A program made the translations under genes and the position numbers. DNA of 60,743 nucleotides, filler included, from Candidatus Woesearchaeota archaeon (lineage in GTDB: Archaea; Nanobdellota; Nanobdellia; SCGC-AAA011-G17; CAYFGV01): NCBI GenBank assembly GCA_964342845.1. It is 3 parts of 3 records of this genome, joined end to end, with 100 filler letters (N's around TTAATTAATTAA, not from the genome) between each part and the next. Parts side by side here need not be neighbours in the genome. Positions count along the whole stretch, not along the records: positions 43,295 to 60,743 come from CAYFGV010000011.1; 2 more parts are not named here. One strand, written 5' to 3'. Positions 1 through 60,743 of this stretch are shown here, piece after piece (positions within the stretch are counted from its first letter, which is position 1; every line of letters begins with the position of its first letter). The notes beneath the pieces are model-generated. The model saw only the letters and a list, made by a program, of their open reading frames with translations, had not been told where the DNA came from and did not search any database.

Positions 1-529
1 ATTTTTCTCCAGCAAAACCATCAGCAGTCTTTATATCTATATCTTGCAACCCATAAGTATTCAACCTGTTCTCCAAAACAGCAACCAAATTATCTCTTTC
101 AGCATCAGTAATCACTCCAACAGGTTCTAATAAAACTCTAGTACCCCCTTCCAACTCCAAGCCCTTTCTCAAATTAGAAAAAGGCGCCTCACCAACAGTT
201 AAACCAGAATCTCCTTCTTTAACCAAAAAGTAACTTCCCTTATCTGTCTCCAAACTAAATCCTTCACCTTCTTCAATATAACCCAAAATATCAGCATAAT
301 CTTCTAAGCTACCAACTTCAATATTATCTATACTTTTTATAACTTCTAGAGAAGTCAAAGAAGTATCAGCATCAGGACTTGAAATCCCAGCTAAATAAGC
401 ACTAGAATTCAATTCAACATTTTTAATCACAACGCCTTCTGTTCCAAACTGAGGGTTGATAGCTAACAAACTAACAAAAAGGAAAAATACTAATATCCAC
501 ACCCTGGGTTTCTTAAACAGTTTTTTCAT
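1..529 (-). CDS. secD: Preprotein translocase subunit SecD, N-terminal part (runs off window)
   Basis: Manual translation MKKLFKKPRVWILVFFLFVSLLAINPQ...LRKGLELEGGTRVLLEP matches the SecD N-terminal GLDLxGG motif; directly downstream of secF. Confidence 0.85.
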   Translation of the reverse strand, partial: MKKLFKKPRVWILVFFLFVSLLAINPQFGTEGVVIKNVELNSSAYLAGISSPDADTSLTSLEVIKSIDNIEVGSLEDYADILGYIEEGEGFSLETDKGSYFLVKEGDSGLTVGEAPFSNLRKGLELEGGTRVLLEPVGVITDAERDNLVAVLENRLNTYGLQDIDIKTADGFAGEK

Positions 530-1400
530 TTTTCTTATCCACATACCAACTCAACAAAGGAGCATTCATCAACCAAGTTGAAATTATATCAACAAACAAA
601 GCAAAGATTATAATTATAAACATCTCTTTCAAAACCAAAGAATTTGACAATAAGAATGCAACAGACAAAGCAGCTATCGTTGTCACAGTCATTGTCAATC
701 CTGTTTTCATTGCATTAAAAGTTCTCTCAAATATTGTCCCTTCTTTCCTCTTCAAAACCTTAGTAGTCAATAAAACATCAGTATCAATCGAGTAACCCAA
801 AACAAGTAAAAATGCAGCAATACCTGCAGATGAAATTTTAATTTCAAACAAACTAACAAAAGCCAAAGCCCCTAGTAAATCTAAAGAAGCAGACAAAATA
901 ACAGCTAAAGACGGTACAACTTTTCTAAAAGCTATAAAAACAACAACAGCCATTAACAAAAAAGCAAACAAAATAGCATAAACCATCTCTCTAAAAAACG
1001 CTGCTCCTAAACTACTTCCTGTTTCCTGAACAGAATAATTATCACTAGTAAATTCAAACCCAAAAAATTCTTCCAATACAGGTTGTACTTCATCATTAGT
1101 CAAATCAGCAATTTCTATAATATACCCTAGCAAACCGCTAGTACTAAAGTCACTCAACTCTCTAACAGAAACATCATGACCTTCAAACATAGCTTCTAAC
1201 TCTGCTTCATTAATCACTTCAGAAGTATATACAGTAGCACTAACTCCTCCTTTCAAAGAAACATCTTTCTCCAAAATATAACCTTTAGTGCCTAAACTAT
1301 AACCCAAAATCAAAAAACATAAAACAAACAACACTAAAGGAACAATTAATAACTTCTTATGCTTTTCATTATAAAATTTCTCTAGTTTTTCTTTATACAT
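513..1400 (-). CDS. secF: Preprotein translocase subunit SecF
   Basis: LKGG N-terminal motif, GYSIDTDVLLT motif, six TM segments. Confidence 0.92.
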   Translation of the reverse strand: MYKEKLEKFYNEKHKKLLIVPLVLFVLCFLILGYSLGTKGYILEKDVSLKGGVSATVYTSEVINEAELEAMFEGHDVSVRELSDFSTSGLLGYIIEIADLTNDEVQPVLEEFFGFEFTSDNYSVQETGSSLGAAFFREMVYAILFAFLLMAVVVFIAFRKVVPSLAVILSASLDLLGALAFVSLFEIKISSAGIAAFLLVLGYSIDTDVLLTTKVLKRKEGTIFERTFNAMKTGLTMTVTTIAALSVAFLLSNSLVLKEMFIIIIFALFVDIISTWLMNAPLLSWYVDKKNEKTV

Positions 1401-1452
1401 AGAAAATCCATGAAACTAGTATCTTTATATACTTTTTTCTTTTTAAAATTAT

Positions 1453-1872
1453 ATGATAACAATCCTAAGAATAAACCATAGAATTTTAAGAGACAAAAGA
1501 TTAACCACACATGTCTGTTTAACAGCAAAAGCCTTTAAAGCACATAAAATAGTCTATTCAGGGCAAAAAGATTCTTCTTTAGAAACATCAATAAAAAAAC
1601 AAAACATCCCAATAGAACACTGCAAAAACCCAACAAATTTCTTAAAAAACTCTAAAGAACAAATAATCCACTTAACAATGAAAGGAGACCTATTCACAAA
1701 AGACTTACTCAAAAAAATAAACAAAAATATCATAATCATCGTTGGAAGCTCAAAAGTACATATAGAATATCATAAACTAGCTAACTTAAATATAGCAATA
1801 ACAAAACAACCACATTCAGAAGTTAGCGCTCTATCTACTTTCTTAGACCATTTAAATAAAATAATAAAATAA
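1453..1872 (+). CDS. tRNA (cytidine-56 2'-O)-methyltransferase aTrm56 (short SPOUT)
   Basis: LRINHRILRDKRLTTHVCLTA, HLTMKG and NIAITKQPHSEVSAL motifs typical of Trm56. Confidence 0.88.
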   Translation: MITILRINHRILRDKRLTTHVCLTAKAFKAHKIVYSGQKDSSLETSIKKQNIPIEHCKNPTNFLKNSKEQIIHLTMKGDLFTKDLLKKINKNIIIIVGSSKVHIEYHKLANLNIAITKQPHSEVSALSTFLDHLNKIIK

Positions 1873-1984
1873 AAAAAAGTTTTAAGAAGTTTTGTTTGTA
1901 GAGTTACTCTGGTTCAATGGAAAAGCTATAACTTCTGTCCAACTAAACGTCTCATTATAACACGCTCCTTCCCTACAGCCATCA
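1866..1984. repeat. Direct repeat copy 1 (paralog 3' end plus T-rich terminator); copy 2 at about 3765-3883
   Basis: aaaataaaaaaaagttttaagaagttttgtt.gtagagttactctg... present at both loci with scattered substitutions. Confidence 0.8.
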
Positions 1985-2814
1985 TACCCCAAAAGAGTAC
2001 AACGCTGGTACATATTACTTAACTGATCCTCTACACAAAAATACTCCACTACCCAACTTGCACTAGAGCAATAGTCATCATAACTGTAATTACCTGATTC
2101 ATTCATTCCATAAACAGTTCCTGCAACATCCACAACAATTCCGCCGTCAGTATCTTCACAAAAAGTCTCATTCACGACTTCTTTATAACACGCACCTTCG
2201 TAACAACCATCAAAACCATAATTACCGCAGTCTGCAGTTATAGAATAAGATCCATAACTAGAACAACCGTATTCTGTTACTGAAGTATTACTAACACAAG
2301 TGTCTTCAAAAGTATAATTACTTGAACCATTCCACCCATAGATATATCCTGGTACATCCACAACAAATCCGCCATCACTATCTTCACACCAAGTACTATT
2401 CAAATCTCCGTAACATGCACCGTAATTACATCCAGCATATCCTAAATCCTTACAACTCTGATAAACATGACTTAATTGGTTATCTACACAGAAATATTCT
2501 CTCAAACCACTTCCTGTCTCACAATAGTCATCATAACTATAATTACTTGAACCATTTACACCAAAAGTAGTACCTTGCACATCAAATACTTTCCCTCCAT
2601 CTGTCTCATTACACCAAGTCTCATTTCCAAAGCCACTAACGCCCAACATACTACTTATAACACCAAAGTCATTTCTTAAACTACTAACTTGCCAATCACT
2701 AAAATACCCTTTTTCAAAAATCTTCGCAGAAGGAACTAATCCACCATACATAGCAAAGACCATTCCACTCAATGCCACCAATAATATAGGCAACACTAAT
2801 ATTTTTTTATTCAT
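1882..2814 (-). CDS. Secreted Cys-rich repeat protein (3 x CxD[TS]DGG...EYxC...GC..GAC modules)
   Basis: Signal peptide, three ~70-aa six-Cys repeats, many N-x-S/T sequons; AGGAGG RBS upstream. Confidence 0.8.
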   Translation of the reverse strand: MNKKILVLPILLVALSGMVFAMYGGLVPSAKIFEKGYFSDWQVSSLRNDFGVISSMLGVSGFGNETWCNETDGGKVFDVQGTTFGVNGSSNYSYDDYCETGSGLREYFCVDNQLSHVYQSCKDLGYAGCNYGACYGDLNSTWCEDSDGGFVVDVPGYIYGWNGSSNYTFEDTCVSNTSVTEYGCSSYGSYSITADCGNYGFDGCYEGACYKEVVNETFCEDTDGGIVVDVAGTVYGMNESGNYSYDDYCSSASWVVEYFCVEDQLSNMYQRCTLLGYDGCREGACYNETFSWTEVIAFPLNQSNSTNKTS

Positions 2815-2890
2815 TTTTCTTAAACCTCCTTAATTTTCTAAAAAATAGAAGACGGAACAATATATAAAACATCTCTGGAACAAGATGGAA

Positions 2891-3718
2891 CTACTTATCT
2901 TTAAACCACTTACTTAGACAAACAAGATTAGAAGTCCCCACACCCTTAATCTCTAAAACCTGCTTTCCTTCTAAATATTTTAAATTCCTAGACAAAGTAC
3001 TTTTAGGCAACCCAGTTAAACTACGAATTTTAGCCTGAGTTAAATCTCCATGATTAAGTAAACAAACCACTATCTTTCTTTGAACATCTATCAAAGTTTT
3101 CAAAATATCTTCTTTCCCACTAGTCATCCTTCTAGAAACACTACTCTTTCTCTCCTTTTTCAAAAAAGAACTCATCAAAACAAAAATAACTAAAACAAAA
3201 AACACACCAAATAAATATTTATACATATCAATAAAAAAATCATTATTTTCCTCATTCACAAAAATATCATAATTATACTTCAAAAATATAGTTTCACCTT
3301 CATCTAATTCAAAATTAAGACTAACAAATTCTCCTTCAAAAACAGAAGTAGTAGGGACAACAGCCAATAAATTAACTCCTTTAGGTAACTCAATCTCAAC
3401 AATAGAACTCGAAGAACTAAAATTAAAACTCCAAACGCCTTCATTTTTATCTGTTAATACATCAGAAATATAATTAACAAACACAACACCATCAGAAAAA
3501 TCTTCCAAATAAACAACTCCACCATTAATAGAATAGCTCAAATCTTCATCATCTAAACTAACTTTCAAATAAGAAGAATCAGGCAAAGAAAACAACAAAA
3601 CACCATCTACAACAACTACTTCTTCCTCAACATAAACAACCCCGTTTTCACTAACAGAAACACTTGCTCCTGCACTCACTAAAGGCACCAACAACAAAAA
3701 TAATACCAAATATTTCAT
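2891..3718 (-). CDS. Membrane-anchored winged-HTH regulator (signal peptide, extracellular domain, TM, C-terminal wHTH)
   Basis: C-terminal LTQAKIRSLTGLPKSTLSRNLKYLEGK HTH after a TM helix. Confidence 0.8.
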   Translation of the reverse strand: MKYLVLFLLLVPLVSAGASVSVSENGVVYVEEEVVVVDGVLLFSLPDSSYLKVSLDDEDLSYSINGGVVYLEDFSDGVVFVNYISDVLTDKNEGVWSFNFSSSSSIVEIELPKGVNLLAVVPTTSVFEGEFVSLNFELDEGETIFLKYNYDIFVNEENNDFFIDMYKYLFGVFFVLVIFVLMSSFLKKERKSSVSRRMTSGKEDILKTLIDVQRKIVVCLLNHGDLTQAKIRSLTGLPKSTLSRNLKYLEGKQVLEIKGVGTSNLVCLSKWFKDK

Positions 3719-3780
3719 AAAAAGAGTAAAAAAAAGACATTTAAAATCTTATCGGTTTTCAAAAAAAATAAAAAAAAGTT

Positions 3781-4425
3781 TTAAGAAGTTTTGTTCGTAG
3801 AGTTACTCTGATTCAACGGAAAAGCCATAACTTCTGTCCAACTAAATGTCTCATTATAACACGCTCCTTCTCTGCAGCCATCAAAACCATAAGAGCTACA
3901 AGATGAAAAACGTGCAGACATCTCATCATCACTACAATAATATTCAGTTATCTCATTACTACCAATACAGTAATCATCATACGTATAGTTTCCTGATTCG
4001 TTCACCCCATAAACAGTTCCTGCAACATCCACAACAATTCCGCCATCAGTGTCTTCACACCATGAAGATTCATTATGTATACATGCACCATTACTGCAAC
4101 CATCAAAACCCATCTCAGAACAAGATCTAAGCTCATAAATAGGATATACTCCGTAACTACAATAACTCTCAGCTATACTACCACCAGCAGTACAATAGTC
4201 GTTCAACTCATACACTTCAGAAGACCCGTTTATTTTATAAAAAACAGATCCTTCCTCAATAAAGTTAACTCCAAAGTCAGTTTCCCCAACACAATTTATA
4301 TCTAAATCACTAGCATCATTGCCATACAATCTTCCAACAAAAGTAGCTAATCCGCCATACATAGCAAACACTGCCCCCAAACATAACAAGAATACTATAG
4401 GCAACACTAATACTTTTTTATTCAT
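3781..4425 (-). CDS. Secreted Cys-rich repeat protein, paralog of 1882-2814 (2 modules)
   Basis: Similar signal peptide (MNKKxLVLPI...AMYGGL) and near-identical C-terminus GCREGACYNETFSWTEVxAFPLNQSNSTNKTS. Confidence 0.8.
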   Translation of the reverse strand: MNKKVLVLPIVFLLCLGAVFAMYGGLATFVGRLYGNDASDLDINCVGETDFGVNFIEEGSVFYKINGSSEVYELNDYCTAGGSIAESYCSYGVYPIYELRSCSEMGFDGCSNGACIHNESSWCEDTDGGIVVDVAGTVYGVNESGNYTYDDYCIGSNEITEYYCSDDEMSARFSSCSSYGFDGCREGACYNETFSWTEVMAFPLNQSNSTNKTS

Positions 4426-4580
4426 TTTACCAAATCTCCTCTGACCTCAGAAAAAGCACCCAAATAATATAACTACAATAGACTTAAATAAATATCTTAA
4501 AAAAAATATATACTTTACAAAATACCTACCCAAAAATAAAAATAAAAAAACTTATAAACCTAAAACCCAAAAATAGACAT

Positions 4581-6998
4581 ATGTTAAAAAAAATACTAAT
4601 CCTACTAATATTATTACTCCCTCTAATTAGTGCCCAAAACATAATATTAACATTAACGCAAACAGAATATGGGCCAGAACAAGTAATACAAGGAAACCTA
4701 CTCATTAACCAAACAACGACAATTTCAGCAGAAACAATCTTAAAAGCAATAACAAATGAACTAACAACAGAATTAACAATTAAACAACTTTTAATAAATG
4801 CAAACCTAGAATCGGAAATAATTCCAAAAAATTTCACAATCTCCTCAAATCTTATGACTTCAAAAACATTAACAAATGACGAAACATACATAGGACAAGA
4901 ACTAACAGAAGCAATAACATCATTCTTATTAAAAATAAAAGGAGATAACGCAAAGGTACTAAAAATAGATATAGGAGATGACAACACAATAGAATACAAC
5001 CACAAAGGTTCAATCAAATCATGGTCATCTAAATTATATCCAGATAACAAACAAACATACCAAGGAACAGAAGCTACAAAAGACTTATTCTACGCAGCTT
5101 GTGAAAACATAAGCATCTCATTCGAAGAATATTTTGATGCAAACGAAATAGAAATAACAGCAAAGATAGCAAAAGAAATAGAATCACCAAGCGGAAATGT
5201 AAAAGCATATATAGATAAAACAAAAGTATGCGAATTTGATAAAACACAAATCAAAGAAACAATAACAGATATAAGTTGCATTGGAGACCTAACATCTCCT
5301 GAAACAAAAACATATGAAATATGTATTCAAGCAGATTATCAAGAAGAATTTTATACACCTACAAAAGAAGATTATCATTTCTTTTACGCAAAAAATGCTA
5401 TTTATGATCAAACATTAGACACAGAAATAGAAATCATAGATCCAACAGAAATAAACAATTATCTCGCAGGTTGCTCATACCAGTGTCTAGTCCCAATAAA
5501 AATATCAACACAAGACCCAACAAAAATAACAATAACAGAAATCAAAACAACAAACAACCAAGGATTAAGAGAACAATCTTTCTATCTATTAGATAAAACA
5601 GAAGAATCCGTAGAACTTCCAACAACAATCCCTTTATTTGCTTTTAACATATCAACACCAACAGAAAAAGGAGATTACTCATTAAAAATTACTCTAAACC
5701 AAAAACCATACACCTCAAATTTCTCAGTTATAACAATACCTATAGCATTATTCACAACATCATCAGACATAACAATGCCAAATAAAGAAATAACATTAGA
5801 TGCATCTAGCTCAATCCCATCATCTGGATCAACAATAACAAAATACGAATGGGAATTTGGAGACAACACAACATCTACCTTACAAATAGTCTCAAAGAAA
5901 TATACAAACCCAGGAAACTACACAATAAACCTAACAATAACAGACAGCAAAGGAATAAAAAGCAACAAAATAAATAAAACAATAGAAGTTTTAGAAACAG
6001 AAGAATACATAGAGTCAGTTATAGATCAAACAGAACAACAACTCCAACCAATAATAAATGATTTCTATACTCAATTAAAATATGATGAATTAAGAACAGA
6101 ATCTTTAACAAAACTAACAGAATTAAGACAAGTGTTAGAACAAGCAAAACTAACAACATATCCAGAAGCATACTATTCAAACATTTCTGCTGAAATTGAA
6201 CTAATAAAATCACAGAATATAATTTCAATAAGTTCTTCAGATAAATTAGAAAGAACAAACCCATATAGAGAAATAAGTTATTTTCCCCCAACTTCAACAC
6301 AATACACCACAGACCAAAAAAATGAAATAAATGCATTCAATACAAATGAAATATCCTTAAAAGAAACAATAACAAGAATATCCTTAACAAACCTAAACCA
6401 AGAAACTTCTGAATTAATAGTAATAGAAAAATCAATATACCCAACAGATAACTTGATTATAGAAGACTTCTCAAATATATATTCAGAATTCTCAGATCTA
6501 GAAATCATAACACCAACAACATATACAGAAACCAACCAAAATACAATAGAATTCCAATCATCTTCCTTAGTCTATACTCTGCCTTCTGGAAACTTAGAAA
6601 ACATAGGAATCACAACAGTACTGACTTCAACAACACAAGAAAATATTTCCTGTGGTGATGGAATCTGCACAAGACCAGATGAAAACGAAGAAAACTGTCC
6701 AGAAGATTGTACAACAGAAATTCCATGGTTAGTCTACACTTTGCTTTTCATAATTTTAATAATCGGATTCTACTACATAAACTTCTACAAAGGACCATAC
6801 AATTTCAGAGAATTAAGCAATAAACTAACAATAAAAATATTTAACAAAAGACTTTTCACAAACGAACAAGATTTAATTAATCTAAAAAACTACGTCAACC
6901 AAATGTTAAAACAAGAACATACAGAAGAAGATATAAAACAAGTTTTACTACAGCAAGGATGGAACCAAAAACAAATAAATTTTGCCTTTAGGAAATAA
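4581..6998 (+). CDS. PKD-domain cell-surface protein with C-terminal TM anchor
   Basis: Signal peptide; PKD motif YEWEFGD...YTNPGNYTINLTITD; CGDGIC...CPEDC module; TM and cytoplasmic tail. Confidence 0.8.
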   Translation: MLKKILILLILLLPLISAQNIILTLTQTEYGPEQVIQGNLLINQTTTISAETILKAITNELTTELTIKQLLINANLESEIIPKNFTISSNLMTSKTLTNDETYIGQELTEAITSFLLKIKGDNAKVLKIDIGDDNTIEYNHKGSIKSWSSKLYPDNKQTYQGTEATKDLFYAACENISISFEEYFDANEIEITAKIAKEIESPSGNVKAYIDKTKVCEFDKTQIKETITDISCIGDLTSPETKTYEICIQADYQEEFYTPTKEDYHFFYAKNAIYDQTLDTEIEIIDPTEINNYLAGCSYQCLVPIKISTQDPTKITITEIKTTNNQGLREQSFYLLDKTEESVELPTTIPLFAFNISTPTEKGDYSLKITLNQKPYTSNFSVITIPIALFTTSSDITMPNKEITLDASSSIPSSGSTITKYEWEFGDNTTSTLQIVSKKYTNPGNYTINLTITDSKGIKSNKINKTIEVLETEEYIESVIDQTEQQLQPIINDFYTQLKYDELRTESLTKLTELRQVLEQAKLTTYPEAYYSNISAEIELIKSQNIISISSSDKLERTNPYREISYFPPTSTQYTTDQKNEINAFNTNEISLKETITRISLTNLNQETSELIVIEKSIYPTDNLIIEDFSNIYSEFSDLEIITPTTYTETNQNTIEFQSSSLVYTLPSGNLENIGITTVLTSTTQENISCGDGICTRPDENEENCPEDCTTEIPWLVYTLLFIILIIGFYYINFYKGPYNFRELSNKLTIKIFNKRLFTNEQDLINLKNYVNQMLKQEHTEEDIKQVLLQQGWNQKQINFAFRK

Positions 6999-7086
6999 AA
7001 AATGTATCCATTAATCTAGTCTTTGACCAATTTCTATTTAAAAACCCTTCAAAACATTTATAAAACCCCAGAACTTCCACAAAAAA

Positions 7087-9696
7087 ATGGAAGAAGACCT
7101 AAAAATAGACTTTAAAAAAATAAAGTCAGCTTTTTCAAAGTTAAAGCCAAAAAAACAAGAGGCAAAATCTACAGAAGATGAACTAGAAGTAGAACCAAAA
7201 AAAATAATAAATTTCACAAAAAAACACAAAACAATCTTACTTCTATTAATCCCAATATTCTTAGCAATCTTCTTCAGAGCATATATTTATGATATGCCTC
7301 TAACAGATGAATGGGCTACCTCAAGCGTAGAATCTTCAATAAGAGCTCAGATAGAAGCACAAATAAACCAAGATGCTCCAACTTTAAATCAAGAATCAAA
7401 AAATGAATTAATAGAACAACAATACCAAGAATTCGCCGAACAAAATCAAGAACAAATAGATCAACAAATACAAGCCACAGCAGATTACTATAAAAATAAT
7501 TATAAAGATGACCAAGGCAACATCTACCTCCCTGACATAGACACCTACAAATTCTACATGGAAGTAAAAAACATTCTAGGTGACGATGAAAAAGCATTTG
7601 AAATAAACGAACAATATGATTCTGTCTACAGTTGGGAAGCAACTAGTTTACACCCCTACTTAATCGCTTACTCATACAAAATAGCAGATATTTTCACAAA
7701 CGCATCCATTATCTCAATAATGTTCCTAATCCCTGTAATCTTTGCTGCTCTCTCAATAATCCCTGTCTTTTTCATAACAAGAAGAATAGCTGGAAACATA
7801 GGAGCTCTTTTCGCATCTATAATGCTAGCAATTAACGCCTCCTACATTTCAAGAAGTTCAGCAGGCGTAGCAGACACAGACTTATACAACATATTCTTCC
7901 CCCTAATGATTGTTTGGCCTTTATTAGAAAGCTTTGTAACCAAAAACAAAAAAACAAAAATAATACTAGCATCTGTAGCAGGTTTAATAACAGGAATATA
8001 CAGTTACACCTGGTCAGGTTGGTGGTATATCTTTGACTTCATACTAGGAGCACTAGGTATCTATTTCCTATCCTTAATACTAAAGCAAAGAAAAAACATA
8101 AAGCACTTTTTCAAAAACAAAAAAACAAAAGACTTCTTATTAAGTATAATCCCTTATGTAATCTCAACACTAATATTTGTTTCATTATTTTCAGGCTTTT
8201 CAACATTCATCTACGCACCATTAACCCCTATAGGATTCACCTCAATCCAAGAAGCTTCAAAAGAAAACTACTGGCCTAATGTTTATACAACAGTAGCAGA
8301 ACTAAATCCAGCTTCTTTAGACACAATAATATCCTCACTAGGAGGAAATTTATTCTTCGCTCTATCCATTTTAGGTATTCTCTTAACATTATATATTTGG
8401 AGAAAAACACCAATAGGTTTAATATATGCATTACTTTTAATAATTTGGTACATAGGAATATTCTATGCAGCAACAAAAGGTATAAGATTTATCATGATGA
8501 CAGCTCCTGCATTTGCAATAGGTTTTGGAGCTACAATAGGCATAGTTTACTACAAAGTAAGCAACTGGACATCTAAAAATCTAGACTTAAACAAAAAACT
8601 AATTAGAACAATATTTATAATACTCTTCATACTCTTATTAATAAACCCAATAAAAGCAGCAGACTCAACAGCAAAAGCACAATTTCCTCTATACGACGAC
8701 GTCTGGGATGCATCATTAACTAAAATAAAACAAGATACACCAGAAGATGCAATAATAAGTTCTTGGTGGGACTATGGTTGGTGGTTTATGGCAATAGCTG
8801 AAAGACAAGTAACATTCTCAGGAGGATCACAAAACACAGCACAAGCACACTGGATAGGTAAAGTCCTCTCAACATCAGATGAAGAACAAGCTGTAGGTCT
8901 TTTAAGAATGCTTAACTGTGGAAAAAATACAGCTTACTATCTCCTAGAAAATCAAACAGGAAGCACAATAGCAGCAACCGACCTAATCTATGAAATAGTT
9001 CCTCTAACAAAAGATGAAGCCAGAATAGTCCTAGAACAAAATAACATAGAAGACATAGATGAAATTCTAGCAGAAAGTCATTGTGACAATCCAGCAACAG
9101 ATATATTCATAACTTCAGAAGACATGGTTTCTAAAGCAGGAGTTTGGGCCCACTTCGGAGGTTGGGATTTTACAAAATCATACATTTACACAAACATAAA
9201 TGGAAAAGAAAAAGATTATTCAGTAGAATTCCTACAAACAAATCTAGGTTACACAGAAGAACAAGCATTTGACATGTACAGAGAAGTAAACTCTTTAACA
9301 TCAGAACAAGATGCAAATAACTGGATATCTCCATTCACTGGCTACCAAGGCATAGGATACTGCTCTTCAAATGATGAAATGGTTCAATGTTCAAATGGTT
9401 TAATAGTAGATAAAATTAATGACACAATCTACCTTTCCGCAGAACAAGGCTATTATTCACCAGAAAAGTATTTTGACGGAGAGCAAGTCAGAACAATAGA
9501 AGGAGGAACAGAAGGATTAGCTGTTGCCTACAATGAAAAAACACAAACATCATTCATAACATCACCAGATCTTCTTGAAAGCATGTTCACAAAATTATTC
9601 TTTTTCGAAGGCCAAGGTACAGAACATTTCAAATTACTCCTTCATGAACAAGGATTTAACGCATTCGACATCTATGCATGGGAAGTAGAATGGTAA
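7087..9696 (+). CDS. aglB: Oligosaccharyltransferase AglB (STT3 family)
   Basis: WWDYG motif, TVAEL motif, DTD motif, many TMs. Confidence 0.95.
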   Translation: MEEDLKIDFKKIKSAFSKLKPKKQEAKSTEDELEVEPKKIINFTKKHKTILLLLIPIFLAIFFRAYIYDMPLTDEWATSSVESSIRAQIEAQINQDAPTLNQESKNELIEQQYQEFAEQNQEQIDQQIQATADYYKNNYKDDQGNIYLPDIDTYKFYMEVKNILGDDEKAFEINEQYDSVYSWEATSLHPYLIAYSYKIADIFTNASIISIMFLIPVIFAALSIIPVFFITRRIAGNIGALFASIMLAINASYISRSSAGVADTDLYNIFFPLMIVWPLLESFVTKNKKTKIILASVAGLITGIYSYTWSGWWYIFDFILGALGIYFLSLILKQRKNIKHFFKNKKTKDFLLSIIPYVISTLIFVSLFSGFSTFIYAPLTPIGFTSIQEASKENYWPNVYTTVAELNPASLDTIISSLGGNLFFALSILGILLTLYIWRKTPIGLIYALLLIIWYIGIFYAATKGIRFIMMTAPAFAIGFGATIGIVYYKVSNWTSKNLDLNKKLIRTIFIILFILLLINPIKAADSTAKAQFPLYDDVWDASLTKIKQDTPEDAIISSWWDYGWWFMAIAERQVTFSGGSQNTAQAHWIGKVLSTSDEEQAVGLLRMLNCGKNTAYYLLENQTGSTIAATDLIYEIVPLTKDEARIVLEQNNIEDIDEILAESHCDNPATDIFITSEDMVSKAGVWAHFGGWDFTKSYIYTNINGKEKDYSVEFLQTNLGYTEEQAFDMYREVNSLTSEQDANNWISPFTGYQGIGYCSSNDEMVQCSNGLIVDKINDTIYLSAEQGYYSPEKYFDGEQVRTIEGGTEGLAVAYNEKTQTSFITSPDLLESMFTKLFFFEGQGTEHFKLLLHEQGFNAFDIYAWEVEW

Positions 9697-9727
9697 ACCT
9701 TTTAAACAAATAATCTAAATAAATAAA

Positions 9728-9985
9728 ATGGCATTTGAAGGTTGGATTGGACTTCTCGGAGGGATTATTTTCTATTTATCCTGGATAGTCCAAACATGGG
9801 AAACAAAAAAACACAAAAAACCAACATTCACAGCCAAGTTTTTCTGGATAAGAGTTATAGGTTCATCTCTCCTTCTAATAGAAGCAATAAGGCTAAATTC
9901 TATAGGGTTTATTCTAGTATATCTAGGCACAATAGGTATGATGGGGTACAATCTCCTAAAATTAAAAAGCTATATAAATGAATGA
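9728..9985 (+). CDS. Small 3-TM protein (PQ-loop / lipid-A-synthase N-terminal-like)
   Basis: WIVQTWETKK...FFWIRVIGSSLLL pattern, three TMs. Confidence 0.55.
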   Translation: MAFEGWIGLLGGIIFYLSWIVQTWETKKHKKPTFTAKFFWIRVIGSSLLLIEAIRLNSIGFILVYLGTIGMMGYNLLKLKSYINE

Positions 9986-10938
9986 AAAATACCCATTTTA
10001 AGATGATTGACCTAAGTATAGTCGTACCAGCATATAATGAAGAAAAAAATGTTATATTGCTTCACCGTAAAGTAAAAGAGATTCTAAAGCCACTTAACAT
10101 AAGTCATGAAATAATCTTCATAGATGATGGTTCTAAAGACAACACCTACCAGGACTTAGAAAGAATACACAAAAAAGACAAAAAAGTAAAAATAATTAAA
10201 TTTAAGAGAAATTTCGGTAAAGCAGCTGCATTATCAGCAGGATTTGAACTAGCACAAGGAAACTTAATCCTAACAATGGATGCAGACCTACAAGATGACC
10301 CAAGAGAAATTCCAAGATTTCTAAATAAACTAAACAAAGGATATGACATAGTAGTAGGTTGGAAATACAAAAGAAAAGACCCATATATAACAAAAGTCAT
10401 ACCTTCAAAAATATTCAATCTATTAGTAAGAAAACTAACTAAAATAAAATTACATGATTCAGACTGCAATTTCAGATTAATGAAAAAAGAAATACTAAAT
10501 GACCTCACAATCTATGGTGGTCTATATAGATATATACCTTCACTAACAGCATCAAAAGGGTATAGACTAGGAGAAATAAAAGTCAGGCACAACCCAAGAA
10601 GACATGGAAAATCAAAATTCGGTTTTCTAAGATTATTCAAAGGCTCTTTTGATTTAATTACAATAAAATACCTAATAAGCTACTCCCAAAGCCCACTATA
10701 CTTCTTTGGCGGAATAGGTCTATTCTTTGAAACTATAGGTATACTCTTAGGATTCTATCTTACATATTTAAAATTTATCTTAGGAGAAACAATAGGTAAC
10801 AGACCTTTATTATTATTAGTAGTCTTATTAATAATTCTAGGAATACAATTAATCTCTTTAGGACTAATAGCAGAAATGATAACTAACACTCATAAAAAGT
10901 CTGCTAAAAACTATCTAATTAAAAATATTTTAAAATGA
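9982..10938 (+). CDS. GT2 polyprenol-phosphate glycosyltransferase (ArnC/DPM-like); probable start 10003
   Basis: VVPAYNEE, DDGSKD, MDADLQDDP, two C-terminal TMs. Confidence 0.92.
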   Translation: MKNTHFKMIDLSIVVPAYNEEKNVILLHRKVKEILKPLNISHEIIFIDDGSKDNTYQDLERIHKKDKKVKIIKFKRNFGKAAALSAGFELAQGNLILTMDADLQDDPREIPRFLNKLNKGYDIVVGWKYKRKDPYITKVIPSKIFNLLVRKLTKIKLHDSDCNFRLMKKEILNDLTIYGGLYRYIPSLTASKGYRLGEIKVRHNPRRHGKSKFGFLRLFKGSFDLITIKYLISYSQSPLYFFGGIGLFFETIGILLGFYLTYLKFILGETIGNRPLLLLVVLLIILGIQLISLGLIAEMITNTHKKSAKNYLIKNILK

Positions 10939-11564
10939 ATGTTATTGAAGCAATCAAAGAAAGAAGAAGTATAAGATACTTCAAAGAAAAAGTACCAGAA
11001 GAAATTATAAAAAAAATAATAGAAGCTGGAACATGGGCTCCTTCTGCATGTAACAGACAGGATTGGAAATTTATTATTATAGAAGATGAATCAGTTAGAA
11101 AAGAAATAATACAAGAAGGAACAGCTTTCTTTGTTGACAAAGCACCAAATTGGATCTTAATTATTTACAACAATCAGACAGATAACACAGAATATCAAGA
11201 CCACATACAAAGTGCAACTGCATGTATACAAAATATGCAACTAGCAGCACACGCATATGGATACGGGTCTTGCTGCATAAACAATCTTCCACCAAAAGAA
11301 AAATTAAGAAAAATTTTAAACATCCCTACATCCTACGAACCAATCTCATTACTAGTATTAGGAAAACCAAACACAACACCAAAACCATTACCTAGAAAAG
11401 AAAACTTTATTACATACAACAAATTCGATTTCAAAGAAGAAAAAACAATAATTAAAAAACACATAATAAGAAAATTCTTCAGAAAAACATACAAAAAACT
11501 CCCTAAAAGAATTAAAATAATTCTAGACCCTCTTGCAAGAAAATTTGAAAAAAGGTTCGATTAA
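10935..11564 (+). CDS. Nitroreductase family protein
   Basis: RRSIR, APSACNRQDW, QNMQLAAHAYGYGSC. Confidence 0.9.
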   Translation: MNVIEAIKERRSIRYFKEKVPEEIIKKIIEAGTWAPSACNRQDWKFIIIEDESVRKEIIQEGTAFFVDKAPNWILIIYNNQTDNTEYQDHIQSATACIQNMQLAAHAYGYGSCCINNLPPKEKLRKILNIPTSYEPISLLVLGKPNTTPKPLPRKENFITYNKFDFKEEKTIIKKHIIRKFFRKTYKKLPKRIKIILDPLARKFEKRFD

Positions 11565-11565
11565 A

Positions 11566-13149
11566 ATGACAATATTCTCAGATATAACACTAGAGTATAT
11601 ACCAAGGTTAATAAGTTTGTTAAACAGAAATCCCTTCTCAAAAACATACGGCTGTTTTGACAGAGAGCACTGGCACTACACAACAATAGACTTTGCATGC
11701 GCAAGAAGACAAGAAGCTGTCTTAACTTTAGCCTTACTATACAACAAAAAAAACACACCTTACTATCAAAACAAATCACTATTAGCCTGGATTAACGCAG
11801 CATTAAACTTTTGGACAAAAATTCAAAATAAAAATGGCTCCTTTAACGAATGGTATCCTAATGAAAACAGTTTTGTAGCCACAGCATTCTCAAGTTACGC
11901 TGTTTCAGAAACACTATTATTATTAGAAGACAAAATAAAAAATAAAAAGAAGATAATAAACTCTTTAGAAAAATCAGCAAGATTCCTTTATAATGTAACA
12001 GAAGAAAAAGTACTAAACCAATCCTCCGGAGCAGCCCTAGCATTATACAATACATACTTATTAACAAAAAAAGAAAAATACAAAAGAGCAGCAAAACAAA
12101 AAATCAATTTCCTATTAAAAAACCAAACAAAAGAAGGATGGTTTAATGAATACGGCGGACCAGACATAGGATATCTTTCTCTAACAATAGATTACTTTGT
12201 AAAATATTACAAAAAAACAAAAGACCAAGATGTATTAGATTCAATCAAAAAAGCAACAGGATTCTTAGTTTACTTCTTACATCCAAACTTAACTATCGGT
12301 GGAAGTTACGCAAGCAGAAATACAGAATATATAATCCCTCACGGAATAACATACCTCTCAACCATAGATAAAAACGCAAATATAATACTACAAAATTATT
12401 TACTAAAAAATAAAACAACAGTTTTTCCTCACTCCATAGACGATAGATACATGTCTTACATTCTATACACATGGTTACAAGCAGACCAAGAAAAGATAAA
12501 CAAAACAACAGATAAACCTTTATTCAACAAAGAATTCAACAAAGAATTTCCACTAGCTAAAATCCAAATTATAAACAATAAAAACTTTTACGCAATTATA
12601 AACAAAGCAAAAGGAGGCACTGCTCAAATATTCTTCAAAAAATCAAAAAAACATTTAAACGATTGTGGAATAAATCTAATCCTAAAAGATAACACAAAAC
12701 TAACATCTTGTTTCTTAGGTTCTGAAAACAAAAATAACTTAATCAGAGGAAATCTAGTGAAAATGAAAGACAAACATCTTACACCTACAACAATCTTATT
12801 TCTAAGAGGATTATCCTTAATAACAAAAATAAACTATAAAATAGGTTTATACTTAAGAAACGAACTAAGGAAAAAATTAATCACAGGAAAAAACAAAAGC
12901 AAAATAATATTCACAAGAGAAATAAAAATAGAAAAAGAAAAAATAAAAATCATAGACACATTAAAAAACATTCATTCTCCAATCAAAGAACTAAAATTAA
13001 ACCTAAAATTATCAACAGAATCTATCCCTAGTTCAAGATACTTCAACATTGAAGAATTAAACTCCATACCTTTAACTTATAGAAACATAAAAAATAAATT
13101 TCAAATAATTAGAGAATACAACAACAAAGGAGAACTTACGCAAAGTTAA
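11566..13149 (+). CDS. Uncharacterised protein, probable alpha/alpha-toroid fold, in glycosylation cluster
   Basis: Prenyltransferase-like repeats (IQNKNGSFNEWY, NQTKEGWFNEYGGPD); coupled to the nitroreductase gene. Confidence 0.55.
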   Translation: MTIFSDITLEYIPRLISLLNRNPFSKTYGCFDREHWHYTTIDFACARRQEAVLTLALLYNKKNTPYYQNKSLLAWINAALNFWTKIQNKNGSFNEWYPNENSFVATAFSSYAVSETLLLLEDKIKNKKKIINSLEKSARFLYNVTEEKVLNQSSGAALALYNTYLLTKKEKYKRAAKQKINFLLKNQTKEGWFNEYGGPDIGYLSLTIDYFVKYYKKTKDQDVLDSIKKATGFLVYFLHPNLTIGGSYASRNTEYIIPHGITYLSTIDKNANIILQNYLLKNKTTVFPHSIDDRYMSYILYTWLQADQEKINKTTDKPLFNKEFNKEFPLAKIQIINNKNFYAIINKAKGGTAQIFFKKSKKHLNDCGINLILKDNTKLTSCFLGSENKNNLIRGNLVKMKDKHLTPTTILFLRGLSLITKINYKIGLYLRNELRKKLITGKNKSKIIFTREIKIEKEKIKIIDTLKNIHSPIKELKLNLKLSTESIPSSRYFNIEELNSIPLTYRNIKNKFQIIREYNNKGELTQS

Positions 13150-14779
13150 CATAATTAACATTTACATTTCCGCCACTATATTCATATGTTTTAGTTTGCA
13201 TAGCTTGCCCATCTATCATAGCATTTATATTATTAATATCAAAAGTTCCACCATACTTAAGAAGAAGATATAAGGGATTTCCATCAGTAGTAAATGCAGC
13301 TTGCTTAAGTTCATAGTTCTCTGAAATATAATCCCATCTCTCATCCTGCATTATTCCAAAATCCCAATTATAAATAAAAAGCCAATTAGCATCTAATTCA
13401 TCTTTAGCATATATTAAATCATCTACATTATCAGGTATCCCTCTGCTTCCCATAATATCTCCATGCCATAACAACCCATAAGCCTGATGACTACTATGTA
13501 CAACCCTTTCATCCCCTAAGGCATTTTCATCCAAATAATCTCCAGCAATATCTAAGCCCATAAACTGTGTATCAAACATTCTATTTTTAGAATCAGTAAT
13601 AGGACTAATCAACAACATCAACCCAATAACTATTACTACATATTTTAACCACTTAAACTTAAAAAGACTACCCATATTAATACCAACAAAAACAATCAAA
13701 TAAGCCATCATAAAAGCAACCAAAGGAAGCAAAGGATACTGGTGATAATTGTGTCCTAAAAGTTTCTCAGCAGTATATACAAACCAAATCAAAGAACCAA
13801 CAAGATAAAAGAACATAAACTTATAAGCCCTCTTTTTTCTCATACCACTTTGCTTTAAAAACATTGCTAAGAAAATAAAAGCACCAGCCAAACCCATACC
13901 TAAACCAAGTAAAGTATAATTATCAGCAAAAAAATACTTCATAGTCTGCCAAAAAGAAGACTCAAACACAAGCCCAACATTTACAGTAGACAACTCTTCT
14001 CCAATCGTCCCAGAAACACTAGGAATATAAAGCAACCAGGATAAAGATAAAGCAATAACTAAAAACACAAACAAATATTTCTTCCAATAAGCCTTTTTCA
14101 ATAATTTCTTATAAGGAAAAACAAAAATCATCGGAAAAGCAAACAATGCAAAAGTATACTTAGTTAACACACCTAATCCAATAAAAACAGAAAACAAAAT
14201 AGTATATTTCCACGAAAAATCTTTTAACCATTTAAAATAAAAATACAATCCTCCCAAACAAAAAAATAACGCAGGACTAAGCAACTGAAATTGCCTTCCA
14301 AAAAAGATATGCAAAGGCAAAACAGCTAAAATCAAACAAGAAAGTAAAGCAAGATCTTCTCTCTTAAACAAATGCTTAATTAACAAATACATGAAAAAAA
14401 CCGCACCCAACGAAAACAAAATACTAATTAGTCTTGCAACAAATAAAGAGGATCCAAAAATATTGAAAAACAAACCACCTACAATTGAAATAGTTGGAAA
14501 AGTATCTGAATGTGCCCCAGAAGGATCACTGCCAATAGCAGGATAATCATAAGCAGGAACAAAAAATCCATGCTCAAAAAAACCATCATCAGCAAAATTC
14601 CTAGCCTCTGTCAAATAATGAGTCTCTTTCCAATTATGATACCCTATGACGCTGTAGTCAATATGATAAGACATCAAATAAAATCCAAAAATCAGAATTA
14701 AAATTAATAAACCCCAATTCCAATTCTTTTTAGCAAAAGGAACTATCTTTTTATAATCAAAAGACATGTCTTCACCCAT
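13136..14779 (-). CDS. GT-C membrane glycosyltransferase (ArnT/PMT family)
   Basis: Multiple TMs, WKETHY luminal loop, ARLISILFS, LTKYT motifs. Confidence 0.82.
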   Translation of the reverse strand: MGEDMSFDYKKIVPFAKKNWNWGLLILILIFGFYLMSYHIDYSVIGYHNWKETHYLTEARNFADDGFFEHGFFVPAYDYPAIGSDPSGAHSDTFPTISIVGGLFFNIFGSSLFVARLISILFSLGAVFFMYLLIKHLFKREDLALLSCLILAVLPLHIFFGRQFQLLSPALFFCLGGLYFYFKWLKDFSWKYTILFSVFIGLGVLTKYTFALFAFPMIFVFPYKKLLKKAYWKKYLFVFLVIALSLSWLLYIPSVSGTIGEELSTVNVGLVFESSFWQTMKYFFADNYTLLGLGMGLAGAFIFLAMFLKQSGMRKKRAYKFMFFYLVGSLIWFVYTAEKLLGHNYHQYPLLPLVAFMMAYLIVFVGINMGSLFKFKWLKYVVIVIGLMLLISPITDSKNRMFDTQFMGLDIAGDYLDENALGDERVVHSSHQAYGLLWHGDIMGSRGIPDNVDDLIYAKDELDANWLFIYNWDFGIMQDERWDYISENYELKQAAFTTDGNPLYLLLKYGGTFDINNINAMIDGQAMQTKTYEYSGGNVNVNYVNFA

Positions 14780-14860
14780 AAAAACAGGGAAACCAAAGAA
14801 CTTTATAAAGCTTGTCTAAATTCATAACCTTTATTAAAAGCACGTTCCCACCAAAAAATA

Positions 14861-15538
14861 ATGATAGACACTTATATAGTAATTCCAGCTTGGAACGAAG
14901 AAAAAACAATCTCAAAAGTAATCCAGGATTTAAAAGATAATAATTTTAATAACATAGTTGTAGTAGATGATGGTTCTAAAGATAACACCACAAAAATAGC
15001 TAAAGAACAAGGAGTTACAGTTCTAAATCATATTATTAATAGAGGCCAAGGAGCAGCAATACAAACAGGAACAGAACATGCTCTAAAACAAGGAGCAGAA
15101 ATAATTATCCACTTTGACGCAGACGGTCAATTTAAAGCAGAAGAAATCCAAAAAATGATAAAACCAGTAGCAGAAGAAGACTATGACATAGCTTTAGGCT
15201 CAAGATTCCTAGGACAAACAATAAATATTCCACCTTTGAAAAAATTAACATTAAAAGGAGGAATAATCTTCACAAGAATATTTTCAAACATAAAATTAAC
15301 AGACACACATAATGGTTTCAGAGCCTTAACAAAAAAAGCAGCTAAAGAAATAGAAATAACACAAGACGAATTCGCCCATGCCTCAGAAATCCTAGACTTA
15401 ATAAAGAAAAAAAATCTAAAATACAAAGAAATTCCAGTAACAGTTGTATATTCAGATTATGCAAAAACAAAAGGCCAGAGCATATTAAACAGTGTAAGAA
15501 TAATTAAAGACCTAATAATAAGGAAAATAACAAAATGA
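14861..15538 (+). CDS. GT2 dolichol-phosphate glycosyltransferase (DPM1-like)
   Basis: VIPAWNEE, DDGSKD, HFDADGQF, GSRF, DTHNGFRA. Confidence 0.92.
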   Translation: MIDTYIVIPAWNEEKTISKVIQDLKDNNFNNIVVVDDGSKDNTTKIAKEQGVTVLNHIINRGQGAAIQTGTEHALKQGAEIIIHFDADGQFKAEEIQKMIKPVAEEDYDIALGSRFLGQTINIPPLKKLTLKGGIIFTRIFSNIKLTDTHNGFRALTKKAAKEIEITQDEFAHASEILDLIKKKNLKYKEIPVTVVYSDYAKTKGQSILNSVRIIKDLIIRKITK

Positions 15539-15855
15539 TACTTTACATATTAGTCATAGTCTTTGCATTATTTGCTTTAAGTAGAGCCTTCTTAAGATTA
15601 AGAGAAAAACAAATATCAGTAAAAGAATTTATATTTTGGTTAATTATATGGGTAGGAGTAATAATCACTTCTATAATACCTGAAAGTGTAAGTCAGATTT
15701 CAATTTTATTAGGAATTGACAGAGGAGTAGATTTTTTAACTTATGTAGCTATCATACTAGTCTTATATTTAATATTTAGATTATATGTAAAATGCGAAAA
15801 CATAGAGCAAGATATCACAAAAATAGTTAGAGAACTAAGCCATAGAAAAAAGTGA
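15535..15855 (+). CDS. DUF2304-like membrane protein
   Basis: LGIDRGVD motif, 3 TMs, ITKIVREL tail, coupled to GT2. Confidence 0.8.
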   Translation: MILYILVIVFALFALSRAFLRLREKQISVKEFIFWLIIWVGVIITSIIPESVSQISILLGIDRGVDFLTYVAIILVLYLIFRLYVKCENIEQDITKIVRELSHRKK

Positions 15856-15860
15856 GTCTA

Positions 15861-17033
15861 TTACAAACCATAAATAAAATCGCAAACCTTATCAGTTGCA
15901 GAACCAATACCTTTAGAAAATTCCTTTCTTTTCTCTGCTAATTCTACCTTATAATCTGGATCGCACATTACCTTGTCGATAACAGAAAGAACACCATCCT
16001 TGGTATATGTATGGGGCGTAATACCAAATTCATTTGTAATTAAAATATCGTCCCTCCTCAAGGTACCATCATTCCTCATCAAACCAGGTTGCAAACTAAC
16101 TGCCAATTTATCTAAATAAGTAGCTTCTACCAAAATATTAGACACAGAAGACACAACTAAATCAGATGCTGAAATAGCTTGCATAGTATCATACTCTCTA
16201 CCTCCAACAACAGGATAATTTTTACCTAACCTCTCTCTAACCATCCACTCTAAGTGTTCCTTACTCTCAAAAGGGTGGGCCTTAACAAGCACCTCAAAAC
16301 CAGGACAATCAAACTTACTTATTCCTTCCACAAAATCAGTTAAAAGAGTATCTTCATTAAAACCAAAAAAATCAGGAGCACCAGCATTCCCATGCTCATA
16401 CTTTCTAAAAGGTTGTGAAGCATATAAAACAAACCAACTATCTAAACCAATGCCTAAATCATTTCTCACTCTGTCACTATCTTCCTCTGTAAAATTATCT
16501 CTTAAACTTCCCAAATGATCAGAACTTGGATTACCAGTAACAACTAGCCCATCTGCAGGAAAACCTTGTTCAACTAATATTTCTTTATGTCTCTCATCAA
16601 TCGCAGTAACATAAGTTGACAAAAACCTAAATCTGCCTTCATCCTCTGGAAGTGTTGTATCATTAAAGAAAACAAGATTATGCTTCCAATTATCTCTTAC
16701 AGAAACACTAGGAATATCATATTCTTTAGCTGCCAAAGTAAGCGTCTGCTCTATAACATCTTTAGTCTTAGGGTCCTGGCAACCTCCCCCAGTCAAAACA
16801 ACATCAGGAGATTCTTCTCCCACTATCCTCTTCATTGAATCTAAAGAAACATCATTTAATCCATAATCAGAAACCACATTATAATCTACACTTTCTTTTT
16901 CATAAATACTCTCAGAATTATCATGAGCCATTAAAACTAAATCAACCTTACTTTCTTCTCTTAATTTTTTAACAACAGGCAAAATCGACTTTGTACTTCC
17001 TGTATGCCATGATGCTGCTAATACCTTTTTCAT
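15861..17033 (-). CDS. GT-B fold putative sugar/nonulosonate transferase
   Basis: VVTGNP, LYASQP, VKAHPFE, SDLVVS..SN..EA motifs; start chosen at MKKV. Confidence 0.6.
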   Translation of the reverse strand: MKKVLAASWHTGSTKSILPVVKKLREESKVDLVLMAHDNSESIYEKESVDYNVVSDYGLNDVSLDSMKRIVGEESPDVVLTGGGCQDPKTKDVIEQTLTLAAKEYDIPSVSVRDNWKHNLVFFNDTTLPEDEGRFRFLSTYVTAIDERHKEILVEQGFPADGLVVTGNPSSDHLGSLRDNFTEEDSDRVRNDLGIGLDSWFVLYASQPFRKYEHGNAGAPDFFGFNEDTLLTDFVEGISKFDCPGFEVLVKAHPFESKEHLEWMVRERLGKNYPVVGGREYDTMQAISASDLVVSSVSNILVEATYLDKLAVSLQPGLMRNDGTLRRDDILITNEFGITPHTYTKDGVLSVIDKVMCDPDYKVELAEKRKEFSKGIGSATDKVCDFIYGL

Positions 17034-17137
17034 CACTCTAAGGAGATAAAGCCTATTTATAAAACTTACGAATTTTACATTCAGATAGAAAAATACATTC
17101 ATAATCTTTAAATAACCTCCAAAACCCCCAAAAACAT

Positions 17138-18268
17138 ATGAATATACTCTATTTTACAGAATATTTCCCTGAAAATCCAGAAAAAGCAGAACTAACTGGG
17201 GGCACAGAAGCAAGATGTTTCTACCTAGCTAAAGAACTATCAAAAAGACATAATTTAACAATCATAACAACCACACAAAAAAAACCAAGAATTCAAAATT
17301 TTGAAAACATAAAAATAATCAGACCAATAAAACTACCATATACACATACAGACTACATTCTAAAAAGACTTCTAAATATGAAAAAAATGTACAAAGCAGG
17401 TAAAAAAATAATTAAAAATATAGACATCATAGACGCACATAACTTCATTTCCTATATCCCTGCAGCAAAACTAGCTAAAAAATATAAGAAAAAATCATTC
17501 GCACAATATCACGAAGTATGGTTAAATGAATGGATAAAGAACACAGGGAGATATTCAGGATTAATAGGAGAAATAGGAGAAAGAGTAGCATTAAAATATC
17601 AAAAACACACTAAATTCATAACAGTAAGCAACTTCACAAAATCAAAACTCAAAAACAAAAAAGCAACTACAATCCACAACGGAATAGAACTAGAAAAATA
17701 CAAAAAAATTAAAGAAAAAAAATTCAAAGACCTTACTATATGTAAAACAGGGAGATTAACACCACTAAAAAGAACACAAGACTTAATCTTAGCAACTAAA
17801 CTAGTAAAACAAAAAATACCTAACATAAAAGTAAAAATCATAGGAGACGGAGAAGAAAAACAAAAACTAATCAACTTAACTAAAAAACTTAAACTAGAAA
17901 AAAACATAGAATTCTTAGGTTTTTTAAAAGACCACAAAGACGTTTTAAAAACAGTAAAAAAATCACACCTATACTGCCTACCATCTATCTTAGAAGGATT
18001 TGGAATCGTAACAGTAGAAGCTCTGGCTCTAAACGTCCCTTTCGTCTCTTCAGACATTCCACCAACAAGAGAAATAACACAAGGAAAAGGAGGATTACTT
18101 TACCAACCAAAAAATCATAGACAATTAGCAAACAACATAATCGAACTCTTAACAAACAAAATATTATACAAACAAAAACAAAAAGAAGCACAAAACCTAG
18201 CAAAAAAATATGATTGGAAAGACCTAGCTAAAAAATTAGAGGAGGAATACCTAAAATGGAAAAAATAA
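17138..18268 (+). CDS. GT4 glycosyltransferase
   Basis: GGTE, GRL..LKR, EGFGIVTVEALA. Confidence 0.92.
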   Translation: MNILYFTEYFPENPEKAELTGGTEARCFYLAKELSKRHNLTIITTTQKKPRIQNFENIKIIRPIKLPYTHTDYILKRLLNMKKMYKAGKKIIKNIDIIDAHNFISYIPAAKLAKKYKKKSFAQYHEVWLNEWIKNTGRYSGLIGEIGERVALKYQKHTKFITVSNFTKSKLKNKKATTIHNGIELEKYKKIKEKKFKDLTICKTGRLTPLKRTQDLILATKLVKQKIPNIKVKIIGDGEEKQKLINLTKKLKLEKNIEFLGFLKDHKDVLKTVKKSHLYCLPSILEGFGIVTVEALALNVPFVSSDIPPTREITQGKGGLLYQPKNHRQLANNIIELLTNKILYKQKQKEAQNLAKKYDWKDLAKKLEEEYLKWKK

Positions 18269-18822
18269 TAACCCAAATAATAAACAATTCAATACAAACA
18301 AAAGAACTGGTTCTAAAAAACCTAACAAAAGAAATAGAGAACTCAGCAAACATTTTAACAAATACAATAAAAGATAATAACAAAATTTTAGTCTGCGGAA
18401 ACGGAGGCTCAGCAGCAGACGCACAACACTTTGCAACAGAATTATTAATGAAATTTGAAAAAGAAAGAAGATCTTTACCGGCCCTATCACTAACAACAAA
18501 CACATCAGCAATAACAGCACACTCAAACGATTACCATTTCGATGAAATATTCCAAAGACAAATAGAAAGCTTAGGAAATCAAGGAGATACAATAGTTGGA
18601 ATAACAACCTCTGGAAACTCAGAAAATATAATAAAAGCATTCCAAACAGCTAAAGAAAAAGGACTAAAAACTATCTGTCTAAATGGAAAAGACGGAGGGA
18701 AAATGAACGATTTAAACCTAGATTCAAACCTAGTAGTACCTTCAGACAACACAGCAAGAACACAAGAATCACACATAACAATTATCCACATATGGTGTAA
18801 ACTAATAGAAGAAAACACATGA
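18256..18822 (+). CDS. gmhA: Phosphoheptose (sedoheptulose-7-P) isomerase, SIS domain
   Basis: CGNGGSAADAQHFA, TTSGNS, TARTQESH. Confidence 0.92.
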   Translation: MEKIITQIINNSIQTKELVLKNLTKEIENSANILTNTIKDNNKILVCGNGGSAADAQHFATELLMKFEKERRSLPALSLTTNTSAITAHSNDYHFDEIFQRQIESLGNQGDTIVGITTSGNSENIIKAFQTAKEKGLKTICLNGKDGGKMNDLNLDSNLVVPSDNTARTQESHITIIHIWCKLIEENT

Positions 18823-20015
18823 AAATATTATTCGTTTCAGAATACTGGAACCCAGTAGCACAAGGAGGGGGAGAAATCTCCATGGAGATACTAGCAGAAG
18901 CCCTAGCTAAAAAAGGATTGGAAATATCAGTCTTAACCTCACACTTCCCAAATACTAAAAAATTTGAAATTAAAAACAAAGTAAAAATCTACAGAAACAT
19001 AAAAACAGGTAAAGACCCGAGTTCCCTTATATCAAACATAAAAAGAATTATAACCTTTCCAAACTCAGCTAAAAAAGAAGTAAAAAAACTACAAAAAAAC
19101 TTTGACATGATCCATTACCTAAACACAACTTCTATAACAGGAATTACTAAAAATAAAAAATCATACTGTCATGTCAACAGCCCAGTCTTCTTCTGCCCAA
19201 AAGGAACATTAATGTATCAAGACAAAAGAGAGTGTCCTTACAAATGTACCAAAAAAAGATTCTTAAAATGTTTCCTAAAATCAAAAGAATTTGGAAAAGC
19301 TCAAAACAATTGGTACTACAAATACAATCCTTTAATACACCACATCTTATACAACAGCTTCAGAAAAAGATTAAAAAAATTAAAACAAGCTAACTATTAC
19401 ACACCAATAAGCAACTTCTTAAAACAAAAATTAATAGAATACAAAATTCCTAAGAACAAAATACAAGTTCTCCCAAATATAATAGAAATAGAAAAATTTA
19501 ACAAAAAATCTAAAACAAACAACAAAATTCTCTACTTAGGAGCATACGTAGAAAACAAAGGGGTTATGATTTTACTTAAAGCTCTAAAAAATACAAAATA
19601 CCAATGCAATTTCTACGGTGAAGGTTCCGCAAAAAATAAAATGCTAAACTACATAAAAAAACACAAATTAAACGTAAAAATAAATAATAAAGTTCCCTAC
19701 GAAAAAATCCCAGAAATAATTTCCAAACACGATATCGTAATTTTCCCTTCTCTAGTTCTAGAAGCTTTTGGAAGAGTAGTTATTGAAGCACAAGCAGCAG
19801 GATTAAAAGTTATCGCGAGCTCAATCGGTGGAACAAAAGAACTCTTAGATAAAAAATATCAAGTTCAACCAGGAAATGTAAAAGAACTAAAACAAGCAAT
19901 TGAAAAAGCACTAAAAACAACAAACAAAAAAGATATCCTAAAAGCCAAAAATAATACAAAACAATATAAAGCAGATAAAATAACAGAAAACCTAATCAAA
20001 TTTTACAAAAAATGA
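18819..20015 (+). CDS. GT4 glycosyltransferase with Cys-rich insert
   Basis: GGGE, FFCPKG...C...C insert, EAFGRVVIEAQAAG. Confidence 0.9.
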   Translation: MKILFVSEYWNPVAQGGGEISMEILAEALAKKGLEISVLTSHFPNTKKFEIKNKVKIYRNIKTGKDPSSLISNIKRIITFPNSAKKEVKKLQKNFDMIHYLNTTSITGITKNKKSYCHVNSPVFFCPKGTLMYQDKRECPYKCTKKRFLKCFLKSKEFGKAQNNWYYKYNPLIHHILYNSFRKRLKKLKQANYYTPISNFLKQKLIEYKIPKNKIQVLPNIIEIEKFNKKSKTNNKILYLGAYVENKGVMILLKALKNTKYQCNFYGEGSAKNKMLNYIKKHKLNVKINNKVPYEKIPEIISKHDIVIFPSLVLEAFGRVVIEAQAAGLKVIASSIGGTKELLDKKYQVQPGNVKELKQAIEKALKTTNKKDILKAKNNTKQYKADKITENLIKFYKK

Positions 20016-21373
20016 CACCAATAGAAAAATATTTCAAAGCAAAAGAATTATTAAAAGAAGTTTTCAAAGAAGAGATTTTCTACAAAAAAATACCCATCTT
20101 AGATTGCCTAAGACATGATCTCCCAGTAAATATAATAAACCCAATAGAAAAAAATCCAACTTTAGCAAATCTACATCACCTAATATTCTGGACAGCATTA
20201 CACACAAGAGATTTCTTTTATCGTTTAACACACAAACCAAAACCAACACAAGAAAGTGATACACTTCTAATCCTAAACTCAGTAAGTCACGTCAGAACAA
20301 TAATTCCTGTTCTTAAAAAATTAAAATCACCTATCAAAATCATAGCAAATGGTTCTGGTGCACAAAAAGCACTAGACAAAGAAAACATAGGATACATCCC
20401 TTTTGAAAAGTACAAAACTAAAAAAGGAAAAATAGAAGTTAATTCTGAACATCCAAAATACAAAAGAATAAAATACATAACAAAAACATGGTTCAAAAAA
20501 ACTATAAAACAAATAGAAGCTACTGAAAACCTCCTAAACAAAGAAAAACCAAAAAAAGTCATAGTCTTAAATGAAAATAACATGTTCGGAAGAACATTCG
20601 TAAGAGTTGCAAATCTAAATAACATTGAAACACTATACATCCAACATGGAGTCCTAGCAACACATGCCTATGATAAAGCAATCTCAAATAAAATAGCAGT
20701 CTGGGGAGAACAAGTAAAAGATTTCTTAGTAGAAAGAGGAACAGACCCAAATAAAATTATAATCACAGGCTCACCAGGTTATGATAAACTATTCAATTTT
20801 AAAAGTGATAAAAATAAAATCTACCAAGAACTAAATCTAGACCCAAACAAAGAAATAGTCCTTTACACATCTCAACCTTTTGGTTTTGAGATCAGCAAAG
20901 AAAACAATCTAGAAATAATGACAGCTTTCATAAAAGCAGTTAAAAACATACCAAACAAACACGCAGTAATTAAACTACATCCAGCAGAACACGAAACATC
21001 CTACAAATCCTTATTAAAAACATTCAAAAAAGAAGATTACACAATGTGTAAAGAAACAAATATTTATGAATTAATTGACGCAGCAGAAATACTAATAACT
21101 CAAATCTCAACCACAGCATTAGAAGCAATGATTTTAAACAAAAACATAATCACAGTAACTACATTTCTAAGCTCAGCCATAAGTCCTTACGGAAAAAGCA
21201 AAGCAGCCTTAGAAGTAAGTAACCTAGATGAATTACAATCTACTCTTAAAAAAATACTAACAGATAAAGAACTAATCAAAGAATTAGAAGAAAATAGGAA
21301 AAAATTTGTTTACTCCTATAACTACAAATGTGACGGAAAAGCTACTGATAGGATTATTGAACTAATCACTTAA
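20012..21373 (+). CDS. GT-B putative transferase (TagF/sialyltransferase-like)
   Basis: IQHG, IITGSP, LYTSQP, KLHPAE, STTALEA, DGKATDRI. Confidence 0.65.
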   Translation: MTPIEKYFKAKELLKEVFKEEIFYKKIPILDCLRHDLPVNIINPIEKNPTLANLHHLIFWTALHTRDFFYRLTHKPKPTQESDTLLILNSVSHVRTIIPVLKKLKSPIKIIANGSGAQKALDKENIGYIPFEKYKTKKGKIEVNSEHPKYKRIKYITKTWFKKTIKQIEATENLLNKEKPKKVIVLNENNMFGRTFVRVANLNNIETLYIQHGVLATHAYDKAISNKIAVWGEQVKDFLVERGTDPNKIIITGSPGYDKLFNFKSDKNKIYQELNLDPNKEIVLYTSQPFGFEISKENNLEIMTAFIKAVKNIPNKHAVIKLHPAEHETSYKSLLKTFKKEDYTMCKETNIYELIDAAEILITQISTTALEAMILNKNIITVTTFLSSAISPYGKSKAALEVSNLDELQSTLKKILTDKELIKELEENRKKFVYSYNYKCDGKATDRIIELIT

Positions 21374-22235
21374 CTCTCCTCAATTTATCAACTATAGGTT
21401 TCTCAGAGTCATAAACTTTCTTTTCTCCATCTCCTAGGATTTTTGAAACTTCTCTTACATCTCTCACAAGTCTCCACAAACCAGGTGGCTCAACACTAGC
21501 TGCATGATCACTACCCCACATAGCCCTATTAAGAGTTATATGTCTTTCAACCACAGAAGCACCAACTACAACCGCCATAACAGACGACATTATCCCAAGC
21601 TCATGTCCACTATATCCAATTGGAAAAGAATGCTTCTCTTTCAATTGAGGAATAAAATTCAAATTCAACTCTGCATTATCTGAAGGATAAGTTGAAGTAC
21701 AATGTAACATCACTAAATCATCTTCCCCTAAAACTTCTACAGCATGATCTATCTCTTCTTGAGTACTCATCCCTGTAGAAAGAATCACTGGTTTTCCTTT
21801 AGCTCTAATATGTTTTAACAAATTATCATCAGTTAAACTTGCAGAAGCAACCTTATAACAAGGAGTATCAAATTTCTCAAGGAAATCTACACTAGCCTCA
21901 TCCCATGGAGAAGCAAACCAAATAATACCTTTCTCTTTACAATAAGCATCAATTTCTTTATATTCTTCTTCACCAAATTCTAGCCCTCTTTTTAAGTCTC
22001 CATTTGTATCACCAAAAGGATTCTCTCTAGCTTTAGCAAGTTCTTCAGCAGTATATACTACATCTATAGTTCTTTTTTGAAATTTTACTGCATCACAACC
22101 AGAAGAAACAGCCATGTCAACCAATTGTTTAGCTAACCTAATATCACCATTATGGTTTATCCCTACCTCTGCAATTATAAAAGTCGGACAACCTTCACCA
22201 ACTTCTTTATCACCTATTTTAACAGTTTTTGCCAT
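21366..22235 (-). CDS. neuB: N-acetylneuraminate/nonulosonate synthase family (short form, no SAF domain)
   Basis: IAEVGINHNG, DAVKFQKR, LHCTSTYP, GYSGHE, ERHITL, GSDH. Confidence 0.92.
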   Translation of the reverse strand: MAKTVKIGDKEVGEGCPTFIIAEVGINHNGDIRLAKQLVDMAVSSGCDAVKFQKRTIDVVYTAEELAKARENPFGDTNGDLKRGLEFGEEEYKEIDAYCKEKGIIWFASPWDEASVDFLEKFDTPCYKVASASLTDDNLLKHIRAKGKPVILSTGMSTQEEIDHAVEVLGEDDLVMLHCTSTYPSDNAELNLNFIPQLKEKHSFPIGYSGHELGIMSSVMAVVVGASVVERHITLNRAMWGSDHAASVEPPGLWRLVRDVREVSKILGDGEKKVYDSEKPIVDKLRRVK

Positions 22236-22402
22236 TATTATGCCTCCTTTAAAAGTAATATAAGAAGAAACCCAAAATCTTATTTAAGGTTTGTGAATTA
22301 AAAATCTGGATAAAAACATTATTCTCTAAAATAACCATTCTAATACTTAAAACAATATAAATCTAGATTTATACCTAAAAAGACAATAGGAGGGTTTTAA
22401 AA

Positions 22403-23985
22403 ATGAAAAAGATATTTTCTTACTTACTAGTTTTTTTAGTACTTATTTTAACAACAAAATCTGTTTTAGGAGCTGCTGAATGTGGTGGAGACATACAATG
22501 TAGTTGCGGAGATAGTTTAAAATGGTCACAAACAATGTGGTATGATTTAACTGGTTGTTCCGAGCGTGGTATAATAATCGGAGACCATAATGTTGAATTA
22601 GACTGTAACGGACATACAATTGGCGGAATAGGAAATAGTCAAGGTATTTATATGGCTGCTATAGACAACATAACTATTCAAAATTGTAATATCCAAGAAT
22701 TTGACTCAGGAATCTATTTTACCCAAGGATCTAGCAACAATGATATAAGCAATAACAATATAAATAGTAATGTCGATTGGGGAATCTCATTTCACAATTC
22801 AGATTATAATACTATAAACGAAAACCAAATCGGTTATAATGGAGATATAGACTATAACGGAGGCATTTACCTAGATAATTCTAAATATAACACCTTAAAT
22901 AATAATAACATAATTCATAACACCGGGAAAGGTATTTATTTATCAGACTCTACATACAATTTAATTTGGAAAAACGACTTTAATAATAATGATAAAAATA
23001 GTTTCGAATCATATGGTTCAGATAATAATAACTGGAACCTAAGCAGTTTAGGAAATGACTGGGACGATTTCGAAAACAACCCAGGTTATCCAAACTACTA
23101 CGAGATCTCAGGAGACGGAAATGGCATCGACTATTGGCCAAATAGCGCACTAACAATAGAACCTATAGGATATCAAACAATAAACGAAAACAAAACACTA
23201 GTAATTGACGTTGAAGCTTCCAATCCACAAAACAAAACCTTAACCTTTGGAACAAACGCTAATAAAATCCTACCAAGTGAATTTTTCTTCGACGAACAAA
23301 CAGGCCTATTCATTTGGACTCCAACTTTCGACGACGCAGGCTCATATAATATAATATTCAACGTAACAGACGGAGAAAACATAGATGAAGAAGAGGTAAA
23401 CATACAAGTAATCAACGTAAACAGACTACCAGAAGTAGAACCAATAGAAGATATAATAGCAACAGAAAACCAAACATTTGGTATGGAACTTTTTGCAAAC
23501 GACCCAGACGGAGATAACATAACCTACAGCATTTCACCAAAGGGCTTTTTCCAACAAGACGACAATAATTTCGTATGGGATATACAATTCAATGAATCAG
23601 GAAACTACACCTTCACATTAGAAGTAGACGACGGTTTTGATAGACTCTACCTAAACTTCTCAGCAACCATCTACAACGTAAACAGAGCACCAGTTCTGGA
23701 AATAAAAGACCAAATAATTTCAGAAGATGAACTACTAAGATTTTTAATTTACACAGACCCAGATAACCAAAACAACGTACCTAATGATGATAATGAAATA
23801 ACAATCGAAACAATAGGTCTTCCAGAAGGTGCTGAAGTCATAGGAAATTATACAGAATGGACACCAACATATTGGCAATCTGGATTTTATCATCCTATGT
23901 TCATAGTCTCTGATGAAGAATTCGAAGTATTTGACTCAATAACCATAGAAGTCCTTAACAAAGATGGAACTGACTTAAAAATAGA
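22403..23985 (+). CDS. Secreted beta-helix (NosD/CASH) plus cadherin/Ig-like repeat surface protein; truncated by contig end
   Basis: Signal peptide, GI-x-L..S..N beta-helix repeats, NVNRxP/DPDGD Ig-like repeats; GGAGG RBS. Confidence 0.8.
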
Positions 23986-24085
23986 NNNNNNNNNNNNNNN
24001 NNNNNNNNNNNNNNNNNNNNNNNNNNNNNTTAATTAATTAANNNNNNNNNNNNNNNNNNNNNNNNNNNNNNNNNNNNNNNNNNNN
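23986..24085. other. Artificial contig linker (N runs around TTAATTAATTAA)
   Basis: 100-nt N spacer with all-frame stop cassette; ORFs broken on both sides. Confidence 0.97.
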
Positions 24086-24473
24086 TTTTGGTAGTGTTGT
24101 GCAAGTTTTTGAGCCTAGATTTTTTGTGGCTTGTCCTGAGTGTAGGAAAAAGGTTGAATTAGATGGTGATAAAAGTGTTTGTAAGGAGCATGGAGAGGTT
24201 GCTGGAGAAAAGGTTCCTATTTTGAATGTATTTTTTGATGATGGAACAGAGAGTGTTAGGGCTGTTGCTTTTAGAGAAAATGTTAAGACTTTAGTTGGTG
24301 CTGAAGTTTCTGAGGATAGTAGTTTTGAAGAGATTAAGGGTGGTTTGGAGTTGAAACAGGTTGTTTTAGGTGGAAAAGTTACTAAGAATGATATGTTTGA
24401 TAGGTTGGAGTTTATGATTAATTCTGTTGGTGTTGCTGATCCTTTGGAGTTGGTGAAGGAAATTGATGTTTGA
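24086..24473 (+). CDS. Replication protein A large subunit, C-terminal Zn-finger OB fold (5' partial)
   Basis: ACPECRKKV...CKEHG, DDGTESVRAVAF. Confidence 0.8.
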
Positions 24474-24606
24474 GGAAGTGTTTTATTAGAAGATGTGGAT
24501 ATTAGGGTTAGACATCTAAGGTATGTATTTTATTGGATTAACTTTAGAGTAGTAATTACCGAAAACTTTATAAAGATAAGATTTATTTTATTTCTAAGGA
24601 GATAAA

Positions 24607-24840
24607 ATGTCACAGGAAAATTATATTGAAAGATTAAGGAAAGTTGAAAAAAATATAGAAGGTGTGTTGGATTTCGAACAAAAAGCATTAGATAGGTTTG
24701 GAAAGCCTCCTATTGGTGATGAGAGAAGGATGGTTACTTATAAAAGTTATACTGAACCGATAGTATGCACAATAATAGCATATCAGGTAGCATTGGGCTA
24801 CATAAGAGAACATTTTTCTGAATTGAGAGAGGAAGAGTAA
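24607..24840 (+). CDS. Hypothetical protein (77 aa)
   Basis: ATG with AAGGAG RBS and TTTATAAA upstream. Confidence 0.5.
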   Translation: MSQENYIERLRKVEKNIEGVLDFEQKALDRFGKPPIGDERRMVTYKSYTEPIVCTIIAYQVALGYIREHFSELREEE

Positions 24841-25037
24841 ATCTTTTTAATATTTAAAATAGGAAAGTTTAAATGCTTTAGTGATTCTTTTGTTTTTAGG
24901 CAAACGGATGAATTAATTCAAGAAGAAATTGAAGAAATGGAAGAGCTAGATAAGATTTGGAAAGACATAGATGAAGGAAAGGGTGTTTCTATGAGTAAGA
25001 AGGAATTTTTGAAAGAAATGATTAAAGGTGATTAAAA

Positions 25038-25496
25038 TTGATGTTTAGAACCCATTTTGTTTTAAGTTTGTTTTTAGGTTTGTTGTTTATGGAATTGTTT
25101 TCTTATGGTTGGGTGTTTTTACTTATTGTGGTTTTAGTTGGTGTTTTGCCTGATATTGATCATCCTAAAAGTTTTATCGGAAAAAGATTAAGAGGGTTAT
25201 CTGATTTTATTAGTTTTATTTTTGGACATAGAGGTTTTTTTCATTCTATTTTTATTGTTTTAATTGTTGTTATTTTTTTAAGTTATTTTGGTTTAAGTGA
25301 ATATTCTTTTGCTTTTAGTTTAGGTTATTTGAGCCATTTAGTTGGAGATATGATGACTAGAAGTGGGGTTGCTTTTTTGTATCCTTTTTCTGAATTTAAA
25401 ATTAAAGGTATTGTTAAGGTTGATGGGTTTTTAGAAGAAGTTTTATTTTTTGGATTGATTTTTTTAGATGTTTTTTTGATTCTGAGGATAATTTAA
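25038..25496 (+). CDS. YdjM-like membrane metal-dependent hydrolase
   Basis: RTH, LPDIDHP, HRGFFHS, SHLVGD. Confidence 0.88.
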   Translation: MMFRTHFVLSLFLGLLFMELFSYGWVFLLIVVLVGVLPDIDHPKSFIGKRLRGLSDFISFIFGHRGFFHSIFIVLIVVIFLSYFGLSEYSFAFSLGYLSHLVGDMMTRSGVAFLYPFSEFKIKGIVKVDGFLEEVLFFGLIFLDVFLILRII

Positions 25497-25514
25497 TAAA
25501 TTTATACACTTTTT

Positions 25515-25598
25515 TTATTTTCCACAACAGTCTTTATGTTTTTTTCCAGAACCACAAGAACATTTTTTGTTATCCTCACAACCGCATGTTTTGCACAT
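25515..25598 (-). CDS. 27-aa Cys-rich SEC-C / metallothionein-like peptide (not in ORF track)
   Basis: GGAGGTGA RBS then MCKTCGCEDNKKCSCGSGKKHKDCCGK*; C-terminal half matches SEC-C CxCGSGKKxKxCC. Confidence 0.75.
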   Translation of the reverse strand: MCKTCGCEDNKKCSCGSGKKHKDCCGK

Positions 25599-25620
25599 TT
25601 TTATTCACCTCCTTTATTTT

Positions 25621-25851
25621 TTAAAATGGATTTCCGAAATATATTATCGCTAAAATTGCATGGGCTAATATTGATGCTATTAGAAAATACCAGTAATAAC
25701 AGTGGTATTTGTAAAAGTTCATATATGTTTTAGTTGGTTTTTTGATTTTTAACATACATCTGCAAGAGGATGCTACTAAGAGTAAACCCAAAATGTTTGT
25801 AAATCCTAAAGAGTATACAATTTTTTGGGCTAGAAGAGGATCTATTGTCAT
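25621..25851 (-). CDS. Small 2-TM protein with SCRC and HCYYW motifs
   Basis: ATGA-coupled to cupredoxin gene; two hydrophobic helices. Confidence 0.65.
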   Translation of the reverse strand: MTIDPLLAQKIVYSLGFTNILGLLLVASSCRCMLKIKKPTKTYMNFYKYHCYYWYFLIASILAHAILAIIYFGNPF

Positions 25852-26243
25852 TCTACTATTAATGTACCCTCCATTTCATTATGGTTGGATCCGCAATATA
25901 CGCTGCATGAAAATGTGAATGTTCCTGTTTTGTCTGCTATGAATTCTATTGTAGTTATTTGGTCTGGTGAGATATTTTCATTTATGTCGAAGTCTGGTAT
26001 GCTGATTCCATGTGCAACATCTGTACTTGTTATTGTTAATTTAACTAAATCTCCCTGGTTTACTGTTATTGTTGAAGGTGTGAATTCAAATTGTTTTGCT
26101 GTCATTGTAAATTCTTTTATTTCTCCTTCAGGGGGGGTACCTGTATCAAGTTCGTTGTTTGTGTTTCCGGTTTGTGTAGAGCTATTACAGCCAGAGATTA
26201 TGACTATTCCTAGGATGGTTAAAATTATAAGTATTTTTTTCAT
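25848..26243 (-). CDS. Cupredoxin (CuA-type, COX II/NosZ C-terminal-like) lipoprotein
   Basis: Lipobox ISGC, DVAHG, CSVYCGSNHNEM. Confidence 0.88.
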   Translation of the reverse strand: MKKILIILTILGIVIISGCNSSTQTGNTNNELDTGTPPEGEIKEFTMTAKQFEFTPSTITVNQGDLVKLTITSTDVAHGISIPDFDINENISPDQITTIEFIADKTGTFTFSCSVYCGSNHNEMEGTLIVE

Positions 26244-26303
26244 ATGTTATTTTTTGTATTTTTAGTTTAAATAAATTTCTATTTTGATTTTGGATATTTT
26301 TAT

Positions 26304-26789
26304 TTATATTTTTTTCAAGTATTGCGTAGAATTAAGTAAACCTTTTGGTTTTCTACCTTTGTGCCATATTGTTGTTTTTTTAGGTAATTTAGAGTGATAT
26401 TCAAAATGAAGCATTGTATGTTTTGGTTTATGTGCGAAGATTTTTCCTACTTTTGCAATTTTTTGACCTGCTTTTACTTTTTGTCCTAGTTTTAATTTAG
26501 GTTTTTCTATTTCGCAATATAATGCGAAGTTTTTATCTTTGTGTTGAATTGCTATTGCATATGTTTTTTCGTATTTATTATATTTATCTAAGGAAGGATA
26601 TGTAAATAAAAAAATGTTTTTAACAATTCCGTCTTCTATTGATACAACATCTGATTTGTGTTTAGCGAGTATATCTGTACCGGCATGAAATCTATTGTTT
26701 TCTTTATTTCTTCCGAATCCTCTTTTACTTTTTGATTTTGGAATTTTTTTCTTTGTTGAAGGGACTGGCCAAAAGTATTTTTTCTTCAT
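26304..26789 (-). CDS. M23 family metallopeptidase-like protein
   Basis: FG..R....RFHAGTD, GQKVKAGQKIAKVG, MLHFE. Confidence 0.82.
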   Translation of the reverse strand: MKKKYFWPVPSTKKKIPKSKSKRGFGRNKENNRFHAGTDILAKHKSDVVSIEDGIVKNIFLFTYPSLDKYNKYEKTYAIAIQHKDKNFALYCEIEKPKLKLGQKVKAGQKIAKVGKIFAHKPKHTMLHFEYHSKLPKKTTIWHKGRKPKGLLNSTQYLKKI

Positions 26790-26825
26790 AGTTTTAATTT
26801 TGTTTGAGTGTTTATAAATGTTTTC

Positions 26826-26844
26826 TGCTAGTAACTTTCTAGCA
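26826..26844. promoter_or_regulatory. Palindrome TGCTAG-N7-CTAGCA between divergent promoters
   Basis: Perfect 6-bp inverted repeat about 30 nt upstream of TTTATAAA (26873-26880). Confidence 0.35.
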
Positions 26845-26934
26845 TTGCAAGGATTTCTACACGCGCATAAGATTTATAAAGGAGAATGACTTTCTTAGTT
26901 ATACCTGTGAAATAAGACGCGAAAGCAAAACGAG

Positions 26935-27738
26935 GTGATTTGTTTGAGATGGACCAATAACGAAATTGAGCTACTAAGGAGAGATTATGTTGATAAGGGA
27001 GAATTCTGTCTTTCTTCTGTGTTGAATAGATCTCCTAATGCTATCAGAATAATGGCTTCTAGAGATGGAATTAGTAAGCTTGCTTATCGAAAAGACATTA
27101 AGTTATCTGAGTCAGAAAAGCAGATTATTTTGGGGGGTTTATTTGGAGATCTTTATTCTAGGATTAAGGATAAATGTAAAAATGCTCGTATAGAGGGAGC
27201 CCATTGCAAAAAACAAGAAAAATATTTACTTTGGAAAGTTAATATGCTGAAAAGTTTATCTTTTAATTTGAGAAGAAATAAATTAGGATATTTGTCTTTT
27301 GAAAGCAGGAGATTCCCTTGTTTAAATTATTATCACAATCTGTTTTATAAGAATGGGAAGAAGGAAGTAACTAGACAGATTTTAGATTTGGTTGATAGAT
27401 TGGGGTTGGCTGTTTGGTATATGGATGATGGTTCTTATAAAAAGAGAGATAGGAACTGTACTTTACATACTAATGGGTTTACTTATGCTGAAAATTTGGT
27501 TATAAAGGAGTGGTTTGAAGAGAAATGGAGTATTTTTCCTAGTATATGTTCCAATACAGATCCTAAGAGGCATCCTGGTAAGAGATGGCATTATTTATAT
27601 TTTGGTACTAAGGAGGCTGAGAAGTTTATTAGTCTTATTAAAGATTATATTCATCCATCTATGTTGTATAAGATAGGAGTTTTCAAAAAGGAACTAAATG
27701 GAGGTGGTTTCTATGGTAAAAAAGGAAGAAGTAAATAG
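26935..27738 (+). mobile_element. Free-standing LAGLIDADG homing endonuclease (probable TTG start 26944)
   Basis: ILGGLFGD and LAVWYMDDG motifs, LHTNGFT..E..., SMLYKI end; no intein splice motifs. Confidence 0.85.
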
Positions 27739-27982
27739 ACCTATAAAAAAATTTAAGGTTGGACTTATAGAAGCAGCAGTTTGGGCAAATAAAAGAGAGT
27801 TTGATGGAAAAGAGGTAGAGTTTAAGACAGTTACTTTGAGTAGAAGTTATAAGAAGAAGGATGAAGATGTTTGGAGGAGCGAGGTGATTAATAATTTAAG
27901 AAGAAATGATCTTCCAAAGTTGATGGCTATTTTTGGGAAATTACAAGATTATTTGTATTTTGAGGTGCAAGAAAATGAGTAA
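27713..27982 (+). CDS. Small putative ssDNA-binding protein
   Basis: GGAGGTG RBS; IEAAVWAN...VTLSRSYK...W pattern; overlaps radA start. Confidence 0.5.
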   Translation: MVKKEEVNRPIKKFKVGLIEAAVWANKREFDGKEVEFKTVTLSRSYKKKDEDVWRSEVINNLRRNDLPKLMAIFGKLQDYLYFEVQENE

Positions 27983-28925
27983 ATTAAAAAAAGTAGAAGA
28001 TTTACCTGGTGTTGGTGCCGCTACAGCTGAGAAATTGAAAGAGGCTGGTTTTGATACTTTACTGAGTGTTGCTGTTGCAAGTCCTGGTGTGATTACTGAA
28101 GCTTCTGGTGTTGGTGAATCTGTTGCAAGAAAGATGATTCAAGCTTCTAGGAATGCTTTGGAAATGGGGTTTGAGTCTGGGATGGATTTATTGAAGAAAG
28201 CTGAAAAGATTGAAAGGATTACAACTGGAAGTAAAGAGTTAGATAAGTTGATTGGTGGTGGTATTGAGACTGGAAATATTACTGAACTATATGGTGGTTT
28301 TGCTTCTGGGAAAAGTCAAGTAGGTTATCAGATAGCTATTAATGTTCAGCTGCCGAAAGAGAAAGGTGGGTTAGGTGCTGGTGTTGTTTTTTTGGATACA
28401 GAGAGTACTTTTAGGGTGCAGAGGATTAAACAGTTAGCTGAAGCAGCTAGTATGGATGTTGAAAAGACTTTGAAGAATATCAAATGCGTTCGTTGTTTTA
28501 ATAGTGATCATCAAATGTTATTAACAGAGAAGGTTGAGGATTTGATTAAAGAAGGTTTTCCTGTTAGGTTGATTGTTGTGGATTCATTAATTTCTTTGTT
28601 TAGAAGTGAGTTTGTAGGTCGTGGTCAGTTGGCGGATCGTCAACAAAAATTGAATAAACATATACACACTTTGCAGAAGTTAGCTGATATGTATAACATT
28701 GCTATCTATGTGACTAATCAAGTTATGTCTAAGCCAGATACATTTTTTGGAGATCCTACTGCTCCTGTTGGTGGAAACATATTGGCACATGGTTGCAACA
28801 CAAGGATATATGTTCGTAAGGGAAAGAAAGGGACAAGAGTTGCTAAGTTGGTAGATTCAAGTTATCTTGCTGAGGGAGAGGCGATTTTTAGGATAACCGG
28901 AGAAGGGATTAAGGACATGGATTGA
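27975..28925 (+). CDS. radA: DNA repair and recombination protein RadA
   Basis: HhH LPGVG, Walker A GGFASGKSQ, LIVVDS, FRSEFVGRGQLADRQQKL, TNQV. Confidence 0.96.
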   Translation: MSKLKKVEDLPGVGAATAEKLKEAGFDTLLSVAVASPGVITEASGVGESVARKMIQASRNALEMGFESGMDLLKKAEKIERITTGSKELDKLIGGGIETGNITELYGGFASGKSQVGYQIAINVQLPKEKGGLGAGVVFLDTESTFRVQRIKQLAEAASMDVEKTLKNIKCVRCFNSDHQMLLTEKVEDLIKEGFPVRLIVVDSLISLFRSEFVGRGQLADRQQKLNKHIHTLQKLADMYNIAIYVTNQVMSKPDTFFGDPTAPVGGNILAHGCNTRIYVRKGKKGTRVAKLVDSSYLAEGEAIFRITGEGIKDMD

Positions 28926-29918
28926 AGATGTATAATTATTATACTATGGAAGATTATGAGTTAGTGATGTATTTGAGAAGAAAGTTTGGTTGGGGTATGA
29001 AAAGAATTTCAGAATATTTGCTGAAGAAAGATGGACGAAAAGTAGGGCATGGAGCTATTGTTGGATGGATATATTTGGGTAGGAAGCCTATCTACAATAT
29101 TAAAGAGATAAAAGAAGGTTCAGAGATACTTACTTTAGATAAGGCTTATATTCTAGGTGTGTTGTGTGGAGACGGTTATTTGACTACTGGGTATCGGGTT
29201 GGATTGGATTGTTGTGATAAGGACTTTGTTGAATATTTTCTACAATGTTTAAATAATGTCTATAGTATGACCTCAAAGATAAGGCTTAGGTATAGGGAAC
29301 GTACTAATTTCGGTGTTGCTAGACTGCAATATTCCCTTCAGATGTGTTCTAAACTTGTTACAAGGGATTTGCTGAGGTACTCTAAATCTTTTAAGTCTAA
29401 GGAATGGATCCTTCCGTCTGAGATAAAACAAGGGAATTTATTGATTAAGGCGTCGTTTCTTAAAGGTTTATTTGATTCTGAAGGGGGAATTAGGTTATTA
29501 CATAAAGGAGCAGGCTATTTGCAGGTGTGCTCTGGTAATAATAAATCTTTGCTTGAGGTCAAAGAGATGCTAGAGTCTTCTTTTGGGATACGTTGTAGTG
29601 TGAAGTTCAATCAGAACAAAGTAATGATTTTAGTCTCTACTAATTATGATTCTATCAAAGGTTTTTATGATAACATCGGATTTACAATTAAAAGGAAGCA
29701 GAATAGATTGGTTTCGGTTTTGAATTCATATAAAAGGAAAGGGATTAAAAGATATTCTTTAGATTTTAAGAGGGAAGCTATGCGTTTGTTGGATAGATGT
29801 GGTGACCATAGATTTGTTGGGCAACTTATGAATACATCTTATACAAATCTCTATGATTGGGAGAAAGCTGTTTTAAGTGGTAGATTAGATTTAAGTAGAG
29901 ATTAAGGATATAGATTAG
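28907..29918 (+). repeat. Imperfect direct repeat of the radA 3' end bracketing the endonuclease (28907-28925 and 29900-29918)
   Basis: g-att-aag-gac-atg-gat-tga (IKDMD*) versus g-att-aag-gat-ata-gat-tag (IKDID*). Confidence 0.75.
28922..29905 (+). mobile_element. Free-standing LAGLIDADG endonuclease (intein-type domain) with HTH-like termini
   Basis: AYILGVLCGDG and FLKGLFDSEG motifs; C-terminal RYSLDFKREAM...NLYDW HTH; no Hint motifs. Confidence 0.88.
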
Positions 29919-29954
29919 AAAAAAGAAGATTTAAATAGGAGGAAATATATATAT

Positions 29955-30200
29955 ATGGATATTAAAATGAAAACATTTACAGCAGTTATTCATAGAGAAG
30001 AAGACATGTTTGTGGCTGAATGTCCTGAATTAGGTACAGCTAGCCAAGGTAAGACAGTAGAAGAAGCGGTGAAGAATTTGAAGGAAGCTACTGAGTTGTA
30101 TTTAGAAGAGTTTCCCTTGGAAGGAGATAACGGCAAAGCTTTAATGACCACTTTTGAGGTGTCTGAACATGCCAAAACTGCAGAAGCTGTCAGGGCGTAA
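29955..30200 (+). CDS. hicB: HicB family antitoxin (short)
   Basis: FVAECPELGTASQGKTVEEAVKNLKEATELYLE. Confidence 0.9.
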   Translation: MDIKMKTFTAVIHREEDMFVAECPELGTASQGKTVEEAVKNLKEATELYLEEFPLEGDNGKALMTTFEVSEHAKTAEAVRA

Positions 30201-30399
30201 AACTCTTAAAATTCTTTGTAATAGGTTTGACTTTGAGATAACAGGAAGAACAGGGAGTCATGTTAGGATTTCAAAGATGACTAATAAGGGGAAAGTTGGG
30301 ACTGTTGTTCCTATGCATAAAGAACTTAAGACAGGGACTTTGAAGAGTATTCTGAGATTAGCTAAAGTAGATGAAGAGGAGTTTTCGAAACATATTTAA
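30169..30399 (+). CDS. hicA: HicA family mRNA interferase toxin
   Basis: MPKL...GSHV...VVPMHKELKTGTLKSIL. Confidence 0.9.
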   Translation: MPKLQKLSGRKTLKILCNRFDFEITGRTGSHVRISKMTNKGKVGTVVPMHKELKTGTLKSILRLAKVDEEEFSKHI

Positions 30400-30436
30400 A
30401 TTCTTTTTTTTATTTTTATTCTTGAGGTGATATTAA

Positions 30437-30634
30437 ATGGATAGTTTAGTTATGTTTAATGTAGGGCTGGTATTTTTAATTATTTGGAGTATGATTTGGA
30501 AAGGGATTGCTTTATGGAAGGCTGGTGTTAATAAACATCTGTATTGGTTTATAGCAATGTTTGTTTTAAATACTGCTGGAATTTTACCGATAATTTACAT
30601 ATTTAATTTTAGTAAGAAAAAGGGTAAGAAGTAA
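30437..30634 (+). CDS. DUF5652-like small membrane protein
   Basis: WKGIALWKA...WF...NTAGILPIIY. Confidence 0.75.
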   Translation: MDSLVMFNVGLVFLIIWSMIWKGIALWKAGVNKHLYWFIAMFVLNTAGILPIIYIFNFSKKKGKK

Positions 30635-31102
30635 TTATTTTTTCTCTTCTTTTTTAGTTTCTGTTTTTGGAGTTTCTTTTTTAACTTCTTTAGGTTTTTC
30701 AGCTTTAGTTTCTTTTGGTTCTTCTTTTTTAACTTCTGTTTTCTTTTCTTCTTTAGGTTTAGTTTCTTTAACTTCTTTTTTCTCTGGTTCTTTTTTAGCT
30801 TTTAATCTATCTTTTAATGATGTTTTTTTCTTAACTTCTTCTTTAACTTCAGGAGCATTTATCCAGTCAGCATAGAATTTATCATCTTTTTTAGTTACTT
30901 TAATTTTTATTCTTGGAGGAGGATTTTTCATTCCATGTTTCCATAATTCTTGATTTAAATATTTTCCAATTTTAAATTCTGATTTTAAGTGTCTTTTCAA
31001 ATATGCTTTTACAGTTCTAACTGATTTAGCTGTTCTTTTATAACGAGGACCTTTACTGAATTCTTTTCGTAAAGGTATTGTGTATACTTTTTCGTCTGCC
31101 AT
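30635..31102 (-). CDS. rpl31e: 50S ribosomal protein L31e with K/E-rich tail
   Basis: YTIPLR...KRTAKSV...LNQELWKHGMKNPP. Confidence 0.92.
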   Translation of the reverse strand: MADEKVYTIPLRKEFSKGPRYKRTAKSVRTVKAYLKRHLKSEFKIGKYLNQELWKHGMKNPPPRIKIKVTKKDDKFYADWINAPEVKEEVKKKTSLKDRLKAKKEPEKKEVKETKPKEEKKTEVKKEEPKETKAEKPKEVKKETPKTETKKEEKK

Positions 31103-31104
31103 CT

Positions 31105-31278
31105 TTAAGCTTTTATTTTAGTTCTTTTCCAGTGTCTTTTTCTATCTGTAACTCTAGAAGGATGGATTCTTCGTCCTGGTCCAAAAATTTTAGGTATTAC
31201 CCAGAAAGGGGCCCACCTAGTTTGTTTTAACTTTTTTGCTAATCTGATTTTTTTTGGTCTTGATTTGAATCTTGTCAT
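31105..31278 (-). CDS. rpl39e: 50S ribosomal protein L39e (57 aa, not in ORF track)
   Basis: Manual translation MTRFKSRPKKIRLAKKLKQTRWAPFWV...HPSR...KRHWKRTKIKA*; canonical position before rpl31e. Confidence 0.88.
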   Translation of the reverse strand: MTRFKSRPKKIRLAKKLKQTRWAPFWVIPKIFGPGRRIHPSRVTDRKRHWKRTKIKA

Positions 31279-31541
31279 TTTCTTTTAAATTTAAACTCCT
31301 TTTTCTGTGGTTGTATTTGTTTTATTAATTTTTTGAATTGTTCATCTGTTATTTTTTCTTGTATTTGTTGAGATTGTATTAATTGTGCGAGTAAAGTTAA
31401 GATATGTATTGCGAATTCTGGATGTGCGGTTCTTATTGTATTATATCTTGTGATAGCTTCTTTACTTAGGTGTTGCTTTACTAGCTGCTCCAGTTGTTGT
31501 ACTTGTTGCTGGAGTTTTTGGATTTCCTCTTGGTTTTCCAT
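31275..31541 (-). CDS. PDCD5-like dsDNA-binding protein
   Basis: LSKEAITRYNTIRTAHPE...ITDEQFKKLI; conserved S19e-L39e neighbourhood. Confidence 0.85.
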   Translation of the reverse strand: MENQEEIQKLQQQVQQLEQLVKQHLSKEAITRYNTIRTAHPEFAIHILTLLAQLIQSQQIQEKITDEQFKKLIKQIQPQKKEFKFKRK

Positions 31542-31938
31542 TGTTTTTTGATAATAATGATTTTCCTTTATTTGTTAATATTCTTCCTTTTCTTTTGCTT
31601 TTTTCTGGTTGAGTTATTAACTCTGCTTTTTCTAGTTGCTGGAATATTGTTCTTATTATTTTACCTGAGCCTTTGTAAGTTCTTTCAGGTTTCATTCCTC
31701 TATTTTTTTTGCCACCATATTTTGTTCTTAATTTTGAGACGCCTATTGGTCCTAAAATGTAAACTTTTCTTAGGATTGAAGCAGCTCTTTTGTACCACCA
31801 ATCTTGTTCTACTGGTGGTTTATCTCTAGCATGGGAAGTTTTAACAAATCTAGACCATTCTGGAGGTTGGATTTCTGGAATCTTCTTTAGCTTTTCTGAT
31901 ACTTCTTTTATTAGATTTTCTGGTGATTTTCTGAACAT
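31462..31938 (-). CDS. rps19e: 30S ribosomal protein S19e
   Basis: PEWSRFVKT, WWYKRAASILRK, YGGKKNRG, GSGKIIR. Confidence 0.95.
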   Translation of the reverse strand: MFRKSPENLIKEVSEKLKKIPEIQPPEWSRFVKTSHARDKPPVEQDWWYKRAASILRKVYILGPIGVSKLRTKYGGKKNRGMKPERTYKGSGKIIRTIFQQLEKAELITQPEKSKRKGRILTNKGKSLLSKNNGKPRGNPKTPATSTTTGAASKATPK

Positions 31939-32057
31939 TTTCAGATTTTTAGAGTTTTGAGGTGTTTAAAAATGTTTCTATGGGTGGTTTGTTGAGTTAA
32001 ATGGGGCGATTTAGAAATAAGATAACTATTTAAGACAGTTTTTATTTATATTTTAAA

Positions 32058-32909
32058 ATGAAACACCTTATTAAAAAAGGTAAAATTTCTATACTTATGC
32101 CTGAAGGAAAAGGAGGTGGGTTAACTAGGGAGGTACATTTGATAGAATTTGATGGAATAAGATATATAGTTAGGAGGTGTTCAAATTTAAAGAAGGCAAA
32201 ATTATACGAATTTGTTTCAAAAAAATTAGAAAAGAAAGGATTTTTACCAAAGTTTTTAGGAAGAGATGGAAAAGATGTTTTTTACGAATATGTTGAAGGG
32301 AGAGATTTGAAGCGAAAAGAAAAACTAGAGGTTTATTATCAATTAGGTAAAATTGGGGCGTATGTGAACCAAGTTAATTGTGAATATAATGTTGACCTTG
32401 ATTTTTATAAAACATTAAGAGAATTGGAGAAAGGAAATTATAATCCTTCTTCAAAAGTTTTAATGAGAAGGAAAATTAATAAAATTAGGAAAAAACCAAA
32501 AGCAGTACTATCTTTAAAAAGAAGAGAAAGAGTTTTAAAACTATATAAGTTTTTAAAGAGGGAAGTTAATCCAGAAATTACTCTTGGTATTTCTGATTTT
32601 GTTCCTGGAAATTTTAGGCTAAGAAAAGGCAAGGTATATCTAGTTGATATTGAATCAATTAAACCAAAATTTAAAGGTAGCGGAGTTGCTAAATTTTTCC
32701 TTAAATGGGCTAATACCTCTAATAAAAAAAGGAAATTTAAAGAAGGCTATCAAAGTGTATCTTCTTTAAAATATTTGACTGTTAAATATGAAGATCTTTG
32801 TTATTTGACATTTATAGTTCGGGAGTTATGGTTTAAGGCTCAAGTAGGGAGAAACTATGATTTTGATTTAGAATTGATAGATGAGTTACTTATTAAGTAT
32901 GAGCTTTGA
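32058..32909 (+). CDS. APH/kinase-like fold protein
   Basis: GGGLT glycine loop, SDFVPGNF, YLVDIES. Confidence 0.6.
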   Translation: MKHLIKKGKISILMPEGKGGGLTREVHLIEFDGIRYIVRRCSNLKKAKLYEFVSKKLEKKGFLPKFLGRDGKDVFYEYVEGRDLKRKEKLEVYYQLGKIGAYVNQVNCEYNVDLDFYKTLRELEKGNYNPSSKVLMRRKINKIRKKPKAVLSLKRRERVLKLYKFLKREVNPEITLGISDFVPGNFRLRKGKVYLVDIESIKPKFKGSGVAKFFLKWANTSNKKRKFKEGYQSVSSLKYLTVKYEDLCYLTFIVRELWFKAQVGRNYDFDLELIDELLIKYEL

Positions 32910-32959
32910 AATCTAATTTAAAGAAAGTTTTAAATATTCTTTTTCTCAAAATTTATATT

Positions 32960-35368
32960 ATGAAAAGAGGGCAATCTACTTTATTAGCTGTTTTGCTGTT
33001 AGTTGGATCTTTGCTTATATTGTGGTTATTTGTTATTTTTTTAAGTGATGCTGATTATGATTTTTTTACTGATTCTGATGATTTTTTTGTTGATTTGGTA
33101 AATCCAGGAGATGGTTTTTTGTGGGATTCTTCTGATGAAGTTGTTTTTATGTATAGTACTGTGAGTAATGAGAGTATATCTAATTGTAGTTTGTATGTTG
33201 GTGGTGTTCTTTATGATACTGATACTTATGTTACGTTGAATACGCTACAAACTTTTAAGTTAGAGTTGGTTGATGGGGATTATGATTGGCATGTTGAATG
33301 TTATGATTGGGTTGGAGAGTTGCTTGTTTCTGATGAAAGGGGGCTAACTGTTTCTTATGATGGTTCTGGAAGTGGAGGCTCTAGTGATGATTCTTCTGAT
33401 GATGATTCTGGAAGTGATTCTGGAGATGATTCAGGTGGAGGCGGAGGTGGAAGTGATGGTGGTGGAAGTGACGATGGAGGAGATGAAGGTAATGGGGAGG
33501 AGGAAATATTAGGTTGGAGTATAGTTAAACAAGCAGGAGAAGACGGTGTTGATTATTCTGTTTTGAAAGCTCCTGCTGATGATAGAATTGGATCTTTAAG
33601 TGAAAGCTATGTGATGCTTTCATGTATGCATGCTTTAAGTTCTTGGATGATTACAAATGTGGCTCAGGCTGAAAAATCTAGTTGGGAAGAACAAGATTAT
33701 GACGAAGATCCTTATAGGAAAGGGGCGATAAGGAGATTTTTAGATGATCCTAATGGTCCTCCTTCTAATCCTAGTTTTTCTGAGATTGTAGATGAATTTA
33801 CATGGGATATTATGTTGCCTAATGGTTATAATTCATTGGGTATGAAGTCTGATGTGTGGGATAAGATGCCTTTTATATATTTGATTAATGAAATGCCTCT
33901 TACTACTAGTTATAATGGTTATGATTCTCCTCAAGATATAGATGATCCTGGATGGAGATCTTTGGTAGAAGATGAGATAAAAGAGGTTGGAGAGGTGTAT
34001 TGTAAGGATAATCCTCTTTGTATAGGTATTTTTTTGGGGAATGAGCTTTGGTGGAATTATTATCTTGAGTATGGGGGTGATGATGGGGTGGCTAGCTTAG
34101 CTAAGAAAATTGATGTTGATGATACTGAGATTTATTTTTCTAAATCTGGAGTTCCTAGGGATTTTGAAGAAGGGGAGTTTATTCGTATTGATGATGAAGT
34201 TATTAAGATTGTTCAATTAGTTAGTGAGAGAGATGATTTTGAATCTGTTGCAGGTGATGGTAGTGTTGGGACTGAATTACATTATTATTGGCAAGAAGGA
34301 GATGAGAGGGTTTTTGATGCAATGATTGGTGCGCCTATCTTTAATGTTGATAAAAGTGTTGCTTCTGTTGTTTCTGTTGTTCAACAAGGAGATGAATATG
34401 ATATTATTTGGAGTGAAGATAGTTTGGATTGGGAAGAAGGAAATGTGTTTGTAGTAACTGGTGGTAAGATGATTGTTTCTAGGGGAGAGGTTGATACTCA
34501 TGTTAACTGGCCTGACGCTGTAGAAACTGAAGCTGTAAGTCATGATTATGGCACTCTTATTTTTCATGATGCACTTTATTTTGGTGAGGAAGAATGGTTT
34601 TATTATCATGAATCTTATAATACTTTTTTGATTGGATTGGTAGAAGAATATGTTCCTGCTGCTTTGATTTTTTCTAATAAGTATGCTGGTAGTTTCTTAA
34701 AAAGGAATTATGATTGGATGACTGATGATACTTTTTTAGATGCATTTGTTTTGGATGTTGGTTTTGGTGTTGATGTGATTGGAATTAATGATTATATGTC
34801 TAATGTTGTTGACGTTAATACTATGGTTGCTAGACACCAGTTGATTGATGAAGCAATTCAAGAGGTGGCTGGGAGCAGAACTGTTACTACATTTTTGGCG
34901 GAGACGAGTTATCATGCTAATGTACAGGAGAGAGAGTTGGCTTTAGAGTGGTGGATTGGTGATGGTACTGAAGAAGATCCTAATGGTGAAGGTTTTTGGA
35001 GATGGGAACTTGAAGAAAATGGAGGGACTCAGGAGATATTTTATGGTGGTTTAAGATATACTGACGATCAGTATCCACAGGTTGATGATACAGAAGAGAG
35101 AGTGGAGATGACTAGACTTGCTGTTGAGGGTGCAGAAAGATCAGGTGGTTTGGGTTATTGTTGGCATGCTGTTTTTGATCATGGGCCTTCGAACTATCCT
35201 TTTACTAGGTATAATAATTGGGGGATTTATGATCCTTTGAGAGATATTTTGTATGAAGAATTTTTAGAAGGAGTTAAAGAGATTCATAGGGATGTTATAG
35301 ATGCTAGAGAGGAGAATATGGGGATTGAGATTTGGGATCCTGAAGAGTGGGAGCCAGAAGAGATTTAA
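32960..35368 (+). CDS. Large acidic surface protein with class III (pilin-type) signal; putative glycoside-hydrolase domain
   Basis: MKRG|QS plus hydrophobic stretch; Ig-like domain; G/S/D linker; IFLGNEL and LAETSY motifs. Confidence 0.6.
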   Translation: MKRGQSTLLAVLLLVGSLLILWLFVIFLSDADYDFFTDSDDFFVDLVNPGDGFLWDSSDEVVFMYSTVSNESISNCSLYVGGVLYDTDTYVTLNTLQTFKLELVDGDYDWHVECYDWVGELLVSDERGLTVSYDGSGSGGSSDDSSDDDSGSDSGDDSGGGGGGSDGGGSDDGGDEGNGEEEILGWSIVKQAGEDGVDYSVLKAPADDRIGSLSESYVMLSCMHALSSWMITNVAQAEKSSWEEQDYDEDPYRKGAIRRFLDDPNGPPSNPSFSEIVDEFTWDIMLPNGYNSLGMKSDVWDKMPFIYLINEMPLTTSYNGYDSPQDIDDPGWRSLVEDEIKEVGEVYCKDNPLCIGIFLGNELWWNYYLEYGGDDGVASLAKKIDVDDTEIYFSKSGVPRDFEEGEFIRIDDEVIKIVQLVSERDDFESVAGDGSVGTELHYYWQEGDERVFDAMIGAPIFNVDKSVASVVSVVQQGDEYDIIWSEDSLDWEEGNVFVVTGGKMIVSRGEVDTHVNWPDAVETEAVSHDYGTLIFHDALYFGEEEWFYYHESYNTFLIGLVEEYVPAALIFSNKYAGSFLKRNYDWMTDDTFLDAFVLDVGFGVDVIGINDYMSNVVDVNTMVARHQLIDEAIQEVAGSRTVTTFLAETSYHANVQERELALEWWIGDGTEEDPNGEGFWRWELEENGGTQEIFYGGLRYTDDQYPQVDDTEERVEMTRLAVEGAERSGGLGYCWHAVFDHGPSNYPFTRYNNWGIYDPLRDILYEEFLEGVKEIHRDVIDAREENMGIEIWDPEEWEPEEI

Positions 35369-35405
35369 GGAAATATTTAAATAGACTAATTTTTATTTTA
35401 AGTTT

Positions 35406-37784
35406 ATGAAAAGAGGTGTGTCTCCTTTAATTGCTGTTATCTTGTTAATTGGATTTTTGATAATTTTAATTTTATTAATATTTTCTTGGGGGGGTGTGTT
35501 TGTTGAAGATTTATTGGAGCAAACTAGTTGTGAGATTGAGTTGAGTCAACAGTGTGGTGATATTAGTATTGAGATTAATGAGTTGAGTTATGATGGAAAT
35601 ATTTTGAGTCTTATTTTTAATAATAATGGAGATGATGATGTTAGTGCTGATTCAAAGATTATTTGTGAGGCAGAAGATAATTATTTTAGTTTTGATTTAG
35701 GAGAAACTCTTTTTGCTTTTTCTAGTGTTACTAAAGACGTAAATTGTGTGGATTATGTTTCTGTTGATTTAGTTCCTTTTGTATTTGTTGATGATAGTTG
35801 TTATGCTTTTTGTGATGGGGGCGGTTTTTCAGGGAGAGGTTTTGAAGGTGAAGATGATATTGTTCTTGATTCAAGTCCTCCAAAAATTCAAGTTGATGAT
35901 GGTCAGTTTGAGGATCCTTATGATATTAAGTCTACTTATTTTGGTGTTGGGTATGAAGTGAAAGATGCTGAGAGCAGTCTTGTTGATTTGAAGATTGAGT
36001 ATCAGTCTTGTGAAGAAGATGTTTGTGAAGATGAAGATTATACTGAGTGGGAGGATTTAGAAGAGAAAGATTTATTGGAGGATTTTAAAGATCTTATTAC
36101 TAGTTCTGAGTTTACTTCTTATCTTTTTATTTGGAATTCTTTTGAACAATTTCCTTATGATGAAGTTTTTGCGAAAATGAAGATTACTCCTGTAGATTCT
36201 TTTGGTAATGTTGGTGATTCTAGTTTTTCTCCTGAGTTCAAGATTAATAGTCAAGAGGATTTTTTGCCTCCTATTGTTTTGGATGTTGAGATTGTGGATC
36301 CTGTGTTGAAATCTGTTGATGTTACACTGGAAGATGCAACTTTTACTGTGAGAACTACATTTATGGACCAAGGAAGTTGTGGTGTGATAGGTGCGTGGAG
36401 TTCTGGTATTACTTTTAAGTCTTTTTTGAATCCTGATTATTCTGTGACTGGTCATTTTATGAGAGGCGGGGAAGCTATTCAGGATGATCCAACTAATCCT
36501 GTAAAGATTTATGATAATACTTTTACAATACCTAAGTATTGGTGGGGTGGAGATGAGTTTTATGTTTATAAGGTTCATTTATATGATGATCATGATGAAT
36601 GTAACGGGATTGCTGAAACTTATTATAAGGACGGAGAACATGGATATTTTAATGAGATTGTTGAAGATGATTATGTTGGGGTTATAAATAATGGAGATAT
36701 TGATGAAGAGCCTCCTGAATTAACTGAGTTTTATTTTGAGCAGAGTACAATAGATTATAGTCATAGTGGTGATTGTGATTTTGATTTGAATGAGAAGGCA
36801 TACTTTAATGGAAGGGTTGAGGACTCGTTATCTGGTGTTAATGGTTGTCCTTCTGTTACTTTGGTTAGTGAGGATGGTGATTTTGAGAATAATTGCTATA
36901 TTCATTATAGTAATTGTATTGAAGCTGAGGATTATAGTTATGCTGATTTTACAGGTTATTGTTGTTTTAAGATTGGGGAGCCTCCTTCTGGTGATTATTA
37001 TGTGGAGTCTTATGTAGTGGATCGTTTCTTGAATTTTAGGACTTATAATTGGGAAGATGCTGTTTTATCGGATGATGTATTATATTTGAATCCTACTGAA
37101 TATCTTGATCCTGATGATAAGGCACCTGTGTTAGAAGATATTGTTCTTTCTCATACTGAAATTTATTTGGTTCCAGGAGATGTTGTTGAATTTGAGGCAG
37201 AGATCTATGTAGATAATGTTGAGAGTTCAGAAGGTCATAAGACAGAGGATTTTTATGGGTATGGTTCGAGTTTGGAGTTTAGGTATCCTGAGCCTTATGG
37301 AGGAACCCTCTTGGGTGGTAGACCATCAACTGTTGTTGGGAATGAGCTTTATAAGATTACTAAAGATATAAGTCAAGTCATGCCTTCTGGAGAGTATGAT
37401 GTTGGATATTTAAAGTTTAAAGATTATTCTGTTGGTAATGGTTTTATTTTGGATGATGATGTTGATGGAGATGATATTTTGAATAATGTTGATTTGTGTA
37501 TTTATGATTCAAAAGATGGTTGTGAAGATGATACTGATGATGATGGGGTTTTAGATGTGGATGATAATTGCGTGACAAGGCAGAATTCGGATCAGGAGGA
37601 TTCTGGTGGAGAGTCTTACGGGGATGCTTGTGAATATTATGTTGATGGAGATTGGATATATTTTGGAGATTCTAAATATATTTTTGTTAAGACTCAGCCT
37701 GAAGAGGATTTTCCTGCTGAGGAATTGCATAGGGTAAGAGAGTTAGTTGAAGAAACTAGTTTTATTTTGAATATAATAACATAA
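35406..37784 (+). CDS. Large acidic protein with archaeal type IV pilin N-terminus and thrombospondin type 3-like repeats
   Basis: MKRG|VSPLIAVILLI; D.DGD.I.N..D.C and DNC....NSDQED...GDAC repeats. Confidence 0.75.
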   Translation: MKRGVSPLIAVILLIGFLIILILLIFSWGGVFVEDLLEQTSCEIELSQQCGDISIEINELSYDGNILSLIFNNNGDDDVSADSKIICEAEDNYFSFDLGETLFAFSSVTKDVNCVDYVSVDLVPFVFVDDSCYAFCDGGGFSGRGFEGEDDIVLDSSPPKIQVDDGQFEDPYDIKSTYFGVGYEVKDAESSLVDLKIEYQSCEEDVCEDEDYTEWEDLEEKDLLEDFKDLITSSEFTSYLFIWNSFEQFPYDEVFAKMKITPVDSFGNVGDSSFSPEFKINSQEDFLPPIVLDVEIVDPVLKSVDVTLEDATFTVRTTFMDQGSCGVIGAWSSGITFKSFLNPDYSVTGHFMRGGEAIQDDPTNPVKIYDNTFTIPKYWWGGDEFYVYKVHLYDDHDECNGIAETYYKDGEHGYFNEIVEDDYVGVINNGDIDEEPPELTEFYFEQSTIDYSHSGDCDFDLNEKAYFNGRVEDSLSGVNGCPSVTLVSEDGDFENNCYIHYSNCIEAEDYSYADFTGYCCFKIGEPPSGDYYVESYVVDRFLNFRTYNWEDAVLSDDVLYLNPTEYLDPDDKAPVLEDIVLSHTEIYLVPGDVVEFEAEIYVDNVESSEGHKTEDFYGYGSSLEFRYPEPYGGTLLGGRPSTVVGNELYKITKDISQVMPSGEYDVGYLKFKDYSVGNGFILDDDVDGDDILNNVDLCIYDSKDGCEDDTDDDGVLDVDDNCVTRQNSDQEDSGGESYGDACEYYVDGDWIYFGDSKYIFVKTQPEEDFPAEELHRVRELVEETSFILNIIT

Positions 37785-37813
37785 AAGTTTATATATTATT
37801 TAATTTTATTAAT

Positions 37814-38437
37814 ATGATGAGATTTATTAATTTAATTTTGCTTGTTTTTTTGGTTGGTTGTACTACTGGAAATGTTGTTAGTGATGTTTATGAAGAACCT
37901 GTTAAGGAAGGACCTTTTTTGGTTACAAATGTTGTTGATGGAGATACTTTAGACTTAGAGGATGGTTCAAGGGTTAGGTTGTCTGGGATAAATACTCCTG
38001 AGACTGCTGAATGTTATTATGAAGAGGCTAAAGAGAAGTTAGCAGATTTAGTTTTGGGTGAAGAGGTTTATTTGGAAAGAGATATCTCTGATACTGGTAA
38101 TTATGGAAGATTGTTGAGGTATGTTTATATTGAAGATTTATTTGTTAATGGTTTTTTAGTTAAGGAAGGATATGCAGTTGTTTATGATAAATATAAGGAT
38201 GATACTAAAAGATATGATGAGCTGAAGGAGTATGAAGAGGTTGCTGTATCTAATTCTTTAGGTGTTTGGGCTTGTGTTGATGCTAAGGATGGTTGTATGT
38301 ATGTTGCTAGTGTTAATTCTGATTTGTATCATACTCCTGATTGTAGTTATTCTAAGAAGATAAGTGAGGAGAATTTGCTTTGTTTTTACTCTGCTGAGGA
38401 AGCTGAAGAAGGAGGTCGTGAATTTTCAGGATGTTAA
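37814..38437 (+). CDS. Thermonuclease (SNase) lipoprotein with C-terminal Ada-like metal-binding domain
   Basis: LVGC lipobox, VVDGDT, RLSGINTPE, YGRLLRYV, YHTPDC. Confidence 0.9.
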   Translation: MMRFINLILLVFLVGCTTGNVVSDVYEEPVKEGPFLVTNVVDGDTLDLEDGSRVRLSGINTPETAECYYEEAKEKLADLVLGEEVYLERDISDTGNYGRLLRYVYIEDLFVNGFLVKEGYAVVYDKYKDDTKRYDELKEYEEVAVSNSLGVWACVDAKDGCMYVASVNSDLYHTPDCSYSKKISEENLLCFYSAEEAEEGGREFSGC

Positions 38438-38482
38438 AGGAGGATTAGAAGGTTATTTAAATTTTTTGTAATTCTGATATTT

Positions 38483-39418
38483 ATGGATAAAACTAGGAAA
38501 AAGAGTTTGGAGAAACAAGGGTATAGGCTAGTTGGAAATCATTCTGCTGTAAAATCATGTTTGTGGTGTAAGAAGGCTATTCGTGGAGAGGGTACTTGTT
38601 ACAAGTTCAAATTTTATGGTATCAAGAGTTGGTGTTGTATCCAGAGTAGCGTTAGTATGGATGTTTGTTCACTTAGGTGTTTGTGGTGTTGGAGGGACGT
38701 GGATTATACTATAAACAGATTTAAAGAAATTGATGAGCCTAAAGAAATATTGGATGGTTTAATTAGGGAACATAAGAAGGCTTTAGAAGGTTATTATGGT
38801 TATGATAAAGTTGATAAGGAAAGATTAAAAGAAATTTCTTCACCAAAACATGTTGCTTTGAGCCTTGCTGGAGAAAATTGTTTATATCCTAAATTGCCAG
38901 AATTGATAGAAGAAATTCATAAGAGAGGAATGACTAGTTTTTTGGTAAGTAATGGAACTGTTCCAGGTATGTTAAATAAATTGTTAGAGAATGAGGAGCC
39001 CACTCAAATGTATGTTACCTTGCCTGCTCCTAATGAAGAGGTTTTTAGAAATATGTGTAAACCTATTATGAAGAACGGTTGGGAAAAGATAATGGAAAGT
39101 TTAAAACTTTTACAGAGGTTTAAAAGATCTGCTGTTAGATTAACTTTGGTCAAAGGATTGAATATGTTGGATGTTGAAGGTTATGCAAAGATATTGAAGG
39201 GTTTGGATTTTAAATTCTTGGAGTTGAAGGCAGGAATGCCTATCGGATATGCAAGGCATAGGATGGAGTTTGAACAAATGCCAGAACATTCTGAAGTTAA
39301 AGATTTTTCTGAGAGGTTAGCTAAGTTACTTGGTTGGAAGATTATTGATGAGAAAAAAGAATCAAGAGTTGTTTTATTAATGAAAGAAGATTTTAAAGGA
39401 AGAGTTATGGAGTTTTAG
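38483..39418 (+). CDS. taw1: 4-demethylwyosine synthase Taw1/TYW1 (radical SAM)
   Basis: HSAVKSCLWC, CYKFKFYGI, CSLRCLWCWR, ALSLAGE. Confidence 0.92.
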   Translation: MDKTRKKSLEKQGYRLVGNHSAVKSCLWCKKAIRGEGTCYKFKFYGIKSWCCIQSSVSMDVCSLRCLWCWRDVDYTINRFKEIDEPKEILDGLIREHKKALEGYYGYDKVDKERLKEISSPKHVALSLAGENCLYPKLPELIEEIHKRGMTSFLVSNGTVPGMLNKLLENEEPTQMYVTLPAPNEEVFRNMCKPIMKNGWEKIMESLKLLQRFKRSAVRLTLVKGLNMLDVEGYAKILKGLDFKFLELKAGMPIGYARHRMEFEQMPEHSEVKDFSERLAKLLGWKIIDEKKESRVVLLMKEDFKGRVMEF

Positions 39419-39452
39419 AAAGTTATTTAAATTGTTAAATTAAAATTCAGGT

Positions 39453-39728
39453 ATGAAAAAAATAGATTTTATTGGAGGTTTTTTGGGTGTGGTTTTTGTT
39501 TTAATTCTATTGTTTTTGTTTAATATAGCTTCTGAGAGTTTGATAAAAGTTAGTAATTTGGTTGCTTTTCTTTTTTTGTTAGTTGGTGCTGTTTTAGGAT
39601 ATTTGTTGAGTTTGATTTTTAAGAAAGCTAAGAAGAAAGTTTTTGATTATAAGATGGGTTTTTGGTTTTTGTTTATATTGTTGGTTGTTATGATGTTAGT
39701 AGCTTCTGTTTTTATTATGAATTTTTAG
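39453..39728 (+). CDS. Small 3-TM hypothetical protein
   Basis: Three hydrophobic segments. Confidence 0.55.
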   Translation: MKKIDFIGGFLGVVFVLILLFLFNIASESLIKVSNLVAFLFLLVGAVLGYLLSLIFKKAKKKVFDYKMGFWFLFILLVVMMLVASVFIMNF

Positions 39729-40510
39729 AATGGTTTGCAAATTTCGTAGAAGTCACATTGTCCTGTAGACCATTTGCATAAAGGTGATGGTTTTTTTGTG
39801 TAATCTTCTTGTAGTTTGGAGATAGTTCTTAAATGTATTAGTTCTATTTCTTTTTTTGCTAGATCTAGTAGTTCTTGGTTTACATCTATGTGTACCTCAT
39901 CATGTTTTAAGAAGTCTATCCCTACTTTTGATGGTGTTATTCCATATTTCTTTTTGTATAACAATGCGTAGATAGCTAATTGAAGTTTGTAGTCATTTGT
40001 TATTTTAAATTTTTTAGATGTTTTATAGTCTGTAATTATGATTGAGTTATCTATATTCTGTATTGAGTCTATGAATCCTCTTGTTCTTAGGCTTTCTGAG
40101 CTTATATGTAGTTCTGTTATTGGTTTTAATTTTTTGAAATCTTGTTTTGTTTGAATTTTTTCTGTGAATCTTGTTATCCAATTAAAAACCATTCCTTCTG
40201 ATTCAGATTTATAGAATTTAAGTTCTTGTTCTGTTAGACCTAATGAATTTAATTCTTCTTTGTTATTTTCCCAAGTTGTGTTTAGATTGTCTTGTATTAT
40301 TATTTTTAGTTCGTCTTTGAAGTCTTCTGATAGAGAGTCTATATTTATTTTGAAGAATTCTTCTAGGACTGTGTGAACTATTCTTCCTCTTATTAGGTGT
40401 ATTGATGGTTTGGTTTTTAGTTTTTCGATATATTGATGATAATATTTTCTAGGGCACTGTTTATAGGTTAATATTGAGGATGGTGATTGAATTCTTTGAG
40501 TTTCTTCCAT
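39725..40510 (-). CDS. Solo Cas4/RecB-like PD-(D/E)XK nuclease
   Basis: SPSS...CPRK, GFID, DYKT, QLAIYA, C-terminal CKW....CDFYEIC. Confidence 0.85.
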   Translation of the reverse strand: MEETQRIQSPSSILTYKQCPRKYYHQYIEKLKTKPSIHLIRGRIVHTVLEEFFKINIDSLSEDFKDELKIIIQDNLNTTWENNKEELNSLGLTEQELKFYKSESEGMVFNWITRFTEKIQTKQDFKKLKPITELHISSESLRTRGFIDSIQNIDNSIIITDYKTSKKFKITNDYKLQLAIYALLYKKKYGITPSKVGIDFLKHDEVHIDVNQELLDLAKKEIELIHLRTISKLQEDYTKKPSPLCKWSTGQCDFYEICKPF

Positions 40511-40740
40511 TTAGTGTTGAATTTTAAAGCTTTTATAAAGATTTATTTAGTTGAGAATTATGTTTTTGAGGTGTTATTCTTTAAAATCTTTGAGATTCTT
40601 TGTTTTAATGTCTATTTTGGTATATAAAAGTTTAAATATGATAAAATCTAAGTGAAATATAAGGGGGGTGTTTAAAGATGTCTGAAGACCAATTTTTAAA
40701 GGCTGAACTTAAGTGGTTGTTTAGAAGGCGTTAAAATTTT

Positions 40741-42120
40741 TTATATTTTCTTTATTTTAAAACCTTTATCTGTGTCTTCTATAGAATATCCTTTAGCTTT
40801 TACTTGGTTTCTTATTTTGTCTGAAAGTTGAAAGTTTTTTTCTTGTCTTGCTTTAAGTCTTTTATTAGCTAAATCTAGAATTTCTTTTGGTATTTTATCT
40901 GTTTTTATTTTATCTAAGTTTAGGCCTAAGACTTTGTCGAAATCTAATATTGTTTTATACTTTTGTTTATTTCCTATTTTATTATCTTTTATTAAATCCC
41001 ATAAGATTGCCAATGCTTTTGGAGTGTTTAAATCGTCGTTAATTGTTTTCAAGAATTTTTCTTTGTATTTTTTAGAGTCTCCTTTTGAATCTTGATTTTT
41101 TTTGATTTCTAGAATTCTTTCTTTTAGTTTGTTGAAAGATATTTTAGCTGAGTCTAATGCTTCTAATGTGAAATTTAATTGTATTCTGTATTTTGTTGTT
41201 AAACATAGGTATCTATAATCTAATGGGTTGTAACCTAATTTTTCTAATTCTTCTACTGTATATAATCCTCCTTTTGATTTAGAAACTTTTTCTCCTTTTG
41301 ATAATAAGAATCTGCTGTGTATCCAGTAGTTAACAAACTTCTTTCCTGTTGCTGCTTCTGATTGAGCTATTTCATTTGTGTGGTGTATTTGAATGTGATC
41401 TTCTCCGCCAGTGTGAATATCAAAGTGTTCTCCAAGGTATTTCATTGACATTGCTGAACATTCTATGTGCCAACCTGGAAAACCTAAGCCGAAAGGAGAA
41501 TCCCATTCTTGTTGTCTTTGTCCTGGTTTTTCTGAGAATTTCCATAAAGCGAAGTCTGTTATACTTTTCTTTTCTTTTAGAGAAACTCTTTTTCCTGCTT
41601 GAAGTTCTTGTTTTTCTAATTTAGCTAATTTTCCGTAATCTTTTAGTTTAGATGTGTCAAAGTAAATCCCGTCTGAGGTTTTATAAGTAAAACCTTTTTT
41701 TTCTAATTTTTTAATTAAGTTGATTTGTTCTTTTATATGTTCTGTTGCTTTACACCAAATATTTGGTTCTCGAATATTTAATTTTTTGAAGTCTTGTTTG
41801 AAAATTTTTAAGTAATAGTTTGCTATTTCTGAAGCTTTTTTGCCTTCTTTTTTTGCTGCTTTTTCTATTTTATCTTCGCCTGTATCTTGGTCTGAAGTTA
41901 AGTGGCCTACATCAGTTATATTCATGACTTGTTTTACTTTTAATTTGTTGTAGAGCAGAGTTCTTTTTAATATATCAGAGAATATGTAAGTCCTTAAGTT
42001 TCCGATGTGTTGGTACCAATATACTGTTGGACCACATGAGTAAATGCTAATTTGATTTTTTTTAATTGGTTTGAAAGTTTGCTTTTTCCTTGTTAGTGTG
42101 TTATAGATTTTTAGGGTCAT
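40741..42120 (-). CDS. cysS: Cysteine--tRNA ligase
   Basis: [29 protein letters not shown]. Confidence 0.96.
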
Positions 42121-42282
42121 TCTTTTGTTTTAAGTGTGTATCTTTATAAATTTTGTGACTTTAATAGATGGGGAGTTTTTTGATATAAAAATCCCTGTTT
42201 GGTTTAAATATATGTTCTCTAATATATATGTTATATATTATATATGTGCTTTGTTTATAAGTATTCTTTGTTCTTTAATTTT

Positions 42283-43194
42283 ATGGGTTTATTAGGGGGT
42301 TTGGAACGGAAGTTATTGAAACCGATTACTTGGGCTACTTTAAGTTTGAGTGCTCTTAATTTTTCTGGTTGTGGCTGGGATCCTAGTTTAGTTGCTCCTG
42401 GAGAAGATGATGCTATAGGTTCTTGTGATACTCCTGGTACTGCTGTAGATGTTGCTGTAAATGATATTTATGCCTATATTGCTGATGGTTCTGAAGGTCT
42501 TCAGGTTGTGGATGTTTCTAATTCTTCTAAGCCTTTTGCTATAGGTTTTTGTGATATTCCTGGTAGTGCTACACATCTTGATGTAGAGTATCCTTATATT
42601 TGTGTTGCTGATGGTTCTGGAAGTCTCCGAGTTGTGGATGTTTCTTCTCCTATTAATCCTTCTGTCGTCGGGTCTTGTGTTTTACCTTTTTTTGGTGAAG
42701 GAGATATTTGTGTGAAAAATGATTTTGCTTATGTAGCGAGTATTTCAGATCAAGGGAGCGGGTTTAGTATTGTAGATTTTTCAAATCCTGAAAATCCTGA
42801 TGTTGTTGGTTCTTGCAGTATGGCTTATTCTGGTGGTTATGGTGCGCTTAATGGTAGTAATGGTATAGATTTAATTGGAGATGATGTATATATTACTGAT
42901 GGTCCAATTATTCATCGTATTGATGTTTCTAATCCTCTTAACCCATTTATAGATAATTCATACAACCTTCCTTTTTACGTTAATGATATTTTTGTTAAAG
43001 ATTTTTGTGCTTATGTTGCTGGAGGAAGTCTTAATGTAGTAGATGTTTCTGATTCTGATGCTTTTGATGTTTGTGGAGATTATGGAACCTCTGAAGCATT
43101 AGGTGTTCATGTTGGTGATTCTTATTTATATGTTGCTAGCGGTTCTAAAGGACTTAAAATTTTTGAGTTGGGTGAATGTGGTGTTCCTGATGAT
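42283..43194 (+). CDS. LVIVD-repeat lipoprotein (3' truncated by contig end)
   Basis: FSGC lipobox; AYIADG..GLQVVDVSN repeats. Confidence 0.82.
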
Positions 43195-43294
43195 NNNNNN
43201 NNNNNNNNNNNNNNNNNNNNNNNNNNNNNNNNNNNNNNTTAATTAATTAANNNNNNNNNNNNNNNNNNNNNNNNNNNNNNNNNNNNNNNNNNNN
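43195..43294. other. Artificial contig linker
   Basis: Same 100-nt N/TTAATTAATTAA cassette. Confidence 0.97.
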
Positions 43295-44880
43295 CATTCT
43301 ATCCTGCACATGCTTCAAACTTAATGCAAGACTGGCTAAACAATATGGGAGATTGGGGAATTTCAAGAATGAGGTATTGGGGCTTACCTCTGCCAATTTG
43401 GAAATGTGAATCTTGTAAACATGTAGAAGTTATTGGAACTAAAAAAGAACTTGAACAAAAAGCAGAGTCAGGACTAGATCAATTAAAAGAACTCCACAGA
43501 CCTTGGGTAGATAAAGTATTCTTAAAGTGTTCAAAATGTAAATCAAAAATGAAAAGAGTTCTAGACACAGGAGACTGCTGGTTAGACGCAGGTATTGTAC
43601 CTTTTTCAACTTTAAACTATTTAGAAGATAAAGCTTATTGGAAAAAATGGTTTCCTGCTAATCTAGTAATTGAAATGAGAGAACAAATAAGATTGTGGTT
43701 CTACTCTTTATTATTCATGTCGGTAACTTTAGAGAATGAACCACCTTACAAATCTATTTTAGCTTATGAAAAAGTCCATGATGAAACAGGAAGACCAATG
43801 CATAAATCTTGGGGAAATGCTATCTGGTTTGATGAAGCTGTAGAAAAAATGGGTGCAGACGTAATGAGATGGATGTATACCTCGCACAACCCACAATTCA
43901 ATCTTAACTTTGGATATGGTCCTGCAGCAGATATAAAAAATAGATTAACTATGATATTTAATCTTTCAAATTACTTAAGTCAATTAACAAAAGAAAAACC
44001 AAAAAAACCTAAAAAATTAGAAATAGAAGATCAATGGATGTTATCTAAGTTAAATACAACAATCAAACAAGTAACAGATGATTTAGAAAATCTAAAACCT
44101 CACATAGCAACCAAAAAAATTGAAGACTTCTTTACAGAAGACATATCTAGAACATACATACAGTTTATTAGGTCTAGAGTTCAAACAGAAAAAGGAAGAA
44201 ACAGAGAGTCTGCTATTTATTGCTTGTACACTTCTCTGTTAAATGTTTTAAAACTAATGGCACCTTTTACACCTTTCCTAACAGAACATCTTTATCAAAA
44301 TAAATTTAATGAACCAGAAGAAAGTATCCATTTAACTAGTTGGCCAAACATTAGTAAATCTGATCCTAAATTAGAAAACAAATTAGAAATAGTTAAAACA
44401 GTTCTACAATCAATTTTATACGCAAGAGAAAAAGCACAAATGGGTGTTAGATGGCCTTTAAATTCAGTTAAAATAATTTCAAAATCTAAAGAGTTGAAAG
44501 AAGCTGTCTCTTTATTTGAAGAATTAATTAAAACTCAGACCAATATTAAAAACTTAAAAGTAAGCTCTACTGGAAAAGGTTTAGAATTTAAATATGGTTC
44601 TGTAGAATTAGATACAAAACTAACTAAAGAATTAGAACAAGAAGGTTTTGCCAGAGAAGTAATGAGAAGAGTCCAATCATTAAGAAAAAAACAAAAGTTA
44701 CAAAAACAAGACAAAATTGAGTTATCTATCCATTCTTCTGTTAATTTAAAAGATTGGGAAGAAGAAATTAAAGATATTACTGGCTCAAAAAGTCTAAGTT
44801 TTAAAAAAGAAAATTATAAAGTTTCCAGTGTAGAAAAAATAAAAGGAAAAGAATTTGTAGTTAGTTTTAATATTTTATAG
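43295..44880 (+). CDS. ileS: Isoleucine--tRNA ligase, C-terminal part (5' partial)
   Basis: DWGISRMRYWGLPLPIW, DCWLDAG, PMHKSWGN, EGFAREVMRRVQ. Confidence 0.9.
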
Positions 44881-44969
44881 AAAATCCTTAAATATCTACT
44901 CAAACCCTTTATAAATACCTTTAAATACTTTTCGATACTATATATTCTACAGGGGGTTTAAAAAGAAAA

Positions 44970-45515
44970 ATGGCTAAAAAAGAAATACGAATCGTAAATA
45001 TAGTTGCTTCTGCTTCCCTAGAACATGATGTTCCTTTAATCAAACTAGCAGAAACACTACCTAATACAGAATATAATCCAGAACAATTTCCAGGTTTAGT
45101 ATTAAGAATCAGAGAACCAAAAACATCTGCTTTAGTATTCAGCTCAGGAAGAATAGTATGCACTGGAGCAAGATCTATGGCAGACCTAGAAAAAGCTATG
45201 AAAGAAATAGTAAAAAACATAGAAAAAATTAACATTAAGATCAAAATAAAACCAAAAATTACAGTCCAAAACATGGTTGCCTCAGGCTCAATAGGCATGG
45301 ATTTAAACCTGAATTCTTTGGCAATAGAGCTTTCAAACACAGAATACGAGCCAGAACAGTTTCCTGGATTAGTATACAAACTAGATGGTACAAGAGCTAC
45401 TTTCTTACTTTTTAGCAATGGAAAAATAGTTTGTACAGGAACTAGATCAGAAACAAAGTTAAAAGAAGCTCTTTCAAAGCTTGTTTCAAATCTTAAGAAA
45501 GTTAATAAAACCTAA
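44970..45515 (+). CDS. tbp: TATA-box binding protein
   Basis: NIVAS / NMVAS and two YxPEQFPGLV repeats. Confidence 0.96.
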   Translation: MAKKEIRIVNIVASASLEHDVPLIKLAETLPNTEYNPEQFPGLVLRIREPKTSALVFSSGRIVCTGARSMADLEKAMKEIVKNIEKINIKIKIKPKITVQNMVASGSIGMDLNLNSLAIELSNTEYEPEQFPGLVYKLDGTRATFLLFSNGKIVCTGTRSETKLKEALSKLVSNLKKVNKT

Positions 45516-45536
45516 TTTCTTTCCTTTTTTTAGGAG

Positions 45537-48500
45537 GTGAGAAGTTTGCAAATAGATGCAACTAAGCAAATAGAAAAATTCAAGGATTTTATTGAATCAA
45601 CTTACGAGAGAGAACTCCATTCTTTAATACAACAAGCTAAAATCTCCTTAATAATAGATTTCCAAGACCTGGCAAAGCATGACATAGAACTTACAGAACA
45701 ATTATTAGCCTTTCCAGAAGATACAATAAGAGCAGCAGAATTAGCACTAAATCAGCTAGAACTCCCAGAAAACATCTTAACAAGAGTAAGATTTCATAAT
45801 CTCCCAGAATCACAAAACATACCAATAAAAGACGTTAGAAGTATCCATTTAACTAAACTAACAGTTATAGAAGGCTTAGTAAGACAAGCCTCAGACGTAA
45901 GACCCCAAGTAACTTCTGCAAGATTTGAATGTCCTTCTTGTGGAAATACAATTTCAATCCTACAACTAGATTCAAAATTCAAAGAACCATCAAGATGTTC
46001 TTGTGGAAGAAAAGGAAGGTTCAGACTCCTTTCAAAAGATCTAGTAGATGCACAAAGAATCGTATTAGAAGAAATCCCAGAATCGTTAGAAGGTGGAGAA
46101 CAACCAAAAAGACTTTCAATTTTTCTTAAAGAAGACTTAGTAGAGCCAAAAATGGAAAAAAGAACTACACCTGGCTCTAAAGTAAGAATTACAGGAATAA
46201 TAAAAGAAATACCTATTCTTTTAAAAACAGGAGCACAGTCAACAAGATACGATTTAGTTGTAGAATCTAATTATATAGAACCCCTACAAGAAACCTTTGA
46301 GGAATTAAACATAACTCCAGAAGAAGAAAAGAAAATTGCAGAACTTGCAAAAGATCCTAGATTATATTCTAAAGTAATAAACTCAATTGCTCCAACTATC
46401 TATGGGTATGAAGATGTAAAAGGAGCCTTAGCTCTACAACTATTAGGAGGATCAAGAAAATTAGCCCCCGATGGAACTAAAAGAAGACCAGATATTCATA
46501 TTCTTCTTGTAGGTGATCCTGGTGCAGGTAAATCTCAGTTACTCCAATTTATTTCTAAAGCAGGCCCAAAAGCAAGATATGTTAGTGGAAAAGGTAGTTC
46601 TGGTGCTGGATTAACGGCAGCAGTTGTAAAAGATGAATTCTTAAGAGGCTGGTCTTTAGAAGCAGGAGCAATGGTCTTAGCAAATGGTGGAATTGTAACA
46701 ATAGACGAACTTGACAAGATGTCACATGAAGACAGATCAGCTCTCCATGAAGCAATGGAGCAGCAATGCATGTTGCCTGATTTTAAATTAATGCTTTCTA
46801 ACGGAGAATATGTTAAGATTGGAGAATTCGTAGATAATTTAATCAACAATAATAAGAAAAAAGTAGTAAAAGGAAAAGACTGCGAAATACTTCCTGTAAA
46901 TGATGTTGAACTAATCTCTACTGATTTTACTTCTCACTTCCCATTAAAAGCAGAAAGGGTAAGTAGGCATATCGCTCCAAAAGAATTTGTAAATATTATT
47001 CTTACAAACGGAAAAGAAATAACAGTAACTCCAGAACACCCTTGTTGGGTAGTCAGAAATGGAAAAATTATCACAGTTCCTGCAGAAAAACTAAACAAAG
47101 AAATGTATTTCCCAATACCTTCGAAAATAGATATAAATACAACAGAATATAAAAGAAAAAATGATATCCTTTGCAAAATTTTAGGATATCACTTAAGTGA
47201 TGGTTGTTATGAATTAAACAGGGGAAAGAAGAATGGAATCCAATTTTGGAATAATGATGAAATTCTAATAAATGATTATAAAAATGCAATAAAAGATTAT
47301 TTTGGTAAAACCCCTGGAATAACAAGAAGAAATCACCAATTTGCAGTAAGAGTAATATCAAAAAAAGTCGTAGAAGAATTTACTAAACTAGGGGGAAATT
47401 TGCTTGAAAAAGGAGATTTAAAAAAAGTTCCACAAAAGATAATGCAATTACCTAATGAAAATATAAGACACATATTAAAAGCTTTATTTGATGGAGATGG
47501 AACTGTTGTATTCCAGAGTAGAAATGGTTGTAAGGTTTCACTTTCCAACCAAAACAGACAGTTAATGGAACAAGTTTCAGATCTACTATTAAGATTTAGT
47601 ATCCAATCATCAATTTTTAGAGATAAAAAAGGAAATGTATGGTTATTAGATATAACTGGCCAAGAAAACCTATTGAATTTTTTATCTAATATTAGTTTTT
47701 TATCAGAAAAAAAGAAAAAAAGACTAGAAGAATATTGTGGAAAAAACAAAACTTATAGAACAATAAAAGATGTTATTCCAGAATGCACTGAAAAAATTTA
47801 TTACATTTTCAAAAAACTTAAAATCCCTGTTAAAAAAGAAATAGGTCACCAAATTGATAGAGGCGTTCAAAAACATAGGATCTTTTTACAAAAATTAGTT
47901 TTGATAGCTGAAAAATACCTAGATAAATACAGTACAAAAGATTGCAAAGATATAAGAAAAGAGCTTGAAGAGATTAAGAAATTAGCTTTTGGGTATGCTA
48001 GGTGGATGAAGATTAAAGAAGTATCGAAAATTAAGAATGATAGAATAAAATGGGTTTACGATGTAACAATAGAACCCTACCATACATTTATTTCTAATGG
48101 GATGATTTTACATAACACAATTACAATTTCAAAAGCTAACATCCAAGCCACATTAAGAAGTGAGACAACAGTCTTAGCAGCAGCAAACCCAAAACTAGGA
48201 AGATTTGATCCTTACACTCCTATAGCTTCACAAATAGATTTACCATCAACGTTGATCAATAGATTTGATTTAATATTTCCAATAAGAGACATCCCAGAAA
48301 AAGAGAAAGATACAAAGATAGCATCCCACATGCTAAGCTTACACAAAGACCCAGAAACAATAGAACCAGAACTTGAAACAGATTTCCTAAGAAAGTATAT
48401 TGCTTATGCAAAACAAAAAATACAACCTGTTTTAACAGATGCAGCAATAGATGCAATTAAACATTTTTATGTTTCTTTGAGAAACACAGATTCATCTTCA

Positions 48501-48920
48501 GAAGAAGAAATAAAACCAATACCTATCTCTGCTAGACAATTAGAAGCATTAGTAAGATTAGCTGAAGCCTCAGCAAAATTAAGACTATCTAATAAAGTAA
48601 CAAAAAAAGATGCATTAACAGCAATAGAATTACTAGAATCTTGCCTAATGAAAGTAGGATTTGACAAAGAAACAGGAAAAATAGATATCGACAGAATCTC
48701 AACAGGAATGCCAGCATCTCAAAGAGGAAAAATTGTAACTGTTAAAGAAATTATCAATTCATTTGAACAAAAAGGTTTAAAAACAATCCCAATTGACGAT
48801 ATTATTGCAGAAGCAGCTGAAAAAAACATAGAACAAGATAAAGTTGAAGAAGTAATAGAAATGTTAAAAAGAGACGGTTCAATTTTCGAACCAAAAAGAG
48901 GATGGATACAGAGGATATAA
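45537..48920 (+). CDS. mcm: MCM replicative helicase containing one intein
   Basis: Zn finger, GDPGAGKS, IDELDKM, AAANP, SARQLEALVRL. Confidence 0.96.
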   Translation: MRSLQIDATKQIEKFKDFIESTYERELHSLIQQAKISLIIDFQDLAKHDIELTEQLLAFPEDTIRAAELALNQLELPENILTRVRFHNLPESQNIPIKDVRSIHLTKLTVIEGLVRQASDVRPQVTSARFECPSCGNTISILQLDSKFKEPSRCSCGRKGRFRLLSKDLVDAQRIVLEEIPESLEGGEQPKRLSIFLKEDLVEPKMEKRTTPGSKVRITGIIKEIPILLKTGAQSTRYDLVVESNYIEPLQETFEELNITPEEEKKIAELAKDPRLYSKVINSIAPTIYGYEDVKGALALQLLGGSRKLAPDGTKRRPDIHILLVGDPGAGKSQLLQFISKAGPKARYVSGKGSSGAGLTAAVVKDEFLRGWSLEAGAMVLANGGIVTIDELDKMSHEDRSALHEAMEQQCMLPDFKLMLSNGEYVKIGEFVDNLINNNKKKVVKGKDCEILPVNDVELISTDFTSHFPLKAERVSRHIAPKEFVNIILTNGKEITVTPEHPCWVVRNGKIITVPAEKLNKEMYFPIPSKIDINTTEYKRKNDILCKILGYHLSDGCYELNRGKKNGIQFWNNDEILINDYKNAIKDYFGKTPGITRRNHQFAVRVISKKVVEEFTKLGGNLLEKGDLKKVPQKIMQLPNENIRHILKALFDGDGTVVFQSRNGCKVSLSNQNRQLMEQVSDLLLRFSIQSSIFRDKKGNVWLLDITGQENLLNFLSNISFLSEKKKKRLEEYCGKNKTYRTIKDVIPECTEKIYYIFKKLKIPVKKEIGHQIDRGVQKHRIFLQKLVLIAEKYLDKYSTKDCKDIRKELEEIKKLAFGYARWMKIKEVSKIKNDRIKWVYDVTIEPYHTFISNGMILHNTITISKANIQATLRSETTVLAAANPKLGRFDPYTPIASQIDLPSTLINRFDLIFPIRDIPEKEKDTKIASHMLSLHKDPETIEPELETDFLRKYIAYAKQKIQPVLTDAAIDAIKHFYVSLRNTDSSSEEEIKPIPISARQLEALVRLAEASAKLRLSNKVTKKDALTAIELLESCLMKVGFDKETGKIDIDRISTGMPASQRGKIVTVKEIINSFEQKGLKTIPIDDIIAEAAEKNIEQDKVEEVIEMLKRDGSIFEPKRGWIQRI
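46767..48116 (+). mobile_element. 450-aa intein with LAGLIDADG endonuclease in MCM
   Basis: MEQQ|CMLPD...VTPEHP...LGYHLSDG...LKALFDGDG...VYDVT...ILHN|TITISKA. Confidence 0.94.
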
Positions 48921-48921
48921 A

Positions 48922-49623
48922 ATGCCAGACCCAAAAAGACAAACAGCTTACAAAGTATGGATATCTGATTTAGTTAATAATTCTTTTGTTAAACAACAAG
49001 GGGAATGGGAACCTAATTTTGTAGAAGTTAAAGATAAAAAAGTTTCAAGAGTTAATTTAATAGCTAGCATAACATCTTCAACAGAAACAGAGGGTTACCT
49101 AGCTTTAACAATAGATGATGGTTCAGGTTCTTCTACCATGCTAAAAACCTGGAAAGAAGATACTAAGTTACTAGAAGAGTTTAAACCAGGAGACATAGTT
49201 AATATTGTTGGAAGAATAAGAGAATATAATAATCAAAAATATATAACGCCTGAATTAATTAAAAAATTAGACAATCCAAACTGGGAATTACTAAGAAAAT
49301 TAGAATTATTAAAAGAATATGGAAAACCTTCTAAAAAAGAACCAGAAATTGTAACAGAAGAAAAAGTTCCTGAAACTCCCCAAGAAGTTCCTAAAGTTAA
49401 AGAAGAAGTTGTCACAGAAGATATAGTAGAAGAAGCTCCGCCTTCAGAAACAAACAGACAAAAAATCTTTTCTATAATTGAAAAAGCAACAGAAGGTATA
49501 GACTTAAATGAATTAATGGAACAATCTAAATTAACAGAACAAGAGATAAATCCAATAATAGAAGATTTGTTAAAAGAAGGAGAAATTTTTAAATTAAAAG
49601 ATAAGTTTAGGTTATTGGGATAA
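48922..49623 (+). CDS. RPA32-like OB-fold protein with C-terminal wHTH
   Basis: KRQTAYKV, VSRVNLIA, IDDGSG, LLKEGEIF. Confidence 0.8.
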   Translation: MPDPKRQTAYKVWISDLVNNSFVKQQGEWEPNFVEVKDKKVSRVNLIASITSSTETEGYLALTIDDGSGSSTMLKTWKEDTKLLEEFKPGDIVNIVGRIREYNNQKYITPELIKKLDNPNWELLRKLELLKEYGKPSKKEPEIVTEEKVPETPQEVPKVKEEVVTEDIVEEAPPSETNRQKIFSIIEKATEGIDLNELMEQSKLTEQEINPIIEDLLKEGEIFKLKDKFRLLG

Positions 49624-49664
49624 TAAAAACCTTTAAATAAACCCAAAAACTTCTAAAATTCTAA

Positions 49665-50075
49665 ATGGAATCTTATGAAAAACTCTTGGACAAAGCATAC
49701 TCACAAATACCAAAAGATGTACTAGCAACAGAAAGGTTTGAAATACCTAAAGTTACAGGAAGAATAGAAGGAAATAAAACAATAATAAATAATTTCTTAC
49801 AAATAGTTTCAGCATTCCACAGAGATCAAAATCATCTATTAAAATACCTTCAAAGAGAACTAGCAACTTCTGCTTGGATTTCAGGACAAAGACTTTTTTT
49901 AGGAAGAAAAATTAGTCCAGATTTAATAAACAAAAAAATAGAAACTTATGCTAATGAGTTCGTCTTATGTAAAGAATGTAAAAAACCAGATACTAAATTA
50001 ATAACAGAAGGAGACGCATTATTTGTAAGATGTTCAGCTTGTGGTTCAAAAAACAAAATTAAATCTAAAATATGA
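49665..50075 (+). CDS. eif2b: Translation initiation factor aIF-2 beta
   Basis: RFEIP, GNKTII.NF, CKECKKPDT, CSACG. Confidence 0.93.
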   Translation: MESYEKLLDKAYSQIPKDVLATERFEIPKVTGRIEGNKTIINNFLQIVSAFHRDQNHLLKYLQRELATSAWISGQRLFLGRKISPDLINKKIETYANEFVLCKECKKPDTKLITEGDALFVRCSACGSKNKIKSKI

Positions 50076-50371
50076 AATTTTACGTAAAAATACACAAGGA
50101 TTTAAGAAGACCAGAAAGATCAGTTACAGCTATCTGCGACGAAAACCTAATCAACAAAACATTAAAAGATGAAGACATAGAAATAGAAATCACAGAAAGA
50201 TTCTATAAAGGCGATTTAAAAGATGAAGAAGAAACTAAAGAAATAATAAGAACAGCTCCAAACTTAAACATGGTGGGAAAAAACACAATAGCAGTAGCTA
50301 AAAAAGTAATAGAAATTCAAACAATAAAAACAATACAAGGAACACCAATAGCTCAAATAATTGGCTTATAA
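50072..50371 (+). CDS. DUF424 family protein
   Basis: AICDENLI, FYKG, NMVGK. Confidence 0.8.
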   Translation: MKFYVKIHKDLRRPERSVTAICDENLINKTLKDEDIEIEITERFYKGDLKDEEETKEIIRTAPNLNMVGKNTIAVAKKVIEIQTIKTIQGTPIAQIIGL

Positions 50372-50687
50372 AATGTCTATATACTCAAAAGACGGATACT
50401 TTGAATCAAAACTTCAATTAAGACCAAAAAATAAAGAAGTCTTAGACTACGTACTAAACCAGCTAAAAAAAACAAACACAAAAATAGCCAAAGAAGTTAA
50501 ATTAAAAGAAGGGTTAGACCTCTACCTCTCCTCAAGAAAAAGCACAATACAAATAGCAAAAAAACTAAAAAAAGTCTTCAAAGGAGACTTAAAAGTAACA
50601 AAAAAACTTTTTACAGTAAATAGATTAACATCTAAGAAAGTTTACAGAATAACTGTTTTATTCAGACTAAAACAAGAACCTTTATAA
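50361..50687 (+). CDS. Truncated NMD3-like protein
   Basis: YFESKLQLR, GLDLYL, KL...KKVYRITVLFR. Confidence 0.7.
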   Translation: MAYKMSIYSKDGYFESKLQLRPKNKEVLDYVLNQLKKTNTKIAKEVKLKEGLDLYLSSRKSTIQIAKKLKKVFKGDLKVTKKLFTVNRLTSKKVYRITVLFRLKQEPL

Positions 50688-50710
50688 GCCTTTATCTCTC
50701 CTAATATTCT

Positions 50711-51019
50711 ATGGAAACCGAACAACCAATAAGGGTAAGAACTCCAAGAGGAAAACAAGTTCTAGGTATAGTAGACCAAAGATTAGGAGCTTCAAGAATG
50801 AGAGTGAGCTGCCTAGACGGAAAAACAAGAATCTGTAGAATACCTGGAAGATTAACAAGATCTTTATGGGTAAGAGAAAAAAACACAGTTTTAGTAGAAC
50901 CTTGGGAATTTGGAGGAGATGAAAAAGGAGATATAATCTACAAATATACTAAAACCCAAGTAGAATGGTTAAAAAGAAAAGGTTTCATAAAAGAAATTAA
51001 AGATTTTGAAGAATTCTAA
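50711..51019 (+). CDS. eif1a: Translation initiation factor aIF-1A
   Basis: [31 protein letters not shown]. Confidence 0.94.
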
Positions 51020-51020
51020 A

Positions 51021-51542
51021 ATGCCAAACACAGAACTAAAAATTCCAAAAGAAAGAATCCCTATTCTTATAGGAAAACAAGGAAAAATTAAGCAAAAAAT
51101 AGAAGAAGAAACAAGCACAAAACTCCAAATAGATTCAGAAGAAGGAGATGTAATTATTTCAGGAGAAGATGGATTAAAAGTCTTACTAGCAAAAAAGATA
51201 ATCCAAGCTATTGCAAGAGGGTTTAACCCAAAAATAGCATTCAACCTATTAGAAGAGAATACATACTTAGAATTAGTCAATATAACTGAATATTCAAAAA
51301 AATCACAAAAAGCTTTATTTAGAATAAGATCTAGAGCAATAGGAACAGAAGGTAGAGCAAGAAAAAATATAGAAAAGATGACTAATTGTAATATTTCCAT
51401 TTACGGAAAAACTGTTGCAATTATCGGAAAATCAGAAGACATAAACATAGCAAAAAAAGCTATGGAACAATTAATTCTAGGATCACCTCACAGCAATGTT
51501 TATTATTTTATAGAAAGACAAAAACAAAGATCAAATCAATAA
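51021..51542 (+). CDS. KH-domain rRNA processing protein (Dim2/Pno1-like)
   Basis: LIGKQG, AIARGF, AIGTEG, GSPHSNVY. Confidence 0.88.
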   Translation: MPNTELKIPKERIPILIGKQGKIKQKIEEETSTKLQIDSEEGDVIISGEDGLKVLLAKKIIQAIARGFNPKIAFNLLEENTYLELVNITEYSKKSQKALFRIRSRAIGTEGRARKNIEKMTNCNISIYGKTVAIIGKSEDINIAKKAMEQLILGSPHSNVYYFIERQKQRSNQ

Positions 51543-52223
51543 AGAACTCCCGCTCAAAATTTCTGTTGTCCCAATAGCATTCAAAACTAAAACAGAAATT
51601 AAAATAACAAAAACAATTAAAACCCAGATAATAAATTTAGCTATTAAAACAGCAATTAAAGCATTTTTTCTAGAAATTCCTTGATACATAGAAATACTAA
51701 TCATACTTAAATAAATAATATGAACTAATTTAGCTATACCAACCAAAACAAACAAAACTCCTAAAAACCAAAACAACAAAGAACCACTGAGAGATGTCCA
51801 TATATCTGATAAAGATGAAGTTTCAGACAAACTAGCTAAAATACCTACAAAACCAAAAGAGATTAAATAAAGAACAAAATCATAAATAACACCAATAGTA
51901 TTTGAATAAACAATAGCTCTAAAACTACCCAAGTAGCCTTTCTTACCTTTAAACAATAAAACAAACAAATGCATATAAGCTACTGCAATAAAAGGAAAAA
52001 TAAAAAGTAAAACTGTTGTAATAATTAAACCAGAAATACTAGAAAAATCTCCAGAAAATAAATCAACTATAGTGTGTAAAGCATTTAATAAAAAACTAAA
52101 AAACACAAAAAACAATAAAATATTCCAATATTCAACCTCTCTAGCTTCACTTTTAAAGAACAAAGAAGGTTCCATAACTAATAACTTATATTTCTCAAAA
52201 TAATTTTTAATATCAAACTTCAT
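51531..52223 (-). CDS. YIP1-like membrane protein
   Basis: N-terminal P..FF, ~5 TMs. Confidence 0.6.
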   Translation of the reverse strand: MKFDIKNYFEKYKLLVMEPSLFFKSEAREVEYWNILLFFVFFSFLLNALHTIVDLFSGDFSSISGLIITTVLLFIFPFIAVAYMHLFVLLFKGKKGYLGSFRAIVYSNTIGVIYDFVLYLISFGFVGILASLSETSSLSDIWTSLSGSLLFWFLGVLFVLVGIAKLVHIIYLSMISISMYQGISRKNALIAVLIAKFIIWVLIVFVILISVLVLNAIGTTEILSGSSLLI

Positions 52224-52254
52224 AATCTTACTAAATTTCTCTCTTTTATATAAT

Positions 52255-53010
52255 TTACGATAAAAAACTTTTCACATATTTAACTCTTTCAACGACATCT
52301 TCAGCCCCAGTTATATATGAACCAATAACAACATTATCAACACCTGCATCAAGAACAGTAGGTAAAGTCTTATCATTTATACCGCCATCAACTTGAATTA
52401 TCTTCCCAAATTTTTCAGCTTCTCTAATCTTGGGAGTAACTTCCTCATCTCTATACTCTTGACCACCTGCTCCAGAACTAACACCCATAAAAAGAATCAT
52501 ATCAGTAAACTTTAACATTTCATCTGTTGTTATATTCTCTAAAGAAATCTCTGGTTCTAATGCTAACCCCACAAGATAACCCTTTTCTTTTATATCTTTT
52601 AAAGTTTTACAAACTGATTCAGCTGGTTGTTTATCTTTATCTTCTAAACCTTCTATTTTCAACAAATCATACTTTTTACTATTGTACTTTCCTAAATTCT
52701 CTCTATAAGCCTCTCTATGTATTGTTATCATAGTTTCCTCTCTTTCCTTTACTATTTCATCAATAGCTTCAATTTCAAAATTAGGATAACGACTCATCAA
52801 ATGAAAATCAAATTTCACCTCTCCTGAAAATTTAGAATATAAATAACTCATTCGCAATCTATTAAAAGTAAATTTTCCTTTAATAAAATTAGGAGACATA
52901 GCATCAACATGCAACCAGTCTGCTCCAGCTTCAATTATCTTTTGAATCTTATACATAGACCCATCTAAACAAGATTCATATCCTAAAAGTGAAACAGATA
53001 AATCAACCAT
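52255..53010 (-). CDS. rpe: Ribulose-phosphate 3-epimerase
   Basis: WLHVD, DFHLM, GAGGQ, QVDGGIN. Confidence 0.85.
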   Translation of the reverse strand: MVDLSVSLLGYESCLDGSMYKIQKIIEAGADWLHVDAMSPNFIKGKFTFNRLRMSYLYSKFSGEVKFDFHLMSRYPNFEIEAIDEIVKEREETMITIHREAYRENLGKYNSKKYDLLKIEGLEDKDKQPAESVCKTLKDIKEKGYLVGLALEPEISLENITTDEMLKFTDMILFMGVSSGAGGQEYRDEEVTPKIREAEKFGKIIQVDGGINDKTLPTVLDAGVDNVVIGSYITGAEDVVERVKYVKSFLS

Positions 53011-53109
53011 TAAAAAAAAGAAATTCTAACACTATTTAAAGATTCTGAATTAAAAAATCATACAAGTTTTATAAAAAACTTTATAAACTCCACAAAATCC
53101 AAACCATCC

Positions 53110-54684
53110 ATGGTTCAAAAAACATTAACAACCTCAAAAACACAAGCAGAACATTTTGCAAAAGAACTCCGTTCAGTCTCTGTATCAGAATTTTTCTCAA
53201 AAAACAGACACCTACTAGGATTTGACAACCCTTCAAGAGCTTTACTAATGACAGTTAAAGAAGCAGTAGATAATGCTTTAGATGCTTGTTATGATCTAAG
53301 AATCCCTCCAGAAATAAAAGTAGAATTAAAACAAATATCAGAAAAAAGATTCTCAGTAAGTGTAGAAGACAACGGACCAGGAATTGTAAGAGAACAAGTT
53401 CCAAATGTTTTTGGAAGACTCCTCTACGGTTCAAAATTTCACAGATTAAAACAAAATAGAGGGTCCCAAGGTATTGGAATTTCAGCAGTTTCTTTATATT
53501 CTCAATTAACAACAGGAAAACCAACAAGAATAACATCTAAAATTTCACCAAGAAAACCAGCTCATTATTTTGAACTTATTTTAGATACAAAACAAAACGA
53601 ACCAAAAATAGTAAAAGATAAAGAAACAGAATGGGAGAACAAAAAAACAGGCACAAAAGTAGAAATAGAACTTATAGGAAAATACCAAAAAGGAAAACAA
53701 TCTGTAGATGAATACATAAAACAAGTAGCAATAGTTAATCCAGCAGCTCAAATTACATATATAACACCTGAGAAAAAAACATTAGAATTTCCAAGAGTAA
53801 CCACAACATTACCTGTAGAACCAAAAGAAATCAAACCACACCCTCACGGAGTAGAATTAGGAAATCTAATCAGGATGCTTCATGACACAAAATACCCAAC
53901 TGTTAAAGCCTTTTTACAAAACGAATTTTCAAGACTAAGCTCACAAAAAGCAAAAGAAATCTGTCAAACTGCAAAAATATATGAAAAATCAAGACCAAAA
54001 ACCATAGTTCATAAAGATGTAGAAAATCTCTACAGCACAATCCAAGAAACAAAATTTAAAGCCCCTCCAACAGATTGTCTGAGTCCAATAGGACAAAAGC
54101 TCTTAGAAAAAGGATTAAAATCAGAAGTAAGTGCAGACTTTTATGCAACAGTCACAAGACCTCCTGCAGTTTACAGGGGGAACCCTTTTCAAATTGAAGT
54201 AGGAATTGCATACGGAGGAGATATAGATAGAGAAGGAACAATAAAACTCTTAAGATTTGCTAACACAGTCCCTTTATTATATCAACAAGGAGCTTGTGCA
54301 ATCACAAAAGCTGTCTCAACAACAAACTGGAAATCCTACGGTTTACAACAATCAAACGGTAATTTGCCAGCAGGCCCAGTAATTTTAATCGTACACATGG
54401 CCTCTGTTTGGGTACCATTCACCTCAGAAGCAAAAGATGCAGTAGCTTCTTATAATGAGATTACCAAAGAAATAAAACTAGCCTTACAAGAATGTGGAAG
54501 ACAATTAGGTATTTATATAAGAAGGAAAGTTAAATCAAAAGAAAGAGAACAAAGAATAAGCTTATTTGAAAATTACATTCCAGAATTAGCATCATCATTA
54601 TCTCATTTAACAGGAGAAAAGAAAGAAAAATTAATTATAAATCTAAGTAAAACCTTAGAAAAAGAACTTCCGAGAATAAAATGA
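53110..54684 (+). CDS. top6B: DNA topoisomerase VI subunit B
   Basis: EAVDNALDA, DNGPGI, GSQGIGIS, RFAN.VPL. Confidence 0.95.
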   Translation: MVQKTLTTSKTQAEHFAKELRSVSVSEFFSKNRHLLGFDNPSRALLMTVKEAVDNALDACYDLRIPPEIKVELKQISEKRFSVSVEDNGPGIVREQVPNVFGRLLYGSKFHRLKQNRGSQGIGISAVSLYSQLTTGKPTRITSKISPRKPAHYFELILDTKQNEPKIVKDKETEWENKKTGTKVEIELIGKYQKGKQSVDEYIKQVAIVNPAAQITYITPEKKTLEFPRVTTTLPVEPKEIKPHPHGVELGNLIRMLHDTKYPTVKAFLQNEFSRLSSQKAKEICQTAKIYEKSRPKTIVHKDVENLYSTIQETKFKAPPTDCLSPIGQKLLEKGLKSEVSADFYATVTRPPAVYRGNPFQIEVGIAYGGDIDREGTIKLLRFANTVPLLYQQGACAITKAVSTTNWKSYGLQQSNGNLPAGPVILIVHMASVWVPFTSEAKDAVASYNEITKEIKLALQECGRQLGIYIRRKVKSKEREQRISLFENYIPELASSLSHLTGEKKEKLIINLSKTLEKELPRIK

Positions 54685-55760
54685 CAACAAAAACAAAAAA
54701 GGAATTAGAATTTTTAGGAAACCAAGTAATTGAGAAAGTCAATAAAAAGAAAAACCCTTCTATAACTCTCCCAATAAGGGGACTTTCCAATATTTTCTAC
54801 GATGAAAAATCAAAAACTCTAAAAATGGGGAAAAAAACACAAAAAAGAACATTTTTCAATCTTGGCCAAGCTAGAAGATTCTTACAAACTATAGAAGTAG
54901 CTTCAATTAGTCATAAACTTTTAAAAGATAAAAAACATGCAAGTTTAAGGGATGTTTTTTATATGGCTAAGAGAACTATACCTAATACAAAAACAAACCT
55001 TGTAGATGAACAAACAGAATCTGACCACGCCATAGAGGATCTGGAATTAATCACTAAATTCCCAAGAGAAAACTTAAATATTAATGCAAATAAAAATGGT
55101 TCTGTAGCAGGAAAAGTAACCATACAAGATAAAGGAGACATAATTGATTGGTCTAAATTAGGCTCAGGAGGATGGTCTATACCGAGTAATGTAGAAGATA
55201 TTAAATTTGAGAAAGTTAAGGCAAAATATGTACTTTATATGGAAAAAGCAGCAGTATGGGAACGTTTACATGAAGACAGATATTGGGACAAACAAGATTG
55301 TATAATCCTTTCTTCACAAGGCCAAGCAACTAGAGGTATTAGAAGATTGCTTAAAAGGTTATCTAAGGAGTTTAAATTACCTATTTACATACTGTGTGAT
55401 AATGACCCTTGGGGAATATATATCTATTCTGTAATAAAGTACGGTTCAATGGCACTTGCCCATGAATCTGATCGTTTAGCAATACCTGATGTTAGATATT
55501 TAGGTATAACTTGTGATGATATAGAAAATTACAAATTACAGAAGCATTTTATTAAGCTAAAGGATACAGATGTAGCAAGGATTAAACAAATGTCTGAATA
55601 CGAATGGTTTAAAAATAACAAAGCTTGGCAGAGACAACTTAGACTCATGAAAGCAAATAAAGCAAAAGTTGAAATACAGGCATTGAGCTCAAGAGGTATA
55701 AGTTTTATTTCTGAAAAATACCTGCCAGAGAAAATAAAGAAAAAAGATTTTATAGATTAA
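54681..55760 (+). CDS. top6A: DNA topoisomerase VI subunit A
   Basis: LRDVFY, MEK, DNDPWG, KVEIQAL. Confidence 0.95.
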   Translation: MTTKTKKELEFLGNQVIEKVNKKKNPSITLPIRGLSNIFYDEKSKTLKMGKKTQKRTFFNLGQARRFLQTIEVASISHKLLKDKKHASLRDVFYMAKRTIPNTKTNLVDEQTESDHAIEDLELITKFPRENLNINANKNGSVAGKVTIQDKGDIIDWSKLGSGGWSIPSNVEDIKFEKVKAKYVLYMEKAAVWERLHEDRYWDKQDCIILSSQGQATRGIRRLLKRLSKEFKLPIYILCDNDPWGIYIYSVIKYGSMALAHESDRLAIPDVRYLGITCDDIENYKLQKHFIKLKDTDVARIKQMSEYEWFKNNKAWQRQLRLMKANKAKVEIQALSSRGISFISEKYLPEKIKKKDFID

Positions 55761-55926
55761 AAATAAAAAAGACAAAGAAAATAAAGATAAAGAGTATTTA
55801 ATGCCTATTATCATAGAAATTTATTTCGCAGGTGTTTCAAAAACTCTTGATTTACTTAAAGAATATGGATTATATGAAATCAAAGAAGGATTAAATGAAT
55901 GTAGATCAAAGGAATATACATAACAA

Positions 55927-56349
55927 ATGCAAACTTCATTCACAATTAAAACTTCAAAAAACCAAGAATTAATAGACATAACTTCTGAAGTAGAAAAAAT
56001 AATATCTTCCTCTAAAATAGAAAATGGAATCGCTAATATCTTCACTTCTCATGCAACAGCAGCAATAATAATAAATGAAAACTACGACCCAAACATCTGC
56101 ATAGACACAATAAACTGCCTATCCTCTTTGATACCTCAAGGAAAATGGCTTCATGATAAAATAGATAATAATGCAGCTGCACACATAAAAGCCTCAATCC
56201 TAGGACCTTCAGAAAATATCCCAATAAAAGATAAAAAACTACAGTTAGGCACTTGGCAGGCATTGATTTTGTGTGATTTCGATGGACCGAGAGAGAGGAA
56301 AATAATAATCACCTTAATCCCTAGCGAAACTTATATAAACAAATCTTAA
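55927..56349 (+). CDS. YjbQ/UPF0047 family protein
   Basis: HATAAIIINEN, NAAAHIKA, LGTWQ, DFDGPR. Confidence 0.9.
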   Translation: MQTSFTIKTSKNQELIDITSEVEKIISSSKIENGIANIFTSHATAAIIINENYDPNICIDTINCLSSLIPQGKWLHDKIDNNAAAHIKASILGPSENIPIKDKKLQLGTWQALILCDFDGPRERKIIITLIPSETYINKS

Positions 56350-56363
56350 TCCTAAATTTCTAA

Positions 56364-56447
56364 GTCTCGGTAGCTTAATGGTGGAGCCCCCGGCTGTTAA
56401 ATAATGTAGAAACCGGGAGGTCGCAGGTTCGAGCCCTGCCCGAGACG
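56364..56447 (+). tRNA. tRNA-Asn(GTT) with 12-nt canonical 37/38 intron (56400-56411)
   Basis: GTCTCGG/CCGAGAC acceptor, CCCGG/CCGGG anticodon stem, GTT at 56396-56398, TTCGAGC T-loop, G73; TATA at about 56331. Confidence 0.92.
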
Positions 56448-56453
56448 TTTTTT

Positions 56454-56834
56454 TTATAACCCAAAAAAATTAGCAAAATAATAACTAACTAAACCAACTA
56501 AAAGCCCAAAAACAATTCCTTTAAACAACAACTCTTTCTTAACCTTCAAATACCAAGAAGATGCAATAACTAGAATCCAAAGTAAAAAAGCAAAAGAAGT
56601 ATATAATAAAACTTCATAAAACAAAGAAGTAAATAAGAATAATATAAAAACTCTAGCAACATAAACATCATACTTAATTAACCTAGACAAACCAAACAGA
56701 ATCAAAAAAGCAATCAACAACTGATAAACAAAAATAGCATACTCACCAATAATAGCCCTTATTAGAACAATAATATAAAAAGGAATAGAGCCTAAAGCTA
56801 TACAATCCCTTGCAACCTCTTTTTTCCAATTCAT
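56454..56834 (-). CDS. Hypothetical membrane protein
   Basis: ARDCIALGSIPFY N-terminus, ~4 TMs. Confidence 0.6.
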   Translation of the reverse strand: MNWKKEVARDCIALGSIPFYIIVLIRAIIGEYAIFVYQLLIAFLILFGLSRLIKYDVYVARVFILFLFTSLFYEVLLYTSFAFLLWILVIASSWYLKVKKELLFKGIVFGLLVGLVSYYFANFFGL

Positions 56835-56872
56835 ACTATTAATTTAATCTTAAAATTTATTAAACTTTCTAA

Positions 56873-57478
56873 TTATTTCTTCAAAATAACAAAATTAGCC
56901 CTTCCTTTCTTAATCCTATCAACTTTTCCATTATGCTCTAATTCAGTTAAAATCAAACTAGTTTTGCTTTCAGAAAACAACAATTCTTTTCTGATCTCTT
57001 TCTGAGTAACCCTTCCATCTCTTTTTTTTATAAATTCTAAAACTTTCTTAACATCTTCATCGTTTTTCTCTTCCTTAACTTCTTTAGGTTTTTTCTTCCA
57101 AAAAATCAAAAAAACAACAACAAAAAATAAAATCAACATCAAAGCAAACCAAAAATAACTAAAATCTTCACCATTAAAATCAAAGACCAAGTCTATAATA
57201 TAATCATTATTATCAATAATTTTAATATCTTCTTCAGTTGAACCTACCAAAACACCATCTAAAAAATATTCAGCTTTTAATATATATTCTCCTTCTCCAA
57301 CTTCAAAATAATAAGAACCATCTTTAGCAATTATAAACTGTTCAGGTTCAGTACTAATACTAACACGAATATTCTCCATTAAATTAAGCTCAGAATCATA
57401 AACATTACCATGAAGTGTAGCTCCTTCAGCTAAACCAACACTAAAAAACAACACCAACACCAATAATAGCTTTTTCAT
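56873..57478 (-). CDS. Membrane-anchored winged-HTH regulator
   Basis: Signal peptide, beta-sandwich, TM, GRVTQKEIRKEL.FSESKTSLILTELE. Confidence 0.8.
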   Translation of the reverse strand: MKKLLLVLVLFFSVGLAEGATLHGNVYDSELNLMENIRVSISTEPEQFIIAKDGSYYFEVGEGEYILKAEYFLDGVLVGSTEEDIKIIDNNDYIIDLVFDFNGEDFSYFWFALMLILFFVVVFLIFWKKKPKEVKEEKNDEDVKKVLEFIKKRDGRVTQKEIRKELLFSESKTSLILTELEHNGKVDRIKKGRANFVILKK

Positions 57479-57642
57479 AATTTAAAAAAGATATCTAAAA
57501 TAGATATAAAGTTTTCTAAAACCAAGAAAATAGGTATTCTCTAACACATACTTTCAAAAGCTTTTTAAACCTTTTAAAAAAGTTTCTTTATAAATAAAAG
57601 CATTCTTAATATCTTTAAAACTTTTCAAAGGAGGTAAATTAA

Positions 57643-58572
57643 ATGTATAAAAAAATATTAGCATTTTTTGTGTTAGCTTTTTTCTTATCTAGTAGTCTAG
57701 TATCTGCTGGCACAGTCGTTGGAGCACCAATAGAAGAAGAATCTTCTCTAGGAGAGTCATACACAGCCTTTCCATTAGAAGATGAAGAAACACCTGCAGA
57801 AACAGAAGTTCAAGAAATGGTTCTTGTAGATACAGAAGAAGTTAGTAGTGAAGTCGAATATGAATATACTACAGACGAAGACCAAGAAGTAAAATTTAAG
57901 AACCGAAGAGTAGGACCAATTAGAAAAGCTCAAGCTAGTGAAGTGACAAGTAAAGTTGTAGCAGAAGAAGGCGAAAGACTAGAATGTTGGGAAGATCAAC
58001 CAAAATTTGTTCCTGGTTTTGACGTAGGTATCTATACATGGCAAGGCACTTGTAATGGAAACCACTTTATGCAATTTAGTTCAGACTCAAAATTAGTAAA
58101 AAATTATGGTAGTGAAGAAACATATCATTTTGAAGGTACAATAACAACAGACGGAGAATTCCTGAACATAGGCACAAATAACATAGAAGGAATAACTTGG
58201 ACTGAAAACACAATAACAATAGATATAACTCTAGAAGCAGGTCAACCTCTTGCAGGGTTAAACTTTTTCAGTACAGGAGACACAATAACTTTCGACTTAA
58301 AAGTAAATGGTGAAAATTATGAAGACCTAATTTATATAGGCAAGACTTATACTAACCCAGAAAGCACCCCTTTTGTCTTAGATAACAAAGAGTTCGAAGA
58401 ACCAAAAGTTATCTGTGAAGAAGATGAGCTCTTCAAAAAAGGAGAATGTATGGCTCTTGATGAATTAGATTCAGAAGAGAAATCTTTCTCCTTGAAGACC
58501 TTCTTCCAAAAAATGTTTAGGTCAAAAAAAGCTTCACAAGAAGTAGAGAACTTAGAGTCTCTAGAAGCTTAA
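57643..58572 (+). CDS. Secreted acidic hypothetical protein
   Basis: GGAGGT RBS, signal peptide, E-rich. Confidence 0.7.
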   Translation: MYKKILAFFVLAFFLSSSLVSAGTVVGAPIEEESSLGESYTAFPLEDEETPAETEVQEMVLVDTEEVSSEVEYEYTTDEDQEVKFKNRRVGPIRKAQASEVTSKVVAEEGERLECWEDQPKFVPGFDVGIYTWQGTCNGNHFMQFSSDSKLVKNYGSEETYHFEGTITTDGEFLNIGTNNIEGITWTENTITIDITLEAGQPLAGLNFFSTGDTITFDLKVNGENYEDLIYIGKTYTNPESTPFVLDNKEFEEPKVICEEDELFKKGECMALDELDSEEKSFSLKTFFQKMFRSKKASQEVENLESLEA

Positions 58573-58638
58573 AAAATCTTTTCTTTTTTCTTTTAAAACA
58601 ACAAATTTATAAACCAATAATATTCTCATTTCTTATAT

Positions 58639-58840
58639 GGGGCTGTGGCTCAGACAAACACAGTTTGGAGCAATCTGGCTAGAGCACTCGTTTGGTCAAC
58701 AAAAAACCAAGGTGAAACTGATATGGCCAGGTCTTATCTTCGGATAAGTTTGAAGGGTTTACTCTTACTTGCTTTTCATAGAAATCGAGAGTAACTAAAG
58801 TTACCGACAAAGGTCGGGGGTTCAAATCCCCTCAGCCCCA
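58639..58840 (+). tRNA. tRNA-Ile(GAT) with four introns: 58654-58673 (15/16), 58691-58716 (30/31), 58724-58783 (37/38), 58790-58810 (43/44)
   Basis: Removing the four segments gives a 75-nt cloverleaf GGGGCTG TG GCTC AGTCTGGCTA GAGC A CTCGA CTGATAA TCGAG AGGTC GGGGG TTCAAAT CCCCT CAGCCCC A; TATA TTTATAAA at about 58606. Confidence 0.85.
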
Positions 58841-58861
58841 CTCATTTTTTAAGTAATTTTA

Positions 58862-59305
58862 TCAAAATAGCCTTCTCAAAGAAAATTTACGCAAATAATC
58901 AAACAAATTTTTAGGGCCATATAGCAACTTCCCTCTAATCATATTTAGTCCAATATAACCCCTTCCTTCATTTTCCCACATTAATCTTTCTAAATCAGTT
59001 CTTGAACAAAGATATAAAGAAAACCTATCCTTAAAATCCCCACTTAACCTATCTTTAATTTCTTTTCTTAATTTTGCCCTCTGTTCACTTTCAAGAGTTC
59101 TATAATCAAAAGTAGGTATTGTATCTTTCCAAGCAGAATAATCTTCATCGTTAATAAGTACAAATAAATCTATATCGGATTTTTCAGGATCCCATGAACC
59201 ATTAAGATAACTTCCAAAAAGTCTAACACAGTGAACAGATGGAATAACGTCAACTATTGTATTTACCAAATCAAATAATTCACTTTCAATCTGCTTATTG
59301 CCCAT
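58862..59305 (-). CDS. Minimal nucleotidyltransferase (MNT)-domain protein
   Basis: LFGSY...SDIDLFV. Confidence 0.8.
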   Translation of the reverse strand: MGNKQIESELFDLVNTIVDVIPSVHCVRLFGSYLNGSWDPEKSDIDLFVLINDEDYSAWKDTIPTFDYRTLESEQRAKLRKEIKDRLSGDFKDRFSLYLCSRTDLERLMWENEGRGYIGLNMIRGKLLYGPKNLFDYLRKFSLRRLF

Positions 59306-59359
59306 ATAAACTTCAAAAAGGAGATTCTTATAAACCTTACTATTATAATAAAAAACATT

Positions 59360-60280
59360 TTACTTTAACAGTTTTATCAAAATAGCTTTTTCCACAACTA
59401 ACCGATTAAAAGCCTGTTCAAAAACAACACTCTGTTTACCATCTATAACTTCATCTGTAACCTCTTCTCCTCTTTTAGCAGGCAAACAATGCATAAAAAT
59501 AGCACCTCTTCTAGCTTCCTTCATCAACTTCTTATTAACTTGATAAGGTTTCAAAATTTTCAACCGCTTCTCTTTTTGACTTTCTGGAATGTGATAAGAC
59601 ATCCAAGAATCAGTATAAACAACATCAGCCTTTCTCACAGCCTTTAAAGGATCATATTCAATTTTAATTAAAGAATTCTTAGCAAAGTCATCTGCTCTAT
59701 CAACTACATCTTCAGAAGGAAGAAATTTTTTATGTTTAGGACAACAAATAATCAAATTAATTCCCATTTTAGGACAAGCATACAACAAAGAATTAGTAAC
59801 ATTATTATTTGCATCTCCAAGATAAGTCAATGTTAACCCATCAAGCTGTTTAAGCTTTTCTTTCATAGTAAACAAATCACTTAAAACTTGACACGGATGC
59901 TCGTAATTGTCTAGCCCATTAATCACAGGAACTTCTGCATATTTAGCAAGCTCTAACATATCATCATGACTATATAATCTAGCTATAATAGCATCAACAT
60001 ATTTAGAAGCAACCTTAGCTTCATCCTTAACACTCTCTTTTTTTCCTAAAGGAGAATTAGCAATATCATAAAATATAGCCATTCCGCCAAGCTCATACAT
60101 TGCAATTTCAAAACTCAGCCTAGTCCTCAGAGAAGGCTTAGCAAACAACATTAACAACTTTTTACCTTTTAACTTTTGATGATAAACAGCAGACCTTGTC
60201 TTTATTCTCTTTGCCAACTTAAGCAATTTAATAACTTCATCTTTCCTAATACTCTCCAATGAAATTAAATGCCTTGCCAT
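59360..60280 (-). CDS. argF: Ornithine carbamoyltransferase
   Basis: SLRTR, HPCQ, YTDSWMS, HCLPA. Confidence 0.92.
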   Translation of the reverse strand: MARHLISLESIRKDEVIKLLKLAKRIKTRSAVYHQKLKGKKLLMLFAKPSLRTRLSFEIAMYELGGMAIFYDIANSPLGKKESVKDEAKVASKYVDAIIARLYSHDDMLELAKYAEVPVINGLDNYEHPCQVLSDLFTMKEKLKQLDGLTLTYLGDANNNVTNSLLYACPKMGINLIICCPKHKKFLPSEDVVDRADDFAKNSLIKIEYDPLKAVRKADVVYTDSWMSYHIPESQKEKRLKILKPYQVNKKLMKEARRGAIFMHCLPAKRGEEVTDEVIDGKQSVVFEQAFNRLVVEKAILIKLLK

Positions 60281-60323
60281 AAAATTATTTTTACCTCTAA
60301 GTTTTTAAATACTTTACTATTTT

Positions 60324-60743
60324 TTAAATAAACTTTAACCTTTTCAGAATTTTCTCTAACTCTTTAATACTTTTACTTCCTAATTCATAATCTACTTCAA
60401 CTATAGGCTTATTTATCTTCAAAATTCTAGACAAATCTGAAGGAGAAGAATCAATAACAACATCACACTTAGCTTTATTTATAGTTTTTTCTAATTCTTT
60501 CAACTGTTTTCTTGAATAACCCATTGCAGGCAATTCTCTTTCTAAATGCTTATACTTCTCATATACCTTTTTAATAGAACCAACTGCAAACTTCCTTGCA
60601 TCAACCATCTTGCCTTTATATTTCTTTAAAACAGTATAACCTGCTCCATGTTTCAAACCACCATGTGTTAAAGTAGGCCCATCTTCAACAACCAACACCT
60701 TTTTATTTTTCAGTAATTCAGGTTTATCTGCTTTAATTACAGA
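60324..60743 (-). CDS. Cyclic 2,3-diphosphoglycerate synthetase-like P-loop protein, C-terminal part
   Basis: VLVVEDGPTLTHGG, LPAMGY motifs; runs off window. Confidence 0.75.
   Translation of the reverse strand, partial: SVIKADKPELLKNKKVLVVEDGPTLTHGGLKHGAGYTVLKKYKGKMVDARKFAVGSIKKVYEKYKHLERELPAMGYSRKQLKELEKTINKAKCDVVIDSSPSDLSRILKINKPIVEVDYELGSKSIKELEKILKRLKFI

Follow-up and report, generated by a model that had tools for sequence, protein, structure and literature searches.

A probable free-standing LAGLIDADG homing element at the 3' end of the archaeal radA gene

Intronless homing, as in SegF of phage T4 and the Seg/Mob family, is described mainly from phages in the portion consulted of one account (PMC13565253). 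In fungal mitochondria, the available sections on mORFs describe ORFs forming gene hybrids, with atp6 in Allomyces and with atp6, atp9, cox2 and nad3 in Glomus (PMC3630166, PMC6279837). A 2026 paper states, in the part at hand, that free-standing homing genes are generally confined to intergenic sites (PMC13619312). Full-text literature searches, with subscription papers and supplements outside their scope, yielded no report of such an element at archaeal radA or in Woesearchaeota, and the sections available of PMC7202290 and PMC10643990 contain nothing on a radA-end element. Here a locus of Candidatus Woesearchaeota archaeon is described in which a free-standing homing endonuclease element, with predicted cleavage activity, probably resides at the radA 3' end.

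The radA locus and its LAGLIDADG gene

The window, meaning the whole stretch of 60,743 nucleotides that was analysed, joins contigs C9, C10 and C11 of this genome (G000) at N runs 23986-24085 and 43195-43294, the radA locus lying on contig C10. The relevant features are as follows.

26935..27738, plus strand: second, unrelated LAGLIDADG_2 ORF, leader of the radA operon (Pfam 4e-32; contig joint in run X3; homologs)
27713..27982, plus strand: small gene before radA (homologs in relatives checked)
27975..28925, plus strand: intact radA recombinase gene, 316 aa, the likely target gene (Pfam Rad51 5e-84; NCBIfam TIGR02236)
28905..28925, plus strand: tail copy T1, GIKDMD-stop, the radA end as read in frame, its final 7 nt shared with T2 (sequence)
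28919..28935, plus strand: tail copy T2, IEDV-stop, not in the radA frame (position; GATGTATAR ending; 9-nt class preceding it)
28928..29905, plus strand: free-standing two-motif LAGLIDADG endonuclease ORF, 325 aa (Pfam LAGLIDADG_3 and LAGLIDADG_2 above cut-off; alignment; structure model)
29898..29918, plus strand: tail copy T3, EIKDID-stop, an untranslated duplicate overlapping the endonuclease stop (sequence; tail profile)
29955..30399, plus strand: hicB-hicA toxin-antitoxin pair directly 3' of T3, a neighbour outside the element (Pfam HicA above cut-off, HicB-like below it)

The radA gene runs from an ATG at 27975 to a stop at 28925 and scores 453.8 bits against TIGR02236 (cut-off 361), and the small gene before it has no match in Pfam or NCBIfam. 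The T-tract usual 3' of radA is found at this locus only beyond hicA. A TGAAA-N6-8-CGAAA motif, often present twice, lies 5' of the small gene in six leaders (L006, L002, L320, L004, L310 and L326) and at 26908-26926 of the window, and is possibly an operator. Two assemblies carry two radA copies each, G012 (C120, C66) and G220 (C72, C11).

The family alignment places the endonuclease start at the ATG at 28928 rather than the TTG at 28922. The 325-aa protein contains two LAGLIDADG motifs, each ending in an acidic residue, and these residues (D82 and E185) are invariant in all eight aligned proteins. A pattern search recovers motif 2 in 25 of 25 clade proteins and motif 1 in 21, the rest being one truncated protein and three left uninspected. 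The structure model (pLDDT 84.6) has extra helical domains at both the N- and the C-terminus, and Foldseek matches it with probability 1.0 to I-WcaI, PI-PfuI, I-Tsp061I, I-SceI and I-DmoI. By motifs and modelled fold the product fits a monomeric LAGLIDADG homing endonuclease, with predicted site-specific cleavage of the element-free allele.

Close relatives of this gene form a compact clade tied to radA. In a first survey of 100 relatives, the seven closest homologs, which were aligned as query, all lie after radA. Across the order the full-length element is present in 12 of 240 genomes (E < 1e-116; 8 of 29 families), the next match standing at 6e-59. With metagenomes added and a threshold of > 270 bits, all 24 distinct clade loci with upstream DNA sit after radA (23 once L157 is merged with L068; three more have no upstream DNA). 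The bit score drops from 275 to 205 at the clade edge, and monophyly receives an SH-aLRT of 98 in a quick tree. Carriers with titled records are Woesearchaeota or Nanoarchaeia MAGs; a 401-genome sample of the class yielded no copy beyond the order. The first-pass annotation had described a LAGLIDADG gene at the radA 3' end with neither intron nor intein, and the separate ORF, the empty Rfam search and the constant position after radA agree with it.

Among viral contigs no close homolog was found, and a viral vehicle was set aside on the eight weak matches there (best E 2e-8). At L004 (G030) the spot has been taken a second time, independently, by an unrelated LAGLIDADG ORF (52 bits) that lies beyond the radA T-tract. 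A gene starting like MKKEMLRRNYS is often seen 3' of radA or of the element (L007, L145, L148, L236, L301, L307, L004); presumably it resembles an integrase N-terminus, and it could offer right-hand homology for transfer.

Duplicated radA tails and the origin of the gene end

The end of radA, T1 (GGG ATT AAG GAC ATG GAT TGA, 28905-28925), recurs across the endonuclease ORF as T3 (GAG ATT AAG GAT ATA GAT TAG, 29898-29918), 993 bp further 3'. The copies agree at 16 of 21 nucleotides, a score reached at 4 of 1,145,124 genome positions, T1 and T3 among them; about 0.002 such matches are expected by chance within 1.2 kb, and the genome-wide count rules out a chance likeness. Positions 28907-28918 are repeated at 29900-29911 with 11 of 12 nt identical, and the peptide pattern IKDxD-stop occurs only at these two sites in six frames of the whole genome. 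The duplication noted at first pass is thereby upheld, with its details amended. T3 does not follow the ORF, but overlaps its last 8 nt (stop 29903-29905); the differences are not restricted to third positions and the stop, since the codon in front (G/E) differs at its second position, and the peptides are not the same, the M/I change being non-synonymous. On a protein tail profile T3 scores 18.7, barely higher than the control maximum of 17.6, so its evidential weight lies in recurrence among relatives.

A further copy, overlooked earlier, spans the junction itself. T2 reads IEDV-stop in a frame shifted by one base from that of radA, and its stop overlaps the endonuclease start just as, in most occupied relatives, the in-frame D-V-stop overlaps it. 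The radA gene ends in GATGTATAR at 14 of 27 occupied loci (remnants counted) vs 5 of 69 empty ones, kin among these not being independent, and the nine nt preceding it at T2 belong to a class with a genome frequency of 2.6e-4. Judged by its sequence, T2 is the usual replacement end of the element, here present but unused by radA. Since this end is out of frame, the element gives radA only about 7 nt (M-D-stop) at this locus, where the gene has its own IKD followed by 7 nt of element read in another frame; the replacement C-terminus proposed at first pass survives to that extent only, the usual end being out of frame. The offset could follow either from misalignment of the left crossover by 13 nt or from 13 nt that were copied from T3 and inserted later.

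Downstream tails in relatives were scored with a profile built from 26 empty radA ends and scanned over the 3' flank, with 107 control windows. Twenty-three of 28 rows were retained after removal of L140, which is identical with this locus, of L157, L159 and L244 (truncated), and of L067, which has just 8 nt of flank. A second tail, up to 16 codons long, scores above all 107 control windows at nine of these. The tail of G094 is AEAIFMITDKGIRDLE-stop and then a T-tract, and that of G091 is FEIKEEGVKDI-stop, fused to the ORF; three further loci have a copy of 3-4 codons recognised by eye. The control threshold is not entirely clean, as L244 gives a score of 19.3 inside its own truncated ORF, which was treated as chance. 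No tail exceeds the control at 14 of the 23 loci, and six loci keep the spacer or T-tract of radA itself before the ORF and have no tail. In all occupied loci the radA stop is in frame and 5' of the ORF, leaving the host gene whole without splicing.

The first-pass annotation had further supposed that T1 is foreign and T3 the displaced original. Taken strictly, T1 would be a complete recoded end supplied by the element, T3 the untouched original and IKDID-stop the end of the empty allele. Excising one 12-nt repeat with the intervening DNA would leave GIKDID-stop, and many T3 copies lead into a T-tract of the kind that is typical of empty alleles, 45 of 69 of which have it. In G186, T3 (GIRDL-stop) is nearer to the end of its congener G185 (GIRDV-stop) than T1 (GLEDV-stop) is. 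Compared with the nearest three empty alleles, however, T1 is the closer copy in 19 of 24 comparisons and T3 in 4, with 1 tie, in a test where T3 decays neutrally and the empty alleles are not very close. Asp is followed by V in 51 of 68 empties and in only one of nine T3 copies, which means that the T3 copies are no random draw from native ends, and the element-type end at this locus is T2, while T1 and T3 agree at 11 of 12 nt. So strict a polarity appears unlikely, and the displaced-original claim runs against the 19 of 24 comparisons as well as the T1 peptide of the empty allele in G005. A foreign contribution to T1 is nevertheless suggested by the D-V-stop overlap, by the G186 case and by the low synonymous divergence of the last 10 radA codons in four related carriers (8/54 differences vs 216/505 in the gene body, in pairs that are not independent). 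From these sequences the last radA codons in occupied loci look element-supplied.

Empty alleles bear on the same question. A trio with a common 3' flank comprises L146 (intact), G033 (a 79-bp remnant in which the ORF start is joined to the ORF end, then GIKDI-stop) and the empty congener G005; further empty congeners are G013, G182, G185 and G017. Set against L146 and G033, the stop region and 3' flank of G005, the nearest empty relative, continue T3, but its peptide, GVRDV, is that of their T1. The predicted conspecific allele ending in IKDID-stop was not seen in the contigs of 4 of the 10 runs with this locus, contigs being prone to drop rare variants. These contigs span the left junction of the occupied allele in X3, X6 and X7 and the right one in X3 and X5, with no joint that bypasses the ORF; a joint 28987-30638 was disregarded, one side being only 27 nt.

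Taken together, a resident homing element would work as follows. Its product would cut the last codons of an element-free radA, and repair would copy the element in. The left crossover would fall inside radA, anywhere from the last few codons up to residue ~75, so that the element would supply at least D-V-stop; the right crossover would fall inside the downstream tail, acting as a short homology arm. With crossovers in the tail on both sides, both copies would usually be host/donor chimeras and neither would be cleavable.

Decay, RadA mosaicism and competing explanations

Intact, decayed and absent states coexist among relatives. The element is deleted or truncated in G103, G135 and G070, and remnants are undercounted, as the degenerate start pattern that found the G033 remnant missed G103, G070 and this genome. 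The element is under purifying selection, with dN/dS of 0.11-0.23 in all but the most distant of 12 pairs, where it is 0.38. Its dS stays below that of radA in each of the seven pairs that could be measured (0.16 vs 0.67 in one, 1.09 vs 3.08 in another), and it is younger than the radA of its hosts. The low dS and the three states are as repeated homing would give, and together with the position at the radA end point to a likely selfish element that homes without intron or intein. The patchy occurrence, decay and lateral spread suggested earlier are in keeping with the 12 carriers among 240 genomes, the remnants and the dS values; the element and EF-2 trees agree inside genera g63 and g107, and vertical descent with loss may therefore account for some of the spread.

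RadA itself is mosaic in some carriers. GTDB congeners stay together in an EF-2 tree but not in the RadA core tree, where the AU test rejects congener monophyly for g16, g107 and g18 (p 2e-15 for g16, 3e-74 for G186+G185 and 0.0175 for g18), while g14 monophyly holds. In G057 and G070, the first ~75 residues of RadA are native and those beyond are foreign (21:0 vs 9:53 informative sites, p=0.002), with the switch near residue 75-89; a breakpoint in G186 is weaker (p 0.014-0.02) and one in G042 is not significant (p=0.6). G078 and G090 have exchanged RadA, in either direction. The tblastx comparison of flanks was noisy and was used for radA identities only. As a separate observation, in-frame inserts of intein size, putative inteins, interrupt 13 of 57 radA genes at several sites (G029, G050, G045, G032, G024, G021, G047, G009, G051, G049, G048, G015 and G040), and G048 combines inserts with the 3' element.

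This mosaicism suits a mechanism of the SegF type, whereby the enzyme would cut further upstream in foreign radA and drag its own allele along, the tails being sloppy cross-species junctions. The switch in G057 and G070, the genera rejected on the RadA core and kept together by EF-2, and the six spaced loci without tails would all follow. However, no RadA breakpoint was detected in the carriers G094, G056 and G091 or in this genome, empty genomes are misplaced on the RadA tree as well (G058 vs G016, G196 and G090), and the intein-sized inserts could drive the same exchange. We consider this mechanism doubtful, and because empties are misplaced and such inserts occur, the 3' element is only a candidate cause of the mosaics.

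Far less probable is a WhiA-like DNA-binding protein, domesticated and expressed together with radA, in which case the duplications would be old scars. WhiA proteins have lost the catalytic residues. Fold and sequence comparisons of the endonuclease both bring up WhiA, the helical domains at both ends are compatible with such a role, and so is purifying selection; yet both acidic motif residues are retained, the TIGR00647 (WhiA) score of 15.4 does not reach the cut-off of 44.1, and the gene, present in only 5% of genomes, leaves remnants and has a low dS. An intein was ruled out by the separate ORF beyond the radA stop and the lack of any intein domain by Pfam, and an unrecognised intron spliced out to join radA to T3 is scarcely credible, even though archaeal group I introns are reported in the part consulted of PMC6125680, given the in-frame radA stop before the ORF at all occupied loci, the erosion and frameshifts of T3 in G183 and G056, the absence of any Rfam match at the locus up to E=1 and the unpaired junction ends (-7.6 vs -12.8 kcal/mol for shuffles).

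Related gene-end genes and comparison with described systems

The leader ORF has an empty allele. In a contig of run X3, from a near-identical strain differing at 26885, 27722, 27730 and 27803, it is skipped by a joint from 26915 to 27700, and the ribosome-binding region is repeated on either side of it (26915-27738). Its six close homologs among 239 relatives all lie 5' of the small gene and radA, including those in G005 and G182, both without the 3' element. Class II D/K/N tRNA synthetase genes precede more distant relatives of the 3' gene at 8 of the 27 loci listed, and five of these synthetase-linked genes end in a clear copy of the synthetase tail; at L161, 12 residues of that tail are identical with recoded codons. 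Synthetase-linked LAGLIDADG genes that finish in a copy of the synthetase C-terminus were noted at L161:2260-3412, L170, L251, L217, L080 and L178, and at L215:2340-3640 a related gene follows a TRM5/TYW2 methyltransferase, with a diverged end copy ~60-110 nt downstream. A Woesearchaeota family of gene-end homing genes (radA 3' end, leader, Asp/Asn-type synthetase) independent of introns and inteins, in which the radA pair would be a cellular HEG-island swapping whole RadA ATPase domains between families, can be offered tentatively; if true, homologous gene flow among these symbiotic archaea would be frequent, and selfish elements would have shaped the recombinase tree.

Homing requires two alleles within one cell, and a homing element at radA would therefore mark DNA exchange among uncultured DPANN archaea. 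Invasion, decay and loss of the radA-end clade are visible across nine families, mosaic RadA is a caution against radA as a phylogenetic marker in the order, and the clade proteins are new candidate meganucleases with a predictable target. In contrast to the intergenic confinement stated in the section at hand of PMC13619312, the clade persists on a cellular chromosome at the coding end of a gene that would repair its cut.

With I-DmoI, I-Tsp061I and PI-PfuI the protein shares the fold and both motifs, but it has no surrounding intron or intein and carries added helical domains at both ends. The remaining comparisons extend as far as the consulted portions of the papers cited. The phage HEG-islands, in an article where the string 'archae' occurs 0 times (PMC10448857), likewise place two unrelated endonuclease genes around an essential operon, at its leader and 3' end, whereas the present pair lies on a cellular chromosome and its leader and 3' elements occur singly in the relatives checked. 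As with SegF, a free endonuclease gene stands beside a conserved gene, and mosaic RadA may reflect a co-transferred flank; unlike it, SegF and the Seg/Mob enzymes belong to other nuclease families, mainly of phages, and the SegF model has no terminal duplication (PMC13565253). The element fits the fungal mORF type, sharing a LAGLIDADG ORF between duplicated C-termini, a whole host gene and an ORF that sometimes enters the downstream tail (PMC3630166, PMC6279837). Duplications span 3-16 codons here vs about 17-90 in mORFs (PMC3630166, PMC6279837), and the downstream copy in Glomus is 91-98% identical to the gene of a relative, while T3 at radA is mostly not the closer copy. The radA element differs further from mORFs in its archaeal chromosome, in having the recombinase itself as target and in a host stop that overlaps the element start.

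Follow-up and report, generated by a model that had tools for sequence, protein, structure and literature searches.

The DNA analysed here, referred to as the window, is 60,743 nt long and consists of contigs C9, C10 and C11 of G000, a 573-kb genome assembly (~30% G+C, 84.8% complete). Most of the sequencing runs that contain DNA of G000 are marine metagenomes. On C11, a tRNA-Ile(GAU) gene of 202 nt occupies positions 58639–58840 of the plus strand (C11:15345–15546) and is interrupted by four introns. It is preceded by a TATA-like box, TTTATAAA, at 58606–58613 (+), 26 nt upstream. Other tRNA genes of G000 are preceded by similar boxes, and the present one is a putative promoter of the gene. 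A scan for sigma-70 promoters was set aside as unsuited to an archaeon. On the other flank, a run of six T residues at 58845–58850 (+), 5 nt downstream, is likely an archaeal terminator. The neighbouring gene, at 58862–59305 on the minus strand, encodes a minimal nucleotidyltransferase (PF01909); its 3′ end lies 21 nt past the tRNA gene, and its match to the MntA type is weak and below the cut-off. A second tRNA gene in the window, tRNA-Asn(GUU) at 56364–56447 (+), carries a 12-nt canonical intron.

The five exons of tRNA-Ile(GAU) were delimited by splicing in silico and by alignment to orthologues. Exon 1 (58639–58653; 15 nt) holds tRNA positions 1–15, and exon 2 (58674–58690; 17 nt) holds positions 16–30, including the D-loop bases at 58674–58681. 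Exon 3 (58717–58723) comprises only the 7 nt of positions 31–37, with the GAU anticodon at 58720–58722, and exon 4 (58784–58789) the 6 nt of positions 38–43. Exon 5 (58811–58840; 30 nt) completes the molecule with positions 44–73; CCA is not encoded. The exons, all on the plus strand, sum to 75 nt. They are collinear within the 202 nt, so that the gene is classed neither as a split nor as a permuted tRNA gene.

The introns between these exons, also on the plus strand, each form with the flanking exons a bulge–helix–bulge (BHB) motif that is relaxed on at least one side. Specifically, intron 1 (15/16; 58654–58673; 20 nt) is of the HBh′ type, with a complete central helix (4/4), an inner helix of 5 bp and an outer helix of 1 bp. 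Intron 2 (30/31; 58691–58716; 26 nt) likewise has a 4/4 central helix and a 5-bp inner helix, with an outer helix of 2 bp. The canonical intron 3 (37/38; 58724–58783; 60 nt) forms a relaxed motif with three of four central pairs, an inner helix of 2 bp and an outer helix of 1 bp. Its 5′ 8 nt are complementary to the D-loop. Intron 4 (43/44; 58790–58810; 21 nt) also has three of four central pairs, A38 facing C, with an inner helix of 5–6 bp and no outer helix in the precursor. All four introns end in AA, as the preliminary description had read them. Intron 3 also carries a degenerate copy of a two-hairpin module common to 10 other long canonical introns (L010, L035, L202, L209, L241–L243, L266, L275 and L276), in which six of the ten predicted pairs show compensatory changes. 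No C or D box was seen in intron 3 by eye, judged against the motif consensus for box C/D guide introns, and no Rfam match to a group I intron was found at the locus.

We evaluated the spliced and unspliced forms of the gene using ARAGORN and Rfam. ARAGORN called the 75-mer spliced in silico a tRNA-Ile(GAU); each of its four stems is paired, with a single G-U pair in the T-stem. The coordinates and pairings first proposed for the four introns all hold. The unspliced gene yielded no ARAGORN call and no Rfam match at the gathering score; the T-arm alone scored, at E=2.75. Among the 15 forms that retain at least one intron, six received no call, six were mis-called as Ser or Val, and three were called Ile. 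The expectation that standard scanners would miss or mis-assign the gene thus held for both programs when applied to the precursor, and for ARAGORN when applied to partly spliced forms.

The junctions were obtained independently by spliced alignment to intronless orthologues, blind to those originally proposed, and the same four were recovered. On sequence alone, intron 4 could also be placed at 44/45 or 45/46, as could intron 3 at 36/37; we chose 43/44 and 37/38 because these are fixed by BHB geometry together with the orthologues. When the exons are joined, the 43-nt core that spans all four junctions is identical to its intronless counterparts at 42 of 43 positions (L244) or 41 of 43 (L038 and L041), among the 24 intronless genes listed for the comparison. 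These orthologues are contiguous over all four junctions. The acceptor and T stems of the G000 gene diverge from those of its relatives and remain paired. In a control in which the exons were kept fixed and the intron sequences shuffled 20,000 times, with the observed central and inner helices as the target, none of the shuffles reached the helices of intron 1, 2 or 4, and 3.0% reached those of intron 3. All four motifs were jointly matched by none of the 20,000. Finally, a single contig from run X2 (study P2, distinct from the possible source study) covers 58595–58922 with no differences, and run X5 (study P4) covers 58654–58814, again with none; the matches are assembled contigs and attest to the presence of the DNA only. 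In run X4, the intron-bearing part of the gene is not covered. At the DNA level, the four-intron gene is confirmed. It is very probably functional.

To place the gene among its relatives, orthologues were collected by two pattern searches of the 240 genomes of the order. Merging identical genes among the matches listed gave 92 Ile(GAU) genes; the searches mostly missed stem introns longer than 30 nt, and the counts that follow describe this retrieved set rather than the order as a whole. Spliced alignment to the intronless orthologues assigned zero, one, two, three and four introns to 25, 17, 20, 26 and 4 genes, respectively. The most frequent position was 37/38 (n=59), followed by 27/28 (28), 43/44 (22), 30/31 (21) and 19/20 (9). 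Rarer positions were 15/16 (5), 45/46 (4), the T-loop (2) and the acceptor stem (1). In G001, the sole other genome of the family, the same gene is interrupted at 37/38 and 43/44 alone, with no break at 15/16 or 30/31. Introns similar to the 15/16 intron of G000 occur in four other retrieved genes, and all end in GAGCAA. The G000 gene combines four intron positions, every one of which is also found separately in the order.

Three other retrieved genes have four introns: that of G212 (19/20, 27/28, 37/38 and 43/44), that of G073 (19/20, 27/28, 37/38 and 59/60) and, less certainly, that of G171 (7/8, 15/16, 30/31 and 37/38). Because the four genes belong to four families and have four different layouts, that of G000 being 15/16, 30/31, 37/38 and 43/44, they most likely arose separately by the piling up of common introns. 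A fourth intron considered in the Ile(GAU) gene of G034 (L232; G034:C84) was rejected, its central helix having two of four pairs and the acceptor stem being unpaired, and the gene was counted as having three. The 3′ acceptor strand of this gene pairs at four of seven positions, and it may be a pseudogene or have a replaced 3′ end. Three-intron candidates for tRNA-Lys and tRNA-Asn were also seen in relatives (L007, L230 and L298). In another genome of the order, G152, a group I intron (RF00028, 84.8 bits; L300:409–604, G152:C1) lies in an apparent tRNA-Tyr gene adjoining the Ile(GAU) gene, which places self-splicing and BHB introns side by side.

Wider searches were made for two of the intron positions. 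A class-level search for the 30/31 intron, using a pattern that relies on the stem sequence of the order, matched 14 of 401 genomes, 13 of them within the order; the one match outside it, in G357, does not align as a tRNA. A GTDB-wide pattern scan for the 43/44 layout gave, among the 80 loci listed, 75 bacterial and 5 archaeal loci, the latter labelled Woesearchaeota or Nanoarchaeota. These labels, with the affinity of the EndA of G000 to that of Nanoarchaeum equitans among solved structures, point to a DPANN archaeon of the Woesearchaeota type.

No second tRNA-Ile(GAU) gene was found in the 84.8%-complete assembly by ARAGORN, Rfam or scans for T-arms, D-arms and anticodon arms; several tRNAs are missing from the assembly. 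Its long ORFs contain 5215 AUU and 1337 AUC codons among 132,509. Of the roughly 24 tRNA genes recognized in G000, 8 lack introns, 11 carry a single intron, 3 carry two, the present gene carries four and 1 is cut by a contig end; a genome-wide scan of spliced sequences missed several of these, and the remainder were read by eye. One of the two-intron genes, tRNA-Ile(UAU) at C8:710–829 (−), has introns at 29/30 and 37/38 and is mis-called as Val by ARAGORN. Its canonical intron likewise pairs with the D-loop. None of the five genomes tested yielded TiaS, which fits the use of a UAU anticodon in this tRNA. Another, tRNA-Arg(UCU) at C14:5917–6017 (+), with introns at 30/31 and 37/38, is mis-called as Ile(UAU); its 30/31 intron ends in GGTGAA, as does that of the Ile(GAU) gene. 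Reading by eye also placed a non-canonical intron at 53/54 of Gly(GCC) (C5:21848–21940, −), one at 15/16 of tRNA-Cys (C14:6073–6172, +), and a D-loop intron together with a canonical intron in Leu(UAA) (C7:4756–4890, −).

We used constrained folding to estimate the cost of presenting each BHB motif. In the full precursor at 37 °C, the costs were 1.3 kcal/mol for intron 2, 2.7 for intron 1, 4.6 for intron 4 and 12.4 for intron 3; nearest-neighbour models treat BHB bulges crudely. The cost of intron 3 was 8.3–9.2 kcal/mol after the loss of intron 1 or intron 2 and 4.6 kcal/mol after the loss of both. At that stage, the motifs of introns 3 and 4 cost the same at 37 °C (4.6 kcal/mol), and 5.5 and 8.2 kcal/mol, respectively, at 15 °C. 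Once intron 3 has been removed, the cost of intron 4 is 2.8 kcal/mol. The high cost of intron 3 in the precursor is due to a helix of 8 bp between the D-loop (58674–58681) and the first bases of the intron, which is present already in the unconstrained fold. In the folded models, this helix also lengthens the 2-bp outer helix of intron 2.

Based on these data, we propose the following pathway. A single precursor of ~200 nt would be transcribed and would mature through four rounds of EndA cleavage at the BHB motifs and RtcB ligation, followed by trimming of the ends and addition of CCA. Before any intron is removed, intron 3 would pair through its 5′ end with the D-loop, extending the weak outer helix of intron 2 and burying the 5′ splice site of intron 3. 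Introns 2 and 1 would be presented first. Only after both have left could the anticodon stem and the D-arm fold, which would uncover intron 3. Intron 4, with the weakest motif, would be removed most easily last, when pairing between the anticodon loop and the variable loop becomes available. Such ordered removal would spare the 7-nt and 6-nt exons simultaneous cutting on both sides. We favour this reading, a functional gene spliced in order with the help of one intron (introns 2 and 1, then 3, and probably then 4), with a probability of roughly 0.8. An ordered refolding pathway had been suggested in the preliminary description; folding, together with covariation in relatives, predicts one.

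The leading alternative is that the gene is functional and its introns leave in no fixed order, the complementarity between intron 3 and the D-loop being a by-product, or inherited without function. As a by-product, it would arise since the D-loop resembles the anticodon-loop bases with which every canonical intron must pair. In the G000 gene itself, when the first 9 nt of intron 3 were scrambled, the cost of intron 2 rose only from 1.3 to a median of 2.0 kcal/mol. Of 60 scrambled sequences, 14 performed no worse than the native one, so that the help from intron 3 falls short of significance in this gene alone, a result in favour of the alternative.

The two readings were compared further using the retrieved orthologues. 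Among the 21 genes that have a 30/31 intron, D-loop pairing by the first 9 nt of the 37/38 intron was stronger than that of shuffled versions of the same 9 nt (p≤0.05) in 16, compared with 9 of 25 genes that have a 27/28 intron and 2 of 13 that have neither. These 21 genes represent 10 families of related, non-independent genomes, a kinship that inflates the counts in favour of pairing and makes the p-values overstate the covariation. Two genes without a stem intron, L023 and L025, pair well too. However, the pairing sits at the 5′ end of the intron, away from the strand that forms the central helix, and 10 of the 21 genes with a 30/31 intron, vs 6 of 38 others, have a helix of at least 5 bp in the six 5′-terminal nucleotides of that intron. 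The pairing also follows each gene's own D-loop: when introns and D-loops were swapped among the 21 genes, the observed mean was reached in 29 of 5000 permutations.

The same tendency was seen in a held-out set of 10 genes with a 29/30 or 30/31 intron, hand-picked, mostly of other isotypes and including tRNA-Arg(UCU) and tRNA-Ile(UAU) of G000. Their median pairing energy was −4.35 kcal/mol vs −1.55 in 16 genes with a canonical intron only, a comparison in which the D-loop of one gene (Cys of G001) was mis-picked and at least two control junctions are perhaps displaced by 1 nt. In this set, 3 of 300 swaps reached the observed mean, and only one of the ten genes beat its own shuffles at p≤0.05.

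Folding of the orthologues gave a further comparison. The cost of presenting the 30/31 motif was lower when the native canonical intron was kept than when it was removed in 19 of 21 genes, and lower than with a scrambled 5′ end of that intron in 18 of 21. For the 27/28 introns, no helper effect of the canonical intron was detected (12 of 25 either way), and for the 43/44 introns, keeping the canonical intron brought no gain (12 of 22). A terminal C that could pair with G45 is found on the canonical intron of 13 of the 22 genes that contain a 43/44 intron vs 1 of 37 that lack one. The G000 intron lacks this C, which, together with the mismatch in the central helix of intron 4, counts against the favoured reading; its terminal A fits the departure of intron 4 last in this gene and earlier in many relatives. 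Given the position and recurrence of the pairing, its specificity in the swap controls and the 12.4 kcal/mol needed to present intron 3 in the precursor, we consider unordered removal unlikely.

A single gene for EndA was found in G000 (C19:6863–7390), encoding 176 residues and scoring above the TIGR00324 cut-off. The catalytic residues Y112, H122 and K153 are aligned, the C-terminus is acidic and of the L10 type, and the closest solved structure is that of Nanoarchaeum equitans. Neither a paralogue nor a second subunit was detected: each of seven genomes, several of them 92–96% complete, gave one match of 176–210 residues, in a search that could overlook a very divergent beta subunit. With one match each in G000 and six relatives, the enzyme is best read as an α4-type EndA. 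The sequence alignment to the Methanocaldococcus jannaschii enzyme (1a79) over the hairpin before the SLVEA helix revealed no CSL (L1) or ASL (L2) insert, and the Tyr-His segment is equal in length to that of M. jannaschii and 6 residues shorter than that of N. equitans. The preliminary description had supposed an EndA of broad specificity. The substrates still point that way, but the protein itself is a lone α subunit with no insert of the L1 or L2 type relative to the solved structures. Lysine 39 (G000 numbering) is common to all seven EndA sequences as judged by eye; that it has a role is speculation.

RtcB was found in all five relatives searched and not in the 84.8%-complete assembly of G000. 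In G073, the RtcB match is in two pieces (C3:17392–18730), and in G171 (C11:19256–20431) it lies in an 898-residue frame, with a weak second piece elsewhere. An intein, an intron or a split gene is possible in these two cases. In G000, endA lies head to head with a metallo-β-lactamase gene (L001:322–1788, on C19), which by its motif looks like RNase Z; the two look like a small tRNA-processing pair.

A less probable alternative to ordered splicing is that the gene is dying: intron 4 or intron 3 would no longer be spliced, and isoleucine codons would be read by an unassembled tRNA-Ile(GAU) or by tRNA-Ile(UAU). The incomplete assembly leaves room for the former, and the gene for the latter is present. 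Two of the four motifs have three of four central pairs, that of intron 4 with its A38-C mismatch and without an outer helix, and a loopless α4 EndA is described as narrow (PMC6379350, Table 1). Against this, the exons contain no disrupting change, and a central helix with three of four pairs is common in the canonical introns of the retrieved orthologues. The sequence is also identical in other studies and flanked by the TATA-like box and the T-run, and we judge a dying gene very improbable. An assembly artefact or a chance cloverleaf produced by four convenient deletions has a negligible probability and is taken as refuted: four free deletions, with exons down to 6 and 7 nt, do confer much freedom, but the joined core matches intronless orthologues, each intron position recurs in relatives, and neither the shuffles nor the independent contig that spans the gene fits such an origin.

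Multiple introns in one archaeal tRNA gene have precedents. In published accounts, the number per gene is given as "one to a maximum of three" (PMC3239211), "a maximum of three" (PMC4033280) and "two or three" (PMC6379350). The four introns were initially considered exceptional; they do exceed the three of the reviews, yet 4 of the 92 retrieved Ile(GAU) genes of the order have four. The multi-intron tRNAs of Thermoproteales (Sugahara 2008, as described in PMC4033280 and PMC3239211) reach that maximum of three and go with an (αβ)2 EndA bearing the crenarchaeal loop, whereas the gene of the DPANN genome G000 has four introns and is accompanied by a single-gene, α4-type enzyme. For Asgard archaea, one study reports 228 tRNA introns in three genomes, with most tRNAs interrupted and many containing multiple non-canonical introns (PMC11291895). 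The G000 gene resembles these in its multiple non-canonical introns and belongs to a different lineage. The Asgard intron table (PMC11291895, Supplementary Data 4) may already list a four-intron gene. In full-text searches on archaeal and DPANN tRNA introns, mainly of open-access literature, we found no report of a four-intron tRNA. One match contained the phrase "four introns" as a count of T-loop introns.

Ordered and nested tRNA splicing is known (PMC3728597 and PMC3978253). In the first, RT-PCR of the three-intron tRNA-Ile(UAU) of Cyanidioschyzon merolae showed that the non-canonical introns are removed before the 37/38 intron, in an order set by BHB stability. That tRNA is eukaryotic, has three introns, and has BHBs described as folding independently. 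In the G000 gene, by contrast, there is overlap between the motifs and predicted pairing of one intron with exon sequence that belongs to the motif of another; the canonical intron may also be lost ahead of the 43/44 intron. No paper on pairing between an intron and the D-loop was found in the literature consulted, where nested introns are represented by reviews.

In several DPANN lineages, α4 EndAs coincide with increased tRNA disruption, which is tied to an L3 loop in the C-terminal region (PMC5829648). The G000 enzyme is encoded by a single copy, as in all seven genomes tested. The segment between its catalytic Tyr and His has the length found in the narrow M. jannaschii EndA. Relative to these systems as described, the chemistry is familiar and the intron number is above the three of the reviews; the covarying helper helix, combined with a plain α4 enzyme, is the new part. 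The four introns thus extend the published range, with its maximum of three in the reviews, and do not represent a different mechanism.

The gene raises the documented intron load of one tRNA past the reviews' three, in a form that recurs within a DPANN order. It also explains some of the "missing" tRNAs in such genomes, since neither ARAGORN nor Rfam detects the gene, and a wrong amino acid is assigned to two genes of G000 with two introns each. Further, it provides a compact test of how overlapping BHB motifs around exons of 6–7 nt are ordered, and of whether relaxed motifs can be cut by an α4 EndA that lacks any known specificity loop. A broader reading, which we put forward tentatively and at somewhat less than even odds, is that the canonical 37/38 intron of this DPANN order acts as a splicing scheduler, through which a plain, loopless homotetrameric EndA could handle four introns. 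In genes with a 30/31 intron, its 5′ end may evolve to pair with the gene's own D-loop; in genes with a 43/44 intron, its last base may tend to C and close the 43/44 motif. Possibly, then, the introns build one another's recognition motifs. If true, this reading would supersede the rule by which a specialised endonuclease is required wherever tRNAs are heavily disrupted.
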